Under the pieces are notes generated by a model. It was not told where the DNA came from and searched no databases. It saw nothing but the letters and a program-made list of their open reading frames with translations. From Candidatus Methanosuratincola sp. (GTDB taxonomy: Archaea; Thermoproteota; Methanomethylicia; Methanomethylicales; Methanomethylicaceae), in assembly GCA_029907755.1 (NCBI GenBank), contig JARYLH010000001.1:1-43318 (forward strand): a DNA stretch of 43,318 nt, given 5' to 3'. Positions within the stretch are counted from its first letter, which is position 1; the number at the start of each line of letters is the position of its first letter. Positions 1 to 43,318 of the stretch are shown here, piece by piece. Position numbers and translations under genes: made by a program.

Positions 1-14
1 CGATGCGGTGCTGC

Positions 15-1319
15 TCACTTCTTCCGCAGGTCCAAAACCCGCTTGGCTTTGCCCTCGCTCCTCTCGATCGACATAGGGGGCAAAACCCTTACCCTTGGCT
101 GGAAGCCCAAGACCGACCTGAGCTCCCTGAACAGTGCCCTCTCCAGCGATTGAGAGGAGTTTATGCCCATGCCGTTGCCACCGGCCTCCACTAGGACGGT
201 CAGCTGGTCCAGCACGCCAGCCTTCTCAATCACCAGCTGGTAGTTCATGCCTACCTCAGGATATTTCATCAGGACGTATTCGACCTGCCCAGGGAAGACC
301 TTGACCCCATTGATCGAGAACGCATCGTCGCACCTTCCCTTGACACGCGCTATCCTCAGGTGTGTCCTGCCGCAGTCGCACTTCCCGGCGTCCAAGATCT
401 TCGAGACATCTCGGGTCCTGAACCTCAGCATTGGCATCGCGGTTTTCGTCAGAGAGGTCAGGACTACCTCGCCCTCCTCTTCGGGACCAACCGGCTCTCC
501 GGTCGAAGGATCGACGATCTCGACAATGAAGTGGTCTTCCCAGATGTGCAGGCCGCCACCGCAAGAGCAGCTGCAGCCCACCCCTGGGCCGTACATCTCG
601 GACATCCCGTATATGTCGTGGCAGTCCATCCCCCAGACATCCGAGATCTTCCTCATCAACGAGTCGCTCCAGGCCTCGGCACCGAAGATCCCTTTCCTGA
701 CCTGCAGATCCCTCTTAACATCGATCCCCATCTCCGATGCGACCTCCGCGATGTGGAGGGCGTAACTGGCTATGCCAGCGATCATCGTTGTGCCGAGATC
801 CCGCATGAGGTTGATCTGCCTCTCGGTGTTCCCTGTCCCTGTCGGGATCACGGTCGCACCGATCGCCTCACCCCCATAGTGGAAACCGAGACCTCCGGTG
901 AAGAGCCCGTAGCCAGGCGTCACCTGGAAGACGTCGCCTCGCCTCAGTCCGCTCATGAATAGGCACCTGCACATGATCTCAGTCCAGTTCTGCAGGTCTT
1001 CACGGGTGTACAGTACGAGGGTCGGCTTTCCGGTCGTCCCGGAGGAAGCGTGGACCCTGACGCATTCCTCCCTCGGCACTGCAAGGAGTCCGAAAGGATA
1101 GCTTTCCCTGAGGTCGTCCTTTGAGACCATAGGGAGGCGCCTCAGGTCGTCTATGGACCTTATGTCATCTGGGCTCAGCCCCCTCCCTTTCAGCGCAGAA
1201 CGGTAGAACGGGACACGTTCGTAGGATCGCCTGACTGTCAGCCTGAGCCTCTCGAGTTGGATCTTCCCGATGGATTCTCTGTCAAGCGACTCCAAGCTCC
1301 TATTCCACATTTCATCCAT
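15..1319 (-). CDS. paaK: Phenylacetate-CoA ligase family adenylate-forming enzyme (PaaK / coenzyme F390 synthetase-like)
   Basis: Complete 434-aa ORF. It has the AMP-binding P-loop 'HASSGTTGKPT', 'YGMSE' and 'RTRD', and its length and architecture are typical of PaaK. It overlaps the upstream transporter gene by 8 nt, suggesting an operon. Confidence 0.85.
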   Translation of the reverse strand: MDEMWNRSLESLDRESIGKIQLERLRLTVRRSYERVPFYRSALKGRGLSPDDIRSIDDLRRLPMVSKDDLRESYPFGLLAVPREECVRVHASSGTTGKPTLVLYTREDLQNWTEIMCRCLFMSGLRRGDVFQVTPGYGLFTGGLGFHYGGEAIGATVIPTGTGNTERQINLMRDLGTTMIAGIASYALHIAEVASEMGIDVKRDLQVRKGIFGAEAWSDSLMRKISDVWGMDCHDIYGMSEMYGPGVGCSCSCGGGLHIWEDHFIVEIVDPSTGEPVGPEEEGEVVLTSLTKTAMPMLRFRTRDVSKILDAGKCDCGRTHLRIARVKGRCDDAFSINGVKVFPGQVEYVLMKYPEVGMNYQLVIEKAGVLDQLTVLVEAGGNGMGINSSQSLERALFRELRSVLGFQPRVRVLPPMSIERSEGKAKRVLDLRKK

Positions 1320-2787
1320 TTCTGGTCACCTTCACATTGAATGTAAGGTATACCAATATCCCTACCAAAAGCCCCGGGATTATCGGGTAAACAAATGAGG
1401 CGGTGTAGAAGTACAGCTGCCAGATTATGCACGTCAATGCTGCCGAGATAACGGATGCGGTCGCGCCTAGTCGCGAGGCTCGCCTCAGGTACAGCCCCCC
1501 GATCAGTGGAGCGAAGAAGGCCGAGGAGATTGCTGAGAATGCAACACCCACAATTCCAACGATGAGGTCGGGCGGGTTAAGCGCGAGGAGGAGCGGTATA
1601 ACCCCGAACAGCACGGTCGCGAATCTGAAGGGGAGTACGCGCTGGCTTGCATTTGGTCTTGCCGCGGAAATCACGTCCCTAAGCAACGATCCGGATAGCA
1701 TTATGCATATGGGGGCTAGAGTGGACATCGCGGCGGCGAGTATGGAAACCAGCAGGAGCGAGCCGAACCCGGTGCCGAATACAGAGACTGCGATGGAAGG
1801 TATGACGAGGTCAGGGTTTGCAAGACACTGCCGGAGCACGGCTGGATCAGAGATGACTGCCCATCCAAACGGACCGGCAAAGAATACTGCGAAGGCGAAG
1901 ACTGCTACGAGGATCGGGGCGATCGCCCTTCCCACCCTAAGGACAGAGGCGTCCCGCGCGCTGTAAAACTGCACTACCATGTGTGGGCTTGTCAGCTGTG
2001 CGAAGCTTATCGCAAATGTGAGCGAGAGTATGTAGGGGAGCGTTGCGCCAGCTGCTGAAACGGCGGAGGGCGCGGGCCCCGGGAAAGAAAGCAGAGAGAC
2101 CCCGTTCCCCCACCCGCTGAGGCACACTTCCTCCAGCACCGATAGCGCATTCTCCCAGCCGCCAGTCCGCAGCAGGATCCCACCCATCAAGGCGAGGGCT
2201 GATGAGATCATCAGGACTCCCTGGAGAAGGCTTACAGCCACATTCCCCCTGAACCCCCCAATGCTCGCGTAAAGGAATGCAGGGACCGCAACTATGAGAA
2301 GGGCCTGCGGGTAGGGAATATCGAGAAGCACCTGGAGGACGTTCCCGGCACCCTTGAATATTGATATCAGATAAAATTCCATGAATACAATTAACACTAA
2401 GGCAGAGACGAGCTGGAGAGCCCTCGAAGCGTACCTTTTGCCCAGGAATTCAGAGACGGTCATCGAGTTGGAGAGGTCGGCAAACTGCTTTATCTTAGGG
2501 GCAATAAGAGCCCATGCCAATACCGCGAAGAGTATGTGGAAAAAGAAGAGAAAAGCACTCCACTGGAACCCGAGAAGAAAGCCCATACCTCCGCCGCCCA
2601 GGAAAGCGGCAGAGCTGAAGTAGGTTGTTGTGTAGGAGAAGGCCAGCAGCACAGGCCCAAGGCTTCTGTTCGAAAGGAGAAAATCCACTACAGCCTTGTT
2701 CCTCCTACCTCCGAAAATTGCGATGAGCAGGATTATTGAGAGGTAGGCAAAGATGATTACTATTGGCAAGAGCTCCGTACTAGTCAC
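1312..2787 (-). CDS. Sodium:solute symporter (SSS) family transporter
   Basis: Polytopic membrane protein with many hydrophobic helices and SSS-like organisation. The track ORF runs to 2895, but its first 36 aa are Arg-rich and look non-coding. I place the start at GTG 2787 (alternative TTG 2769), next to a GGAGGTG Shine-Dalgarno-like sequence. Confidence 0.7.
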   Translation of the reverse strand: MTSTELLPIVIIFAYLSIILLIAIFGGRRNKAVVDFLLSNRSLGPVLLAFSYTTTYFSSAAFLGGGGMGFLLGFQWSAFLFFFHILFAVLAWALIAPKIKQFADLSNSMTVSEFLGKRYASRALQLVSALVLIVFMEFYLISIFKGAGNVLQVLLDIPYPQALLIVAVPAFLYASIGGFRGNVAVSLLQGVLMISSALALMGGILLRTGGWENALSVLEEVCLSGWGNGVSLLSFPGPAPSAVSAAGATLPYILSLTFAISFAQLTSPHMVVQFYSARDASVLRVGRAIAPILVAVFAFAVFFAGPFGWAVISDPAVLRQCLANPDLVIPSIAVSVFGTGFGSLLLVSILAAAMSTLAPICIMLSGSLLRDVISAARPNASQRVLPFRFATVLFGVIPLLLALNPPDLIVGIVGVAFSAISSAFFAPLIGGLYLRRASRLGATASVISAALTCIIWQLYFYTASFVYPIIPGLLVGILVYLTFNVKVTRNG

Positions 2788-2887
2788 CTCCTTTTCATAC
2801 TGGCAAAGAAGTTTGCGACTGCCAAGGCTGCTCCGCCGACTGTGAAGAGGATAAGCACGACGTCCAAGGACCTTCACCAAACCAATA

Positions 2888-2943
2888 TGTACCAAAATGG
2901 TTTTTTATAAAAATATATAAACATAATTGTACTAAAATGTACA
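2888..2943. promoter_or_regulatory. Repeated TGTACyAAAATG motif flanking an AT-rich TATA-like core
   Basis: TGTACCAAAATG at 2888-2899, TGTACTAAAATG at 2928-2939 and TGTACA at 2938-2943. Between them lies 'TTTTTTATAAAAATATATAAAC', in the divergent intergenic region. Confidence 0.3.
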
Positions 2944-3083
2944 TTAAAGCTTCATGGACTGTTCGGGCAACAAAACTGGATAGTCTGCAAAGAGGAATGG
3001 AAGATCCATCTGGACCCGGGCAGAAAAATTGAGGGGTGCAGAAATGTTATTATCTGCAGTCGGAGATACCTCACTGGAGCAAT

Positions 3084-3602
3084 ATGCCAGAAATGCTCAC
3101 TGCAGAGAAGATCGTCCAGGAGATCCTCGATAGGTACAACAGGAAGCCGCTCGGCTGGCAGATGGCGTCGGACCTGAGAGGGAATGCCATAGTCATTGGG
3201 CCAGATTTCGGATACAGGCTCAAGACGATGATGATCAGCCCGTCTGAGAATATCGGCTTTGGGATCAGATTCGAGCCAGAGAACCTCGGGGCGGCGATCG
3301 ACTCAGGCTACCCTTTTGGATTCAGGCCTGTCCCGTCAGATCTCTTCGAGAAGATATCAAAGGAAAATCGCAATGGCGCCGAGGTCTTGCAGAAGATCAT
3401 CGGAAAGATCCTTGAGAACGACCCGGTACCTTTAGACAGGATCGACTCCGGAGCAGCGGGTGTCTTAGGAGGGCCCTTCCTGCAGCACCCCGATCTCAGG
3501 GCGGTGTCCAAAGCACAGCGGGAGCTGGACGAGAAGCTCAGGATCGAGGTGGAGAGTGAGTTTGTCAGGAGGTACCCGCTGAGAGCTTCGATCTACAGGT
3601 AA
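3084..3602 (+). CDS. Hypothetical protein (no recognisable domain)
   Basis: ORF with the same codon style as its neighbours. ATG 3084 is preceded by GGAG at 3076-3079. The track start GTG 3036 is less likely. Confidence 0.5.
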   Translation: MPEMLTAEKIVQEILDRYNRKPLGWQMASDLRGNAIVIGPDFGYRLKTMMISPSENIGFGIRFEPENLGAAIDSGYPFGFRPVPSDLFEKISKENRNGAEVLQKIIGKILENDPVPLDRIDSGAAGVLGGPFLQHPDLRAVSKAQRELDEKLRIEVESEFVRRYPLRASIYR

Positions 3603-3670
3603 GGCACAGGGCAGTTACCTGCGCAGGATAGATAAATCACTTGATGCAAAATGGGTAATGCGGTGAGAAG

Positions 3671-3958
3671 ATGGGCAAGATCAAGCTTTACAAGTCCCCT
3701 TCGTGCACGAGATGCCCTATAGCCAAGTTCATTCTGAACAGGGTTTTGGTCACAATGGGGCTCGACTATGAGAGCCTCGTCGAGGAGAGGGACACGGAGA
3801 AAGACTCTGAGGCGATGGCAGAGCTCCTCATGCTCGACTGCGACAAGACCCCCGTGATCAAGCTCGGGAGTGTCCTCATTAAGGAGGAGGAAGCCCTGGT
3901 GGAAAGGATAGTGAGGGAAGGTATAGAAAGCTGGATCGCTGCGGGGAGACCGGACTAA
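3671..3958 (+). CDS. Glutaredoxin/thioredoxin-fold small redox protein
   Basis: 95 aa. The N-terminus 'KIKLYKSPSCTRCPIAK' has the CxxC motif in the position typical of glutaredoxin-like (NrdH-type) proteins. Confidence 0.7.
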   Translation: MGKIKLYKSPSCTRCPIAKFILNRVLVTMGLDYESLVEERDTEKDSEAMAELLMLDCDKTPVIKLGSVLIKEEEALVERIVREGIESWIAAGRPD

Positions 3959-3960
3959 AT

Positions 3961-4149
3961 ATGAGCGTGCGAATAGCCATGCGTTGCAAGTCATGCGAGA
4001 AGTGGTACGGCGCTGAGGACGACGACTACGGCCCTTGCAGCATAAAGCATGCACGGGGTGACAAAAAGTTCATCACCCACGGGGAGCATGTTTGCGACGA
4101 GATCTACAGGGACAAGGGATCTGAAAACGATGGAGATCAGGGAAGCTGA
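3961..4149 (+). CDS. Small Cys/His-rich protein, possible metal binding
   Basis: 62 aa. It starts 3 nt after the glutaredoxin-like stop. It carries 'CKSC' plus a distal Cys and several His. Its end overlaps the GNAT start by 20 nt. Confidence 0.4.
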   Translation: MSVRIAMRCKSCEKWYGAEDDDYGPCSIKHARGDKKFITHGEHVCDEIYRDKGSENDGDQGS

Positions 4150-4915
4150 CCCGAAGGATTTCCAGAAACTCGTCCTCATGACGGAAAAGGAGGGGTGGAA
4201 TTACACCGAGGACGACTTTCATTGGTTCAGCCGGGTCGGCGGGAAGACCCTGGTCGCAGCAAATGAAGGCGAAATAATCGGGATGGGCACGATATTCGAT
4301 TACGGGAACGCTGGATGGATCTCGAACATCCTTGTGAAGCCTAGGGAGAGGGGTCACGGGATTGGCGGAGAGATCCTCTCTGAATGCATAAGGAGGCTCG
4401 AAAACAAGAGGACGGTTGCCCTTTTTTCTTACGAGCGAACGACAGACTTCTATGAAGCAAACGGATTCAGGTCCGACCTTGAGGGCTACCTGGTGTCATT
4501 GAAGGATCGCGAGTGGAACCTGAGGCGCGCGGGGTTGATCGTCGGGGCGGAGTTGGAGGAATCGATGCTTCGGATGGACCAAGAATGCTTCGGCTATGAA
4601 AGGCATAGAGTAATCAAAGAGCTTGCGAAGAGGGGGTCGGTTCTGAAGCCTGGCGGGTGCGATGGATTCGCAATAGTGAGGGAGGATCCGGTTGAGCCCT
4701 CAGTCGGACCTGTGATCTCGGATGACAGAGGTGCGGGTCATGAGCTCCTGTTCGCATCGCTGTTGTTCGCTGGGCCGAATACCAAGGCGGTGGTGCTGGA
4801 GGAAGGGATCGGGCACATCAATTATGAGGAGAAGATCAGAAGGCTATATCTGGGCGCCCCGCTGAAGATCGATCGCAGCAGGGCAGTCGCTTTCGCCGGG
4901 CTTGAGTTGGGGTGA
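4130..4915 (+). CDS. GNAT family N-acetyltransferase with C-terminal YitH-like extension
   Basis: The acetyl-CoA binding motif 'ILVKPRERGHGIGGEIL' (motif A, R/Q-x-x-G-x-G/A) is present. I trimmed the start to ATG 4130 ('MEIREADPKDF'). Confidence 0.75.
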   Translation: MEIREADPKDFQKLVLMTEKEGWNYTEDDFHWFSRVGGKTLVAANEGEIIGMGTIFDYGNAGWISNILVKPRERGHGIGGEILSECIRRLENKRTVALFSYERTTDFYEANGFRSDLEGYLVSLKDREWNLRRAGLIVGAELEESMLRMDQECFGYERHRVIKELAKRGSVLKPGGCDGFAIVREDPVEPSVGPVISDDRGAGHELLFASLLFAGPNTKAVVLEEGIGHINYEEKIRRLYLGAPLKIDRSRAVAFAGLELG

Positions 4916-6095
4916 TAATTTGCAGGTATTCAATACCAAGAGCGGCAGAAAAGAGGAGCTGATAACATCTGAGCCAGGAGTCGTGAAAGCGTATATATGC
5001 GGGCCGACGGTTTACGATTATTGCCACATAGGGCACGCCAGGACTTACATAAACTTCGACGTGTTCAGGAGATACCTCGAGGCGCTCGGTTACGACTTCA
5101 TTCACGTGCAGAATTTCACGGACATAGATGACAAGATAACCGAGCGCGCAGTCGCTCAAGGGAAAACCCCGAGGGAGATCGCGGAATACTTTATCCAAGA
5201 ATATTTCAAGGAGATGGACGCTCTACGCGTCAAGAGGGCGACGGTTTACACAAGGGTTTCGGAGTTTGTTCCGAAGATTGCAGAGGCAACGGCAAAGCTG
5301 ATCGAGCGGGGTTTAGCCTACAGATCCGGGGGCGCAATATACTTCGACGTCCAGAAGGCTGGAGGTTTCGGAGAGCTCATCTCGAGCGTCGAGGAAGCAG
5401 TCACGGACAAGATCGAAGCGGGGTCGAAGAGGGGGCCTTTCGATTTCACGCTTTGGAGGCAGGGGAAGGAGGGGGAGGAGACATGGGACTCTCCCTTAGG
5501 CAGGGGAAGACCTGGCTGGCACATCCAGTGCGTGGTGATGTCCACAGATTCGCTCGGATCCGAGTTCGACGTGCACTGGGGAGGCATGGATCTCATCTAC
5601 CCGCATCACGAGTGCGAGGCGCTGCTGTCAAAGGCGATTTTCGGGAAGGTCTTCGTCAAGTATTGGATCCACAACAACTTCGTGCTCATGGGCGGCGACA
5701 AGATGTCAAAGTCAACTGGACATCCAGTATACATAAGGGAGGTCTTGGAAAGGTTTTCCGGGGATGCGCTCAGGGTATTCTTACTACAAAGGCATTACCG
5801 CGAGAAGGTCGAGTTTTCGGAAGCGGGTCTTGAGGGCGCCGAAAGGAAGCTGCAGACGCTGAGAGAAGGGGCGAAAATCGCCAGGAAGAGCAGGGGCGAG
5901 GGGGACATGAGCGTGTGCGTCAAGGATTATGCGGACATGTTTTTCGGCAGCCTCGACGATGACCTGAGGACTGGAGAGGCGCTGACGATCGCGGAGAGGC
6001 TGGCATGGGAAATCGCGGAAGGGAAGGAGAAGGACTTCGCCGGATCCTGGAGGGTTTTCGACGCGGTCGAAGGGATCTTGGGGATCAGGCTTTAG
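4902..6095 (+). CDS. cysS: Cysteinyl-tRNA synthetase-like class I ligase, C-terminally short form
   Basis: 'CGPTVYDYCHIGHART' contains HIGH and 'KMSKS' is present. The zinc/cysteine-site residues 'PGWHIQC' and 'YPHHECE' are present. The start is TTG 4902 or TTG 4920 ('MQVFNTKSG' matches CysRS N-termini). The protein stops right after the helical bundle. Confidence 0.85.
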   Translation: MSWGDNLQVFNTKSGRKEELITSEPGVVKAYICGPTVYDYCHIGHARTYINFDVFRRYLEALGYDFIHVQNFTDIDDKITERAVAQGKTPREIAEYFIQEYFKEMDALRVKRATVYTRVSEFVPKIAEATAKLIERGLAYRSGGAIYFDVQKAGGFGELISSVEEAVTDKIEAGSKRGPFDFTLWRQGKEGEETWDSPLGRGRPGWHIQCVVMSTDSLGSEFDVHWGGMDLIYPHHECEALLSKAIFGKVFVKYWIHNNFVLMGGDKMSKSTGHPVYIREVLERFSGDALRVFLLQRHYREKVEFSEAGLEGAERKLQTLREGAKIARKSRGEGDMSVCVKDYADMFFGSLDDDLRTGEALTIAERLAWEIAEGKEKDFAGSWRVFDAVEGILGIRL

Positions 6096-6171
6096 ACTCT
6101 CGGCGCCTCACCGAAAAATTCAGTTACTCTACGGGGATCGGATCGGCTGGATTGGGCTAATTTATCCTGGC

Positions 6172-6621
6172 TCAAGCCCCCTCAACGCCCACCCAGTAGC
6201 TCCCGTCCTCTGTTACCTCCTTCTTCCAGATGGGAACCTCGTGCTTGACCCTGAACACGGCCTGGCGTACAGCCTCGAAGCCAGAGTCGCTCCTTTCTGA
6301 GGCGATTGCAACCAAGAGAACCTCTTCGCCTGGGACGAATGCGCCATATCTGTGGCATATAACAACATCCCTGACCCCGTCGATCTTGGAGATCTCCTCA
6401 GCTATCCTCTGCAGGGATTCCTTAGCCGACTCCTCGTATGCTTCGTACTCCAGTCGAACCACCCTCGACCCGCCGCGGGTAGTCCCCCTAACGGTGCCGA
6501 TGAAAGTGACAAGGGCCCCGTAGGATCCTCCCTTAAGGCTCGATTTCACGAGCGAGACCAGTCTTTCAGCGCTGAAACCTTCCTCCTTTCTTGACAGGAT
6601 ACCGAGCGGCATAGGCTGCAC
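6172..6621 (-). CDS. moaE: Molybdopterin synthase catalytic subunit MoaE
   Basis: 149 aa. 'GALVTFIGTVR', 'LEYEAY' and 'VPIWKKE' are typical MoaE blocks. Confidence 0.85.
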   Translation of the reverse strand: MQPMPLGILSRKEEGFSAERLVSLVKSSLKGGSYGALVTFIGTVRGTTRGGSRVVRLEYEAYEESAKESLQRIAEEISKIDGVRDVVICHRYGAFVPGEEVLLVAIASERSDSGFEAVRQAVFRVKHEVPIWKKEVTEDGSYWVGVEGA

Positions 6622-6681
6622 ACGGATTTATCGAAGGCACACTAAAATAACTGTTCTCCTCTTGGTAGCCGGGGAAGGACC

Positions 6682-7842
6682 TTGGAGTGCGAGATTTGCG
6701 GGGAGCACTATTCCGAGGGGCTGCTGGAACTGCTTTCCGAGGTTTATGGCCCAAGGCTCAAAGCAGTGCTGGAAAGGCTCGGCGCCCCGCCGAGGAGGTA
6801 TGCTGTAAGGGTCAACACCCTCAAGGGCGATGTGGAGGAGGTCGTCAGGTACTTCAGAAGAACCGGGGTTGAGTGCAGGGCGCACGAAAAGATCGGGGAG
6901 GCGGCAATGATCTCTGTCGAGGGGCCGTTCAAGGTCGATTCCTCAGGGAATTCGATTACCGCAAAGAAACATGCTGCTGAGAGCGTCATGCTCGGGAGCA
7001 ACCTCTACATGCCAGGCGTGATGAGAATGCAGAGGGTCAAGATAGGAGACGCGGTAAGGATCGAGGATCCCCGAGGGCACTTGGTCGGATCAGGGACCTC
7101 CAAGATACATTCTGGAATGCGGGGGGCCAATGGGATAGCCGTTTCCACAACCCAGAGCTTATACAAGCTGCCGCCGATACGGGAGACCTGTTTATTTTCA
7201 GAAGGTAAGCTCCAGGAACAGAGCCTTCCTGCAATACTCACCTCGAGAGTCTTGGATCCCCAGCCAAGGGAGACAATCGTCGACATGTGCGCAGCGCCCG
7301 GAGGGAAGGCGGCCCACATTGCGCAGCTGCAGGGTGACAAGGGAAGGGTGCTAGCTTTCGAGCACTCTCCCAGGAGGGCGGCGAGGATGATTTGGGAGCT
7401 CGAGCGCCTGGGGATCAGATCCGTTTTTGTCGAGAGGGCGGATTCCAGGTATTTGGACAGGGACCGCCCAACGTTGAGGGCGGACAGGGTGCTCATTGAC
7501 CCCCCTTGCACGGCGCTCGGCGTCAGGCCGAAACTCTACGAGGAGGCGACTGCAGCGGAGGTCCTCTCGTCAGCAGCGTTCCAAAAGCAGTTCTTGAGGG
7601 TAGCCGCAAGGATTGTTAAGCCCGGGGGCGTGATCGTGTACTCTACGTGCACCCTGACGATTCATGAGAATGAGGGGGTGGTTAGGTTCGCGGTTGAGGA
7701 GCTCGGGCTTGAGCTTGATGATCCGCCGATCAGGGTGAGCGGGGCGGGATCCGGCATAGGGTTCAAGGAGTGCATCAGGTTTGACCCAGACCTTTGCGAA
7801 GCGCCAGGCTACTTCATCGCGAGGCTCAGAAGGACCCGGTGA
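6682..7842 (+). CDS. RNA (cytosine-C5)-methyltransferase, NOL1/NOP2/Sun family with PUA-like N-terminal region
   Basis: SAM motif 'DMCAAPGGKAAH', catalytic 'DPPCTALG' and 'VYSTCTL'. TTG start. Confidence 0.8.
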   Translation: MECEICGEHYSEGLLELLSEVYGPRLKAVLERLGAPPRRYAVRVNTLKGDVEEVVRYFRRTGVECRAHEKIGEAAMISVEGPFKVDSSGNSITAKKHAAESVMLGSNLYMPGVMRMQRVKIGDAVRIEDPRGHLVGSGTSKIHSGMRGANGIAVSTTQSLYKLPPIRETCLFSEGKLQEQSLPAILTSRVLDPQPRETIVDMCAAPGGKAAHIAQLQGDKGRVLAFEHSPRRAARMIWELERLGIRSVFVERADSRYLDRDRPTLRADRVLIDPPCTALGVRPKLYEEATAAEVLSSAAFQKQFLRVAARIVKPGGVIVYSTCTLTIHENEGVVRFAVEELGLELDDPPIRVSGAGSGIGFKECIRFDPDLCEAPGYFIARLRRTR

Positions 7843-8356
7843 TCTTCCTCTTGCTGTAGACCTTCCTCTTCAACGAATGTCCGCACACCTGGCAGGAGGT
7901 TAGCTTCTTGGACTGGTCGTATGTTGCACCGCATGCGGGGCAGTAGAGGAACCACCAGAACTCCTCAGAGATCCCCTTTGTGACCATCGGCTTGAAGTCG
8001 ATCGAGAGGAGTGTGCAGAGGTTCTGCAGGCTGTAGTCGTCGCTCACCACAAGTACGCTCTCGCCCTCACTGTCTAGCTCGAGAGCCAGTGCAACGACCT
8101 CGAGATCCGTTTCAGACAACACGGTGAGATCCCCGGTCGAGGAGGCACGGGTCTTGACTACGGTCACGAACTCGGGGCGCGGCGCCCTGACTTTGAGGCG
8201 CCCGCTCGCGATCGAGACCTCTGTCACAGAACGCGTCCTTCCAGCATAGAGCTCGGCCTCGACACCAGGGGTTATGTAATGCGTCCCCTCGACTACGCGC
8301 GGGTTGAACCCGTAGATTATTGCGGACGTGTCGAGCACATAGGTCTTGGATCCCAC
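7826..8356 (-). CDS. nob1: Nob1-like endonuclease (PIN domain plus C-terminal zinc ribbon)
   Basis: The N-terminus 'YVLDTSAII' is a PIN motif. The C-terminus 'CPACGATY...CQVCGHSL' is a zinc ribbon. At 176 aa the size matches archaeal Nob1. Confidence 0.7.
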   Translation of the reverse strand: MGSKTYVLDTSAIIYGFNPRVVEGTHYITPGVEAELYAGRTRSVTEVSIASGRLKVRAPRPEFVTVVKTRASSTGDLTVLSETDLEVVALALELDSEGESVLVVSDDYSLQNLCTLLSIDFKPMVTKGISEEFWWFLYCPACGATYDQSKKLTSCQVCGHSLKRKVYSKRKITGSF

Positions 8357-9201
8357 TATGCCTCAAACCCCATCTTCAGCGATTTCCTCACTTTTTCATA
8401 AAATTCCGCAGGGGCGGTCCTCAGGAAGACTGCTGGCGACCTCGACCGCTCCACGAAGACTTGCCCGCCCTCATCTAGATCCACAGAGGTCTGACCGTCC
8501 AAGATCAGCAACCCGCCGGATGAGCCTGGCAATAAACTGATCTCGACCCTTGCAGAGGAGGGAAGGATTACTGGGCGCACCCCGTGATGGAGAGGACAAA
8601 CGAAGACCAGCTCAATTACGTCCAAGTCAGGATCGATGAGCGGGCCGCCGGCGGAGAGGGCGTATGCGGTCGCCCCAGTAGTCGTTGACACAATGACTCC
8701 GTCGGCCATCCCACGGTGAATGTGCTTACCGTTTGCAGAAACTGAAAATCGGATTATCTTCGAAGGCCTCGCAGAGGTTACAAGCACCTCGTTCAGTGCG
8801 TCAGGGAGCGGACTCCCTTTGAAGACGACCGAGAGTCGGGTCTTGTATTCGAGATAGGTCTTGCCATCTAAGACGCGGGTTAGAGTTTCGGCAGCTTCTT
8901 CTGGGATCGTCTCACAGAGAAAACCCCGCGCCCCGACCTTTATCCCGAGTATTGGTGTCGATCCCACCACTTGGGCAGTCCGCATAATTGTGCCGTCTCC
9001 GCCCACAACTACAACTAGATCGGCTGACATCACCTCTGGGGTATTCCACTCAAAACCATCCACTTTCGGCACCCCCGTATAGTGGACCACCTCGATCCCA
9101 TTCGATGAGAGAAAGCGCCCCGCGTCCAAGGCTACCCTCGCAGCCTCCTCAGAATTCGGCTTGGCGACGATCCCTACTCTCGAGATCTTCAAAACATTCA
9201 T
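8356..9201 (-). CDS. nadK: NAD+ kinase
   Basis: 'VVVVGGDGTIMRTA' (GGDGT motif). 281 aa, with a typical PpnK/NadK layout. Confidence 0.85.
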   Translation of the reverse strand: MNVLKISRVGIVAKPNSEEAARVALDAGRFLSSNGIEVVHYTGVPKVDGFEWNTPEVMSADLVVVVGGDGTIMRTAQVVGSTPILGIKVGARGFLCETIPEEAAETLTRVLDGKTYLEYKTRLSVVFKGSPLPDALNEVLVTSARPSKIIRFSVSANGKHIHRGMADGVIVSTTTGATAYALSAGGPLIDPDLDVIELVFVCPLHHGVRPVILPSSARVEISLLPGSSGGLLILDGQTSVDLDEGGQVFVERSRSPAVFLRTAPAEFYEKVRKSLKMGFEA

Positions 9202-9297
9202 ACTCCGTTAGTAGTTTGCAACTAAGGCTGTTTTATAACTTCTTCGCATCAAGGGGGGACAGGAATAGAAAAAGATCGACAGGCAGCCCATAAAATA

Positions 9298-9318
9298 AAG
9301 GATGGATATTCCATCCTT
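9298..9318. promoter_or_regulatory. Perfect 9-bp inverted repeat (AAGGATGGA-TAT-TCCATCCTT) upstream of the methyltransferase operon
   Basis: Read directly from the sequence. It sits immediately upstream of an AT-rich TATA-like element at 9326-9337. Confidence 0.4.
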
Positions 9319-9325
9319 GAAATTC

Positions 9326-9361
9326 TTTATATAAAAGAATCAAGATAAAAAGCGGAGGTGA
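9326..9361 (+). promoter_or_regulatory. Putative TATA box (TTTATATAAAAG) and Shine-Dalgarno (GGAGGTGA) for the methyltransferase/corrinoid operon
   Basis: The AT-rich box lies about 30-40 nt upstream of ATG 9366. GGAGGTGA at 9354-9361 matches the archaeal anti-SD. Confidence 0.35.
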
Positions 9362-9365
9362 TTAT

Positions 9366-10391
9366 ATGGCCGAAATGACGCCGCGTAAACGTGCCCTTCT
9401 TTGCGTCACAGGCAACAAAAAGCGGGCGGACAGGATAAGCTGCATGGACACGCTGACCACAGCAACAGTCGAACAGATGAATGCAGTGAATGCGCCGTTC
9501 CCTGAGGCGAACAGGGATCCGCAGCTTGCTTTCAAGCTCGCAGCCGCTGCCTGGGAGGTAATAGGGCTAGAGGGTTTCAAACTGCCTTTCGACCTCTGTG
9601 TCGAAGCAGAGGCCTTCGGGTGCAAGATCAACTGGGGAAGGATAGACAGGCATCCCAGCGTAGAGACGCACGCCTTCAATGACCTGAAGGATCTCAAGAT
9701 TCCGGAGAACATTATTGAGACCGGCAGGTTTCCGCTGAAGCACAAGGTCGAGGAGATGCTCAGGAAGGAGTATGGCGACTACCTGCCCGTGATCAACCAA
9801 GTTACCGGGCCGTTCACGGTTGCCGGGCACATCTTCGGGATTGAGAAGTTCTGCATATGGACCAAGAAGAGACCGCTGGAGGAGGTCAAAGAGGCGCTAA
9901 TGCGCATATCCGAGATGAACATCGACGACTGCAAGAAGGCACTCCAGAGCGGAGCCGACATTGTCTGCATAGCAGACCCATCTGCGACCTCGGACATCCT
10001 GTCGCCACAGTTCTTCAGGGACGTGATGGTTCCAGTCTACCAGAACATGGCTAAGAAGATCGGGGCGCCCGTGGTGCTTCACATCTGTGGCAACACTTCG
10101 GCTTATCTGCCATACATTGCGGACACTGGATTCGACGCATTCTCGATTGATGCCCAAGTTGACCCCGCCTTTGCAAAGGCTATCGTGGGCGACAAGATAG
10201 CCGTAGTCGGTGGCGTACCGACGATTACTGCGCTGCTATTCGGCACGCCTCAGAAGGTCAGGGAGGCGGCGATTGATGCGATAAGGAAGGGTGTCGATGT
10301 GCTGATGCCCTCATGCGGCATCCCACCGAGGACTCCGACCGCGAACTTCAAGGCGATGGTCGAAGTAGCAAGATGCATGGTTTATGTGTGA
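9366..10391 (+). CDS. Uroporphyrinogen-decarboxylase-family methyltransferase (MtaA/MtbA-like, methylcobamide:thiol MT2 type)
   Basis: 341 aa. 'LHICGNT' (H-x-C) plus the later 'PSCGIPP' Cys match the MtaA zinc-ligand pattern. The fold pattern is UroD/MtaA-like throughout. Confidence 0.8.
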   Translation: MAEMTPRKRALLCVTGNKKRADRISCMDTLTTATVEQMNAVNAPFPEANRDPQLAFKLAAAAWEVIGLEGFKLPFDLCVEAEAFGCKINWGRIDRHPSVETHAFNDLKDLKIPENIIETGRFPLKHKVEEMLRKEYGDYLPVINQVTGPFTVAGHIFGIEKFCIWTKKRPLEEVKEALMRISEMNIDDCKKALQSGADIVCIADPSATSDILSPQFFRDVMVPVYQNMAKKIGAPVVLHICGNTSAYLPYIADTGFDAFSIDAQVDPAFAKAIVGDKIAVVGGVPTITALLFGTPQKVREAAIDAIRKGVDVLMPSCGIPPRTPTANFKAMVEVARCMVYV

Positions 10392-10401
10392 GGTGTTAGA
10401 G

Positions 10402-11076
10402 ATGGCAACTAGAGAGGAAATCATAAATGGGTTTGTAAAGGCAATAGTTGACGGGGACGAGGCAGCGGCTGCCAAGTGGGCAAACGAAGCGGTCGCGGCG
10501 AAACTAGACGCATACGAGCTCGTGACCAAGTACGGCGGCGACGCGATGAGTGTAGTTAACCAGAAGTACGAAAAGAAGGAGTACTTTGTCCCTGAGGTCC
10601 TCTGCTCCGCAAATGCGCTGAACGCGGCGGTGGAAGTGCTTACCCCCCACATGAAGGCGGACAAGACTGCTGTGCCTGCGAAAGTCGTCCTCGGAGTGGT
10701 CGAAGGAGACATCCACGACATAGGGAAGAACTTGGTCAAGATCATGCTCAGCGCTGCGGGATTCAACGTGATTGACCTAGGCAAGGACGTGCCGCTTGCG
10801 AAGTTCCTTGAGACCGCGAAGAAGAACAAGGCAGAGGTCGTCGGGATGTCTGCGCTGATGAGCACAACGATGCCAGCCATGAAGAAAGTGATCGATATGT
10901 TCACCCAAGCAGGAGCCAGGAACAAGGTCAAGATAATCGTCGGAGGCGGCCCAGTAACCGAGGAGTGGGCGCTCTCGATAGGCGCAGACGCAAGACCTCA
11001 CGACGCTTCAGCAGCAGTGGGAGTAACGAAAGATCTGGTGGCGAAGCTGAAGCAGGATCCGTCGAGTGCCTGGTAA
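10402..11076 (+). CDS. Corrinoid (cobalamin-binding) protein, MtaC/MtbC-like
   Basis: 'EGDIHDIGKN' (DxHxxG), 'MSALMSTTM' (SxL) and 'IIVGGGP' (GG) are B12-binding signatures, with a helical cap domain N-terminal to them. ATG 10402 follows GAGGTG. Confidence 0.85.
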   Translation: MATREEIINGFVKAIVDGDEAAAAKWANEAVAAKLDAYELVTKYGGDAMSVVNQKYEKKEYFVPEVLCSANALNAAVEVLTPHMKADKTAVPAKVVLGVVEGDIHDIGKNLVKIMLSAAGFNVIDLGKDVPLAKFLETAKKNKAEVVGMSALMSTTMPAMKKVIDMFTQAGARNKVKIIVGGGPVTEEWALSIGADARPHDASAAVGVTKDLVAKLKQDPSSAW

Positions 11077-11089
11077 TGGCAACTCCCCG

Positions 11090-11112
11090 TTTTCTATTTA
11101 TTTTTTCTTTTG
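11090..11112 (+). terminator. Oligo-T tract, archaeal-type terminator after the corrinoid gene
   Basis: 'GTTTTCTATTTATTTTTTCTTTTG' lies directly downstream of the stop at 11076. Confidence 0.45.
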
Positions 11113-11411
11113 TTAAATCAAACTTTTTCGCGCGGATCCCCCCACGCCACACAGACGGACACCGGGGGCGGAACGAAGGGCGCCGAGAAATCAAAAAGAA
11201 AAAGGGATTCTCTCGACCCAGTGAAAGCAATTCAGAATCTACTCTTTTACCGCATGCTTTTGTTCATTTGTAGAACGAGAATACTTATATAACATTCCTG
11301 TTAATCGATAGTTAGAACTTTTTGGTAGTGTTATTATTGAAAAAAACAAAAGTCGATAAAAGTGCTTCTCTTGGATTAGACTTGCCAGAGTTGGAGCAAA
11401 TCAGGAAGCGG

Positions 11412-11687
11412 ATGGCTAGCGATCCTTCGCTTGAGGAACGCCTGAAAAAAGATTTTCATGGCACCCTAAAGAAGGAGGGAATCAAGGTAGACAGCGCTTT
11501 TAGGAACAAGGTGATGGAGAGGCTGAACTCAAAAGTGAGGGCTGATCTGAGGGAGATCGTCACGAAGACGCCAGAAGCCAAGAACTGGTACCTCAGACGC
11601 GTTTTGGAAGGGAAGCCGTTGAAGATACATGTACGCATAGACAAGGAGACGGGCAGATGCGAGAAGTCGCTCGGGGGCGGGGGCTAA
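11412..11687 (+). CDS. Small charged, helical-looking protein ending in Gly-Gly-Gly-Gly; unknown function
   Basis: The ORF ends '...EKSLGGGG*'. Its stop TAA overlaps the ATG of the next gene (TAATG at 11685-11689). I prefer ATG 11412 over the track start TTG 11322, which lies in AT-rich promoter-like DNA. Confidence 0.5.
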   Translation: MASDPSLEERLKKDFHGTLKKEGIKVDSAFRNKVMERLNSKVRADLREIVTKTPEAKNWYLRRVLEGKPLKIHVRIDKETGRCEKSLGGGG

Positions 11688-13261
11688 TGCAGACAGGAGG
11701 ATACGACGTCGTCTTGGAGGTAAGGGAAGAGCTCCTGAATAAGTTCATGAAGGTTGGCCATTGCATAGGCGCATTCCCCGTGCTCAAGGGGACTTACACG
11801 CTCCCCATACCGAACGTGCCAGACAGCCTGAAGGAGTTCACGGTGATAGGTTACGAGGTCTCCCTTCCGAAGCCCCCGACGATCGAAGCCACGGCAGACA
11901 TGCACTTGCGGATGAATGTGAGGGGGCAGGCGAAGTTCACTGTGCTGGGGGGGATAGAGTTTGAGATCGAAGTCGAGTTCACTGTGGGGGTCTCCCCGTC
12001 ATTCGACCAAGCAACCCGCAGGCTGAAGATCGACCTATTGAGCGCGAGAGTTGACGACATCGAGCTGAACGACACTTACCACCTCCCAGCCAATGTGATA
12101 GCCAGGCTGAACGAGATACTGACGATCGCGATGCACGAGTATTTGACGGAGGACCTCACCACCCTGGATCTGAGCCCGGTCCTATTTGCCACCGAGCTAC
12201 CGAGGATGCCAGCGGGTGACGAGAACAAGCTCACCATCGGGCTGGGGAATTTCCGCATCTTGAATCCGTCTACACTCTGCGTCGCAGTCAACTTGCTCGG
12301 CTACAACGGCGGTGACATCAATTCGGTCTTGGACTTCACGGACGGGAGCCACATCGGTGTAGGCGTCAACGAGGGGGCAATGCACAGAGTATATGATTTC
12401 TGGTGGGACAGGACGACGCACCCAAAGTCGATTACTCAAACGGGTAGCCACGACTTTGACATGCCCTCGATTGTTGACTGGCTGGACGAGCTCGCCGACT
12501 GGGTGGTGGCTGCCTGCACGCTGGGGCTCGTCAGCACTGAGATAGACATTAAGCGGGTCTGGGCGGAGTTCGGAGCCACAATAAGGTTCAGCAAGTTTGA
12601 CTTCGACCTGAAGCCAGGCAATGTCGTGGAGATCGCAGGGAGCGCCTCGATCGACGCTTGGATGAGGGCGCTAGTCAAGATACAGACCACTACGTCGCTT
12701 TTCTGGGGGCTCTGGGACGTCGACACAGAGACCTACACTGGGGAGATATTCAGCCTGTCCGTCAACAATCTGGTCATCAACATAGACTCGGCCTCTGCAA
12801 AGGTTTACTTGGACGACAAGAATCAGCTTGTCGTTGACATACTTGACCTAGACATCTCGATACCGCTCGACTGGGAGATACCTGAGTTCCTGCTGAACTA
12901 TTTCGTCAACTGGCTCATAGACAGGATAGTAGAGAGCCTGCCGCCGATCGTGCTCTTCCCTGCCGTCATTGAGGAGAACCTGCCAGGAACCACGGTGAAA
13001 GTCAAGGCGACATTTACCAAGCTCCTCATCGATGAGCCGGAAGCATTGGTTGCCGCAAATATAGAGACTTCGGGCGTAGGGGCATATGCACCATACGTGG
13101 CAAACAAGTCCCCCGAGCATATGGAGATCCATAAGAAGGATTGTGAGTGGGCCCACAGGATTGCCGTCAGGAACAGGGTCTATTTCTGTGACCTTGAGGA
13201 GGCCCTTGCGAGAGGCTATGACGGGTGCAGGTATTGCATGCCCGAACACCACCACAGATAG
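11687..13261 (+). CDS. Unknown 524-aa cytosolic protein: putative tandem TULIP (BPI/LBP/CETP-like) fold with C-terminal Ada-type zinc finger
   Basis: Long ORF with good coding character and no signal peptide or TM segment. Its beta-rich amphipathic pattern resembles BPI in both halves. The C-terminus 'HKKDCEWAHRIAVRNRVYFCDLEEALARGYDGCRYCMPEHHH' fits the Ada-like H/C-C-C mini-domain. The fold assignment is by eye only. Confidence 0.55.
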   Translation: MQTGGYDVVLEVREELLNKFMKVGHCIGAFPVLKGTYTLPIPNVPDSLKEFTVIGYEVSLPKPPTIEATADMHLRMNVRGQAKFTVLGGIEFEIEVEFTVGVSPSFDQATRRLKIDLLSARVDDIELNDTYHLPANVIARLNEILTIAMHEYLTEDLTTLDLSPVLFATELPRMPAGDENKLTIGLGNFRILNPSTLCVAVNLLGYNGGDINSVLDFTDGSHIGVGVNEGAMHRVYDFWWDRTTHPKSITQTGSHDFDMPSIVDWLDELADWVVAACTLGLVSTEIDIKRVWAEFGATIRFSKFDFDLKPGNVVEIAGSASIDAWMRALVKIQTTTSLFWGLWDVDTETYTGEIFSLSVNNLVINIDSASAKVYLDDKNQLVVDILDLDISIPLDWEIPEFLLNYFVNWLIDRIVESLPPIVLFPAVIEENLPGTTVKVKATFTKLLIDEPEALVAANIETSGVGAYAPYVANKSPEHMEIHKKDCEWAHRIAVRNRVYFCDLEEALARGYDGCRYCMPEHHHR

Positions 13262-13271
13262 CAAAACGATC

Positions 13272-13284
13272 TTTTTTTTATTTT
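13272..13284 (+). terminator. Oligo-T terminator after the BPI-like gene
   Basis: 'TTTTTTTTATTTT' begins 11 nt after the stop codon. Confidence 0.5.
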
Positions 13285-13392
13285 CCGATTTAGGACTGAT
13301 CTGTCCCGAATGCAATCAAATGAATAAGCACGAGTTCGGTCATTTTGCAAAATAGATATAACGGGGTTCTGGTGAACCGAAAATCAAGACGC

Positions 13393-13400
13393 AAAAAAAA
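13393..13400 (-). terminator. T8 tract (minus strand) after the small membrane-protein gene
   Basis: An A8 run on the plus strand lies 6 nt beyond the minus-strand stop at 13406-13408. Confidence 0.45.
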
Positions 13401-13405
13401 GGATG

Positions 13406-13765
13406 CTAAATGATTGCCAAAAGCGCAAAGCCGAGCAGTGCCAACACTATGCCGATGATTATGAAGACCACGACCGTCAGGATTGCGATCAGCAATGCCT
13501 TGAGCCACCCGCAGTCAAAGAAGTGCTTGATCAGAGCCAGCCAGATAATTATCATGACTATTGTTCCGATCAGTCCCAACCCGAAGTAGCCGAATATTGT
13601 TCCCACGATAGTCCCGATCACAACGATCCAGATCGCGTCTGTGAACTTGGCCTTGTCTTTGCCGACACGCCACCTACCTACGAGCCAGAGCACCGGAGAC
13701 AGAATGATTACGCTGACGATTAGGTTTATTATGACAGAAACGAAGTCTACCATTTTTATACCCAT
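13406..13765 (-). CDS. Small integral membrane protein (about 4 TM helices), unknown function
   Basis: 119 aa, almost entirely hydrophobic helices ('VIINLIVSVIILSPVLWLV', 'IWIVVIGTIVGTIFGYFGLGLIGTIVMIIIWLAL', 'ALLIAILTVVVFIIIGIVLALLGFALLAI'). Alternative start ATG 13753. Confidence 0.65.
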   Translation of the reverse strand: MGIKMVDFVSVIINLIVSVIILSPVLWLVGRWRVGKDKAKFTDAIWIVVIGTIVGTIFGYFGLGLIGTIVMIIIWLALIKHFFDCGWLKALLIAILTVVVFIIIGIVLALLGFALLAII

Positions 13766-14146
13766 TCATTAGTACTTCATACTTCTATTTTACTTTTCGT
13801 TTTGACCGATTATTCTTTGAATGAAATCGAGCCTAAAATCCAAAATTGTGTTCTCATAATTTGCTGTCTGATGAACCTTCATAAGTGAAGCAGGTGCTAG
13901 GGAACCAGTTGAGAATGCTCCTTGCGACCATGCCAGCCTCTGTCCAAGCTGCCGATACAACCGCGCAGGGAACGACACACTCAGGACCTAGCTTCGAGGA
14001 AGCTATGACATAAATAGGGTTCTTCAGGATGGGTTGGGCCAAGTCCTTTACGCTGATTTCGCCGAGGGACTCCCCGTACGCCTTAACTCTTGGGCAAGTC
14101 GTGTTGAGGCTTATTTTTATCGAAGATCCTTGGAAAAAAGGAGTGT

Positions 14147-14971
14147 TTAGAATGGTGCAAATATGCCAATGAAAACCAGCCAAGCCAAGATTGTTTTCGC
14201 CACGAGGCTCAATAAAATGTAGACCCTCTCGCCATGGAGATAGTCTTTCCACTTGCCGATCCCCTTGTACTGTAGGAGCATGTTGATCGAGAATGTGTTG
14301 AACATTATGAAATAAAGGACGAGAGCCAAGTAGACGAATGTCGGGGGGCTTGTGCCAGTTGAATTCAGAGCGGCTACAAAGTAAGCCGCCATGACCACCC
14401 ACGGAGTGAACCCAGAGATGCAGCCCAACAAATAGGGAGACCAATCGATCTTCTTCGTATACTGGTTGATCTTCTCCATCAGGTAACCGAACATTATCAT
14501 CATCGCATTCAGTACGAAGATCATGACGAGGGACCACAGATCCCAGACCCCGACAAACGTAGCCAAGATCACGAGCATGATCGAGCTTGAGAACGCGTAC
14601 TCATACCAGCGGTAAGGGTTCATCCCTCTTTTCAGGTACTCTGTGTATTGCCTGGTCCTTGCGAATGCGATAATCATGTGTGTGGCTGCCGAGATCAGAA
14701 GGAAAGATGCCAGTATCACTCCCAGATACGTGATTGTGAAGGCGACCTGAGGATTTGGAACAACCTGGAAGACAGGAGGGGCAGACGGAATCACTTCGAA
14801 CTTGAGGTAGAAGGTGTAAATGTCCCGTTCCCATGCTAAGAGGGTGCCCAAGGCCAGCATGATAATTCCTTGCACCAAGTGGAGTGCGCCCGCAGCGATG
14901 TTCAGCTTCCTGAGGCTTCCCATGGTTATGGGGGATCTTGCGATCAGCTCTCTCCTCAAATCATTGTCCAT
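14147..14971 (-). CDS. Heliorhodopsin (7-TM retinal protein, inverted topology family)
   Basis: 274 aa. There is block-by-block similarity to heliorhodopsin 48C12 as I recall it. 'LHLVQ' matches 'FHLLQ'. 'NPYRWYEYAFSSSIMLVILA' matches 'NIFRWVEYSLSSSVMIVLIA' (counterion Glu). 'LQYKGIGKWKDYLHGERVYILLSLVAKTILAW' matches 'LQYKGKGKWSNYLRGERAYIVLSLVAKSALAW' (Schiff-base Lys). GGAG lies 9 nt upstream of the ATG. Confidence 0.9.
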   Translation of the reverse strand: MDNDLRRELIARSPITMGSLRKLNIAAGALHLVQGIIMLALGTLLAWERDIYTFYLKFEVIPSAPPVFQVVPNPQVAFTITYLGVILASFLLISAATHMIIAFARTRQYTEYLKRGMNPYRWYEYAFSSSIMLVILATFVGVWDLWSLVMIFVLNAMMIMFGYLMEKINQYTKKIDWSPYLLGCISGFTPWVVMAAYFVAALNSTGTSPPTFVYLALVLYFIMFNTFSINMLLQYKGIGKWKDYLHGERVYILLSLVAKTILAWLVFIGIFAPF

Positions 14972-15003
14972 AGATAATTCTCCTGCACATAGAAGCTCAT
15001 TCG

Positions 15004-15015
15004 CATTTAATAAAG
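15004..15015 (-). promoter_or_regulatory. Putative TATA box for the heliorhodopsin gene (minus strand CTTTATTAAATG)
   Basis: AT-rich box about 35-45 nt upstream of ATG 14971. Confidence 0.35.
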
Positions 15016-15043
15016 TTTTACAATTATTTCTTCATTTTTAAAT

Positions 15044-15076
15044 AATTATTCTGAAAAAGCATAATTCAGAACAATT
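15044..15076. promoter_or_regulatory. Inverted repeat AATTATTCTGAA-N9-TTCAGAACAATT (12 bp arms, 1 mismatch; perfect 7-bp core)
   Basis: Read directly. It lies about 30 nt upstream of the putative heliorhodopsin TATA box, in the 336-bp divergent intergenic region. Confidence 0.35.
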
Positions 15077-15307
15077 TGGAGAAACTATAGAAGTCCCGCT
15101 GTCGGATATTAGACATGAGTTGGCAAAAACCCGGTTTGAGCGCTGACTGAATTGATGGGCGGATTTCCCCTCATCCTGCTAAAATGCGGTTGGTTCTGTC
15201 ATGGTAAGGTGCCTTTGTGACTTCTCTTGCAGTAACTGGACTTGAGAGTATCATAAGATTTATTTACTTATTCCATTTACTCAAAAACAAGCGGATGGTA
15301 GAGACTG

Positions 15308-15703
15308 ATGTCAACGAAACCTGTTGAAATTGGCTCCCTGAAAGAGGGCAGCTTCGTGGTCATAGACGGTGTGCCCTGTAGGGTCGTCTCAATGGAGAAG
15401 TCGAAGACCGGAAAGCACGGCTCAGCGAAAGGCAGGGTTGTTGCGGTCGGCATCTTTGATGGCATTAAGAGAAACATCGTTGCACCTGCAGACCAGAGGG
15501 TAGACGTGCCGATAGTGGAGAAGAGGGCTGCCCAAGTCATCTCAATCACGCCAGACTCGGTTCAGCTGATGGATCTGGAGAGCTATGAGACGTTTGAGGT
15601 AAAGAAGCCGAAAGACGAGGAGGTAATGGCGAAGATAGCCCCAGGTGCTGAGGTCGAGTACTGGGACATACTGAATGAGAAACATATAATGAGGGTAAAG
15701 TAA
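15308..15703 (+). CDS. eif5a: Translation initiation factor 5A (aIF-5A)
   Basis: Hypusine-site motif '[13 protein letters not shown]'. 131 aa. Confidence 0.95.
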
Positions 15704-15781
15704 AACCTGTTCTTTTTTCCGACTCCCAAAGCATTTTAGGGAACTACGCTAATTCATCACCTGTAAAGCAAGGTGTGCCAG

Positions 15782-17128
15782 ATGGTATTGGACAGCCTCA
15801 GCAGCTCTCTCGGGAATGCCATAAAGAAGATCCTTAGGACCCCTGTCGTCGACGAGAAGGCTGTGAAGGAACTGGTCAGAGACATCCAGCGCGCCCTTAT
15901 ACAGTCCGACGTAAATGTGAAGCTTGTTTCAGAGCTCTCGAAGAGGATCGAGAAGAGGATACTCGAGGAGGAGCTCCCGCCTGGCATCACAAGGAGGGAG
16001 CTCGCGGTCAAGGTCGTGTATGACGAGCTGACAGGTCTCCTTGGGGGCGAGAGGGCACAGCTTCCCAAGTACCAGAGAGGCAGGTCCACAGTGGTCCTGC
16101 TCGTGGGAATTCAGGGTTCAGGGAAGACCACAACAGCGTCGAAGCTTACATGGTTCCACAAGAAGCAGGGACTCTCTGTGGGCGTAGTCTGCGCCGACAA
16201 CTTCAGGGCCGGGGCGTACGACCAGCTCAAGCAGCTTGCGGACAGGTCTGGCGCGGAGTTCTACGGGGAGAAGGGGAACCCCAATGCTGTGGAAATCGCC
16301 AAGAACGGAGTGCAGAGGATGAAGGAGAAGGGGATCGAGCTCATAATTGTGGACACCGCCGGGAGGCACAAGAATGAGGGCGATCTAATAAACGAGATGA
16401 AGGAGATCGCCGAGGCGATCTCTCCGGACGAGATAATACTTGTCTTGGACGGCACTATAGGGCAGCAGGCCATGCAGCAGGCTGAGGCGTTCAACCAGGC
16501 GACCAAGATAGGAACCATCTTCCTGACGAAGCTGGACGGCTCTGCTAGGGGCGGGGGGGCACTCTCGGCGGTAGCGGCGACAGGGGCTCCGATAAGGTTC
16601 ATAGGGACTGGCGAAGGGATAGAAGAGATCGAGCCATTCAGCCCGCCTAGGTTCGTGGGCAGGCTCCTCGGGATGGGGGACATCGAGGCTCTGGTCGAGA
16701 AGGTCAAGGAGGTCCAGAAGACCACCTCAATGTCCAAGGACCTGAGTGCGATAGCTTCCGGGAGGTTCACACTGAAGGTCCTCTACAACCAGATGCAGGC
16801 GCTCAGGAGGATGGGGCCGTTGAGCAAGATCCTACAGTCAATACCCGGAATGGGGCTCAGCCTCCCAAAGGAGGCGATGGATCTCTCGGAGGAGAGGATG
16901 AAGAAGTGGATGGTCATAATGCAGTCCATGACCGAAGAAGAGCTCGAGGAGCCCCACATAATCGACGGGTCCAGGATGAGGAGGATTGCTAGAGGGTCGG
17001 GCACAACTCCCAAGGACATAAGGGAGCTGCTCGACCAGTACAAGATGAGCAAGAAGTTCGTCAAGCAGATGGTCACCAAACAGAAGAGATTTCCCGGAAT
17101 GAAGGGCGGACAGATCCCGAAGCACTAG
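15782..17128 (+). CDS. srp54: Signal recognition particle protein SRP54
   Basis: 'GIQGSGKTTT' P-loop, 'DTAGRH', 'TKLDGSARGG', and a Met-rich M domain. I trimmed the start to ATG 15782 ('MVLDSLSSSL'). Confidence 0.95.
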   Translation: MVLDSLSSSLGNAIKKILRTPVVDEKAVKELVRDIQRALIQSDVNVKLVSELSKRIEKRILEEELPPGITRRELAVKVVYDELTGLLGGERAQLPKYQRGRSTVVLLVGIQGSGKTTTASKLTWFHKKQGLSVGVVCADNFRAGAYDQLKQLADRSGAEFYGEKGNPNAVEIAKNGVQRMKEKGIELIIVDTAGRHKNEGDLINEMKEIAEAISPDEIILVLDGTIGQQAMQQAEAFNQATKIGTIFLTKLDGSARGGGALSAVAATGAPIRFIGTGEGIEEIEPFSPPRFVGRLLGMGDIEALVEKVKEVQKTTSMSKDLSAIASGRFTLKVLYNQMQALRRMGPLSKILQSIPGMGLSLPKEAMDLSEERMKKWMVIMQSMTEEELEEPHIIDGSRMRRIARGSGTTPKDIRELLDQYKMSKKFVKQMVTKQKRFPGMKGGQIPKH

Positions 17129-17138
17129 GGGCATTGCC

Positions 17139-17663
17139 TTGCGGAATTTCCTGCTTCTCGCGAGAAAGGCGGATCTCTCTGTCCACGGGGGACTGCTGAC
17201 CAGGTTCGTCGCAGGAGCCCTCCTGCTATCGCATGGGACCAGGAAGGACGTCTGGGCCGCGGTCCTTTTTGACGACGAGGTGCTGGTCAGTTTTGAAGGA
17301 TGGGGGATGAGGAATGTGAGGCCCGACGAGCAGTCACTCTCAGGGATTTTGAGGGCGGGTCTCAGGAGGGGGGAGGAGGGGGGCAGAACGAGGATACTCC
17401 AAGGGGTGATCGCGAAGAGGGCTAGGATCGAAGAGTTGGCACCGAGGCTCCAAGGCAAAAAATACTTTTTTGAGGGGCCGGGGAGCACGCACGGGATAGG
17501 GAGCGAGATCTCAGTGGTCTTCGGGTGCAGGGGGGTAGAGGCAGAGGTCGCCGATGGGCTGAGGAGGTCAGGCTTCGAGCCACTCCGCCTCGGTGTGAGG
17601 AAGATGACGGCGGATCAAGCTGCGGTGATCGTCAACAATGTGGTGGACAGGTCGCATCCTTAA
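17139..17663 (+). CDS. trmY: tRNA (pseudouridine54-N1)-methyltransferase TrmY-like (SPOUT, DUF358)
   Basis: 'LLLSHGTRKDV' and 'VRPDEQSLSGILRAGL' resemble the conserved TrmY blocks. It lies immediately upstream of Pus10. TTG start. Confidence 0.6.
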   Translation: MRNFLLLARKADLSVHGGLLTRFVAGALLLSHGTRKDVWAAVLFDDEVLVSFEGWGMRNVRPDEQSLSGILRAGLRRGEEGGRTRILQGVIAKRARIEELAPRLQGKKYFFEGPGSTHGIGSEISVVFGCRGVEAEVADGLRRSGFEPLRLGVRKMTADQAAVIVNNVVDRSHP

Positions 17664-17729
17664 GTGGAGGATCAAGGTTTATATCCACTTGCCCGGTGGA
17701 AGGTAATCACGAGTTCTCCGGTGTTGGCC

Positions 17730-19043
17730 ATGTCACTTATCGAGAAAGCAAGATCGATGCTCCTGAAGTACCCGCTCTGCGACAGCTGTTTGGGGAGGCA
17801 GTTCGGCGGGCTCGGCAGGGGGATCACAAACAGGGAGAGGGGCTTTGCGCTGAAGCTGGTGATTACCATGGAGGCGCACATGGGGCTCAAGAGGGGGGAG
17901 GGGTCCGAAGAAGAGGTACTGAGGGCACTTGCAGCAGGAGGCGCCCACCAACCTGCCGCAAACCTGGTAGGGGCAGAGGCTGGTGACGTCTGCCACATAT
18001 GCGGCGGGATAATGGAGAGGATTGGCGAGTACGCGGCGGAGGTAGTCAGGGCGCTTGATGGGTACGAGTACAGGACGTTCCTCATCGGCGTGAAGGTTTC
18101 CGGGGAGCTGGCCGAGCGTGAGGATGCGCTGAAGTCGGAGTTCGGAATCGAGTTCGGAGAGTCCATGAAAATGGAGACCAGCAGGGAGATCGGGAAGCTG
18201 GTTTCCAAGGCAACGGGGAGGGAGGTCGAGTTCTCAAAGCCCGACGTGGTCGTTACAGTTGGGATACCCGGGCCTGTGGTGGAGGTCAGTCCGATGCCCC
18301 TGTTCGTCTTCGGCAGGTACAGGAAGCTCGCCAGGGGCATACCCCAGTCGAAGTGGGACTGCGTACACTGCAGGGGGAAGGGGTGCGAGGTCTGCCACGG
18401 CACCGGAAAGATCTATCCGATATCTGTGGAGGAGATAGTGTGCGGGCCTATCCTCAGGGCAGCCGGGGGGAAGGAGACAAAGTTCCACGGGGCAGGCAGG
18501 GAGGACGTGGACGCGATAATGAGCGGGAACGGGAGGCCCTTCGTGGGCGAGGTCAGGGAGCCGAAGGTAAGAGAGCTGGATCTCAGGGCAGTCGAGGCAG
18601 AGATAAACAAAGGTGGGAACGGGATGGTGGAGGTCGTTGGGCTCAGGCTCTCGGACAGGAGGACTGTAAGGAGGCTCAAGGAGGGGGCCAAGGTTGCCGA
18701 GAAGGTCTATCGCGCCCTCGTTGAGCTGGACCGCGACATAGGCGAGGAAGAGGCCCGAGCGTTGGGGAAAAGCTTTAATGGATGTGTTATAAATCAATTA
18801 ACTCCGAACAGAGTGCTGCATCGCCGGGCTGACAGGCTCAGGCTCAAGAAGGTCTATGAGATGTCGATCAAGATGATCGACCCTAGGCACCTTGAGCTCG
18901 TTGTCCGCTGCCAGGGCGGGCTCTACGTTAAGGAGCTGATCTCAGGGGACGGGGGGAGGACGACCCCGAGCGTCTCGGAGATCCTTGGCTGCGGGGCGAG
19001 GTGCACTGAGCTCGACGTGATTGCGGTAAACGAGGGTGTGTAG
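17730..19043 (+). CDS. pus10: tRNA pseudouridine synthase Pus10 (psi54/psi55)
   Basis: N-terminal zinc motifs 'CDSCLGRQFG' and 'CHICGG', a THUMP-like middle region, and the catalytic region 'HGAGREDVD' and 'GLYVKELISGDGGRTTPS'. I trimmed the start to ATG 17730. Confidence 0.85.
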   Translation: MSLIEKARSMLLKYPLCDSCLGRQFGGLGRGITNRERGFALKLVITMEAHMGLKRGEGSEEEVLRALAAGGAHQPAANLVGAEAGDVCHICGGIMERIGEYAAEVVRALDGYEYRTFLIGVKVSGELAEREDALKSEFGIEFGESMKMETSREIGKLVSKATGREVEFSKPDVVVTVGIPGPVVEVSPMPLFVFGRYRKLARGIPQSKWDCVHCRGKGCEVCHGTGKIYPISVEEIVCGPILRAAGGKETKFHGAGREDVDAIMSGNGRPFVGEVREPKVRELDLRAVEAEINKGGNGMVEVVGLRLSDRRTVRRLKEGAKVAEKVYRALVELDRDIGEEEARALGKSFNGCVINQLTPNRVLHRRADRLRLKKVYEMSIKMIDPRHLELVVRCQGGLYVKELISGDGGRTTPSVSEILGCGARCTELDVIAVNEGV

Positions 19044-19045
19044 AG

Positions 19046-19342
19046 ATGAGGCATTCGGTTGGTTACAGGAACAGGACCAGAACCCTTCTTAAGAAGGGTC
19101 CGAGAGAGAGGGGACTATCCCCCATCAACAGGATACTCAGGGAGTATGCTGAGGGCGAGAAGGTCGTGATCAAGATAGACCCATCCACGGTCAAGGGGAT
19201 GCCGCACAGGAGGTTCCACGGGAGGACCGGCACTGTGGTCGAGAGCAGGGGCAGGGCATACGTGGTCAGGGTCCACATGGGCGGGTTCGAGAAGACTATC
19301 ATCGCAAGACCTGAGCACATAAAGCCAATAGAGGGGCAGTAA
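19046..19342 (+). CDS. rpl21e: 50S ribosomal protein L21e
   Basis: 'MRHSVGYRNRTRTLLKK...FHGRTGTV' is typical of L21e. 98 aa. Confidence 0.9.
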   Translation: MRHSVGYRNRTRTLLKKGPRERGLSPINRILREYAEGEKVVIKIDPSTVKGMPHRRFHGRTGTVVESRGRAYVVRVHMGGFEKTIIARPEHIKPIEGQ

Positions 19343-19672
19343 ATGCCCAGAGAGATTGTGAAGGAAGAAGAGGTTACACTCCCCAAGGTCAAAATGCTGC
19401 TGGAGCAGCGCCAGAAGGACGGGGAGCTGAGCCACCTCCAGAAGCTTACCTATGACTGCGCGTCCAAGTTCTCAAAGATAGATGCCGAGAAGGCAGACGC
19501 GCTCTTGGCTAGGCTGAAGGAGGAGGGCATTTCAGGGACGCTAGCGACGCAGATCGTAAACATCCTGCCTACGAGTGTCGAGGAGCTTAGGACGATATTT
19601 TCTGCAGAGAGCAGGCCCGTCCTTCCCTCCGAGCTCGAGAAGCTCCTGAGCATCATCAATATGTTCAGGTAA
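19343..19672 (+). CDS. rpoF: DNA-directed RNA polymerase subunit Rpo4 (RpoF)
   Basis: 109 aa. Its position directly after L21e is conserved synteny. It has the helical HRDC-like pattern 'ATQIVNILPTSVEELRTIF'. Confidence 0.8.
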   Translation: MPREIVKEEEVTLPKVKMLLEQRQKDGELSHLQKLTYDCASKFSKIDAEKADALLARLKEEGISGTLATQIVNILPTSVEELRTIFSAESRPVLPSELEKLLSIINMFR

Positions 19673-19734
19673 GTCTATAACTATTTTAATACGCTCAATA
19701 ATGTAAATAGAGCAATTGAAGAACGGTGAGGTTT

Positions 19735-20325
19735 ATGAGCAGCCCGAGGGATCAGCCGAGAAAGTTTGAGGACTTCGCTGTGGTCCTGGAGCACCTCCCC
19801 TACGGACATCCGAGAGACACCAGGCCCCTATACAGGAGGGAGCCGCTGGTCCAAGCAGTAGGGACGGAGTACTTTACACTCCTCGAGCTGATCCCGGTCC
19901 CGGGGGCGTCCTTCCAGCACAGGGAGCTAATAGCGATAGGGAAGTGGGGCAGGGACAAGATTGACCACGTGAAGAGGAGGATCGACTACGAAGAGCTCAC
20001 CCAGAATGCCAAGGACGAGCTCCCGAGCGTCATAGAAGAGCTCGTGACCAAAAACACGGAGAGGTTCGTTTCGTTCTTCAACAACGCGGGCCCGGTCACC
20101 ACCAGAATGCACTCGCTTGAGCTGCTCCCAGGGATTGGCAAGAAGGCGATGTGGCAGATCCTCGAGGAGAGGAAGAAAGGACCCTTCGCAAGCTTCGACG
20201 ACATCCAGAGCAGAACGCGCATACCGGATCCGAAGAAGACGGTCGTGAAGAGGATAATGCAGGAGATAATGAACGAGGACAAGTACTACATCTTCACAAA
20301 GCCGCCGATGAGGAAGGAATTCTGA
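19735..20325 (+). CDS. DUF655-family archaeal protein (OB plus helix-hairpin-helix, putative nucleic-acid binding)
   Basis: Its position in the conserved L21e-RpoF-DUF655-KsgA cluster, plus 'LELLPGIGKKAMWQILEER' as an HhH motif. ATG 19735. Confidence 0.7.
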   Translation: MSSPRDQPRKFEDFAVVLEHLPYGHPRDTRPLYRREPLVQAVGTEYFTLLELIPVPGASFQHRELIAIGKWGRDKIDHVKRRIDYEELTQNAKDELPSVIEELVTKNTERFVSFFNNAGPVTTRMHSLELLPGIGKKAMWQILEERKKGPFASFDDIQSRTRIPDPKKTVVKRIMQEIMNEDKYYIFTKPPMRKEF

Positions 20326-20327
20326 TC

Positions 20328-21194
20328 TTGATCGACCGGTCGCTTCTAGCGATCACAAAGAGGGCGTTGGAGGAGGCGGGCATAAGGCCGCGCAAAGCCC
20401 GTGGTCAGAACTACGTCGTGGACCGCGCGCTCATCAGGTGTCTGGTGGACTCTGCGGGGATCTCCGGGGATGAGACCGTGCTCGAGATCGGGCCAGGTAT
20501 CGGCACGCTGACAGAGGAGATCAGCAAGAGGGCTGGCAGGGTCATAGCCGTCGAGAGCGACCCGGCATCCGCAAAATATCTGGCGGGCAAGTTCTCTGGT
20601 TCTAACGTGGAGATCGTCCAGGCAGACATCCTGCGGATCGACATTCCGGAGGCGGACAAGGTCGTCTCGAACCTTCCCTACGCGATATCGACCCCTATAA
20701 CTTTCAAGCTCCTCTCGGATAGGGGCTTCAGGTTCGGGGTGTTCACTTACCAAAAGGAAGTTGCGGACAGGCTTCGGGCAAAGCCATCTGACCCAGACTA
20801 CTCGAGGCTGAGTGTGGCAGTATCGCTACTGGCCGAGGTCAGGGCAGTCGCCAACTTCCCTCCGGAGTCGTTTTACCCTGCCCCGAGCGTCGAAAGCACG
20901 GTTGTGGCCATAAAAAAGACAGGGGCGCCCAAGGCGGCAGAGTGGGCGGCGCTGGACGCCACGCTCAAATTCCTATTCTCCCAGAGGAGGAGGACCCTCA
21001 GAAAGGCCCTTGAGACGCTCTCCAAGTCGACAGGCATCGGGAGGGGTGCGCTTGAGGGCGGCAGCAGGGGCAGCCTGCTCGATAAGAGGGTCTTCGAGCT
21101 CAGCCCGAGCGATTTCTTGGAGATGAGCAGAGTCTTTTCGAGATGGGGGGAGGGCGGCGTTGAGGATAAGGGGGCTCGAGATACGAGTCTTTGA
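20328..21194 (+). CDS. ksgA: 16S rRNA (adenine1518/1519-N6)-dimethyltransferase KsgA/Dim1
   Basis: 'GQNYVVD', 'VLEIGPGIGTLT' and 'VVSNLPYAISTPI'. I placed the start at in-frame TTG 20328, just after the DUF655 stop. The track's 5' extension overlaps DUF655. Confidence 0.85.
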   Translation: MIDRSLLAITKRALEEAGIRPRKARGQNYVVDRALIRCLVDSAGISGDETVLEIGPGIGTLTEEISKRAGRVIAVESDPASAKYLAGKFSGSNVEIVQADILRIDIPEADKVVSNLPYAISTPITFKLLSDRGFRFGVFTYQKEVADRLRAKPSDPDYSRLSVAVSLLAEVRAVANFPPESFYPAPSVESTVVAIKKTGAPKAAEWAALDATLKFLFSQRRRTLRKALETLSKSTGIGRGALEGGSRGSLLDKRVFELSPSDFLEMSRVFSRWGEGGVEDKGARDTSL

Positions 21195-21762
21195 GGGGGT
21201 GTACCCTCCTTCAGAGGACACCTTCCTGCTGATGGACGCGGTGAGCGGGGAGAAGGCTGAAAGAGGGCTCGAGCTCTGTTCCGGAACGGGCGCTGTCGGG
21301 CTGAGCATAGCCAGCCGCGTAGGGGGCATGGTCGCGGTTGACCTGAACCCGGTGGCTGCGATGAATACACTCGCAAACTACAGGAGGAACGGGATGCAGG
21401 TCCATGTGGTCGTCGGCGACCTCTTCTCGCCAATTCGCGGCGAGTTCGACCTGATAATGATGAACCCCCCTTACCTCCCTGATGGGGACGGGACCCCGGC
21501 TGATCTATCCTGGAGCGGCGGGGCGTCAGGCAGGGCGATCATAGACAGGTTCATCTCAGAGGTCGGAGATTTCCTGAGCCCGGGGGGGAGGGCATACATG
21601 CTCCAGTCAAGCCTCAATGGGATAGTGGAGAGCATAGAGAGGGCGGAGTCGGAAGGGCTTGATGCCAAGGTGGTGGGGCGCAGGGATTTCGAATTCGAGA
21701 GCCTTGTGGTGATAAGGATGGAGCGGATGGGGCAAGGTTCAACTAGAATATGGAAAAGCTAA
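21160..21762 (+). CDS. HemK/Mtq2-like N5-glutamine (release factor) methyltransferase
   Basis: 'VYPPSEDTFLL', 'LELCSGTGAVG' and the catalytic 'MMNPPYLP' (NPPY). TTG start overlaps the ksgA 3' end. Confidence 0.75.
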   Translation: MRIRGLEIRVFEGVYPPSEDTFLLMDAVSGEKAERGLELCSGTGAVGLSIASRVGGMVAVDLNPVAAMNTLANYRRNGMQVHVVVGDLFSPIRGEFDLIMMNPPYLPDGDGTPADLSWSGGASGRAIIDRFISEVGDFLSPGGRAYMLQSSLNGIVESIERAESEGLDAKVVGRRDFEFESLVVIRMERMGQGSTRIWKS

Positions 21763-21809
21763 AATACTAAGGATTTCACTTCCATCTGGAAGTGTTCGGA
21801 GGAATAATC

Positions 21810-22310
21810 ATGCCAGAGAGACCGGCACACTGCTACCGGTATTTCGACACGCCGGCTTACACCAGAAAGGAGTACATCAGGGGCGTCCCTGGGTCGAAGA
21901 TCACCAAGTTCGATTATGGGGATCCGAACGGCGACTTCCAGGCACTCGTCAGGCTGATCCCGCTGGAGGCTGGACAGATCAGGCACAATGCGCTTGAGGC
22001 CGCGAGAGTGATCGCGACCAAGCACCTGCAGACCGTCCTGGGCGAAAAGGGCTTCCACCTGAAGGTCAGGGCATACCCGCACCAGGTACTCAGGGAAAAC
22101 AAGATGATGGCATTCGCAGGGGCGGACAGGCTTCAGGACGGGATGAGGAGGTCCTTCGGGAAACCGGCTGGCACCGCTGCCAGGTTCAGGGCGCTGCAGC
22201 CCATAATTGACGTCAGGGTCACTCCAGACAAGAAGGATGTGGCAAAGCAGGCGCTGAAGCTAGCTTGCGCTAAGATGCCAATGCCCTGCAGGGTAGTTGA
22301 AGTGGCCTGA
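21810..22310 (+). CDS. rpl10e: 50S ribosomal protein L10e (uL16)
   Basis: 'MPERPAHCYRYFDTPAYTRKEYIRGVPGSKI'. ATG 21810 is preceded by GGAGG. Confidence 0.9.
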   Translation: MPERPAHCYRYFDTPAYTRKEYIRGVPGSKITKFDYGDPNGDFQALVRLIPLEAGQIRHNALEAARVIATKHLQTVLGEKGFHLKVRAYPHQVLRENKMMAFAGADRLQDGMRRSFGKPAGTAARFRALQPIIDVRVTPDKKDVAKQALKLACAKMPMPCRVVEVA

Positions 22311-22382
22311 AGGGCAGAAAGCCCCCTCGTCCCATTTTAAGCCCCCGTCAGACAGCCCCTGTTTTTTGAGGGTGAGGAAGAA

Positions 22383-23348
22383 GTGTACGATTTTGAAGTC
22401 GAGAGGGCGGCTGGGGAGGTGACTAGCAGGGGGGCAAAGAGGGTTTTTGTACAGGCCCCCGATGGGCTGAAGCAGTTCCTCGCGGAGTTCGTCTCGAGGC
22501 TTTCACAGTTCTGCGAGGTCTACATCTCAATAAACCCATGCTACGGGGGGTGCGATTTGGAGGACGACAGGGCCGCAATGATTGGTGCGGACATGGTGAT
22601 CCACATAGGGCACAAAAAGTTCATCGAGGGGGCAGAGAAGATTCACACAATTTACCTGCCGGCCCCTCACCTGGTTGATGTCAAGGACCTCGCCAGCCTG
22701 GCGGCGTCCGAATTGAAGAAGAGGGGCTTCAGAAGGGTCGGGGTTCTCGCGAATGTCCAGCACATCGAGTATGTTGGAGAGTTCGCAAGTGCACTGGAGG
22801 CTGCAGGGCTTGTGCCAGTTGTCGACAGGCAGACAGGCGGGCTTGTGCTTGGCTGCCGGACTGGCGGAGCGAAGAGGATAGAAGGCGAGGTGGACGCGTT
22901 CCTATTCATAGGAGGGGGGGAGTTCCACCCTCTCGGTGTCGCGATGGATGTGGAAAAGGAGGTCTTTGTAGCGGATCCCTACAGAAACGAGTTGAGGGGC
23001 ACCGCCGAGATCATGAAAAAGACTCTTTCGCGGCGATGGTGGGCAATAATGGAGGCCGCGAAGACCAAGCGTTTTGGGGTCATCGTGGTGACGAAGCCCG
23101 GACAGTTAAGCGTGCGCTCTGCCGAAAAAATTGCTGCGGAGCTTAGGGCGGCCGGCAAGGAGGTGCATCTTCTAGTGGGGGATGACGTTGGCCCCGAGAG
23201 GCTTGCGTCACTCCCATTCATAGAATCCTTCATCGTAACCGGATGCCCGAGGATCGCGACGGATTCCCAGCAGGACCCGAACAGGCCAGTCCTGAACGAG
23301 GCTGAGGCATGGAAGATGATCGAGATCATCAAGCAGGCGAAGAAGTAA
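22383..23348 (+). CDS. dph2: 2-(3-amino-3-carboxypropyl)histidine synthase Dph2 (diphthamide biosynthesis)
   Basis: 321 aa. The N-terminus 'YDFEVERAAGEVTSRGAKRVFVQAPDGLK' and three-domain layout with conserved Cys ('CYGGCD', 'GCP') are typical of archaeal Dph2. GTG start. Confidence 0.8.
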   Translation: MYDFEVERAAGEVTSRGAKRVFVQAPDGLKQFLAEFVSRLSQFCEVYISINPCYGGCDLEDDRAAMIGADMVIHIGHKKFIEGAEKIHTIYLPAPHLVDVKDLASLAASELKKRGFRRVGVLANVQHIEYVGEFASALEAAGLVPVVDRQTGGLVLGCRTGGAKRIEGEVDAFLFIGGGEFHPLGVAMDVEKEVFVADPYRNELRGTAEIMKKTLSRRWWAIMEAAKTKRFGVIVVTKPGQLSVRSAEKIAAELRAAGKEVHLLVGDDVGPERLASLPFIESFIVTGCPRIATDSQQDPNRPVLNEAEAWKMIEIIKQAKK

Positions 23349-23365
23349 GCGGTTGGAGGATCGCA

Positions 23366-24049
23366 ATGGCGGAGCCTTCAGGCAGCGGGCTTGAGGGGCG
23401 GCATCCCCCCAGGTCGAAGAGAGAGCTCGAGATCCTTCTCGAGACGATCAGAGAGTTCGAGGGACCGAATATTGCTTACGAGCAGTACAGGCTTCCGGCG
23501 CAGCTTGCCGCTGAAGTCATATGGTACATCGAGATGAGACACCGGGACATCCAGGGAAAGCGGATCGTCGACCTCGGGTGCGGGACTGGGATGCTCACAG
23601 CCGGGGCTGCGCTGATGGGGGCGGATTACGTCGTCGGGGTCGACATCGACATCGGATCGATCCTCAAGGCTAAGGAGGCCTGTAAGGCGCTCTCTTTGGC
23701 TTCTGCCGTGGACTTTGTCAACTCAGAGGTCAGCATGCTCGAGCTTGATGCCGACGTGGTTGTCCAGAACCCCCCGTTTGGGGTCCGTGTGAGGGGCGCG
23801 GACAGGGCTTTCATCCGCAAGAGCCTGGAGATCGCCTCCAAGGTCTACTCGATACACAAGGGGGGCGAGGCGGTGATGGGGTTTGTATCAGCATTCGTGG
23901 CGGAGTGCGGCGGTCGCATCGATGAAGTAGTTCCGTTAAAGATAAAACTCTCGCCGACCTATCACTTCCATAAAAAGAGATCATATGCCTTTGAGGCTCA
24001 TCTATTCAGGATCGTGAGGGACAGGCAGACATGTCTAAAACAAAGATAG
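23366..24049 (+). CDS. METTL5-like class I SAM methyltransferase (putative rRNA N6-adenine MTase)
   Basis: 'YEQYRLPAQLAA', 'VDLGCGTGMLT' and 'VVQNPPFG' (NPPF). I trimmed the start to ATG 23366. Confidence 0.65.
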   Translation: MAEPSGSGLEGRHPPRSKRELEILLETIREFEGPNIAYEQYRLPAQLAAEVIWYIEMRHRDIQGKRIVDLGCGTGMLTAGAALMGADYVVGVDIDIGSILKAKEACKALSLASAVDFVNSEVSMLELDADVVVQNPPFGVRVRGADRAFIRKSLEIASKVYSIHKGGEAVMGFVSAFVAECGGRIDEVVPLKIKLSPTYHFHKKRSYAFEAHLFRIVRDRQTCLKQR

Positions 24050-24585
24050 TTTCTCCCGGGGAGAAGCTCGGGGTCATCGAAGAGTATATGCCGGGTAGCG
24101 GCACATACGAGGAGGACGGCAAGATCTTTTCCAGCATGGCAGGGGAGGTCGAGGTTGACGCCAAGAACAGGAGTGTAGGCGTGGTCCCAGGCAGGAGGGC
24201 CTCGGTGCCCGAGGTCGGCGACACGGTCGAGGGGGTAGTGGTTGGGATGAAGGAGGACGTCGCGCTTGTGAAGATCGTGGAGATAAAGGGGAAGAGGCCG
24301 CTGACAGGGGACTTCTCGGCGCAGCTGCACGTCTCGCAGGTTTCGAAGGACTACACCAAGAGCATATTCGACGCCGTGAACCTGAATGACAGGATCCTTG
24401 CGAAGGTCACGACCGGATGGGCTCCCTACCAGCTATCGACGGTAGAGGATGATCTGGGAGTGATTTACGCCACCTGCACGAAGTGCGGCGGTGACCTCGT
24501 GCTCAAGAAGGGGAAGCTCTACTGCACCAATGACAATATATCGGAGAAGAAGAAGATATCAAGGCTATATCTTCTGAAGGAGTAG
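24031..24585 (+). CDS. csl4: Exosome complex RNA-binding subunit Csl4
   Basis: N-terminus 'VSPGEKLGVIEEYMPGSGTY', an S1 domain, and the C-terminal zinc ribbon 'CTKCGGDLVLKKGKLYC'. Confidence 0.8.
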   Translation: MSKTKIVSPGEKLGVIEEYMPGSGTYEEDGKIFSSMAGEVEVDAKNRSVGVVPGRRASVPEVGDTVEGVVVGMKEDVALVKIVEIKGKRPLTGDFSAQLHVSQVSKDYTKSIFDAVNLNDRILAKVTTGWAPYQLSTVEDDLGVIYATCTKCGGDLVLKKGKLYCTNDNISEKKKISRLYLLKE

Positions 24586-24592
24586 AGTCGGT

Positions 24593-24868
24593 ATGAAGGT
24601 CAAAGTCATCAGCGAAGGGAAGAACAGGCTCGAGGTGGAGATACCAGGGGAGGATCACACGCTTGGCAACTACCTCAGGGCGACACTGCTCTCGGTCAAG
24701 GGCGTGAAGCAGGCAGGATACGACATAATCCACCCGCTGACCGGGGGGATAAGGGTGGTAGTGGTGACGGAGGAGGGTGTTGCGCCGCGGGCGGCGGTCG
24801 CGGAGGCCCTGAGCAGGATGGGCAGGGAAGTCGAGGAGTTTAAGGAGAAGGTAAAGTCAAGCGCGTGA
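24593..24868 (+). CDS. rpoL: DNA-directed RNA polymerase subunit Rpo11 (RpoL)
   Basis: 'LEVEIPGEDHTLGNYLRATLLSVKGVKQAGYDIIHPL'. 91 aa. Confidence 0.85.
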   Translation: MKVKVISEGKNRLEVEIPGEDHTLGNYLRATLLSVKGVKQAGYDIIHPLTGGIRVVVVTEEGVAPRAAVAEALSRMGREVEEFKEKVKSSA

Positions 24869-24926
24869 GCCCCCATAAGGGCCGCAAACTATTGCAAGGA
24901 GCGGGATCCATCCGGCAGCCACCTGG

Positions 24927-24960
24927 TTGTTTTTGCTTTGTTTTGTTTTGTTTTATTTTG
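24927..24960. repeat. T-rich pentanucleotide tract, degenerate (GTTTT)n
   Basis: 'TTGTTTTTGCTTTGTTTTGTTTTGTTTTATTTTG', read directly. It lies downstream of rpoL and probably acts as an oligo-T terminator. Confidence 0.6.
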
Positions 24961-25037
24961 CCCATAAGATATTTTTGGAAGCCAGGGGTTATTCGGTTCG
25001 TGCGGTGAAAACTTTGGGGGAAGCCCCAGACAAGGAC

Positions 25038-25442
25038 ATGTACGAGACGATCCAGACCCTCTCGAAGGACAAGGGGCTCTCCAGGCTCGGGGACTCGTTC
25101 GTAAACCTCGTCTACTCATCCGCAAAGTCCAGGTCTTCAGGAAGACCGTTCGGAGGCAAAGTGCCAGACAAGATCCTCTCGAGGTCGCTCTCGATTTCAG
25201 GAGTGAAGTTTCCGACCCGGCTCAACCACGGGGAGCGGGGGGACATCGTCGAGGGGGCGCTTGCCTATGCATGGACAAAGGACCTCCTCACGCTCGAAGA
25301 GGCTGTGGGTGTGCTCGAGGCGGGGCTAAGGGGGGTGAAGTGCGAGAGCAGACGCGAGGAGGAAGAGGCTGCAGTCAAGGCATTCTCGGTGCTCTTCTTG
25401 ACAGCTATGAGGAGAATCTGCGATCATGGCACGGGGGCGTGA
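25038..25442 (+). CDS. Hypothetical protein, possibly archaeal RNase III-like fold
   Basis: 'LSRLGDSFVNLVYS' is reminiscent of the RNase III/mini-III 'LGDA' signature helix, which is weak evidence. I trimmed the start to ATG 25038. Confidence 0.35.
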   Translation: MYETIQTLSKDKGLSRLGDSFVNLVYSSAKSRSSGRPFGGKVPDKILSRSLSISGVKFPTRLNHGERGDIVEGALAYAWTKDLLTLEEAVGVLEAGLRGVKCESRREEEEAAVKAFSVLFLTAMRRICDHGTGA

Positions 25443-25811
25443 ATGGTGGCGAAGAGGGAGACCAGGATAGCGTACATAGACGCCGTTCCGGGCATGGGGA
25501 GAGTCCTGATCATAATATTCCGAGGAGGGTGGATAGACGCCATCGCGTCCTGCGAAACCACCAAGGCTGAGGGGATCATCGAATGGTTTAGGTCATCAGG
25601 TTACCTCGATGAGCTGAAAGCATTCGCGGCAGGCGGAGGCCTACTTGCGATGCAGGGCGTTTCGGAGCTCGAGGAATGGCTCGCGGAGCGCGGGATTCGG
25701 AGAGAGGAACTCCCAGCAAGGAACTTGAGGCAGGCCTCGGTAATAATGGAGGGGCTGAGGGAGTACCACAGGAGCAGAGGCAGGGACTTAGGCGGGGGAT
25801 TGACGTCCTAA
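25443..25811 (+). CDS. Hypothetical protein
   Basis: 122-aa ORF. It starts directly after the upstream stop (TGA 25440-25442, ATG 25443), so it is probably co-translated with the preceding gene. Confidence 0.5.
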   Translation: MVAKRETRIAYIDAVPGMGRVLIIIFRGGWIDAIASCETTKAEGIIEWFRSSGYLDELKAFAAGGGLLAMQGVSELEEWLAERGIRREELPARNLRQASVIMEGLREYHRSRGRDLGGGLTS

Positions 25812-26020
25812 AGCATCCTGGGCTGCCCTGGAGGGCGAGGCAAACTGCCTCAACGGTAGCGCCTTCAGCCATTTTAGCCAGAGGGGTGCTGCATTCGGGT
25901 TGAACAGAAGCAGCTGTGCCAGACAGAAGACGGTTATCCGACTTCGCCCAGACCGAAGGGAGGGGATTCCCCGCCGAAATGGTTAAATCAAGAGGGGTGG
26001 ATTTTGGGTGGGGGTCAACG

Positions 26021-26350
26021 TTGGAGTTCTGCCCTAACTGCAACTGCATACTTCTTGAAGACAGGAGGAGGAAGGTACTCGTCTGCAGGAAGTGCAAGTT
26101 CGAGAAGAGCATCGGTGTAGAGAGCTCCCAGAGATTCGTTGAGGTTCTGGAGAGGAAGAGCGAAACGGTTATCGTGAAGGATAACGATCCGAGCAAGGAG
26201 AGGACCCTCCCTATCACGAAGGCAGAATGCAAGAGGTGCGGCAACATGGAGGCCTACTACTGGATGATGCAGACGAGGAGCGCAGACGAGCCGTCCACGC
26301 GCTTCTACCGCTGCACAAAGTGCGGGACGACGTGGCGCGAATATGAGTGA
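26021..26350 (+). CDS. tfs: Transcription factor S (TFS / RpoM-like)
   Basis: 'EFCPNCNCIL...CRKC' is the N-terminal zinc ribbon. 'CKRCGNMEAYYWMMQTRSADEPSTRFYRCTKCGTTW' is the C-terminal zinc ribbon with the acidic loop. TTG 26021 gives the usual 'MEFCP' N-terminus. Alternative start ATG 25979. Confidence 0.85.
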   Translation: MEFCPNCNCILLEDRRRKVLVCRKCKFEKSIGVESSQRFVEVLERKSETVIVKDNDPSKERTLPITKAECKRCGNMEAYYWMMQTRSADEPSTRFYRCTKCGTTWREYE

Positions 26351-26468
26351 GGGCGGGACGCAGCTCCAGTTGCATAGACCCCGAACGCCAGCAAAGAAGG
26401 CGGACGCCCACACAGACAGCAGTTCTTAAGTATTAAGACAGTTTATAGGTTGAGCTGGAGGGACGAAT

Positions 26469-27221
26469 GTGTTTAAGGCAGTTCTCGCCGACAGCAGGGT
26501 CTGGAAGAGCATAATCGAGTCGGTCTCAACTCTCGTGGATGAGGGGGTCTTTGTCGCCGACCCGTCAGGGATAAAGCTGAGGGCAATGGATCCATCGAGG
26601 GTGGCAATGGTCGACCTAGATCTCCCCAAGGGGGCATTCGAGAGCTACGAGTGTTCAGGGGAGGTCCCGATCGGCGTCAATTTTGAGGACATGAAGAATG
26701 TGATGAGGAGGGCTGGCTCTAACGAGAAGCTGGAGATCGAAAAAGGGGAGGACGAGGCGAGGCTCAAGATGCGGCTCAGAGGAAAGACGACTAGGACCTT
26801 CTCGTTGCCGCTTCTGGACACCGGAAAGGAGGAGCTGTCGGTACCCCGGATCCCGTTCAATGTCACGGTGAAGGCGCCTGCTTCAACCATCAATGAGGCA
26901 ATCAAGGACGCAGATGTCGTGAGTGACTTTGTCCGGATGTCGGTCGAGGACGGGCAGATGAGGATCACCGCGAGCGGGGATAGGGGAGAGGTGGAGATCG
27001 TGATCACCAAGGAGAGCGGGGAGCTACTCTCCGTCGAGGTCAAGGAGCCGTCACAGGCGCTGTACAGCCTCAACTACCTCAGCAAGATGATGACAGCTTC
27101 ATCGTTGGCTGAAATAGTGGCGGTAATGTTCTCCAAGGATATGCCCCTGAGGCTCGACTTCAACCTCTCCAGCGGAGGCAAGATTGTCTACTACCTGGCC
27201 CCGAGGATGGAATCTGAGTAG
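26469..27221 (+). CDS. pcn: DNA polymerase sliding clamp PCNA
   Basis: 250 aa. 'MFKAVLADSRVWKSIIESVSTLVDEGVF...GIKLRAMDPSRVAMVDL'. GTG start. Confidence 0.9.
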   Translation: MFKAVLADSRVWKSIIESVSTLVDEGVFVADPSGIKLRAMDPSRVAMVDLDLPKGAFESYECSGEVPIGVNFEDMKNVMRRAGSNEKLEIEKGEDEARLKMRLRGKTTRTFSLPLLDTGKEELSVPRIPFNVTVKAPASTINEAIKDADVVSDFVRMSVEDGQMRITASGDRGEVEIVITKESGELLSVEVKEPSQALYSLNYLSKMMTASSLAEIVAVMFSKDMPLRLDFNLSSGGKIVYYLAPRMESE

Positions 27222-27238
27222 CCAGAGCCAGTCGATAG

Positions 27239-28321
27239 ATGAGCCTGATGCTGACCAAGGAAGACCTTGCCAAATACCCCTTTCTCAAACAGTCTGCAGC
27301 ATACATTGAGAGCATGCAGCTGAACCTTGGCGATCTCGCGGCTGAGGAGTATTCAGGCATCCTCAGTAAGGCGCTTATGAGGATAAGGGACAGCATAGAC
27401 AGAAAAATCAGGCCGGTTGATCTGTCCGACCCGGAGTCTGAGATCATCTCATACCCGCTCTCACTCGCACTTGTCTACGGCAGCAAGTCCAACTGGCTTC
27501 TCAACAGGTTCGCCAGTATCGAGGCCAAACGGGTCGAGGAGGAGCTCAGGAAGGAGCCCGGGGACAGGATACTAGAGATCGCGAAGTTTGGTTTTTCCTG
27601 GGAGATCGAACGGGTTGACCTAAAGCTCGAATATGAAGAGCTCCCCTTCAGCATTCCTCTCCAATCTTACCTTGAAGCGGCCACCAACTTCAACGATGCC
27701 CACTGGAAGCTGATCAACAGATACGTGAAAGGGGGGAGCGTCTTCCTCAATTCAGGAAGCCTTGCCCGGCTGATTTCCGAGGGCTTCAAGTCCAAGATCA
27801 TCAGGAGGGCCTCCGAGAGGGAGATGCACAACTTTCGGATTCCCGATACACTCGCCCCTCACATGGACGAGATACTGAGGTATGCCCAAGAGAATATGCA
27901 GTTTGACGAGGAGCTTCCGCAGGGCCTTGTGAGCGATGCCAGACCGCCTTGCATAGTCGCAATAATGGAGGACGTCAAGGCTGGGAAAAGCCTCTCGCAC
28001 ATGGCCAGGTTCGCACTTACCACGTTCATGGTAAATGTTGGCGAGAGTGTTGACGAGGTGCTGAAGCTCTTTGGCAATGTTGCGGACTTTGACGAGGGGA
28101 AGGCCAGGTACCAGATCGAACACATAGCAGGGATGATCGGATCGAGGACAAAGTACAAGCCTCCGAAATGCGACGTGCTCAGGTCTTTCGGCCTATGCGT
28201 CGGCATGGATCAATTCTGCAAAAAAGCCAAGCACCCCCTTAACTACTACAGGACAAAACTCAAGATCCTGGGAGGATCCGGAGGTCAAACCGGTGCACGA
28301 GATCGTAAGAAAGGAGTTTAG
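27239..28321 (+). CDS. priL: DNA primase large subunit PriL
   Basis: Fe-S cluster region 'PPCIVAI...', then 'YKPPKCDVLRSFGLCVGMDQFC'. 360 aa. Confidence 0.85.
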   Translation: MSLMLTKEDLAKYPFLKQSAAYIESMQLNLGDLAAEEYSGILSKALMRIRDSIDRKIRPVDLSDPESEIISYPLSLALVYGSKSNWLLNRFASIEAKRVEEELRKEPGDRILEIAKFGFSWEIERVDLKLEYEELPFSIPLQSYLEAATNFNDAHWKLINRYVKGGSVFLNSGSLARLISEGFKSKIIRRASEREMHNFRIPDTLAPHMDEILRYAQENMQFDEELPQGLVSDARPPCIVAIMEDVKAGKSLSHMARFALTTFMVNVGESVDEVLKLFGNVADFDEGKARYQIEHIAGMIGSRTKYKPPKCDVLRSFGLCVGMDQFCKKAKHPLNYYRTKLKILGGSGGQTGARDRKKGV

Positions 28322-29516
28322 CAAGTACTATTCAGGATTGGGGGCAGAGGATTTCCAGGTACCGGATATGCCACATAGGGAGTTTGCATTTCTCCAGTTC
28401 GGTGGCGAGGTGATGATCAGACACATGAAGTTCCTCGATCCCGCATCGCTGAAGGAGTATATCGTGGAGAATACGCCCGCTCACATTTACCATTCCTCCG
28501 CCTATTACGAGACGCCCGAAGCGACGGACATGAATGAAAAGGGATGGCTCGGGGCGGACCTCGTGTTCGACGTTGACTCGGACCACATAAGGACAGAGTG
28601 CAAGGAGAGGCATGACCGGTGGCGTTGCACGGAGTGCGGTATGGAAGGGGCGGGGTTCCCCCCCGAAAGCTGCCCACGCTGCGGGATGAAGAAGATCGAC
28701 ACGCGGACTTGGATCTGCGAAGATTGCCTGGAGGCCGCAAAGAAGGAGGTGATAAAGATAATCGACGAGTACCTCGTCCCAGACTTTGGGGTCTCGTATT
28801 CAGATTTCGAGGTTTACTTCTCCGGTCACAGGGGATACCACATACACGTGAGGAGCCAGACGTTCCGCATGCTCTCGGGAGACGGGAGGAGAGAGATTGC
28901 TGACTATGTAAGGGGGATCGGGCTCGACATAAAATTGCACGGATTCAGGGAGGTCAAAAATGAGCTCTTAGTAGGTCCGGATATGAAGGATGGCGGCTGG
29001 AGGGGAAGGGTTGCAAGGGCAATATACGAATTCGTAAACAGGGCTTCACTCGAGGATCTGAAAAAGGCAGTCTCTCCCGCCGTGGCGAAGAGCCTGTTCG
29101 AGAACAAGGATAAGTTCCTGAAGAACATAGAGTCCGACCCACCCTACTGGGGGGGCCTGAAGGGGTACACGCTGGAAAGCATCGAAAAAATAGCGAGCGC
29201 CTCGATCAAGGACCTCATTTGCAACATAGATGAGAGGGTCACAATAGACTCGAAGAGGCTGATAAGGTGCCCCAACAGCCTACATGGGAAGTCAGGGCTA
29301 AGGACGCTCCGCGTTGATTACAGCAGCATCGACGATTTCGACCCGCTAAAGGAGGCTGTCGCCTTCAGGCATGGCAGTATAAGGATATATGTTAAAGAAG
29401 CCCCTCGTGTTAGGATAGGGGACGAAGAGCTGGGGCCCCTAAAGGACAAAACGCTGGAGGTCCCGCTGGCGCTCGGCCTATACCTCATATGCAGGGGGGC
29501 AGCCGAGCCGAGGTGA
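28293..29516 (+). CDS. priS: DNA primase small (catalytic) subunit PriS
   Basis: Catalytic 'LVFDVDSDH', 'FSGHRGYHIHV', and an inserted zinc knuckle 'CTECG...CPRCG'. GTG start overlaps priL by 29 nt. Confidence 0.9.
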   Translation: MHEIVRKEFSKYYSGLGAEDFQVPDMPHREFAFLQFGGEVMIRHMKFLDPASLKEYIVENTPAHIYHSSAYYETPEATDMNEKGWLGADLVFDVDSDHIRTECKERHDRWRCTECGMEGAGFPPESCPRCGMKKIDTRTWICEDCLEAAKKEVIKIIDEYLVPDFGVSYSDFEVYFSGHRGYHIHVRSQTFRMLSGDGRREIADYVRGIGLDIKLHGFREVKNELLVGPDMKDGGWRGRVARAIYEFVNRASLEDLKKAVSPAVAKSLFENKDKFLKNIESDPPYWGGLKGYTLESIEKIASASIKDLICNIDERVTIDSKRLIRCPNSLHGKSGLRTLRVDYSSIDDFDPLKEAVAFRHGSIRIYVKEAPRVRIGDEELGPLKDKTLEVPLALGLYLICRGAAEPR

Positions 29517-29523
29517 CAAGGAG

Positions 29524-29997
29524 TTGTACAGGAAGATACTGGACTTCTGGATCGCAGAGAGGGAGGGCCAGGAGCTGCAGAAGCTCCCCGATGGTTTCAT
29601 CGACGAGGTGAACAGGTACCTGGAGGACCTCGGCGGGGGAGCCGAGGGCGTCAGGGGGAGGCTGATGCAGGAGGAGCTGAAGAGGGCCAAGACTGCACTC
29701 GCGGAGCTCAGGCTGCTCAGGAAGTCCAAGATATGCAGGGACTTCCTTTCGGGAACCCTCGATCTTGGGAAGTTGCTCGAGGACGAGAAGGGGTTCTTCA
29801 AGGAAAAGGTCACCGAACATGCCCCAGAAGAGGGTACGAAAAGGATATTAGCCAGATTGCTCGGAGATGTTCCACCGTTCGTAGGGGTAGATTTAAAAAC
29901 ATATGGCCCCTATAAGACCGAGGACGTTGCGCTGCTTCCAGCGCAGAACGCTGAGGCCCTCATCAAGAGGGGTATCGCAGCAGAGATTAAGAGGTAA
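29524..29997 (+). CDS. GINS subunit (Gins51/Gins15-type)
   Basis: 157 aa. N-terminus 'ILDFWIAEREGQELQKLPDGFIDEV' and C-terminal B-domain 'PPFVGVDLKTYGPYKTEDVALLPAQNAEALIKRGIA'. Its position next to priS is conserved. TTG start. Confidence 0.65.
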   Translation: MYRKILDFWIAEREGQELQKLPDGFIDEVNRYLEDLGGGAEGVRGRLMQEELKRAKTALAELRLLRKSKICRDFLSGTLDLGKLLEDEKGFFKEKVTEHAPEEGTKRILARLLGDVPPFVGVDLKTYGPYKTEDVALLPAQNAEALIKRGIAAEIKR

Positions 29998-30002
29998 TCG
30001 AG

Positions 30003-30278
30003 ATGAAGGCTCCAAAAGAGATAAACACGTACTGCCCGAAGTGCAAGGCTTACACGGCTCACAGCGTGACCCTTTACAAGAAGGGCAAGGAGAGGGCGCT
30101 GGCAGAGGGCACAAGGAGGTACGAGAGGAAGAAGCTTGGATACGGCAGCTCCAGGAAGCCGGTCCAGAAGAGGACAGCCAAGACGACCAAGAAGCTGAGC
30201 CTGAAGCTGAAGTGCAAGAAGTGCGGCTACCAGAACCAGAGGAAAGGGATCAGGCTCAAGAAGCTGGAGATAGTCTGA
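30003..30278 (+). CDS. rpl44e: 50S ribosomal protein L44e (eL42)
   Basis: 'YCPKCKAYTAHSV...KCKKCGY' zinc ribbon in a basic 91-aa protein. Confidence 0.9.
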   Translation: MKAPKEINTYCPKCKAYTAHSVTLYKKGKERALAEGTRRYERKKLGYGSSRKPVQKRTAKTTKKLSLKLKCKKCGYQNQRKGIRLKKLEIV

Positions 30279-30288
30279 GGTGCAAGAA

Positions 30289-30486
30289 ATGAAGAGGAAA
30301 GAGATGTTCACGCCTGTACCGAGAAGCAAGTTCTACATGGTCCAGTGCCCCGAGTGCGGGAACGAGCAGACGGTATTCTCGCACGTCGCCACCGTTGTGA
30401 AGTGCAACATTTGCGGGAAGGACCTGGCACTGCCGACCGGCGGCAAGAGCGAAATTCTCTCTGACAAGGTCAGGGAGATAAGCTAG
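30289..30486 (+). CDS. rps27e: 30S ribosomal protein S27e
   Basis: 'FYMVQCPECGNEQTVFSHVATVVKCNICGKDLALPTGGK'. I prefer ATG 30289 over GTG 30280. Confidence 0.9.
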   Translation: MKRKEMFTPVPRSKFYMVQCPECGNEQTVFSHVATVVKCNICGKDLALPTGGKSEILSDKVREIS

Positions 30487-30508
30487 AAGGTCATCATTTT
30501 TTCCTAAG

Positions 30509-30537
30509 GGGGCATTCCTGTGCCCCTGGAGTTTTTT
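30509..30537 (+). terminator. Hairpin (GGGGCA-N6-TGCCCC) followed by a T6 run after rps27e
   Basis: Read directly. It is also preceded by a T6 run at 30497-30502. Confidence 0.5.
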
Positions 30538-30623
30538 GGGATAAACTTATAACTTGTCGTTCAATATGCTTACTTCAAGCTTAGGATCGCGCTCACTCGT
30601 CAATTGATCAAAGGTGTTTAGTG

Positions 30624-31409
30624 ATGGTTCTCAGAAAGAAGGAATACCCGGAGATCGGGGAGTTCGTAATCGCGACTGCTGTGAGGCTTCAGGAGCACGG
30701 CGTTTACGTGAGCCTGGATGAGTACGGAAAGAACGGCTATGTCCCGATAGGCGAGGTCGCCTCTACATGGGTCAAGAACATAAAGGACTTTGTGAAGGAA
30801 GGGCAAAAACTCGTCCTCAAGGTAATCAGGATCGACGAAAGGAAGGGGCACATCGACCTTTCGCTCAGGAAGGTGACCGAGAGGGAGAAGAAGGAGAAGC
30901 TGATCCAGTGGAAGAAGTCGAAGAAGGCTGAAAAGATCCTGGAGATGGCGGCCAAGAAGATTGGCAAGGGGCTACAGGACGCGATAAGAATGGTCGGGAT
31001 ACCCCTCGAGGACAGGTACGGCGACCTGTACGCCGCGCTCGAGCAGCTCGTCCAGAGGGGGCCAAAGGCGGTCATGGAGGCGGGAATAGGCGAGGACTGG
31101 GCAAACGCGCTCTATGACGCTTCGAAGGACCACATAGAGGCGCCGATGGTGCAGATAACAGGCGAGGTAAAGCTCGCCACGAATAGGCCAGAAGGGGTCG
31201 AAGACATCAAGAGGGCGCTAAACGAAGGGATCAAGGCGGTCGATCCGAAGGTTGCAAAGGTGGAGATGTACACGCTCGGAGCCCCCAGGTACAGGATAGA
31301 AATCTCTGCAAAGGACTACAGGGTTGCCGAGGAGCAGATGAAGTCGGCGGTCGAGGCTATAGTAAACAGCTTCAGGAAGTCTGGCGGGACTGCCGAATTC
31401 GTCCGGTAG
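30624..31409 (+). CDS. eif2a: Translation initiation factor 2 alpha subunit (aIF-2alpha)
   Basis: S1 domain 'YPEIGEFVIATAVRLQEHGVYVSLDEY...GHIDLSLRKV'. About 261 aa. Confidence 0.9.
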   Translation: MVLRKKEYPEIGEFVIATAVRLQEHGVYVSLDEYGKNGYVPIGEVASTWVKNIKDFVKEGQKLVLKVIRIDERKGHIDLSLRKVTEREKKEKLIQWKKSKKAEKILEMAAKKIGKGLQDAIRMVGIPLEDRYGDLYAALEQLVQRGPKAVMEAGIGEDWANALYDASKDHIEAPMVQITGEVKLATNRPEGVEDIKRALNEGIKAVDPKVAKVEMYTLGAPRYRIEISAKDYRVAEEQMKSAVEAIVNSFRKSGGTAEFVR

Positions 31410-31422
31410 GGGCGTTGGGCGG

Positions 31423-31602
31423 ATGAAGGGGATGCTCAGGAAGTGCACCTCCTGCGGCACATACACGCTGAGGCAGGACGCCTGCCCACGGTGCGGCGGG
31501 GGTCTCAGGATTCCACATCCTGCAAAGTTCTCTCCCCACGACAGGTACAGCAGGTTCCGATTGGCGCTTAAGGAACTTGACGGGAAGGAAAAAGGGGAAT
31601 AG
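31423..31602 (+). CDS. nop10: H/ACA ribonucleoprotein complex subunit Nop10
   Basis: This gene is not in the ORF track because it is 59 aa. My own translation is 'MKGMLRKCTSCGTYTLRQDACPRCGGGLRIPHPAKFSPHDRYSRFRLALKELDGKEKGE'. It has the zinc ribbon plus the 'HPAKFSP.D.Y' signature, and its position after aIF2alpha is conserved. Confidence 0.85.
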   Translation: MKGMLRKCTSCGTYTLRQDACPRCGGGLRIPHPAKFSPHDRYSRFRLALKELDGKEKGE

Positions 31603-31658
31603 AAGTATAAGAAGGGGCGCTGGCAGAACCGCCCTCATCGCCAGAGAGGCGAAAAGAA

Positions 31659-33707
31659 TCACGGGTAATTGATCTTGTACACCATCACCCATCCGTTGCT
31701 CGGAGAGATGTAGACAAGCTCGTAGTTCTGCGGGGCAGAAATCCGGATCCCTAGGGTTTGGTTGTACGCTTCCCTGTACGGGTAGAAGAGCAGCTGGTAC
31801 AGCGTGGTGTTCGCAGCCTTTGGTCCAGCGGGGAGGGGATAGCTGTAAAGGGTGCCACCCAAGTTTATCGTCACAGGGGAGATGTACTCGGAGGAGTTGT
31901 AGCCCGTCCATACCATCATGGCGGTGGACTTCTCAAAGTCCCCGAGTATGTACCACGGAGGCAAGGCGAGCGGCGGGTTTGTCGACACGAGCGTGAAGGG
32001 CTCATAGACCACCACGTATGACACGTTCATCGCCTTGAAGATCTCGAGCGAGACGGACTCGTTGTTGAGGAAGGCCTTAGCCACCTCGACGATCTGGGTC
32101 CCGTTGATGGTGGCGTTGTCGTCGATCACCGATTTGTTGGCCATGACGTTTATCCAGTATCCATAGTCCCACCAGCACCCGACAATTGCGTCCTGAGGGA
32201 TGTTGTCCCTCATCCAGGCGAGGGCCTCTATCCAGTCCGGGATCTCTTGGCGCATTCCCGTCGAAGCCGAGACTATCATTGCCGGGCGATCCGCAGACCT
32301 GATCCCGGGGGAGTCCGCAATGACCGGCACCAGCGTGACCGCGAGGAGGGCGATCGTGAAGAACCCGTAGTACTTGCCGAGCAGGGAAGCCTTGCTTTTA
32401 CGGTCCAGCTCTTGTTTAATAACCGGGCGAACCGTCGCGATTATGGAGCTAAGGGCAAAACCGGAGACTATTGCCACTGCAGGTGCGACGAGTATCAGCA
32501 GGCGGACGAAGGATCCGGCGCCGTAGAGGGAGGTGAGTGCAAGGAGCGTCATGAACACGGCCTCATCGCTGAGGCGCCTCAAAGCGTATAGGACGCCCAA
32601 GGGCAGCAGGAGTATCAAGGATCGGTATGTCGAGAAGATATGTGACCAGGTGGACGGGAATTGCTCCCCGACCGTCCTGACGCCCTCGTCGATGCGCGAG
32701 AACGGGTTGACGATAGCCAAGAACTTCCCGGTTATGTCTCCGAACACCCCCGATAGTGTGAGAACGCCGACCACAATAAGGACGGAGGCGACGACGCCGA
32801 AGGTGAACTTTTTGCGCTTCTCAGGGTCATGGATCTCCTCGGCGAGCGTCCTGATGATGCACACGAGGAATGCCACGTAGGCGCCTATGGTGTAAGGGGA
32901 AATCAGGGTGGAGAAGCCATACGCAGGGGTAGCCGCGACTGCAAAGAGCGTTATCGAGGAGACGATTGCGAATGAGGTGGTCATGCGCCTGTTCCACCTC
33001 CCAAGCAGCACCATTATGACCACGTAGAGCGCGAGGAAGTTTATTGTGTAGAGGAAGGCCCTCCATGAGATAGCCATAAGGGCGAGGCCGAGCCCGGAGA
33101 CCACGGCGTAAGGGACGGTCCTGCTGCGGAGCGACTTGACGAAGAAGATAAGGGCTACGAGCATACCGATCATCCCGACGGACTCCGTATCGAAGAAGCC
33201 GAGGGAGGTCCGTTGGATGGCGGTTGAGTCGATGGCCAGGATCAGCGAGGTCAGCAGCCCCACCCCCCTGTTTACTAGCTCCTTCCCGAGGAAGTAGCCC
33301 AGGAGAATGATTACGCCGCCGGCGAAGACCGGGAAGAAGACGACCACATCAAAGAGCGGGACGCTTATGCCGAGGAAGTTCAGCAGTAAGTACACGGCGG
33401 CGCCTGCGAAGGGCACCCCCGGCAGTCCAGCAGTGGACTGATCGGTCCCCCAGGGCGCCCACCTCGTGGGGTCGAACCAAGTGTACCATGCGCCGAAGCC
33501 GTTCTCGACGATGTACTGAGCCCCCTTGTACTGGATGTACGGGTCGAATTCGTCGAGGTAAATCCCCCATTTAATCGGGAGTAGGCGTATGACCACGCCG
33601 AAGGCGAGTAGCGCGATAAGCGAGATGTAGACTAGGAGGTCGTCTATGCCAATCTTAAGGCCCCCCAAAGGGGAGTTTGCCTGACGGCTCATTTTAGATA
33701 CCACCAA
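31659..33707 (-). CDS. aglB: Archaeal oligosaccharyltransferase AglB (STT3 family)
   Basis: 13-TM-like N-terminal region and the catalytic 'WWDYGYWI' (WWDYG) motif. 682 aa. Confidence 0.9.
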   Translation of the reverse strand: MVVSKMSRQANSPLGGLKIGIDDLLVYISLIALLAFGVVIRLLPIKWGIYLDEFDPYIQYKGAQYIVENGFGAWYTWFDPTRWAPWGTDQSTAGLPGVPFAGAAVYLLLNFLGISVPLFDVVVFFPVFAGGVIILLGYFLGKELVNRGVGLLTSLILAIDSTAIQRTSLGFFDTESVGMIGMLVALIFFVKSLRSRTVPYAVVSGLGLALMAISWRAFLYTINFLALYVVIMVLLGRWNRRMTTSFAIVSSITLFAVAATPAYGFSTLISPYTIGAYVAFLVCIIRTLAEEIHDPEKRKKFTFGVVASVLIVVGVLTLSGVFGDITGKFLAIVNPFSRIDEGVRTVGEQFPSTWSHIFSTYRSLILLLPLGVLYALRRLSDEAVFMTLLALTSLYGAGSFVRLLILVAPAVAIVSGFALSSIIATVRPVIKQELDRKSKASLLGKYYGFFTIALLAVTLVPVIADSPGIRSADRPAMIVSASTGMRQEIPDWIEALAWMRDNIPQDAIVGCWWDYGYWINVMANKSVIDDNATINGTQIVEVAKAFLNNESVSLEIFKAMNVSYVVVYEPFTLVSTNPPLALPPWYILGDFEKSTAMMVWTGYNSSEYISPVTINLGGTLYSYPLPAGPKAANTTLYQLLFYPYREAYNQTLGIRISAPQNYELVYISPSNGWVMVYKINYP

Positions 33708-33843
33708 AACAATTGACCTTATCCCGGGAACAATTTAAACCCTATGGTGTTGAGACGGATCAAGCCTCACGGGACGGGGAGGGCATCAAGGAAAGGGTTA
33801 ATATCGAAGCGGCTAAAGATTTCAGGTATCTGGGGTAGACGTC

Positions 33844-36800
33844 ATGTCGCGCATAGGCAAGATGCCAAAGGACTACAGATCAAAGCCGGTGGAGGAAGGG
33901 GTTTTCGCGTACTGGCAGGAGAGGGCGATAGAGGAGAAGGTGAGGGGGGCGGGGCAAGGGAAGTTTTACTTCTTGGACGGCCCGCCGTACGTGACGAACC
34001 CTATACACGTCGGCACGGCATGGAACAAGATACTCAAGGACGCCTACATCAGATTTTACAGGATGAACGGCTTCAGGGTGAGGGACCAGCCCGGGTTCGA
34101 CATGCACGGCCTACCCATAGAAGTGATGGTCGAGAAGAAGATCGGCATAAAGAGCAAGAAAGAGATAGAGAGGATGGGGATAGAGAACTTCATAGAGGCG
34201 TGCAAGTCGTTTGCCCTCGAGAACCTCCAGATAGCGACGAGGCAGTTCAAGAACCTCGGGGTCTGGATGGACTGGGATGGCCCCTACCGGACCCTCGACA
34301 ACCACTACATCGAGTCGGTCTGGGCGATGCTGAAGAGGGCAGACGAGAGGAGGCTCCTCGGGAAGGGCAAGAAGGTCGTCCACTGGTGCCCAAGGTGCGA
34401 GACGGTGCTTGCAGGGTACGAGGCCACTGACGAGTACAGGGAGCTCGAGGAGGAGTCCATATACGTGAAGTTCAAGGTGGAGGGGAAGGAAAACGAGTAC
34501 ATACTGATCTGGACCACGACGCCGTGGACTCTGCCTGCGAACGCCGCCGTGATGGTACACCCCGATTTCATGTACGTACGCGCGAGATCCGGAGGGGAGA
34601 CATACATTCTTGCCGAGGCCAGGCTCGAACACGTGTTCTCCGACCCAGGGAAGGAATACGAGGTCTTGGAGAGGTTCCCTGGCTCCTACCTGAGGCGCCT
34701 TAGATACAGGGCACCCCTCCTGGAGGAGGTGCCTGAGCAGTCGAGGCTGAGCCCTGCGCACCTCGTTGTCCTCAGCGACCAGTTCGTCACGCTGGAGGAA
34801 GGCACCGGCTGCGTCCACACCGCACCGGGTCACGGGGAGGAGGATCACGCCGTCGGTGAGGAGTACGGGCTGCCGGACTTCTGCCCCGTGGACGAGCGCG
34901 GGCTTTTCACCGAGGAGGCCGGGAAGTACGCCGGGAAGAGCGTCAGGGAGACCAACGGCGAGATAATCGAGGATCTCAAGTCGAAGGGCCTGCTCTTCAA
35001 GACAGAGAAGACGAAACACAGGTACCCACACTGCTGGAGGTGCAAGACTCCCCTGATCCTGAGGACGGCCTCGCAGTGGTTCATCAGAGTCACCGACCTC
35101 AAGGAGCGCCTCCTCGAAGAGAACGAGAAGGTCGAGTGGATACCGGACTGGGCAGGGAAGGCAAGGTTTGGCAACTGGATTAAGAACGCGAAGGACTGGG
35201 TGATCTCGAGGCAGAGGTACTGGGGCATACCGCTCCCGATCTGGGTCTGCGGCTCATGCGGCAAGCACCGCGTCATCGGATCCATAGAAGAGCTCAGGGA
35301 GAACGCCCCTGGAACGGGGGATGTCGAGCCCCACCGCCCGTGGGTGGACAGGATAAGGCTGAAGTGCGAATGCGGCGGGGAGATGCAAAGGGTGCCGGAT
35401 GTCGCGGACGTCTGGATGGATTCAGGATCGGCTTCGTTCGCGTGCCTTGGCTACCCGAAGAGCCGAGAGGAATTTGAGAGGTGGTGGCCCGCGGACTTGA
35501 TCCTTGAGGGGCAGGACCAGACTAGGGGATGGTTCTACACGCTCATGGTCTGCAGTGTCGTGCTCTTCAACGAGGCGCCGTACAAGAGGGTTCTGATGCA
35601 TGGATTCACGACTGCACAGGACGGGCGGGCGATGCACAAGTCCCTCGGCAACGTCGTCTTCCCCGAGGAGGTCATAGAGAAGTTCGGAAGGGACACGCTT
35701 AGGTGGTACGAGCTCGGGTGCACCACATGGGAGGACCTGAGGTTCACTTGGAAGTCGATAGAGGAAACCGCGCGATTCCTCAACATCCTCTGGAGCACGT
35801 ATTACTTCGCCAGCCTTTACATGAACCTTGACAATTTCGATCCCGGAGAGCACACGATCGGGGACGTGGAGAAGCACCTGCGGCTGGAGGACAGGTGGAT
35901 AATCTCAAAGCTCGAGGGCCTTATCAAGCGAGTTACTGAAGCGATGGCGGGGTGCAGGGTCTTCGATGCGGTGAGGGATCTCGAGGAGTTCATGAGGGAC
36001 GACGTCAGCAGGTGGTACATAAAACTGATCAGGAGGAGGACTTGGACGGAGGAGGAGGATCCGGAAAAGATAGCTGCATACGCCACCCTCAGCCACGTCC
36101 TCCTGAATTACCTGAAGCTGATCGCGCCGATAGTCCCCTTCATGTCAGAGGAGATCTACCGGCACGTCTTCGCTGGGCTCGAGGGTATGCCGGAGAGCGT
36201 CCACATGCTCAGGTGGCCATCCGCTTCAGAGGAGAGGATGGACCCGGAGCTCGAGGATGAGATGAAAGTGGTCAAGGAAGTAATTGAGGCGTCGTTCAGC
36301 GCCAGGCAGGCAGCCAGGATAAAGACGAGGATGCCCCTACTCAGGATGAAGGTTGTGACAGGGAGCGAATCTGTGAAGGCTGCGGTCGAGAGGATGAGGG
36401 GGGTAATTGAGGACCAGGCGAATGTGAAGGAAGTTGAAGTGATAACCCCCGAGGAGGGGTGGAGGATGAAGGATGTGGTCCTGATCCCCAACAGGTCAAT
36501 CCTCGGCCCGATCTTCAGGGAGAAGAGCGGGTTGGTTTCGAGCGCCATCAGTGCCCTCAACGGGAAGGAGGTAATCGAGGCCTTCGAGCGGGGGGAGGGC
36601 GTCTGGGTGGAGGTGGAGGGATTGGGCAGGGTAGAGGTAAGGAAGGACTACGTGAGTGTCCACGAGAGGCTCCCTGAAAACTACAGGAGCGAGAAGTGCA
36701 GGTATGGCGAGGTCTTCATCGACACTACGAGGAGCGATGAGCTGCTTGCCGAGGGGCTCGCCAGGGACGTCGTGAGGAGGATCCAGGAGATGAGGAAGCG

Positions 36801-37011
36801 CGCCGACCTGAACGTCGACGACTACATCAAAGCGTTTGTGAAGGCACCGTCGGAGGATGTGAGGAGGGCGCTCGAGAGCAGGGCGACGCAGATCGCAGGC
36901 GAGGTCAGGGCAAAGGAGCTCAGGATATCGCTGCAGGAACCGGATTTTGGTGCCCCCGAGGAATGGGAGATCGAGGGGGAGAAGTACACCATAAGCATCG
37001 AGAAGATCTAG
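33844..37011 (+). CDS. ileS: Isoleucyl-tRNA synthetase
   Basis: 1055 aa. 'PPYVTNPIHVGTAWNKILKD', 'WTTTPWTLPAN' (editing domain), zinc motifs 'CPRCETV' and 'CWRCKTPL', and a KMSKS-position loop reading 'AMHKS'. Confidence 0.95.
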   Translation: MSRIGKMPKDYRSKPVEEGVFAYWQERAIEEKVRGAGQGKFYFLDGPPYVTNPIHVGTAWNKILKDAYIRFYRMNGFRVRDQPGFDMHGLPIEVMVEKKIGIKSKKEIERMGIENFIEACKSFALENLQIATRQFKNLGVWMDWDGPYRTLDNHYIESVWAMLKRADERRLLGKGKKVVHWCPRCETVLAGYEATDEYRELEEESIYVKFKVEGKENEYILIWTTTPWTLPANAAVMVHPDFMYVRARSGGETYILAEARLEHVFSDPGKEYEVLERFPGSYLRRLRYRAPLLEEVPEQSRLSPAHLVVLSDQFVTLEEGTGCVHTAPGHGEEDHAVGEEYGLPDFCPVDERGLFTEEAGKYAGKSVRETNGEIIEDLKSKGLLFKTEKTKHRYPHCWRCKTPLILRTASQWFIRVTDLKERLLEENEKVEWIPDWAGKARFGNWIKNAKDWVISRQRYWGIPLPIWVCGSCGKHRVIGSIEELRENAPGTGDVEPHRPWVDRIRLKCECGGEMQRVPDVADVWMDSGSASFACLGYPKSREEFERWWPADLILEGQDQTRGWFYTLMVCSVVLFNEAPYKRVLMHGFTTAQDGRAMHKSLGNVVFPEEVIEKFGRDTLRWYELGCTTWEDLRFTWKSIEETARFLNILWSTYYFASLYMNLDNFDPGEHTIGDVEKHLRLEDRWIISKLEGLIKRVTEAMAGCRVFDAVRDLEEFMRDDVSRWYIKLIRRRTWTEEEDPEKIAAYATLSHVLLNYLKLIAPIVPFMSEEIYRHVFAGLEGMPESVHMLRWPSASEERMDPELEDEMKVVKEVIEASFSARQAARIKTRMPLLRMKVVTGSESVKAAVERMRGVIEDQANVKEVEVITPEEGWRMKDVVLIPNRSILGPIFREKSGLVSSAISALNGKEVIEAFERGEGVWVEVEGLGRVEVRKDYVSVHERLPENYRSEKCRYGEVFIDTTRSDELLAEGLARDVVRRIQEMRKRADLNVDDYIKAFVKAPSEDVRRALESRATQIAGEVRAKELRISLQEPDFGAPEEWEIEGEKYTISIEKI

Positions 37012-37055
37012 ACGAGGCGCGCCTCCCCCGAGCGGCAATTGGGGGCGATCACAAA

Positions 37056-38180
37056 ATGCCTGGGATCAGAAGGGCGGGGCTAATCGTAAACCCCGTGGCG
37101 GGAATGGGCGGAGCGGTGGGGCTGAAAGGCACGGACGGCTTGGTCGAGACAGCCCTCCAGCTCGGCGCTGTCCAGGTGTCCGTCGGCAGGGCAGTCAGGT
37201 TCCTGGGGAAATTGAAGCCCTTGGGAGGGGCGATTGATTTCGTGACGTGCCCAGGCGAGATGGGGGAGGAAGCGTTCCGGAGGGCATCCCTACCATTCCG
37301 GATGTTGAGCGGGATGGAGAGGAAGGGGAGGACGACGAGCGATGACACCAAGCTGGCAGCTGCCAAGATGCTCGAGGAAGGGGTCGAGGTGATTGCATTC
37401 TGCGGAGGGGACGGAACCGCAAGGGACATCTTCGACACGGTTGGGGACAGGGTTCCGGTGATAGGCATCCCTGCGGGAGTAAAGATGCACAGCGGGGTAT
37501 TCGCCGTGAGCCCCGAGGCAGCCGCCGGGATCCTCGTAAGGTTCCTTTGGGGCGAACTTCCTCTGAAGGAGGCGGAGGTGGCAGATGTGGACGAGGAAGC
37601 TTTCAGGCAGGGGAGGGTCTCATCAAGGATATATGGATACATGAATGTCCCCTACGACCCGGAGAGGGTTCAGGGCACGAAGGTCGCATCGCAGTTGATT
37701 GGTGATGTCAGCGAAAACGCCCTGGCGATAGCAGAGTGGATAGTGGAGGGGATGGAGGGGGGCGTGACTTATGTGCTCGGCCCGGGAAGCACCGTCAAGA
37801 AGATCAACCAGGTCCTCGGCATCGAGGGGTCGCAGCTCGGCGTCGACGTCGTAAGGGACAAGAGGCTGGTTGCAGCAGACGCCTCGGAGGAGATCGTCTT
37901 CAGGAATGTCAGAGACGGAAAGGCGAGGATCATAGTTTCCCCGATAGGGAACCAGGGGTTCATCTTCGGAAGGGGGAACCAGCAGATAAGCCCAAGGGTG
38001 ATCAGGGCAGTAGGGAAGGAGAACGTTCTCGTGATAGCCACAAGGGAGAAGTTGAGGTGGACCAGATGCCTTAGGGTCGACACAGGTGACCCAGAGATCG
38101 ACGCGCTTTTTTTGGGGCCTATGAGAGTGGTAGCAGACTACAACTTCGCTAAGATTATGATGGTCGCAGGGACGGAGTGA
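37056..38180 (+). CDS. ATP-NAD kinase-fold protein (COG3199-like, uncharacterised)
   Basis: 'GLIVNPVAGMGG' and 'FCGGDGTARD' (GGDGT) with a longer two-domain layout. I trimmed the start to ATG 37056. Confidence 0.65.
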   Translation: MPGIRRAGLIVNPVAGMGGAVGLKGTDGLVETALQLGAVQVSVGRAVRFLGKLKPLGGAIDFVTCPGEMGEEAFRRASLPFRMLSGMERKGRTTSDDTKLAAAKMLEEGVEVIAFCGGDGTARDIFDTVGDRVPVIGIPAGVKMHSGVFAVSPEAAAGILVRFLWGELPLKEAEVADVDEEAFRQGRVSSRIYGYMNVPYDPERVQGTKVASQLIGDVSENALAIAEWIVEGMEGGVTYVLGPGSTVKKINQVLGIEGSQLGVDVVRDKRLVAADASEEIVFRNVRDGKARIIVSPIGNQGFIFGRGNQQISPRVIRAVGKENVLVIATREKLRWTRCLRVDTGDPEIDALFLGPMRVVADYNFAKIMMVAGTE

Positions 38181-38206
38181 AGCCCTGAGCGAGGGGCGCA
38201 AAAAGC

Positions 38207-38617
38207 TCAGAGCTGCTTCCTGACCAGATCGGAGTACTCCTCTGCACCGAGAAGGCCGTCCGTTCCGCCAGTGACCTGCAATTTGACCAGCCAGCCGTTC
38301 CCGTACGGATCTTTGTTGACGAGCTCGGGCTTGCTCTCGAGCTCGGAGTTGACCTCGACCACCATGCCGTCCACCGGAGAGTAGACCTCTGCGACTGCCT
38401 TGATCGACTCGAGCGTGCACAGGGGGAGGCCCCGCTTGACAGCCTGACCGACCTTCGGAAGGTCAGCATACACGACATCGTGGAGGCTCCGCTGAGCAAA
38501 GTCGGAGATGCCTACCTTTGAAGGCGAGGATGAGAGGTCGATCCATTCGTGAGTCTTGGCATACTTCAGCCCCTTCTTCACCAAGTTCCCTGAAACGTCA
38601 ATGAAATCCGACATCAC
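38207..38617 (-). CDS. gcvH: Glycine cleavage system H protein / lipoyl carrier
   Basis: 'YAKTHEWI', 'VGISDFAQ' and the lipoyl-Lys motif 'LESIKAVAEVYSPV'. Confidence 0.9.
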   Translation of the reverse strand: MMSDFIDVSGNLVKKGLKYAKTHEWIDLSSSPSKVGISDFAQRSLHDVVYADLPKVGQAVKRGLPLCTLESIKAVAEVYSPVDGMVVEVNSELESKPELVNKDPYGNGWLVKLQVTGGTDGLLGAEEYSDLVRKQL

Positions 38618-38701
38618 GACACCCTCTATCCGATTTCTGCGTCTTGCTATTTTTATTTATGGGTAAAAAATCCCAGATTGCGCAAAAAGTCCCGCTCCGA
38701 T

Positions 38702-38908
38702 TCAGACGTTCTTCTGGAATAGCTTCAGAAAGCCGCGCCTGTTTTCATCTGAAATGGAGATCTTCAGGCTGTTCGAGTCGAAGCTCAAGGGTGTTGAGCA
38801 CTTCGGGCACCGCCCGTTGTTCTTCTCGAGTATCTCCTTCGGTGAGACTAGCTCGGGGTCTTCGTAGAGGACTGCTTTACATTGATGACATAAGACTCTT
38901 ATTGGCAA
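38702..38908 (-). CDS. Small zinc-ribbon protein
   Basis: 68 aa with 'CHQC...CPKC'. It overlaps the end of the upstream membrane-protein gene by 32 nt. Confidence 0.5.
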   Translation of the reverse strand: MPIRVLCHQCKAVLYEDPELVSPKEILEKNNGRCPKCSTPLSFDSNSLKISISDENRRGFLKLFQKNV

Positions 38909-39434
38909 TCAGATCACCCAGGTCACCATTCTCAAGGATCCTCTCTATCCGTATCAGACCCTTTCTGGCCATGGACTCGGCCCATATCTCTGCTGCGAAC
39001 CTCAAATACTTCTCGGATGCTTTTAAACCATTCTCCCCCTCGAAGTCCTGCGATGCGTTGAGGATCCCCTCTATGTACGCAGAGGACTGCATAGGGTCAT
39101 TCAGAAAGCATAGGACGGTCCCCTTCGACCCCAAGATCCCCCAAGATCGCTCGATGTCGAAGGCGATGACCATCCCACCCCTCCAGGCTCCGACCAGGAA
39201 AAGAACAAGCCCGAAGAATATCCCGTAGTCGGAATAGGGCGAAGTGCTGATCGAGAAGAATACCCTGTCAATCGAGTAGACTGCAGCGGAGATCCCTATG
39301 AGCACACTCCCCATTACGCCTGCCAGCGTCCGCCTCATTTTCGGGTCGGTCCAGACCCGGTCCGCGAAAGCCGCGTTGTAGAAGAGCGACAGCGAAAGGA
39401 GGAGAAACCTAGACTTGATCGAGGCGAAGCGCAT
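38877..39434 (-). CDS. Hypothetical membrane protein (about 3 TM) with soluble C-terminal domain
   Basis: It has hydrophobic helices and normal amino-acid composition, whereas the antisense +ORF is Ser/Arg-rich. I trimmed the start to ATG 39434 so it does not run into topA. Confidence 0.55.
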   Translation of the reverse strand: MRFASIKSRFLLLSLSLFYNAAFADRVWTDPKMRRTLAGVMGSVLIGISAAVYSIDRVFFSISTSPYSDYGIFFGLVLFLVGAWRGGMVIAFDIERSWGILGSKGTVLCFLNDPMQSSAYIEGILNASQDFEGENGLKASEKYLRFAAEIWAESMARKGLIRIERILENGDLGDLIANKSLMSSM

Positions 39435-39485
39435 ACCACATTTAATAAAGTCCTTAAAAGTATTAAGTTTTGGGTCGAGGGCGGC
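39435..39485. promoter_or_regulatory. AT-rich divergent promoter region (TTTAATAAA, TTAAAAGTATTAAG)
   Basis: A 51-bp spacer between divergent starts contains two TATA-like boxes. Confidence 0.4.
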
Positions 39486-41543
39486 GTGGTTCACCACCTA
39501 CTCGTTTGCGAGAAGCCGAGCGCTGCCAGGAAGATAGCGTATACGCTCGGCGGCAGTGGCGTCAGCAGGATTGGAAGGGGCCTGCCATTCTACCGGTTCC
39601 AGAAGGGGGGCGACACGGTCACGGTGGTATCCGCGCTGGGGCACCTCTACACCCCAGTCCAGCAGGGCAAGGGCTGGAGCTTCCCCGTATTCAACCTTGT
39701 CTGGGAGCCCGCCAGCGGAAGGCGGGTGAAGCTATTCCTGGAGGGGATCGCAAGGCTGGCGAGGGAGGCGGATTCGTTCATAAGTGCCTGCGACTTCGAT
39801 ACCGAGGGTAGCCTGATAGCGTTCATGATACTCAGGAAAGCGTGCGGCGGGGCAGACGCGAAGGCGAGGCGGATGAAGTTCTCTTCGCTCACTAGGGACG
39901 AGCTCTCGAGGGCATACGAGAACCTATCAGAACTCGACACACCGGTCATAAATGCAGGCATGGCCCGGCACGAGATTGACTGGATCTTTGGCGTGAATGT
40001 CTCGAGGGCGATAATGGACGCTTACAGCTGCAACACGGGAAGATTCGAGGTGCTCAGCGCAGGCAGGGTCCAGAGCCCCACGCTGGATGCGCTTTGCAGG
40101 AGGGACGACGAGATAGATCTCCACGTCCCAGACCCATACTGGACTGCGGGAGCCGAGATCAGGTTCCTATCCAGCGGAGAGACTGCCAAGGCGGAGTACT
40201 CCAAGAACCCTATATTGATGAAAGGCGAGGGGGAGGGGCTGAGGCTCAGGTGCGAAGGGTCCCCAGGAACGGTGCGCCGGGTCGAGGGAGGGGAACTGAC
40301 TGTGCCAGCGCCGCACCCGTTCGATCTCGGGGAGCTCCAGAGCGAGGCATACAGGGTCTTTGGGCTCCAGCCATGGAGGACCCAGAAGATAGCGGAGGGG
40401 CTTTACCTTGAGGGGCTGATATCCTACCCTAGGACGTCGAGCCAGCAGCTGCCCCCATCTATAGGGTTCAGGGGCATCCTCACGAAGCTAGGGACGATCG
40501 AAGCGTACAAGGAGAGCGTAGGCGAGATACTCAATTATGCAGATTCAGGGAGGGGGCTTTGTCCCAGGCAGGGCAAGAAGTCGGATCCAGCCCACCCTGC
40601 CATCCACCCTACAGGGATTAAGCCCAATAGGCTTGGGGGGGAGGGCAGGAAAATCTACGACCTGATAGTGAAACGGTTCATCTCCACCTTCGGACCGCCC
40701 GCTCGGAAATCCTTCAAAACCATAGAGGTCGAGCTGGAGCGAGGCGACGTCTTCAAGATCGAGGCGGAGGCGGTATCTGATCCCGGATGGATGAAACACT
40801 ACGCGCCCTATGTGAGGATCAGCGGCTCCAGCCTGCCGGAGGCGGAGGAAGGGGAGGCGGCGAGGGCAGAGGAGGTGTGGGTCGAAGAGAGGTACACCGA
40901 TCCTCCCCCCAGGTTCAACCAGAGCAGCCTGATCAAATTCATGGAAAGGAACGGGTTGGGGACGAAGTCGACCCGCGCCGAGATAATAAGCACGCTTTAC
41001 AGGCGCGGTTACATCGAGGGCAGCAGCATCCGCGTGACGGAGCTGGGACGCGGGGTGATTGGAGTGCTAAGGAAGCGCTTCCCCGAACTGGTCTCGATAG
41101 GACTGACCAGGGACCTCGAAGAGAGGATGGCGGGGATAGAGGAGGGCAGAGAGGAGTACTCAGCCGTTCTCTTAAGGGGGGCGGAGGCAATCAAGGGAGC
41201 TTTCGAGCACATGATCTCCGAGTTCGAGGCGGCAGGTGCAGAGATCACCAACCTCGTGGAAGGACGTAGGGGGCAGACGAAGAAGATCGGAGCCTGCCCA
41301 TCCTGCAAAAATGGGGAGCTCATTATTGTCCGCTCAAGGAAGACCGGCAAGAGGTTTGTGGGCTGCTCCAACTACGGCTCAGGGTGCAGGTTCTCTGCGC
41401 CCCTCCCCCAGAGGGGGGTCGTGAAGGCCACCGGGGAGGCGTGCAGGGAGTGCCGTTACCCCACCGTTTTGGTCACGTGGGGGCGGACCAAGTCTTGGAG
41501 GGTATGCCTGAACCCCGGGTGCCCGTCGAGGGTGAGAAAATGA
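39486..41543 (+). CDS. topA: Type IA DNA topoisomerase (archaeal TopA/Topo III-like) with C-terminal zinc ribbons
   Basis: TOPRIM 'LLVCEKPSAARKIA', 'ACDFDTEGS', active-site Tyr 'LISYPRTSSQQL', and C-terminal 'CPSCKNGEL...GCSNYGSGC' and 'CRECRYP'. GTG start. Confidence 0.9.
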   Translation: MVHHLLVCEKPSAARKIAYTLGGSGVSRIGRGLPFYRFQKGGDTVTVVSALGHLYTPVQQGKGWSFPVFNLVWEPASGRRVKLFLEGIARLAREADSFISACDFDTEGSLIAFMILRKACGGADAKARRMKFSSLTRDELSRAYENLSELDTPVINAGMARHEIDWIFGVNVSRAIMDAYSCNTGRFEVLSAGRVQSPTLDALCRRDDEIDLHVPDPYWTAGAEIRFLSSGETAKAEYSKNPILMKGEGEGLRLRCEGSPGTVRRVEGGELTVPAPHPFDLGELQSEAYRVFGLQPWRTQKIAEGLYLEGLISYPRTSSQQLPPSIGFRGILTKLGTIEAYKESVGEILNYADSGRGLCPRQGKKSDPAHPAIHPTGIKPNRLGGEGRKIYDLIVKRFISTFGPPARKSFKTIEVELERGDVFKIEAEAVSDPGWMKHYAPYVRISGSSLPEAEEGEAARAEEVWVEERYTDPPPRFNQSSLIKFMERNGLGTKSTRAEIISTLYRRGYIEGSSIRVTELGRGVIGVLRKRFPELVSIGLTRDLEERMAGIEEGREEYSAVLLRGAEAIKGAFEHMISEFEAAGAEITNLVEGRRGQTKKIGACPSCKNGELIIVRSRKTGKRFVGCSNYGSGCRFSAPLPQRGVVKATGEACRECRYPTVLVTWGRTKSWRVCLNPGCPSRVRK

Positions 41544-41758
41544 GGTGCAAGATTTGCGGAGGCGGTGGAGGGGGGGAAGGCGAAGGGGTGTGCGACAGGC
41601 ACGCCGAGGCGGAGAGGAGGCTGCGGGAGCACTTCAAGGTCTGGACAGAGCGGACAGGGCTTGGATGGGCCGAGTACCTCGAGGCGATTCTCAAGAATGA
41701 GAGGACGGGAATCTTGGTGAAGGAAGCCGCTAGCTACTTGCTCCAGAACGGACGATAA
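41540..41758 (+). CDS. Small protein with N-terminal CxxC and poly-Gly tract, unknown function
   Basis: An ATGA overlap (ATG 41540, topA stop TGA 41541-41543) couples it to topA. Sequence: 'MRCKICGGGGGGEGEGVCDRHAEAERRL...'. 72 aa. Confidence 0.45.
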   Translation: MRCKICGGGGGGEGEGVCDRHAEAERRLREHFKVWTERTGLGWAEYLEAILKNERTGILVKEAASYLLQNGR

Positions 41759-43220
41759 CCGCGACCTCCCCCATCATCTCATCCCTCGCCCTATCGATCC
41801 TGCAGCGGATCGACGCCACAGCGCTTTCCTCGTCTCCCAAGGATCGCATCCTTTCCCCTATCATCCTCTGCGCTTCAGCATAAGAGGGGCCCCCGCGCAC
41901 ACTCCTCACGTCGACATTCATTGCCGGCGAGACCGCGCGCTCAACTGATCCCTTAGTCAGTTCAACGCCGGACTCAGCTGCTATCATCTCCCGCAGGCGC
42001 TCCGGGTCGACCTCAGAGAGCGAAAGTCCCTCGGCAGAGAGTCTCCTGACCAGAGACCCGACAACATGGTGAGCCCTACGGAACGGCATACCGCCCTCCC
42101 TGACGAGCACATCCGCAAGCTCGGTAGCGACGGAGGACCCCCTGTCCAGCGACGCCCTAATACGGGCCTCATTGAACTTCACTTTGCCAACAAAGTCCGC
42201 AAGAACCTTTAGGGAAACGGCTGTCGACTCGCAGGCATCCCAGAGGTGCGGGGTGAGCTCCTGCATGTCCAAGTTGTAAGCGAGTGGCAGGGCCTTCATT
42301 ATAGCCATGAGAGAGACCAGATCCCCGAGGACCGAGCCGCACTTGGCCCGGACGATTTCGAGCGTGACGGGGTTCTTCTTCTGGGGCATGATGCTGCTCG
42401 TAGAGGCGTGGTCGTCTGGGACCTCGATGTAGCCAAATTCTGACGAAGACCAGACAATCATCTCCTCCGCGAACCTGCTCAGGTCTACCATCAGGATCGC
42501 AAGCGATGACGCGACCTCGAGGGCAAAATCCCTTGAGGCTACAGCGTCCATTGTGTTCTCCAGCAACCCGTCAAACCCAAGGTATCCCGCCACCTTAGAC
42601 CTGTCAATGTTGAAACCTGTCCCTGCGAGGGCAGCAGCGCCCATGGGGCATAGGTTGACCCTCGGGTATGAGCCTAAGATCCTTTCGAAGCTCCTCTTAA
42701 TCGAGTCGTGGTGTGCAAGGAGCCAGTGTGCGATCGTGACTGGCTGGGCGTGCTGCAGGTGGGTGTATCCTGGCACGACGGTCCTGCCTTCTGGCGCCGC
42801 GGCCCTTTGGAGCAGCGAACGCTGGAGCAGGATGATCCCCCCGCAGATCTCAATGATGAAAGCCCTCAAGCGCATCCTTATTGCCGTCGCCACCTGATCG
42901 TTGCGGCTCTTTCCTGTGTGCATCTTCCCGCCCGTCTCCTGCCCGACAAGGCGCGTCACTTCCTCCTCGACGACCATGTGGATGTCCTCCATGTCTGGGG
43001 GGACGTGCTTCACCTTGCCATACAGGCTGTTAAGGGCTGAGAGGAGGGCGGCGGCATCAACTTTGCCAATGTATTTGGAGCTTGTTAGGGCAAGGACGTG
43101 CGCCATGTTTATCTCGACCACGGCATCTGCTATGTAGTGGTCATGCTCTGCGGAGGAGGTAAACCTCGCCACATCTCCGGTGAGGTCCCCAGCGAGGCGC
43201 CCGCCGCGAGTGATCTTCAA
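41730..43220 (-). CDS. argH: Argininosuccinate lyase
   Basis: 'HTGKSRNDQV' and the fumarate-lyase signature 'TSSIMPQKKNP'. TTG start is preceded by GGGAGG. Confidence 0.95.
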   Translation of the reverse strand: MKITRGGRLAGDLTGDVARFTSSAEHDHYIADAVVEINMAHVLALTSSKYIGKVDAAALLSALNSLYGKVKHVPPDMEDIHMVVEEEVTRLVGQETGGKMHTGKSRNDQVATAIRMRLRAFIIEICGGIILLQRSLLQRAAAPEGRTVVPGYTHLQHAQPVTIAHWLLAHHDSIKRSFERILGSYPRVNLCPMGAAALAGTGFNIDRSKVAGYLGFDGLLENTMDAVASRDFALEVASSLAILMVDLSRFAEEMIVWSSSEFGYIEVPDDHASTSSIMPQKKNPVTLEIVRAKCGSVLGDLVSLMAIMKALPLAYNLDMQELTPHLWDACESTAVSLKVLADFVGKVKFNEARIRASLDRGSSVATELADVLVREGGMPFRRAHHVVGSLVRRLSAEGLSLSEVDPERLREMIAAESGVELTKGSVERAVSPAMNVDVRSVRGGPSYAEAQRMIGERMRSLGDEESAVASIRCRIDRARDEMMGEVAVIVRSGASS

Positions 43221-43239
43221 GGCAGGTTCCTCCCGGAGC

Positions 43240-43318
43240 TCAGCGTCCCGACATGATCTTCCTTGCGACGACCGTGGGCAGGCCCCAGAGTTCGACGAAG
43301 CCCTTGGATAGGGACTGG
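43240..43318 (-). CDS. argG: Argininosuccinate synthase, 3' end only (partial at window edge)
   Basis: My own translation of the minus strand is '...GFVELWGLPTVVARKIMSGR*', which resembles ArgG C-termini. It lies just upstream of argH. Confidence 0.55.
   Translation of the reverse strand, partial: QSLSKGFVELWGLPTVVARKIMSGR

Follow-up and report, generated by a model that had tools for sequence, protein, structure and literature searches.

A two-gene unit in Methanosuratincola

The window analysed here (the whole stretch of DNA, 43,318 nt, from Candidatus Methanosuratincola sp., a methanogenic archaeon) contains, downstream of a corrinoid-protein gene, two adjoining genes on the forward strand. 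The first encodes a small basic protein and the second an acidic protein with a predicted double-TULIP fold. As part of the explanation that we develop below, which taken as a whole has in our view about an even chance of being right, the two would form a self-contained operon. The features of the locus are the following:

11285..11292, forward strand: TATA-like box TTATATAA, putative archaeal promoter for both genes (read by eye)
11322..11687, forward strand: partner gene, small basic protein (ORF listing, homologue alignments)
11687..13261, forward strand: gene for the predicted double-TULIP protein with zinc module, 524 aa plus stop (ORF, homologues, AlphaFold2 model, Foldseek)
11687..12331, forward strand: predicted N-terminal TULIP domain, residues ~1-215 (DSSP on the model, Foldseek, internal duplication)
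12332..13081, forward strand: predicted C-terminal TULIP domain, residues ~216-465 (DSSP on the model, Foldseek, hhalign)
13082..13258, forward strand: His-Cys3 (HCCC) zinc mini-domain, residues ~466-524 (invariant ligands, profile link to Ada_Zn_binding)
13130-13132, 13142-13144, 13226-13228 and 13235-13237, forward strand: codons of the zinc ligands H482, C486, C514 and C517, respectively
13270..13284, forward strand: T-rich run tcTTTTTTTTaTTTT, putative archaeal terminator, 9 nt past the stop codon (read by eye)

The TATA-like box lies 30-45 nt 5' of the two TTG codons at which the partner gene may start, and is itself preceded by a T-rich stretch (11090-11115) located 3' of the corrinoid-protein gene. 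Depending on the start, the partner is a protein of 121 aa (TTG at 11322) or of 116 aa (TTG at 11337), the latter being the length annotated in its relatives. The two genes meet in a TAATG junction, in which the A of the ATG of the TULIP gene is an A within the TAA stop of the partner, and they are translationally coupled.

The ORF listing gives a forward-strand ORF of 534 aa (11657..13261), which is reduced to 524 aa when started at 11687. From this position the product opens with MQTGGYDVV, and homologues all open with M-x-T/S-G/A-G-Y/F-D at residue 1. Since homologues share this motif and the ATG overlaps the upstream stop, 11687 is the correct start of the TULIP gene. This is also where the gene had been located by the original prediction, and all the peptide strings quoted in it were found in the translation. 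Several results show that this is no chance ORF: it has 61 clusters of homologues (nearly all of 517-539 aa), an exhaustive profile search gave 83 representatives at E<=1e-30, and comparison with other Methanosuratincola copies yielded a dN/dS of 0.06-0.08, reflecting strong purifying selection.

The closest copies (93-95% identical) belong to Ca. Methanosuratincola petrocarbonis and verstraetei, of the phylum Thermoproteota. The host is Methanosuratincola, and not a member of Thermoplasmata as had been assumed from the letters. Family members are encoded by strains in culture (Methanosuratincola petrocarbonis LWZ-6, Methanospirillum stamsii Pt1 and Methanocalculus chunghsingensis), and a distant bacterial branch is also found as pairs of adjacent paralogues. 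Across distant phyla the distribution is patchy; this, together with the 60-68% identity between the copies of Thermoproteota and Halobacteriota and their unrelated flanks, suggests mobility. Within the window, a horizontally acquired island is unsupported: the GC content of the TULIP gene (0.552) matches the window mean (0.561), and therefore gives no island signal. The neighbouring genes are housekeeping genes, with synteny kept within Methanosuratincola. Beyond the partner, no recurrent neighbours were found in the contexts examined, lipid-metabolism genes included. FtsX/MacB-type ABC genes lie near the unit in two of 12 contexts, which we take as an unproven coincidence.

The 524-aa protein has neither a signal peptide nor a TM helix, as originally predicted: in a Kyte-Doolittle scan the top 19-residue mean was 1.55, within a stretch that includes prolines and charged residues, and a hydrophobic N-terminus is lacking. 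In nearly all 59 family members, very distant ones included, the conserved fold begins within the first few residues. Judging solely from the missing export signals, the protein is probably cytoplasmic. Its net charge is -34, in a family with a mean of -48 and a range of -34 to -67. The claim that it matches no nameable family held up, as Pfam and NCBIfam gave no family for the protein (no Pfam match at E<=1) and PADLOC gave no match. The three resources also gave nothing for the TULIP body of distant family members, and no Pfam model reaches threshold for the family. The Pfam family expected from the original prediction, LBP_BPI_CETP, did not match the protein in a profile scan, nor did it appear among the 17 Pfam families matched by the 28 alignment members (E<=10), nor among the matches of 20 further family and zinc-module proteins (E<=0.01-0.1). 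Relative to LBP_BPI_CETP and LBP_BPI_CETP_C, the protein stays below the gathering threshold and lacks a signal peptide. No enzyme family claimed it in the Pfam, NCBIfam and PADLOC scans. A sequence search in PDB returned as sole matches Ada (E 1.4-3) and ureidoglycolate hydrolase (E 0.095); the latter was dismissed as a chance match, because it scored 14 bits, was not recovered with the profile and belongs to an unrelated fold.

The predicted double-TULIP fold

The AlphaFold2 model of the 524-aa protein, built on an alignment of only 28 sequences, has a pLDDT of 80.4 and a pTM of 0.74. When it was searched against PDB using Foldseek, the first 12 matches were all TULIP proteins, each with probability 1.0. 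Eight different TULIP structures head the list (E 1e-8 to 4e-15, probability 1.0), and no non-TULIP fold in PDB paired a low E-value with a high probability. The best full-length matches were BPI (1bp1, E 3.7e-15), LBP (4m4d, E 2.8e-14) and CETP (2obd, E 9e-13); P47 (5wix, E 2e-10) and OrfX3 (E 1e-9 to 2e-8), the latter also as OrfX1-OrfX3 complexes, aligned over the full length as well, while YceB (E 3e-4) and BPIFA1 aligned domain-wise. The alignments to BPI, LBP and CETP comprise ~530 columns at 9-11% sequence identity. TM-scores to BPI and CETP are only 0.39-0.45, lower than the value normally taken to indicate the same fold; the angle between the domains and the additional zinc domain are plausible causes. 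For YceB against one TULIP domain, TMt is 0.52-0.54.

According to DSSP on the model, the same order of elements (strand, helix, long strands, long helix) occurs twice. The N-domain has a strand (8-13), helix A (14-26), antiparallel long strands (74-86, 90-107 and 112-127), the long helix B (135-156) and then central-sheet strands (189-203). In the C-domain we find a strand (223-228), helix A' (229-242), long strands (284-375), helix B' (400-416) and strands (438-462). Helix A' bears the most conserved motif of the family, NEgAMHRVYDFWW, with W240 kept across the whole family. The long strands are amphipathic, e.g. IEFEIEVEFTVGV of the N-domain with a single hydrophobic face, and strands 74-86 and 90-107 reach an amphipathicity z of 3.3-3.5. 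The N half and the C half align to each other with hhalign (79%, E 1.6e-5, 163 columns). The duplication and the secondary-structure order agree with a double-TULIP plan independently of Foldseek. By sequence, DUF1439 (the YceB family) is weakly matched by two of the 28 alignment members, and the one mapped match (P0061) falls in the N-domain strands; Pfam scans gave no significant link to any TULIP family, and the body of the protein had no match in a viral fold library.

The tandem TULIP proposed by eye in the original prediction, with a BPI/LBP/CETP-like arrangement, is thus supported by structure prediction and fold search, which returned TULIP and no unrelated fold. In the model, each domain has a long helix wrapped by a twisted antiparallel sheet, and the two homologous domains of the chain are joined via a central sheet. 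As in the eukaryotic double-TULIP proteins BPI, LBP and CETP, of which BPI and CETP are lipid carriers in humans, it shows two half-barrels of helix and twisted sheet, helix A follows an N-terminal strand, and the strands that form the inter-domain central sheet of BPI and CETP are also present. In contrast to these proteins, the archaeal one is leaderless, acidic (BPI is cationic) and highly divergent in sequence, lives in an archaeal host, is encoded with an operonic partner and has an additional zinc module at the C-terminus. The P47 and OrfX1/2/3 proteins from neurotoxin clusters of Clostridium botulinum (5wix, 8bgm, 8fbd; E 2e-10 to 2e-8) are also leaderless, and act as co-encoded sets in which the small OrfX1 is bound to the large OrfX3. 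However, the archaeal locus has neither a neurotoxin cluster nor detectable sequence similarity to them, and they lack the zinc module.

The basic partner and the HCCC zinc module

The conserved partner gene upstream was overlooked in the original prediction. Its product has a net charge of +11 (mean of +9 among homologues, versus the TULIP mean of -48). The AlphaFold2 model of the partner shows four or five helices followed by a C-terminal beta-hairpin; the model is weak (pLDDT 70.6, pTM 0.34), and Foldseek found with it no structural relative below E 1. Its Pfam matches were all sub-threshold noise, and its homologues (43 clusters) are all annotated as hypothetical. The gene has a dN/dS of 0.07-0.14. 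We also considered a leader peptide of NHLP/Nif11 type (NF038399, E 0.086), which we rejected given a score of 12.9 bits versus the 40-bit cut-off and no nearby RiPP enzymes.

A homologous small ORF, with its stop overlapping or abutting the TULIP start, was found in 26 of 33 loci, and the remaining seven have no partner. The loci with partner span Thermoproteota, Halobacteriota, Bathyarchaeia and one Clostridiaceae bacterium, and their other neighbours all differ. In one homologue (P0081) the partner region is fused to the TULIP protein in a single chain (hhalign 93.9%, E 1.5e-7). We infer that the partner most likely binds the TULIP protein.

The last ~59 residues of the TULIP protein constitute a zinc module with predicted ligands H482, C486, C514 and C517. 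All four are invariant in the 28-sequence alignment, bearing out the conservation expected for the Ada-like zinc mini-domain that had been proposed. C486, C514 and C517 align with Ada C42, C69 and C72, and H482 precedes C486 by four residues, as Cys38 precedes Cys42; the module could be aligned directly with residues 42-76 of Ada. The module resembles the N-terminal zinc domain of Ada (PF02805; 1adn, 1wpk) and DUF6233 both in the spacing of the four ligands (X-x3-C ... C-x2-C) and in the signature G-[YF]-x-x-C-x-x-C. Its link to Ada_Zn_binding (PF02805) is transitive only: the window protein does not match PF02805 itself and the best family member reaches E 0.1 (gathering threshold 23 bits), while profile positions 465-524 match multi-copy proteins that score PF02805 at E 1e-33 (99-116 bits) and also DUF6233. 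A 64-aa viral protein from the viral fold library matches the module with an rmsd of 0.8 A. The module is kept in 46 of the 59 family members and absent in 13.

In Ada, this domain contacts DNA, and Cys38 is the methyl acceptor that switches the protein on. Unlike Ada, the archaeal module has a His in place of the nucleophilic Cys38 as first ligand, and the protein has no AraC-type helix-turn-helix or methyltransferase domain; no helix-turn-helix or other DNA-binding domain was found in it with Pfam. The HCCC pattern was seen in all of the 107 related mini-domains examined. Many of these modules form tandem arrays in proteins that often have a signal peptide or lipobox, and such modules are therefore probably extracytoplasmic. 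Since the HCCC variant recurs in this setting, DNA binding is not implied for the zinc module: the relationship to Ada stands, but the description as normally DNA-binding does not transfer. The charge of the zinc tail is close to neutral, and the net charge of the whole protein argues against a DNA-binding body.

Proposed function and alternative explanations

In eukaryotes, lipid carriers of the TULIP type play a central part in lipid traffic and innate immunity. Prokaryotic TULIPs known so far are bacterial, and those with a stated location (YceB, DUF4403, DUF2140, DUF2993, TipA) are exported (PMC5507252, PMC6791001, bioRxiv 10.1101/2025.09.09.675085). YceB/DUF1439, DUF4403, DUF2140 and DUF2993 are all lipoproteins or membrane-anchored, and DUF4403 is a full-length, BPI-like pseudo-dimer (Levine 2019, PMC6791001). 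YceB matches one archaeal domain; in contrast to all these families, the archaeal one is leaderless and below every Pfam threshold. The closest model for how the archaeal pair may work is TipA-TipB of Bdellovibrio bacteriovorus, by analogy. There, an operon-encoded adapter opens a double-TULIP fold: TipB, a C2-like beta-sandwich with loops entering the TULIP lumen, binds the BPI-like TipA and controls access to the lumen, while TipA is secreted (its structure was solved without the signal peptide), dimerises via a hairpin and destabilises membranes (bioRxiv 10.1101/2025.09.09.675085). Both systems encode a double TULIP and a small partner in one operon, although the archaeal partner is predicted to consist of helices and one hairpin rather than a C2-like beta-sandwich. 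This likeness is at the level of description, with no TipA/TipB entries among the 50 PDB matches listed.

Our preferred explanation, which we regard as about evenly poised, is that the TULIP protein is a leaderless cytoplasmic carrier of hydrophobic ligands that works with a basic adapter and has the HCCC module as a structural zinc knob. The two half-barrels would enclose hydrophobic cavities for a lipid or a different hydrophobic ligand. Docking of the basic partner on the acidic TULIP protein would probably occur through its hairpin, which would extend a sheet at the edge; in the manner of TipB with TipA, the partner would then gate loading and unloading or bridge the complex to the anionic membrane. 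The zinc module would serve as a docking or interaction knob and not as a methyl-accepting DNA sensor of the Ada type. Several observations sit uneasily with this carrier: a charge of -34 to -67, unlike that of cationic BPI, would repel anionic membranes; TM-scores are low; the partner is helical and weakly modelled; there are no recurrent lipid-metabolism neighbours; and both the partner and the zinc module are missing from part of the family (7/33 loci and 13/59 members). In addition, some TULIPs have no hollow interior, according to a passage of Wong & Levine 2017 (PMC5507252). A more ambitious version is tentative, and we think it rather improbable: the protein would be the founding member of an undescribed, mainly archaeal family of intracellular lipid-transfer machines with the small basic adapter as an on/off switch and the HCCC module as anchor. 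In organelle-free cells, the leaderless double TULIP would have the task of shuttling or extracting membrane lipids of the isoprenoid type or some other hydrophobic cofactor.

The unit could also be read as a conflict module of the toxin-antidote or abortive-infection kind, with the small basic protein as inhibitor or chaperone of the TULIP protein. The latter would be a membrane-perturbing or lipid-extracting effector, in line with the permeabilisation of membranes by BPI and the association of OrfX/P47 with toxins. A compact, translationally coupled unit with a small upstream gene, the patchy distribution with unrelated flanks, the leaderless, toxin-associated P47 and OrfX3 among the structural matches, and the membrane destabilisation by TipA all fit this reading. 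We nevertheless consider it unlikely, as PADLOC gave no matches, no defence, transposase or integrase genes recur among the neighbours, the GC content shows no island signal, and the strong purifying selection and synteny in Methanosuratincola resemble those of a resident gene. Somewhat less likely still is that the TULIP likeness is artefactual or convergent, the protein being a scaffold without lipid or other hydrophobic cargo, e.g. a very acidic, elongated one that sequesters its basic partner or mimics nucleic acid. TM-scores below 0.5, an alignment of only 28 sequences, the missing link to TULIP Pfam families and the extreme acidity next to a basic partner are in line with it, but no fold other than that of the eight leading TULIP structures combined a low E-value with a high probability, and the internal duplication and secondary-structure order point to the same plan independently of Foldseek.

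The DNA binder and the retinoid carrier suggested in the original prediction fared worse. As a ligand-sensing DNA binder, the protein would detect a hydrophobic molecule with its TULIP tube and regulate transcription by binding DNA with its Ada-type zinc finger; the relationship to a DNA-contacting domain and its retention by most members speak for this. It is nonetheless very unlikely, given the His in place of the methyl acceptor, the negative charge of the body with an about neutral tail, the occurrence of the uniformly HCCC modules in arrays behind signal peptides or lipoboxes, the missing DNA-binding domain, and no conserved target gene nearby. The idea of a retinal or carotenoid carrier derives from a heliorhodopsin gene (Pfam E 1.8e-91) located 0.9 kb downstream of the TULIP gene on the opposite strand, and TULIPs can carry isoprenoid-type ligands, e.g. 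juvenile hormone (PMC5507252). However, of 12 contexts in which genes had been called, only the four Methanosuratincola contigs show this adjacency, and no rhodopsin was found in the contexts of Methanoperedens, Methanospirillum, Methanocellales, Bathyarchaeia, Brockarchaeota, Clostridiaceae and three metagenomic contigs. The two genes are also convergent and not co-transcribed. Because the adjacency is not conserved beyond Methanosuratincola, the retinoid link is largely refuted, and we give such a carrier hardly any chance.

The mining of archaeal sequences for TULIPs was called for in a 2017 review (PMC5507252), and we found no archaeal TULIP reported in the literature searched, nor a paper combining TULIP, BPI, lipid and archaea. 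A 2025-26 study describes little knowledge of archaeal lipid-transfer proteins, and nine of 14 carrier classes as nearly exclusive to eukaryotes. The carrier with a basic adapter, our preferred explanation, would mean that a family resembling lipid carriers, hitherto undescribed, resides within the cells of archaea, in which lipid-transfer proteins are almost unknown. As the zinc module shows, a His-Cys3 (HCCC) variant of the Ada-type zinc fold is widespread and employed outside DNA repair. The family provides a concrete, testable archaeal candidate, in which the partner and the zinc module could reveal how such carriers are controlled. If the more ambitious version is true, archaea have, independently of eukaryotes, pseudo-dimeric lipid carriers of the BPI/CETP type that are controlled by an adapter.

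The TULIP gene and its upstream partner

The plus-strand ORF at this locus (11657..13261) encodes 534 aa, and a start at 11687 gives a 524-aa protein beginning MQTGGYDVV. Since homologues from many lineages have their first residue here (M-x-T/S-G/A-G-Y/F-D), and since the ATG overlaps the stop of the upstream ORF (TAATG, the A belonging to both), 11687 is the correct start, as in the original prediction, whose quoted peptides were all found in the translation. Several NCBI records start the gene at the upstream ATG (534 aa; window 11657-11686, + strand), overlapping the partner gene. The gene is real, given that its homologues form 61 clusters, nearly all of 517-539 aa, that an exhaustive HMM search returned 83 representatives at E<=1e-30, that dN/dS among Methanosuratincola copies is 0.06-0.08, and that public records contain the exact protein, annotated only as "hypothetical protein". 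Searches of Pfam, NCBIfam and PADLOC gave no significant match, in agreement with the earlier view that the protein fits no nameable family. The peak 19-residue hydropathy mean was 1.55, in a stretch with charged residues and prolines, and the hydrophobic N-terminus sought by hydropathy was absent; the protein therefore has neither TM helix nor signal peptide, as had been proposed.

The original prediction overlooked a small gene directly upstream. The features of this region are:

11285-11292, TATA-like element TTATATAA, recognized by eye
11322..11687, + strand, partner ORF (116-121 aa, net charge +11), ending at the TULIP gene start
11687..13261, + strand, TULIP gene
T-runs, recognized by eye, after the preceding corrinoid-protein gene and after the TULIP stop codon

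Because of the TATA-like element and the T-runs, the two genes look like a transcription unit of their own. In 26 of 33 loci a homologous small ORF occupies this position, its stop in most cases overlapping the TULIP start; among these loci are those of Methanosuratincola, Bathyarchaeia, Methanoperedens, Methanosarcinaceae, Methanosaeta, Methanomicrobiaceae, Methanocalculus, Methanospirillum, Methanocellaceae and a Clostridiaceae bacterium; all other neighbours change from lineage to lineage. The partner family (43 clusters, none annotated) is under purifying selection (dN/dS 0.07-0.14), and in one homologue of 646 aa (P0081) the partner region is fused to the TULIP N-terminus (hhalign 93.9%, E 1.5e-7). 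Across 17 pairs, the mean net charge is -48 for the TULIP protein (range -15 to -67) and +9 for the partner, the zinc tail being about neutral. The partner model, of weak confidence (pLDDT 70.6, pTM 0.34), has helices spanning 17-91 and then a beta-hairpin (96-113), and gave no structural match among known structures.

Predicted fold and zinc module

We modelled the TULIP protein with AlphaFold2 from a 28-sequence alignment (mean pLDDT 80.4, pTM 0.74). The model contains, twice in the same order, a short strand before helix A, several very long antiparallel strands, long helix B and short strands; the latter are of the kind that forms the central sheet in BPI-like proteins. The 12 best Foldseek matches in PDB were all TULIP proteins, each with probability 1.0, consistent with the tandem BPI-like fold first read from the sequence. 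Foldseek matches comprised BPI (1bp1 and 1ewf, E 3.7e-15 and 9e-14), LBP (4m4d, E 2.8e-14), CETP (2obd, E 9e-13), C. botulinum P47 (5wix, E 2e-10), OrfX3 (8bgm_B and 8fbd_B, E 8e-10 and 2e-8), E. coli YceB (E 3e-4) and BPIFA1 (E about 2e-3). Double-domain matches covered ~530 aligned columns, and pore-forming proteins and gasdermins appeared at low probability only. TM-scores to BPI and CETP were modest (0.39-0.45). We ascribe this to the additional module at the C-terminus and to the angle between the two domains of an elongated protein, but it remains a caveat on the fold. Support independent of Foldseek came from the alignment of the N half (1-215) to the C half (216-465) of the family (hhalign 79%, E 1.6e-5, 163 columns), pointing to a pseudo-dimer as expected for a double TULIP; from long strands such as IEFEIEVEFTVGV, with one hydrophobic and one acidic face; and from weak matches to DUF1439 (YceB family) in 2 of the 28 members, the one mapped falling in N-domain strands (residues 53-102 of P0061).

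At the C-terminus, H482, C486, C514 and C517 are invariant in the 28-sequence alignment, so that the predicted ligands are indeed conserved. In a PDB sequence search, residues 486-521 aligned weakly to Ada 42-76 (E 1.4-3), with C486, C514 and C517 coinciding with Ada C42, C69 and C72; the four-residue H482-C486 spacing equals that of Ada Cys38-Cys42. The stronger link to Ada is transitive, through other proteins scored by Pfam rather than the TULIP protein itself: profile positions 465-524 match many proteins carrying 2-7 tandem copies, which match Ada_Zn_binding at E 1e-33, and also DUF6233. The first ligand is His in 107 of 107 such modules examined, and many host proteins start with signal peptides or lipoboxes. 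The module is thus a His-Cys3 (HCCC) form of the Ada fold in its own right, without the methyl-acceptor cysteine and in wide use among proteins with export signals. The proposed Ada-type mini-domain thus stood, but its description as normally DNA-binding does not carry over to this variant. The module is absent from 13 of 59 aligned family members (distant representatives plus nine closer ones).

The H-x3-C...C-x2-C mini-domain also occurs in 2-7 tandem copies in P0121, P0134, P0141, P0150, P0206 and about 30 other proteins, and C-terminally in very large proteins that also contain Ig-like, VWA and lectin domains. This variant of the Ada zinc fold is widespread and often lies behind export signals.

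Family variants and genomic surroundings

Most of the family comes from anaerobic archaea, and some members occur in Chloroflexota and Clostridia. Thermoproteota and Halobacteriota copies share 60-68% identity in unrelated contexts, which suggests horizontal spread or strong constraint. Three members (P0082, P0110 and P0130) carry four hemopexin repeats between the TULIP domains (Pfam E 7.9e-41 in P0082) and retain the leaderless N-terminus and zinc module; others, such as P0091, extend beyond the module. In a distant branch (two metagenomic contigs), the small partner is replaced by two adjacent paralogous double-TULIP-plus-zinc genes (L043 4372-7740, L044 4372-7722; about 535 and 575 aa, 18-24 nt apart), the upstream one (536 aa) matching the family profile at E 1.4e-52. 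This adjacency suggests hetero-oligomers of TULIP proteins, by analogy with orfX clusters. In 2 of 12 contexts inspected (L039 9400-10593, L042 10082-13172), the unit has FtsX/MacB-type ABC transporter genes no more than a few kb away, numbers too small for us to claim an association.

Ca. Methanosuratincola petrocarbonis and M. verstraetei, of the phylum Thermoproteota, gave the best genome matches (93-95% identity); the host does not belong to Thermoplasmata. Other features of the window are:

9366-11076, + strand, URO-D-family methyltransferase gene (MtaA-like, E 2.8e-67) overlapping a B12-binding corrinoid protein gene (E 4.9e-29)
13406-13765, - strand, 119-aa membrane-protein ORF
14147-14971, - strand, full-length heliorhodopsin gene of a methyl-reducing methanogen (PF18761, E 1.8e-91)

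The URO-D-family and corrinoid protein genes, which stand apart from the TULIP unit, look like a pair for methyl transfer in methyl-reducing methanogenesis. The heliorhodopsin arrangement is syntenic across other Methanosuratincola contigs. A light sensor is odd for a presumably dark habitat; the cultured relative came from an oil field (PMC12244365). The 119-aa ORF, between the TULIP and heliorhodopsin genes and on the strand of the latter, may encode a heliorhodopsin partner; hmmscan of this ORF gave no match, and its 114-aa counterpart in L001 has a precomputed PF22263 (DUF6951) match. At 9-17 kb the + strand holds most family-assigned genes (URO-D-like, corrinoid, TULIP/partner pair, eIF5A, SRP54), and cumulative GC skew climbs almost monotonically from -0.06 to +2.64 along the 43 kb.

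Proposed role and precedents

The best-supported reading, to which we give an even chance, is a leaderless, probably cytoplasmic carrier of lipid or another hydrophobic ligand, in which the small basic partner would control ligand access or membrane docking and the zinc module would act as a docking knob; that the protein binds a ligand and forms a complex, and where it resides, we infer from the evidence above. A mobile conflict module, of effector and antidote, is an unlikely reading of the pair, and a non-lipid acidic scaffold, or an artefact of the predicted fold, somewhat less likely again. DNA binding by the zinc module cannot be assumed, with His in place of the methyl-acceptor Cys and related modules often behind export signals, and the ligand-sensing DNA binder first proposed is improbable. 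Least credible is a retinoid carrier serving the neighbouring heliorhodopsin, because among the contexts examined that adjacency was found solely in Methanosuratincola.

For a partner-controlled carrier, the nearest working precedent is TipA/TipB of Bdellovibrio, in which a BPI-like double TULIP is clamped at a sheet edge, and opened, by a small protein from the same operon (bioRxiv 10.1101/2025.09.09.675085); OrfX1-OrfX3 is another small-plus-large TULIP complex. BPI, LBP and CETP are alike in predicted fold and presumably in working, but the protein lies outside their sequence family, with no HMM match to it, no signal peptide and opposite charge. Unlike this leaderless protein, those bacterial TULIP families for which a location is given are exported (PMC6791001). 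The TULIP reviews and surveys consulted (PMC5507252, PMC6791001) do not mention archaeal TULIPs, our literature search joining TULIP, BPI, lipid and archaea found nothing, and a recent study describes archaeal lipid-transfer proteins as little known. The TULIP fold and the type of zinc module are already known; new are the unannotated family, its architecture, its dedicated partner, and its unexpected host and location.

Follow-up and report, generated by a model that had tools for sequence, protein, structure and literature searches.

What does a heliorhodopsin (HeR) do in a strictly anaerobic methanogen, and from where would it take its chromophore and its partner? The question is raised by a gene lying in an archaeal window, a term used here for the whole stretch of 43,318 nucleotides that was analysed, with a GC content of 56%. 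The HeR gene and the 13 genes around it occur in the same order in the complete genomes CP186953.1 (M. verstraetei LCB70) and CP130488.1 (M. petrocarbonis LWZ-6), the neighbours being mostly 90–98% identical to their LCB70 and LWZ-6 counterparts and the least conserved of them 75–84%. Given this established synteny, the host is a methanogen of the Thermoproteota and not a member of the Thermoplasmata, a group named in a preliminary description of the locus; if that name was meant for the host, it was wrong. The organism, a strict anaerobe assigned to Methanosuratincola (Methanomethylicia/Methanosuratincolia), makes methane by the methyl-reducing route, and genes for an MtaA-family methylcobamide:CoM methyltransferase and for a corrinoid protein are found at positions 9366–11076. 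M. petrocarbonis, according to its description (PMC12244365), is a non-motile coccus that is thermophilic and anaerobic, so that phototaxis is no candidate output. The habitats of the host are sediments, hot springs, digesters and oil fields, where both light and retinal may be scarce.

The reading frame and all four motifs quoted for it in the preliminary description are present exactly as given, namely LHLVQ (residues 30–34), AATHMII (95–101), RWYEYAFSSS (121–130) and GERVYILLSLVAKTILAW (247–264), which are diagnostic blocks of heliorhodopsins. The protein matches the Pfam family PF18761 (Heliorhodopsin) with an E-value of 1.8e-91 and 306.3 bits (cut-off 26.7) over positions 1–241 of the 242 in the profile, and the NCBIfam family NF038020 (HeR) with an E-value of 1.7e-101 and 338.8 bits (cut-off 100); a Pfam scan of the protein at E <= 0.01 gave no family besides Heliorhodopsin. 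Its sequence matches in the PDB are heliorhodopsins only, with E-values of 1.1e-54 for TaHeR (6is6) and 2.8e-47 for HeR 48C12 (6su3). The start codon is backed by the homologues, all of which open with MDN[DE]LRRE.

The residue register was obtained by aligning the protein to TaHeR and to 9ljj, a chain with 48C12 numbering. In this register, with TaHeR and 48C12 numbers in that order, His31 corresponds to H23 in both, His98 to H82/H80, Glu124 to E108/E107 and Lys259 to K238/K241, and the roles that had been assigned beforehand to the TM1 histidine, the second histidine, the glutamate and the lysine all fall on these positions. Lys259 is thus the predicted Schiff-base lysine in TM7, and Glu124 the predicted single counterion in TM3, near the conserved Arg121 within RWYEY. 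The histidine pair of TM1 and TM2 is present as His31 and His98, further aligned key residues are Ser94, Arg121, Ser128, Asn225, Gln234 and Ser255, and the lateral fenestration is represented by Tyr180, Cys184, Gly187, Phe224 and Ser228. Taken together, these data confirm that the window holds a genuine, intact heliorhodopsin gene (Table 1).

The fold leads to the same assignment. An AlphaFold2 (AF2) model built from 40 homologues has a pLDDT of 89 and a pTM of 0.83, and contains seven helices (residues 17–42, 83–114, 119–139, 145–168, 178–204, 211–236 and 244–271) together with two strands (48–61 and 67–81) that form the long TM1-TM2 beta-hairpin typical of HeR. When compared by Foldseek, the model superimposes on TaHeR (6is6/7u55) with TM-scores of 0.83–0.92, an rmsd of 1.6–2.0 Å and an E-value of 5e-18, with 48C12 next. 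The inverted topology, with the N-terminus inside, is a defining trait of the heliorhodopsin family. By the positive-inside rule, an inverted topology with a cytoplasmic N-terminus fits the present protein, in which 16 Lys and Arg residues lie in the N-terminal segment and in the loops TM2-3, TM4-5 and TM6-7, versus 2 on the opposite side.

These results also bear on the suggestion that a type-1 rhodopsin, or an unrelated seven-helix protein, has been misread as a heliorhodopsin. The profile of the type-1 microbial rhodopsins (PF01036) gives no match, the charge bias is opposite to theirs, and the fold similarity is weak, since the best type-1 structure reaches an E-value of only 2.5e-3 and the type-1 matches have TM-scores of at most 0.62 and 11–17% identity, whereas heliorhodopsin structures match the model at about 1e-18 to 1e-13. 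Profile, fold and topology therefore rule this suggestion out, and its probability can be taken as negligible. The alignment proposed as a check in the preliminary description places the lysine and the glutamate correctly and the protein groups with the solved heliorhodopsins, not with type-1 rhodopsins, so the original assignment stands. Family membership, residue register and fold are accordingly established.

Among the characterised heliorhodopsins, TaHeR from Thermoplasmatales archaeon SG8-52-1 (PDB 6IS6, 7U55, 7CLJ) is the top match in both sequence and structure, with 40–41% identity. Ten of its residues, His23, Ser78, His82, Arg105, Glu108, Ser112, Asn204, Gln213, Ser234 and Lys238, are identical in the window protein, as are Tyr164, Cys168, Gly171 and Phe203 of its fenestration, while its Ala207 is replaced by Ser228. 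At its N-terminus the window protein is about 8 residues longer than TaHeR; its TM1-TM2 beta-hairpin is longer too, and its TM5-TM6 loop contains 5 inserted residues. The hosts differ as well, a member of the Thermoplasmatota in the case of TaHeR and a Thermoproteota methanogen in the present one, whose protein is known from its sequence and a model. HeR 48C12 from a freshwater actinobacterium (6SU3, 6SU4, 6UH3) has the same fold and the residues H23, S76, H80, R104, E107, S237 and K241, with an identity of about 38–39%. In the preprint of Chazan et al., 48C12 is placed in a group A dominated by Actinobacteria, and TaHeR in group B, which is more diverse; of these two proteins, TaHeR is the one closer to the window protein.

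We consider it likely that the gene encodes a functional, retinal-binding heliorhodopsin with its N-terminus inside, which would act as a non-pumping, slow light sensor on a partner by contact, with a scavenged chromophore and stand-alone transcription. Lys259 would form the Schiff base with retinal, Glu124 serving as the counterion and His31 and His98 as the proton-accepting group. By analogy with characterised members of the family, the protein would not pump ions and would instead cycle slowly, modulating its partner through direct contact. Characterised HeRs regulate glutamine synthetase, a photolyase or an ABC transporter by binding (PMC11109279), and the window protein probably follows the same principle of modulation by contact as the HeRs encoded in operons with glutamine synthetase, photolyase or the ABC transporter OmrDE. 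Such an operon is defined by a partner gene that adjoins HeR in the same transcription unit; the window gene is without one and apparently monocistronic. Because the gene is apparently a stand-alone transcription unit, the partner cannot be read from the locus.

A light-driven or light-gated ion transporter, as reported for some giant-virus HeRs, which would provide the methanogen with a supplementary ion gradient, is a very unlikely alternative to such a sensor. Some viral HeRs do move protons (cited in PMC11109279 and PMC12873467), and the window gene resembles viral HeRs in standing alone without an obvious partner (PMC11109279). Against this, the closest characterised relatives by sequence and by fold are TaHeR and 48C12, with which the window protein shares its counterion and histidine-pair architecture. 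Both of these proteins are reported not to transport ions.

The window protein belongs to a tight clade (65–82% identity) that comprises proteins of Methanobacteriaceae, Bathyarchaeia and Methanomethylicia as well as of a few other Thermoproteota, nearly all of them 273–274 residues long. Lys259, Glu124, Arg121, Ser255, Gln234 and Gly187 are invariant in all 81 members. In 20 Methanobacteriaceae members, Leu occupies both the His31 and the His98 site, so that the histidine pair is not universal in the heliorhodopsin family. In a rough neighbour-joining tree without support values, the Methanomethylicia proteins are non-monophyletic and lie inside a methanogen-dominated half; one Methanobacteriaceae protein is 82% identical to the window protein, versus 81% for that of Methanomethylicus. 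This pattern suggests transfer of the gene between phyla.

The clade corresponds in composition to a published cluster, C10, which consists of Bathyarchaeia and Methanobacteria HeRs (Bulzu et al. preprint). C10 as published differs in having no Methanomethylicia or Methanosuratincola members, and it comes with no statement on gene context or function and no mention of SOUL proteins or heme. Beyond the remark on C10, our literature searches for heliorhodopsin or rhodopsin in Methanosuratincola, and for heliorhodopsin in Methanobacteri*, returned nothing relevant. A protein identical to that of the window is already public (NCBI GCA_050411035.1, JGI metagenome 3300038743), and a 94%-identical one carries the label 'heliorhodopsin HeR [Candidatus Methanosuratincola sp.]'. 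The protein is correctly auto-annotated in public databases and its clade has been drawn before; the known host range of HeR is widened modestly, to Methanomethylicia.

Comparison with the orthologue of LCB70 gave a dN/dS of 0.075 at a dS of 0.66, which falls among the values of the housekeeping genes around it, and the changes specific to the window lineage amount to 6 nonsynonymous versus 29 synonymous. Such values indicate that the gene is under strong purifying selection, a result we regard as established, and the conserved part is what the alignment predicts to be the retinal pocket. The LWZ-6 orthologue, at about 1,262,905–1,263,708 of CP130488.1, is disrupted. It carries three indels (+2 near codon 43, -2 near codon 66 and -3 near codon 75), with two stops in the shifted stretch, and the substitutions W146R, G187C and L245P at sites that are invariant in the other 81 sequences. 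When L086, its closest intact relative (92.8% nucleotide identity), was taken as the comparison, lineage-specific nonsynonymous and synonymous changes numbered 13:20 in LWZ-6 versus 2:20 in L086 (Fisher p 0.015); an earlier three-taxon test of relaxed selection had given a p of 0.076, and significance was reached after L086 was added. Exact and gapped pattern scans of JGI metagenome contigs did not find the LWZ-6 frameshift allele. These features look like recent decay in a single lineage from a dark habitat, an oil field. Decay of this kind is consistent with a light-dependent role of HeR elsewhere, as expected of a light sensor that is dispensable in a dark reservoir.

With regard to the chromophore, the known step of carotenoid cleavage by which retinal is synthesised requires O2. 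Pfam scans of the roughly 48 ORFs of the window, 8–9 of which were matchless, revealed no carotenoid or retinal gene (blh/brp/crt) in the 43 kb, which bears out what the preliminary description had said of the retinal-synthesis genes. Moreover, blh seldom co-occurs with HeR (Chazan et al. preprint). Since the window holds no pathway, cleavage needs O2, blh is rare and the lateral fenestration is conserved, the chromophore would probably be scavenged from the surroundings through that fenestration; the grounds for such an exogenous source are the 43-kb window, general knowledge and the published rarity of blh.

The same circumstances have to be weighed in favour of the strongest rival, according to which the protein never carries retinal and is kept for a light-independent job, for example to bind a hydrophobic ligand (a lipid, a fatty acid, a carotenoid or the like) at the fenestration, or to serve as a membrane scaffold. 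A strict anaerobe with no crt or blh gene in the window would be a plausible setting for such a protein, given the oxygen requirement of known retinal synthesis. HeR crystals do hold monoolein or alkane at the fenestration, and lipid remodelling has been proposed (Chazan et al. preprint). However, the predicted Schiff-base lysine, its counterion glutamate, the arginine and the pocket's Ser and Gln show no variation among the 81 members of a clade composed of anaerobes only, which is hard to account for without a chromophore, and the gene decays in the sole lineage that comes from a permanently dark habitat. We therefore judge a light-independent role to be unlikely, and a retinal-binding sensor remains the preferred reading.

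The surroundings of the gene are summarised in Table 1.

Table 1. Features at and around the heliorhodopsin gene, in positions of the window
Feature	Position	Strand	Basis
Heliorhodopsin (HeR) CDS, 274 aa	14147..14971	minus	ATG-to-TAA ORF, profiles, PDB matches, residue mapping, AF2 model
Putative archaeal BRE/TATA element, AAAACTTTATTAAATGCGAA	15000..15019	minus	sequence motif
Shine-Dalgarno-like GGAGA, 9–13 nt before the HeR start	14980..14984	minus	sequence motif
Oligo-T tract CCTTTTTTCC, 6–15 nt past the HeR stop	14132..14141	minus	candidate archaeal terminator
aIF5A (translation factor), divergent from HeR	15308..15703	plus	Pfam
Remnant of a DUF6951 (PF22263) gene, next to HeR on its downstream side	13854..14129	minus	3-genome alignment, six-frame translation, Pfam
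Small membrane protein, 119 aa, no family	13406..13765	minus	ORF

Within the putative promoter, a TATA-like core, TTTATTAAAT, lies at 15005–15014, which is 34–43 nt upstream of the HeR ATG, and the block AATTGTAAAA-T-TATTAAAT of the TATA region is kept in the orthologous regions of LCB70 and LWZ-6. The Shine-Dalgarno-like motif is part of a sequence, CAGG[A/G]GA, that is invariant upstream of HeR in all five aligned Methanomethylicaceae regions. On the other side of the gene, a T6 run starts 8 nt past the stop, and a T5-T6 run occurs at the same position in LCB70 and LWZ-6. From these motifs we infer the functions of promoter, ribosome binding and termination. With the oligo-T tract as a candidate terminator, HeR would be monocistronic, and the arrangement as a whole suggests that it forms its own transcription unit.

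A spacer of 336 bp separates HeR from the divergent aIF5A, which opens a housekeeping block containing SRP54, an RNA methyltransferase, Pus10, L21e, RpoF, DUF655, KsgA and more. On the downstream side, a conserved stretch of 380 bp between HeR and the gene of the 119-aa membrane protein was considered as a non-coding RNA and rejected, with no Rfam match at the gathering threshold or at E up to 1; a tRNA search also found none. Substitutions at third codon positions and a single open frame across three genomes show that the stretch is coding and corresponds to DUF6951, and a reading on the opposite strand is ruled out by stops conserved across the genomes. The DUF6951 gene is intact, with 114 residues, in LCB70, LWZ-6 and L086. 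In the window lineage it lacks its own start and about 23 N-terminal codons because of a deletion of about 170 bp, which also took the spacer, and its Pfam match spans only positions 25–94 of the 101 in the profile. The NCBI annotation stretches this gene to a GTG at 14252, inside HeR. The 119-aa protein, for which no Pfam or NCBIfam match was found, has a dN/dS of 0.08–0.09, and its homologues lie beside HeR in LCB70 and LWZ-6 only, among the 80 loci described below; it is followed by a 534-aa protein with no family assignment in Pfam or NCBIfam.

The preliminary description held that the local partners were the most informative part of the window, a view that the comparison of related loci does not support. 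We collected 80 HeR loci from GTDB species representatives, with relatives of 65–91% identity. By BLAST against these loci, the 13 window neighbours were present only in two Methanosuratincola genomes, the exception being the divergent aIF5A/HeR junction, which is found also in Methanomethylicus mesodigestus and in MAG LCB019-004, with a different downstream side. No window neighbour adjoins HeR outside the Methanomethylicaceae in the 80 related loci. Conservation of the neighbours does not extend beyond the family or the genus, which makes them uninformative as partners, and HeR has promoter-like and terminator-like signals of its own. Of the ten families of HeR neighbours reported in PMC11109279 (a glutamine synthetase, an NAD+ synthetase, a photolyase, MerR, TerC, an ABC transporter, SDR, alpha/beta hydrolase, DUF2177 and DUF2238), none flanks the window gene. 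The aIF5A/HeR junction itself speaks for vertical retention at the boundary of a block and not for a functional partnership. The informative signals are instead the comparisons between genomes and the neighbours of HeRs in sister lineages.

The junction is also relevant to the possibility that the window gene has no role in this genome, whether as a relic that has lost its activity or as a recent acquisition by horizontal transfer. The clade is patchily distributed over the phyla and the rough tree is suggestive of transfer between them, the LWZ-6 orthologue is disrupted, and in the window lineage the adjoining DUF6951 gene is truncated, all of which could be taken in support of this idea. Nevertheless, the reading frame is intact, its dN/dS excludes a dead relic, the excess of synonymous over nonsynonymous changes extends to those specific to the window lineage, and the divergent aIF5A/HeR arrangement in two further Methanomethylicia lineages, Methanomethylicus and LCB019-004, indicates long vertical retention. 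A relic or a newcomer is thus extremely unlikely, and we return to a functional sensor that is maintained by selection.

For such a sensor, a lead to a partner could come from the sister lineages. The flanking ORFs of the 80 loci were clustered, and a Pfam census of the 150 immediate HeR neighbours was performed. The most frequent family is the SOUL heme-binding protein (PF04832), with 27 of the 150 neighbours, followed by Pyridox_ox_2 with 8 and alpha/beta hydrolase with 6. In 21 of 34 loci of Methanobacteriaceae, the gene next to HeR on its upstream side, in the opposite orientation, encodes a SOUL protein; the same holds for 9 of 39 loci of Bathyarchaeia and other TACK archaea, and for none of the three of Methanomethylicia. 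SOUL-like sequence is absent from the window, LCB70, LWZ-6 and LCB019-004 loci, and PNPOx-like genes are absent from the window and the Methanomethylicia loci. The pairwise identities of SOUL and HeR co-vary with a Mantel r of 0.81, a value that shared ancestry alone could yield. By eye, no signal peptide or transmembrane segment is seen in the SOUL proteins. No link between SOUL and heliorhodopsin was found in the literature searched, and two large neighbourhood studies are silent on SOUL. Where a partner of the HeRs in this clade is concerned, SOUL is the best lead.

A more speculative scenario, which we think rather improbable, would extend this lead to the physiology of the hosts. In the anaerobes, the HeR clade might act as a light alarm for cells rich in photolabile tetrapyrrole and flavin-like cofactors, among them corrinoids, F430 and F420, with a cytoplasmic, tetrapyrrole-binding SOUL protein, encoded divergently beside HeR at about 40% of the sister-lineage loci, as the ancestral partner. 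Methanosuratincola would then have kept the sensor and rewired or relocated its partner, and retinal would be scavenged or made through an undescribed O2-independent route. If true, archaeal HeRs would have their first conserved partner, and light sensing would have a physiological role in methanogens.

The cultured Methanosuratincola strains offer a natural contrast: LCB70, like the window lineage, has an intact HeR, and that of LWZ-6 is disrupted. With intact and disrupted strains in culture, both the role of the protein as a light sensor and the source of retinal in a strict anaerobe are directly testable. Finally, the association with SOUL in the sister lineages may hint at a partner of an orphan photoreceptor family.

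The commonest immediate neighbour of heliorhodopsin (HeR) in the clade formed by the Methanobacteriaceae, Bathyarchaeia and Methanomethylicia proteins is a divergently transcribed gene for a cytoplasmic SOUL heme-binding protein (PF04832). It lies upstream of HeR in 21 of 34 Methanobacteriaceae loci, in 9 of 39 Bathyarchaeia/TACK loci and in none of the Methanomethylicia loci. SOUL proteins of Methanobacteriaceae have 4-5 copies of a KIxMTxPV repeat, whereas those of Bathyarchaeia have 2. The literature searched makes no mention of a SOUL-HeR gene pairing. The second most frequent neighbour family is a small Pyridox_ox_2 protein (PNPOx-like, PF12900), encoded near HeR in 12 of the comparison loci (including L043, L045, L065, L070, L077 and L078), 11 from Bathyarchaeia or other TACK lineages and one (L021) from Methanobacteriaceae, and immediately adjoining HeR in eight. 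Tocopherol-cyclase-like genes (PF14249) immediately adjoin HeR in three loci, in one of which (L002:6831-7838) the gene sits between SOUL and HeR. Other neighbours are peroxiredoxin (AhpC/TSA) genes, at three loci, and PAS/histidine-kinase genes, at two or three.

Both members of the conserved histidine pair, equivalent to His31 and His98 in the window HeR, are replaced by leucine in one Methanobacteriaceae subclade of 20 loci: L017, L018 (Methanobacterium oryzae DSM 11106), L020, L021, L024, L025, L027-L031, L033, L035-L037, L042, L046, L048, L055 and L064. The two replacements are strictly paired, one never occurring without the other. For a Chloroflexi HeR without either histidine, a red shift and a weak M intermediate have been reported (Chazan et al. 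preprint).

In Methanosuratincola petrocarbonis LWZ-6, an oil-field isolate, the HeR orthologue is disrupted. It contains indels of +2, -2 and -3 nt, two stops fall within the shifted stretch, and the radical substitutions V134E, W146R, G187C and L245P all affect sites that are invariant across the clade. The ratio of nonsynonymous to synonymous lineage-specific changes is 13:20 for LWZ-6 and 2:20 for the nearest relative whose gene is intact (p 0.015). In the lineage of the window, a deletion of ~170 bp has removed the spacer and the first ~23 codons of the DUF6951 gene downstream of HeR. What is left is possibly a pseudogene; alternatively, as annotated by NCBI, a GTG within HeR (position 14252) could serve as its start and allow its expression.

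Coordinates of the features discussed
Feature	Location	Strand
SOUL gene, directly upstream of HeR	loci L002-L077; examples L003:7107-7760, L054:7334-7849	opposite to HeR
Disrupted HeR orthologue, LWZ-6 (CP130488.1)	L011:8001-8804	
DUF6951 gene, downstream of HeR	window 13854-14129; compared with L001:8928-9272, L011:8927-9271, L086:1304-1648	-
Two overlapping conserved genes, 121 aa and 534 aa	window 11322-13261	+
NAD kinase paralogues, two within one 43 kb	window 8356-9201	-
	window 36963-38180	+
MtaA/CmuA-family methylcobamide:CoM methyltransferase and cognate corrinoid protein, adjacent pair	window 9366-11076	+

Neither of the two overlapping genes matched a Pfam or NCBIfam family. The 534-aa protein has a C-terminal tail rich in Cys and His (CEWAH...CDLEEALARGYDGCRYCMPEHHH), and its dN/dS of ~0.07 shows that the gene is real. 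The NAD kinase gene on the reverse strand is among the fastest-evolving of its block (dN/dS 0.16-0.20). The methyltransferase and corrinoid protein are 96-98% identical to their counterparts in cultured Methanosuratincola, which identifies the host as a methanogen of the methyl-reducing type, not a member of the Thermoplasmata.
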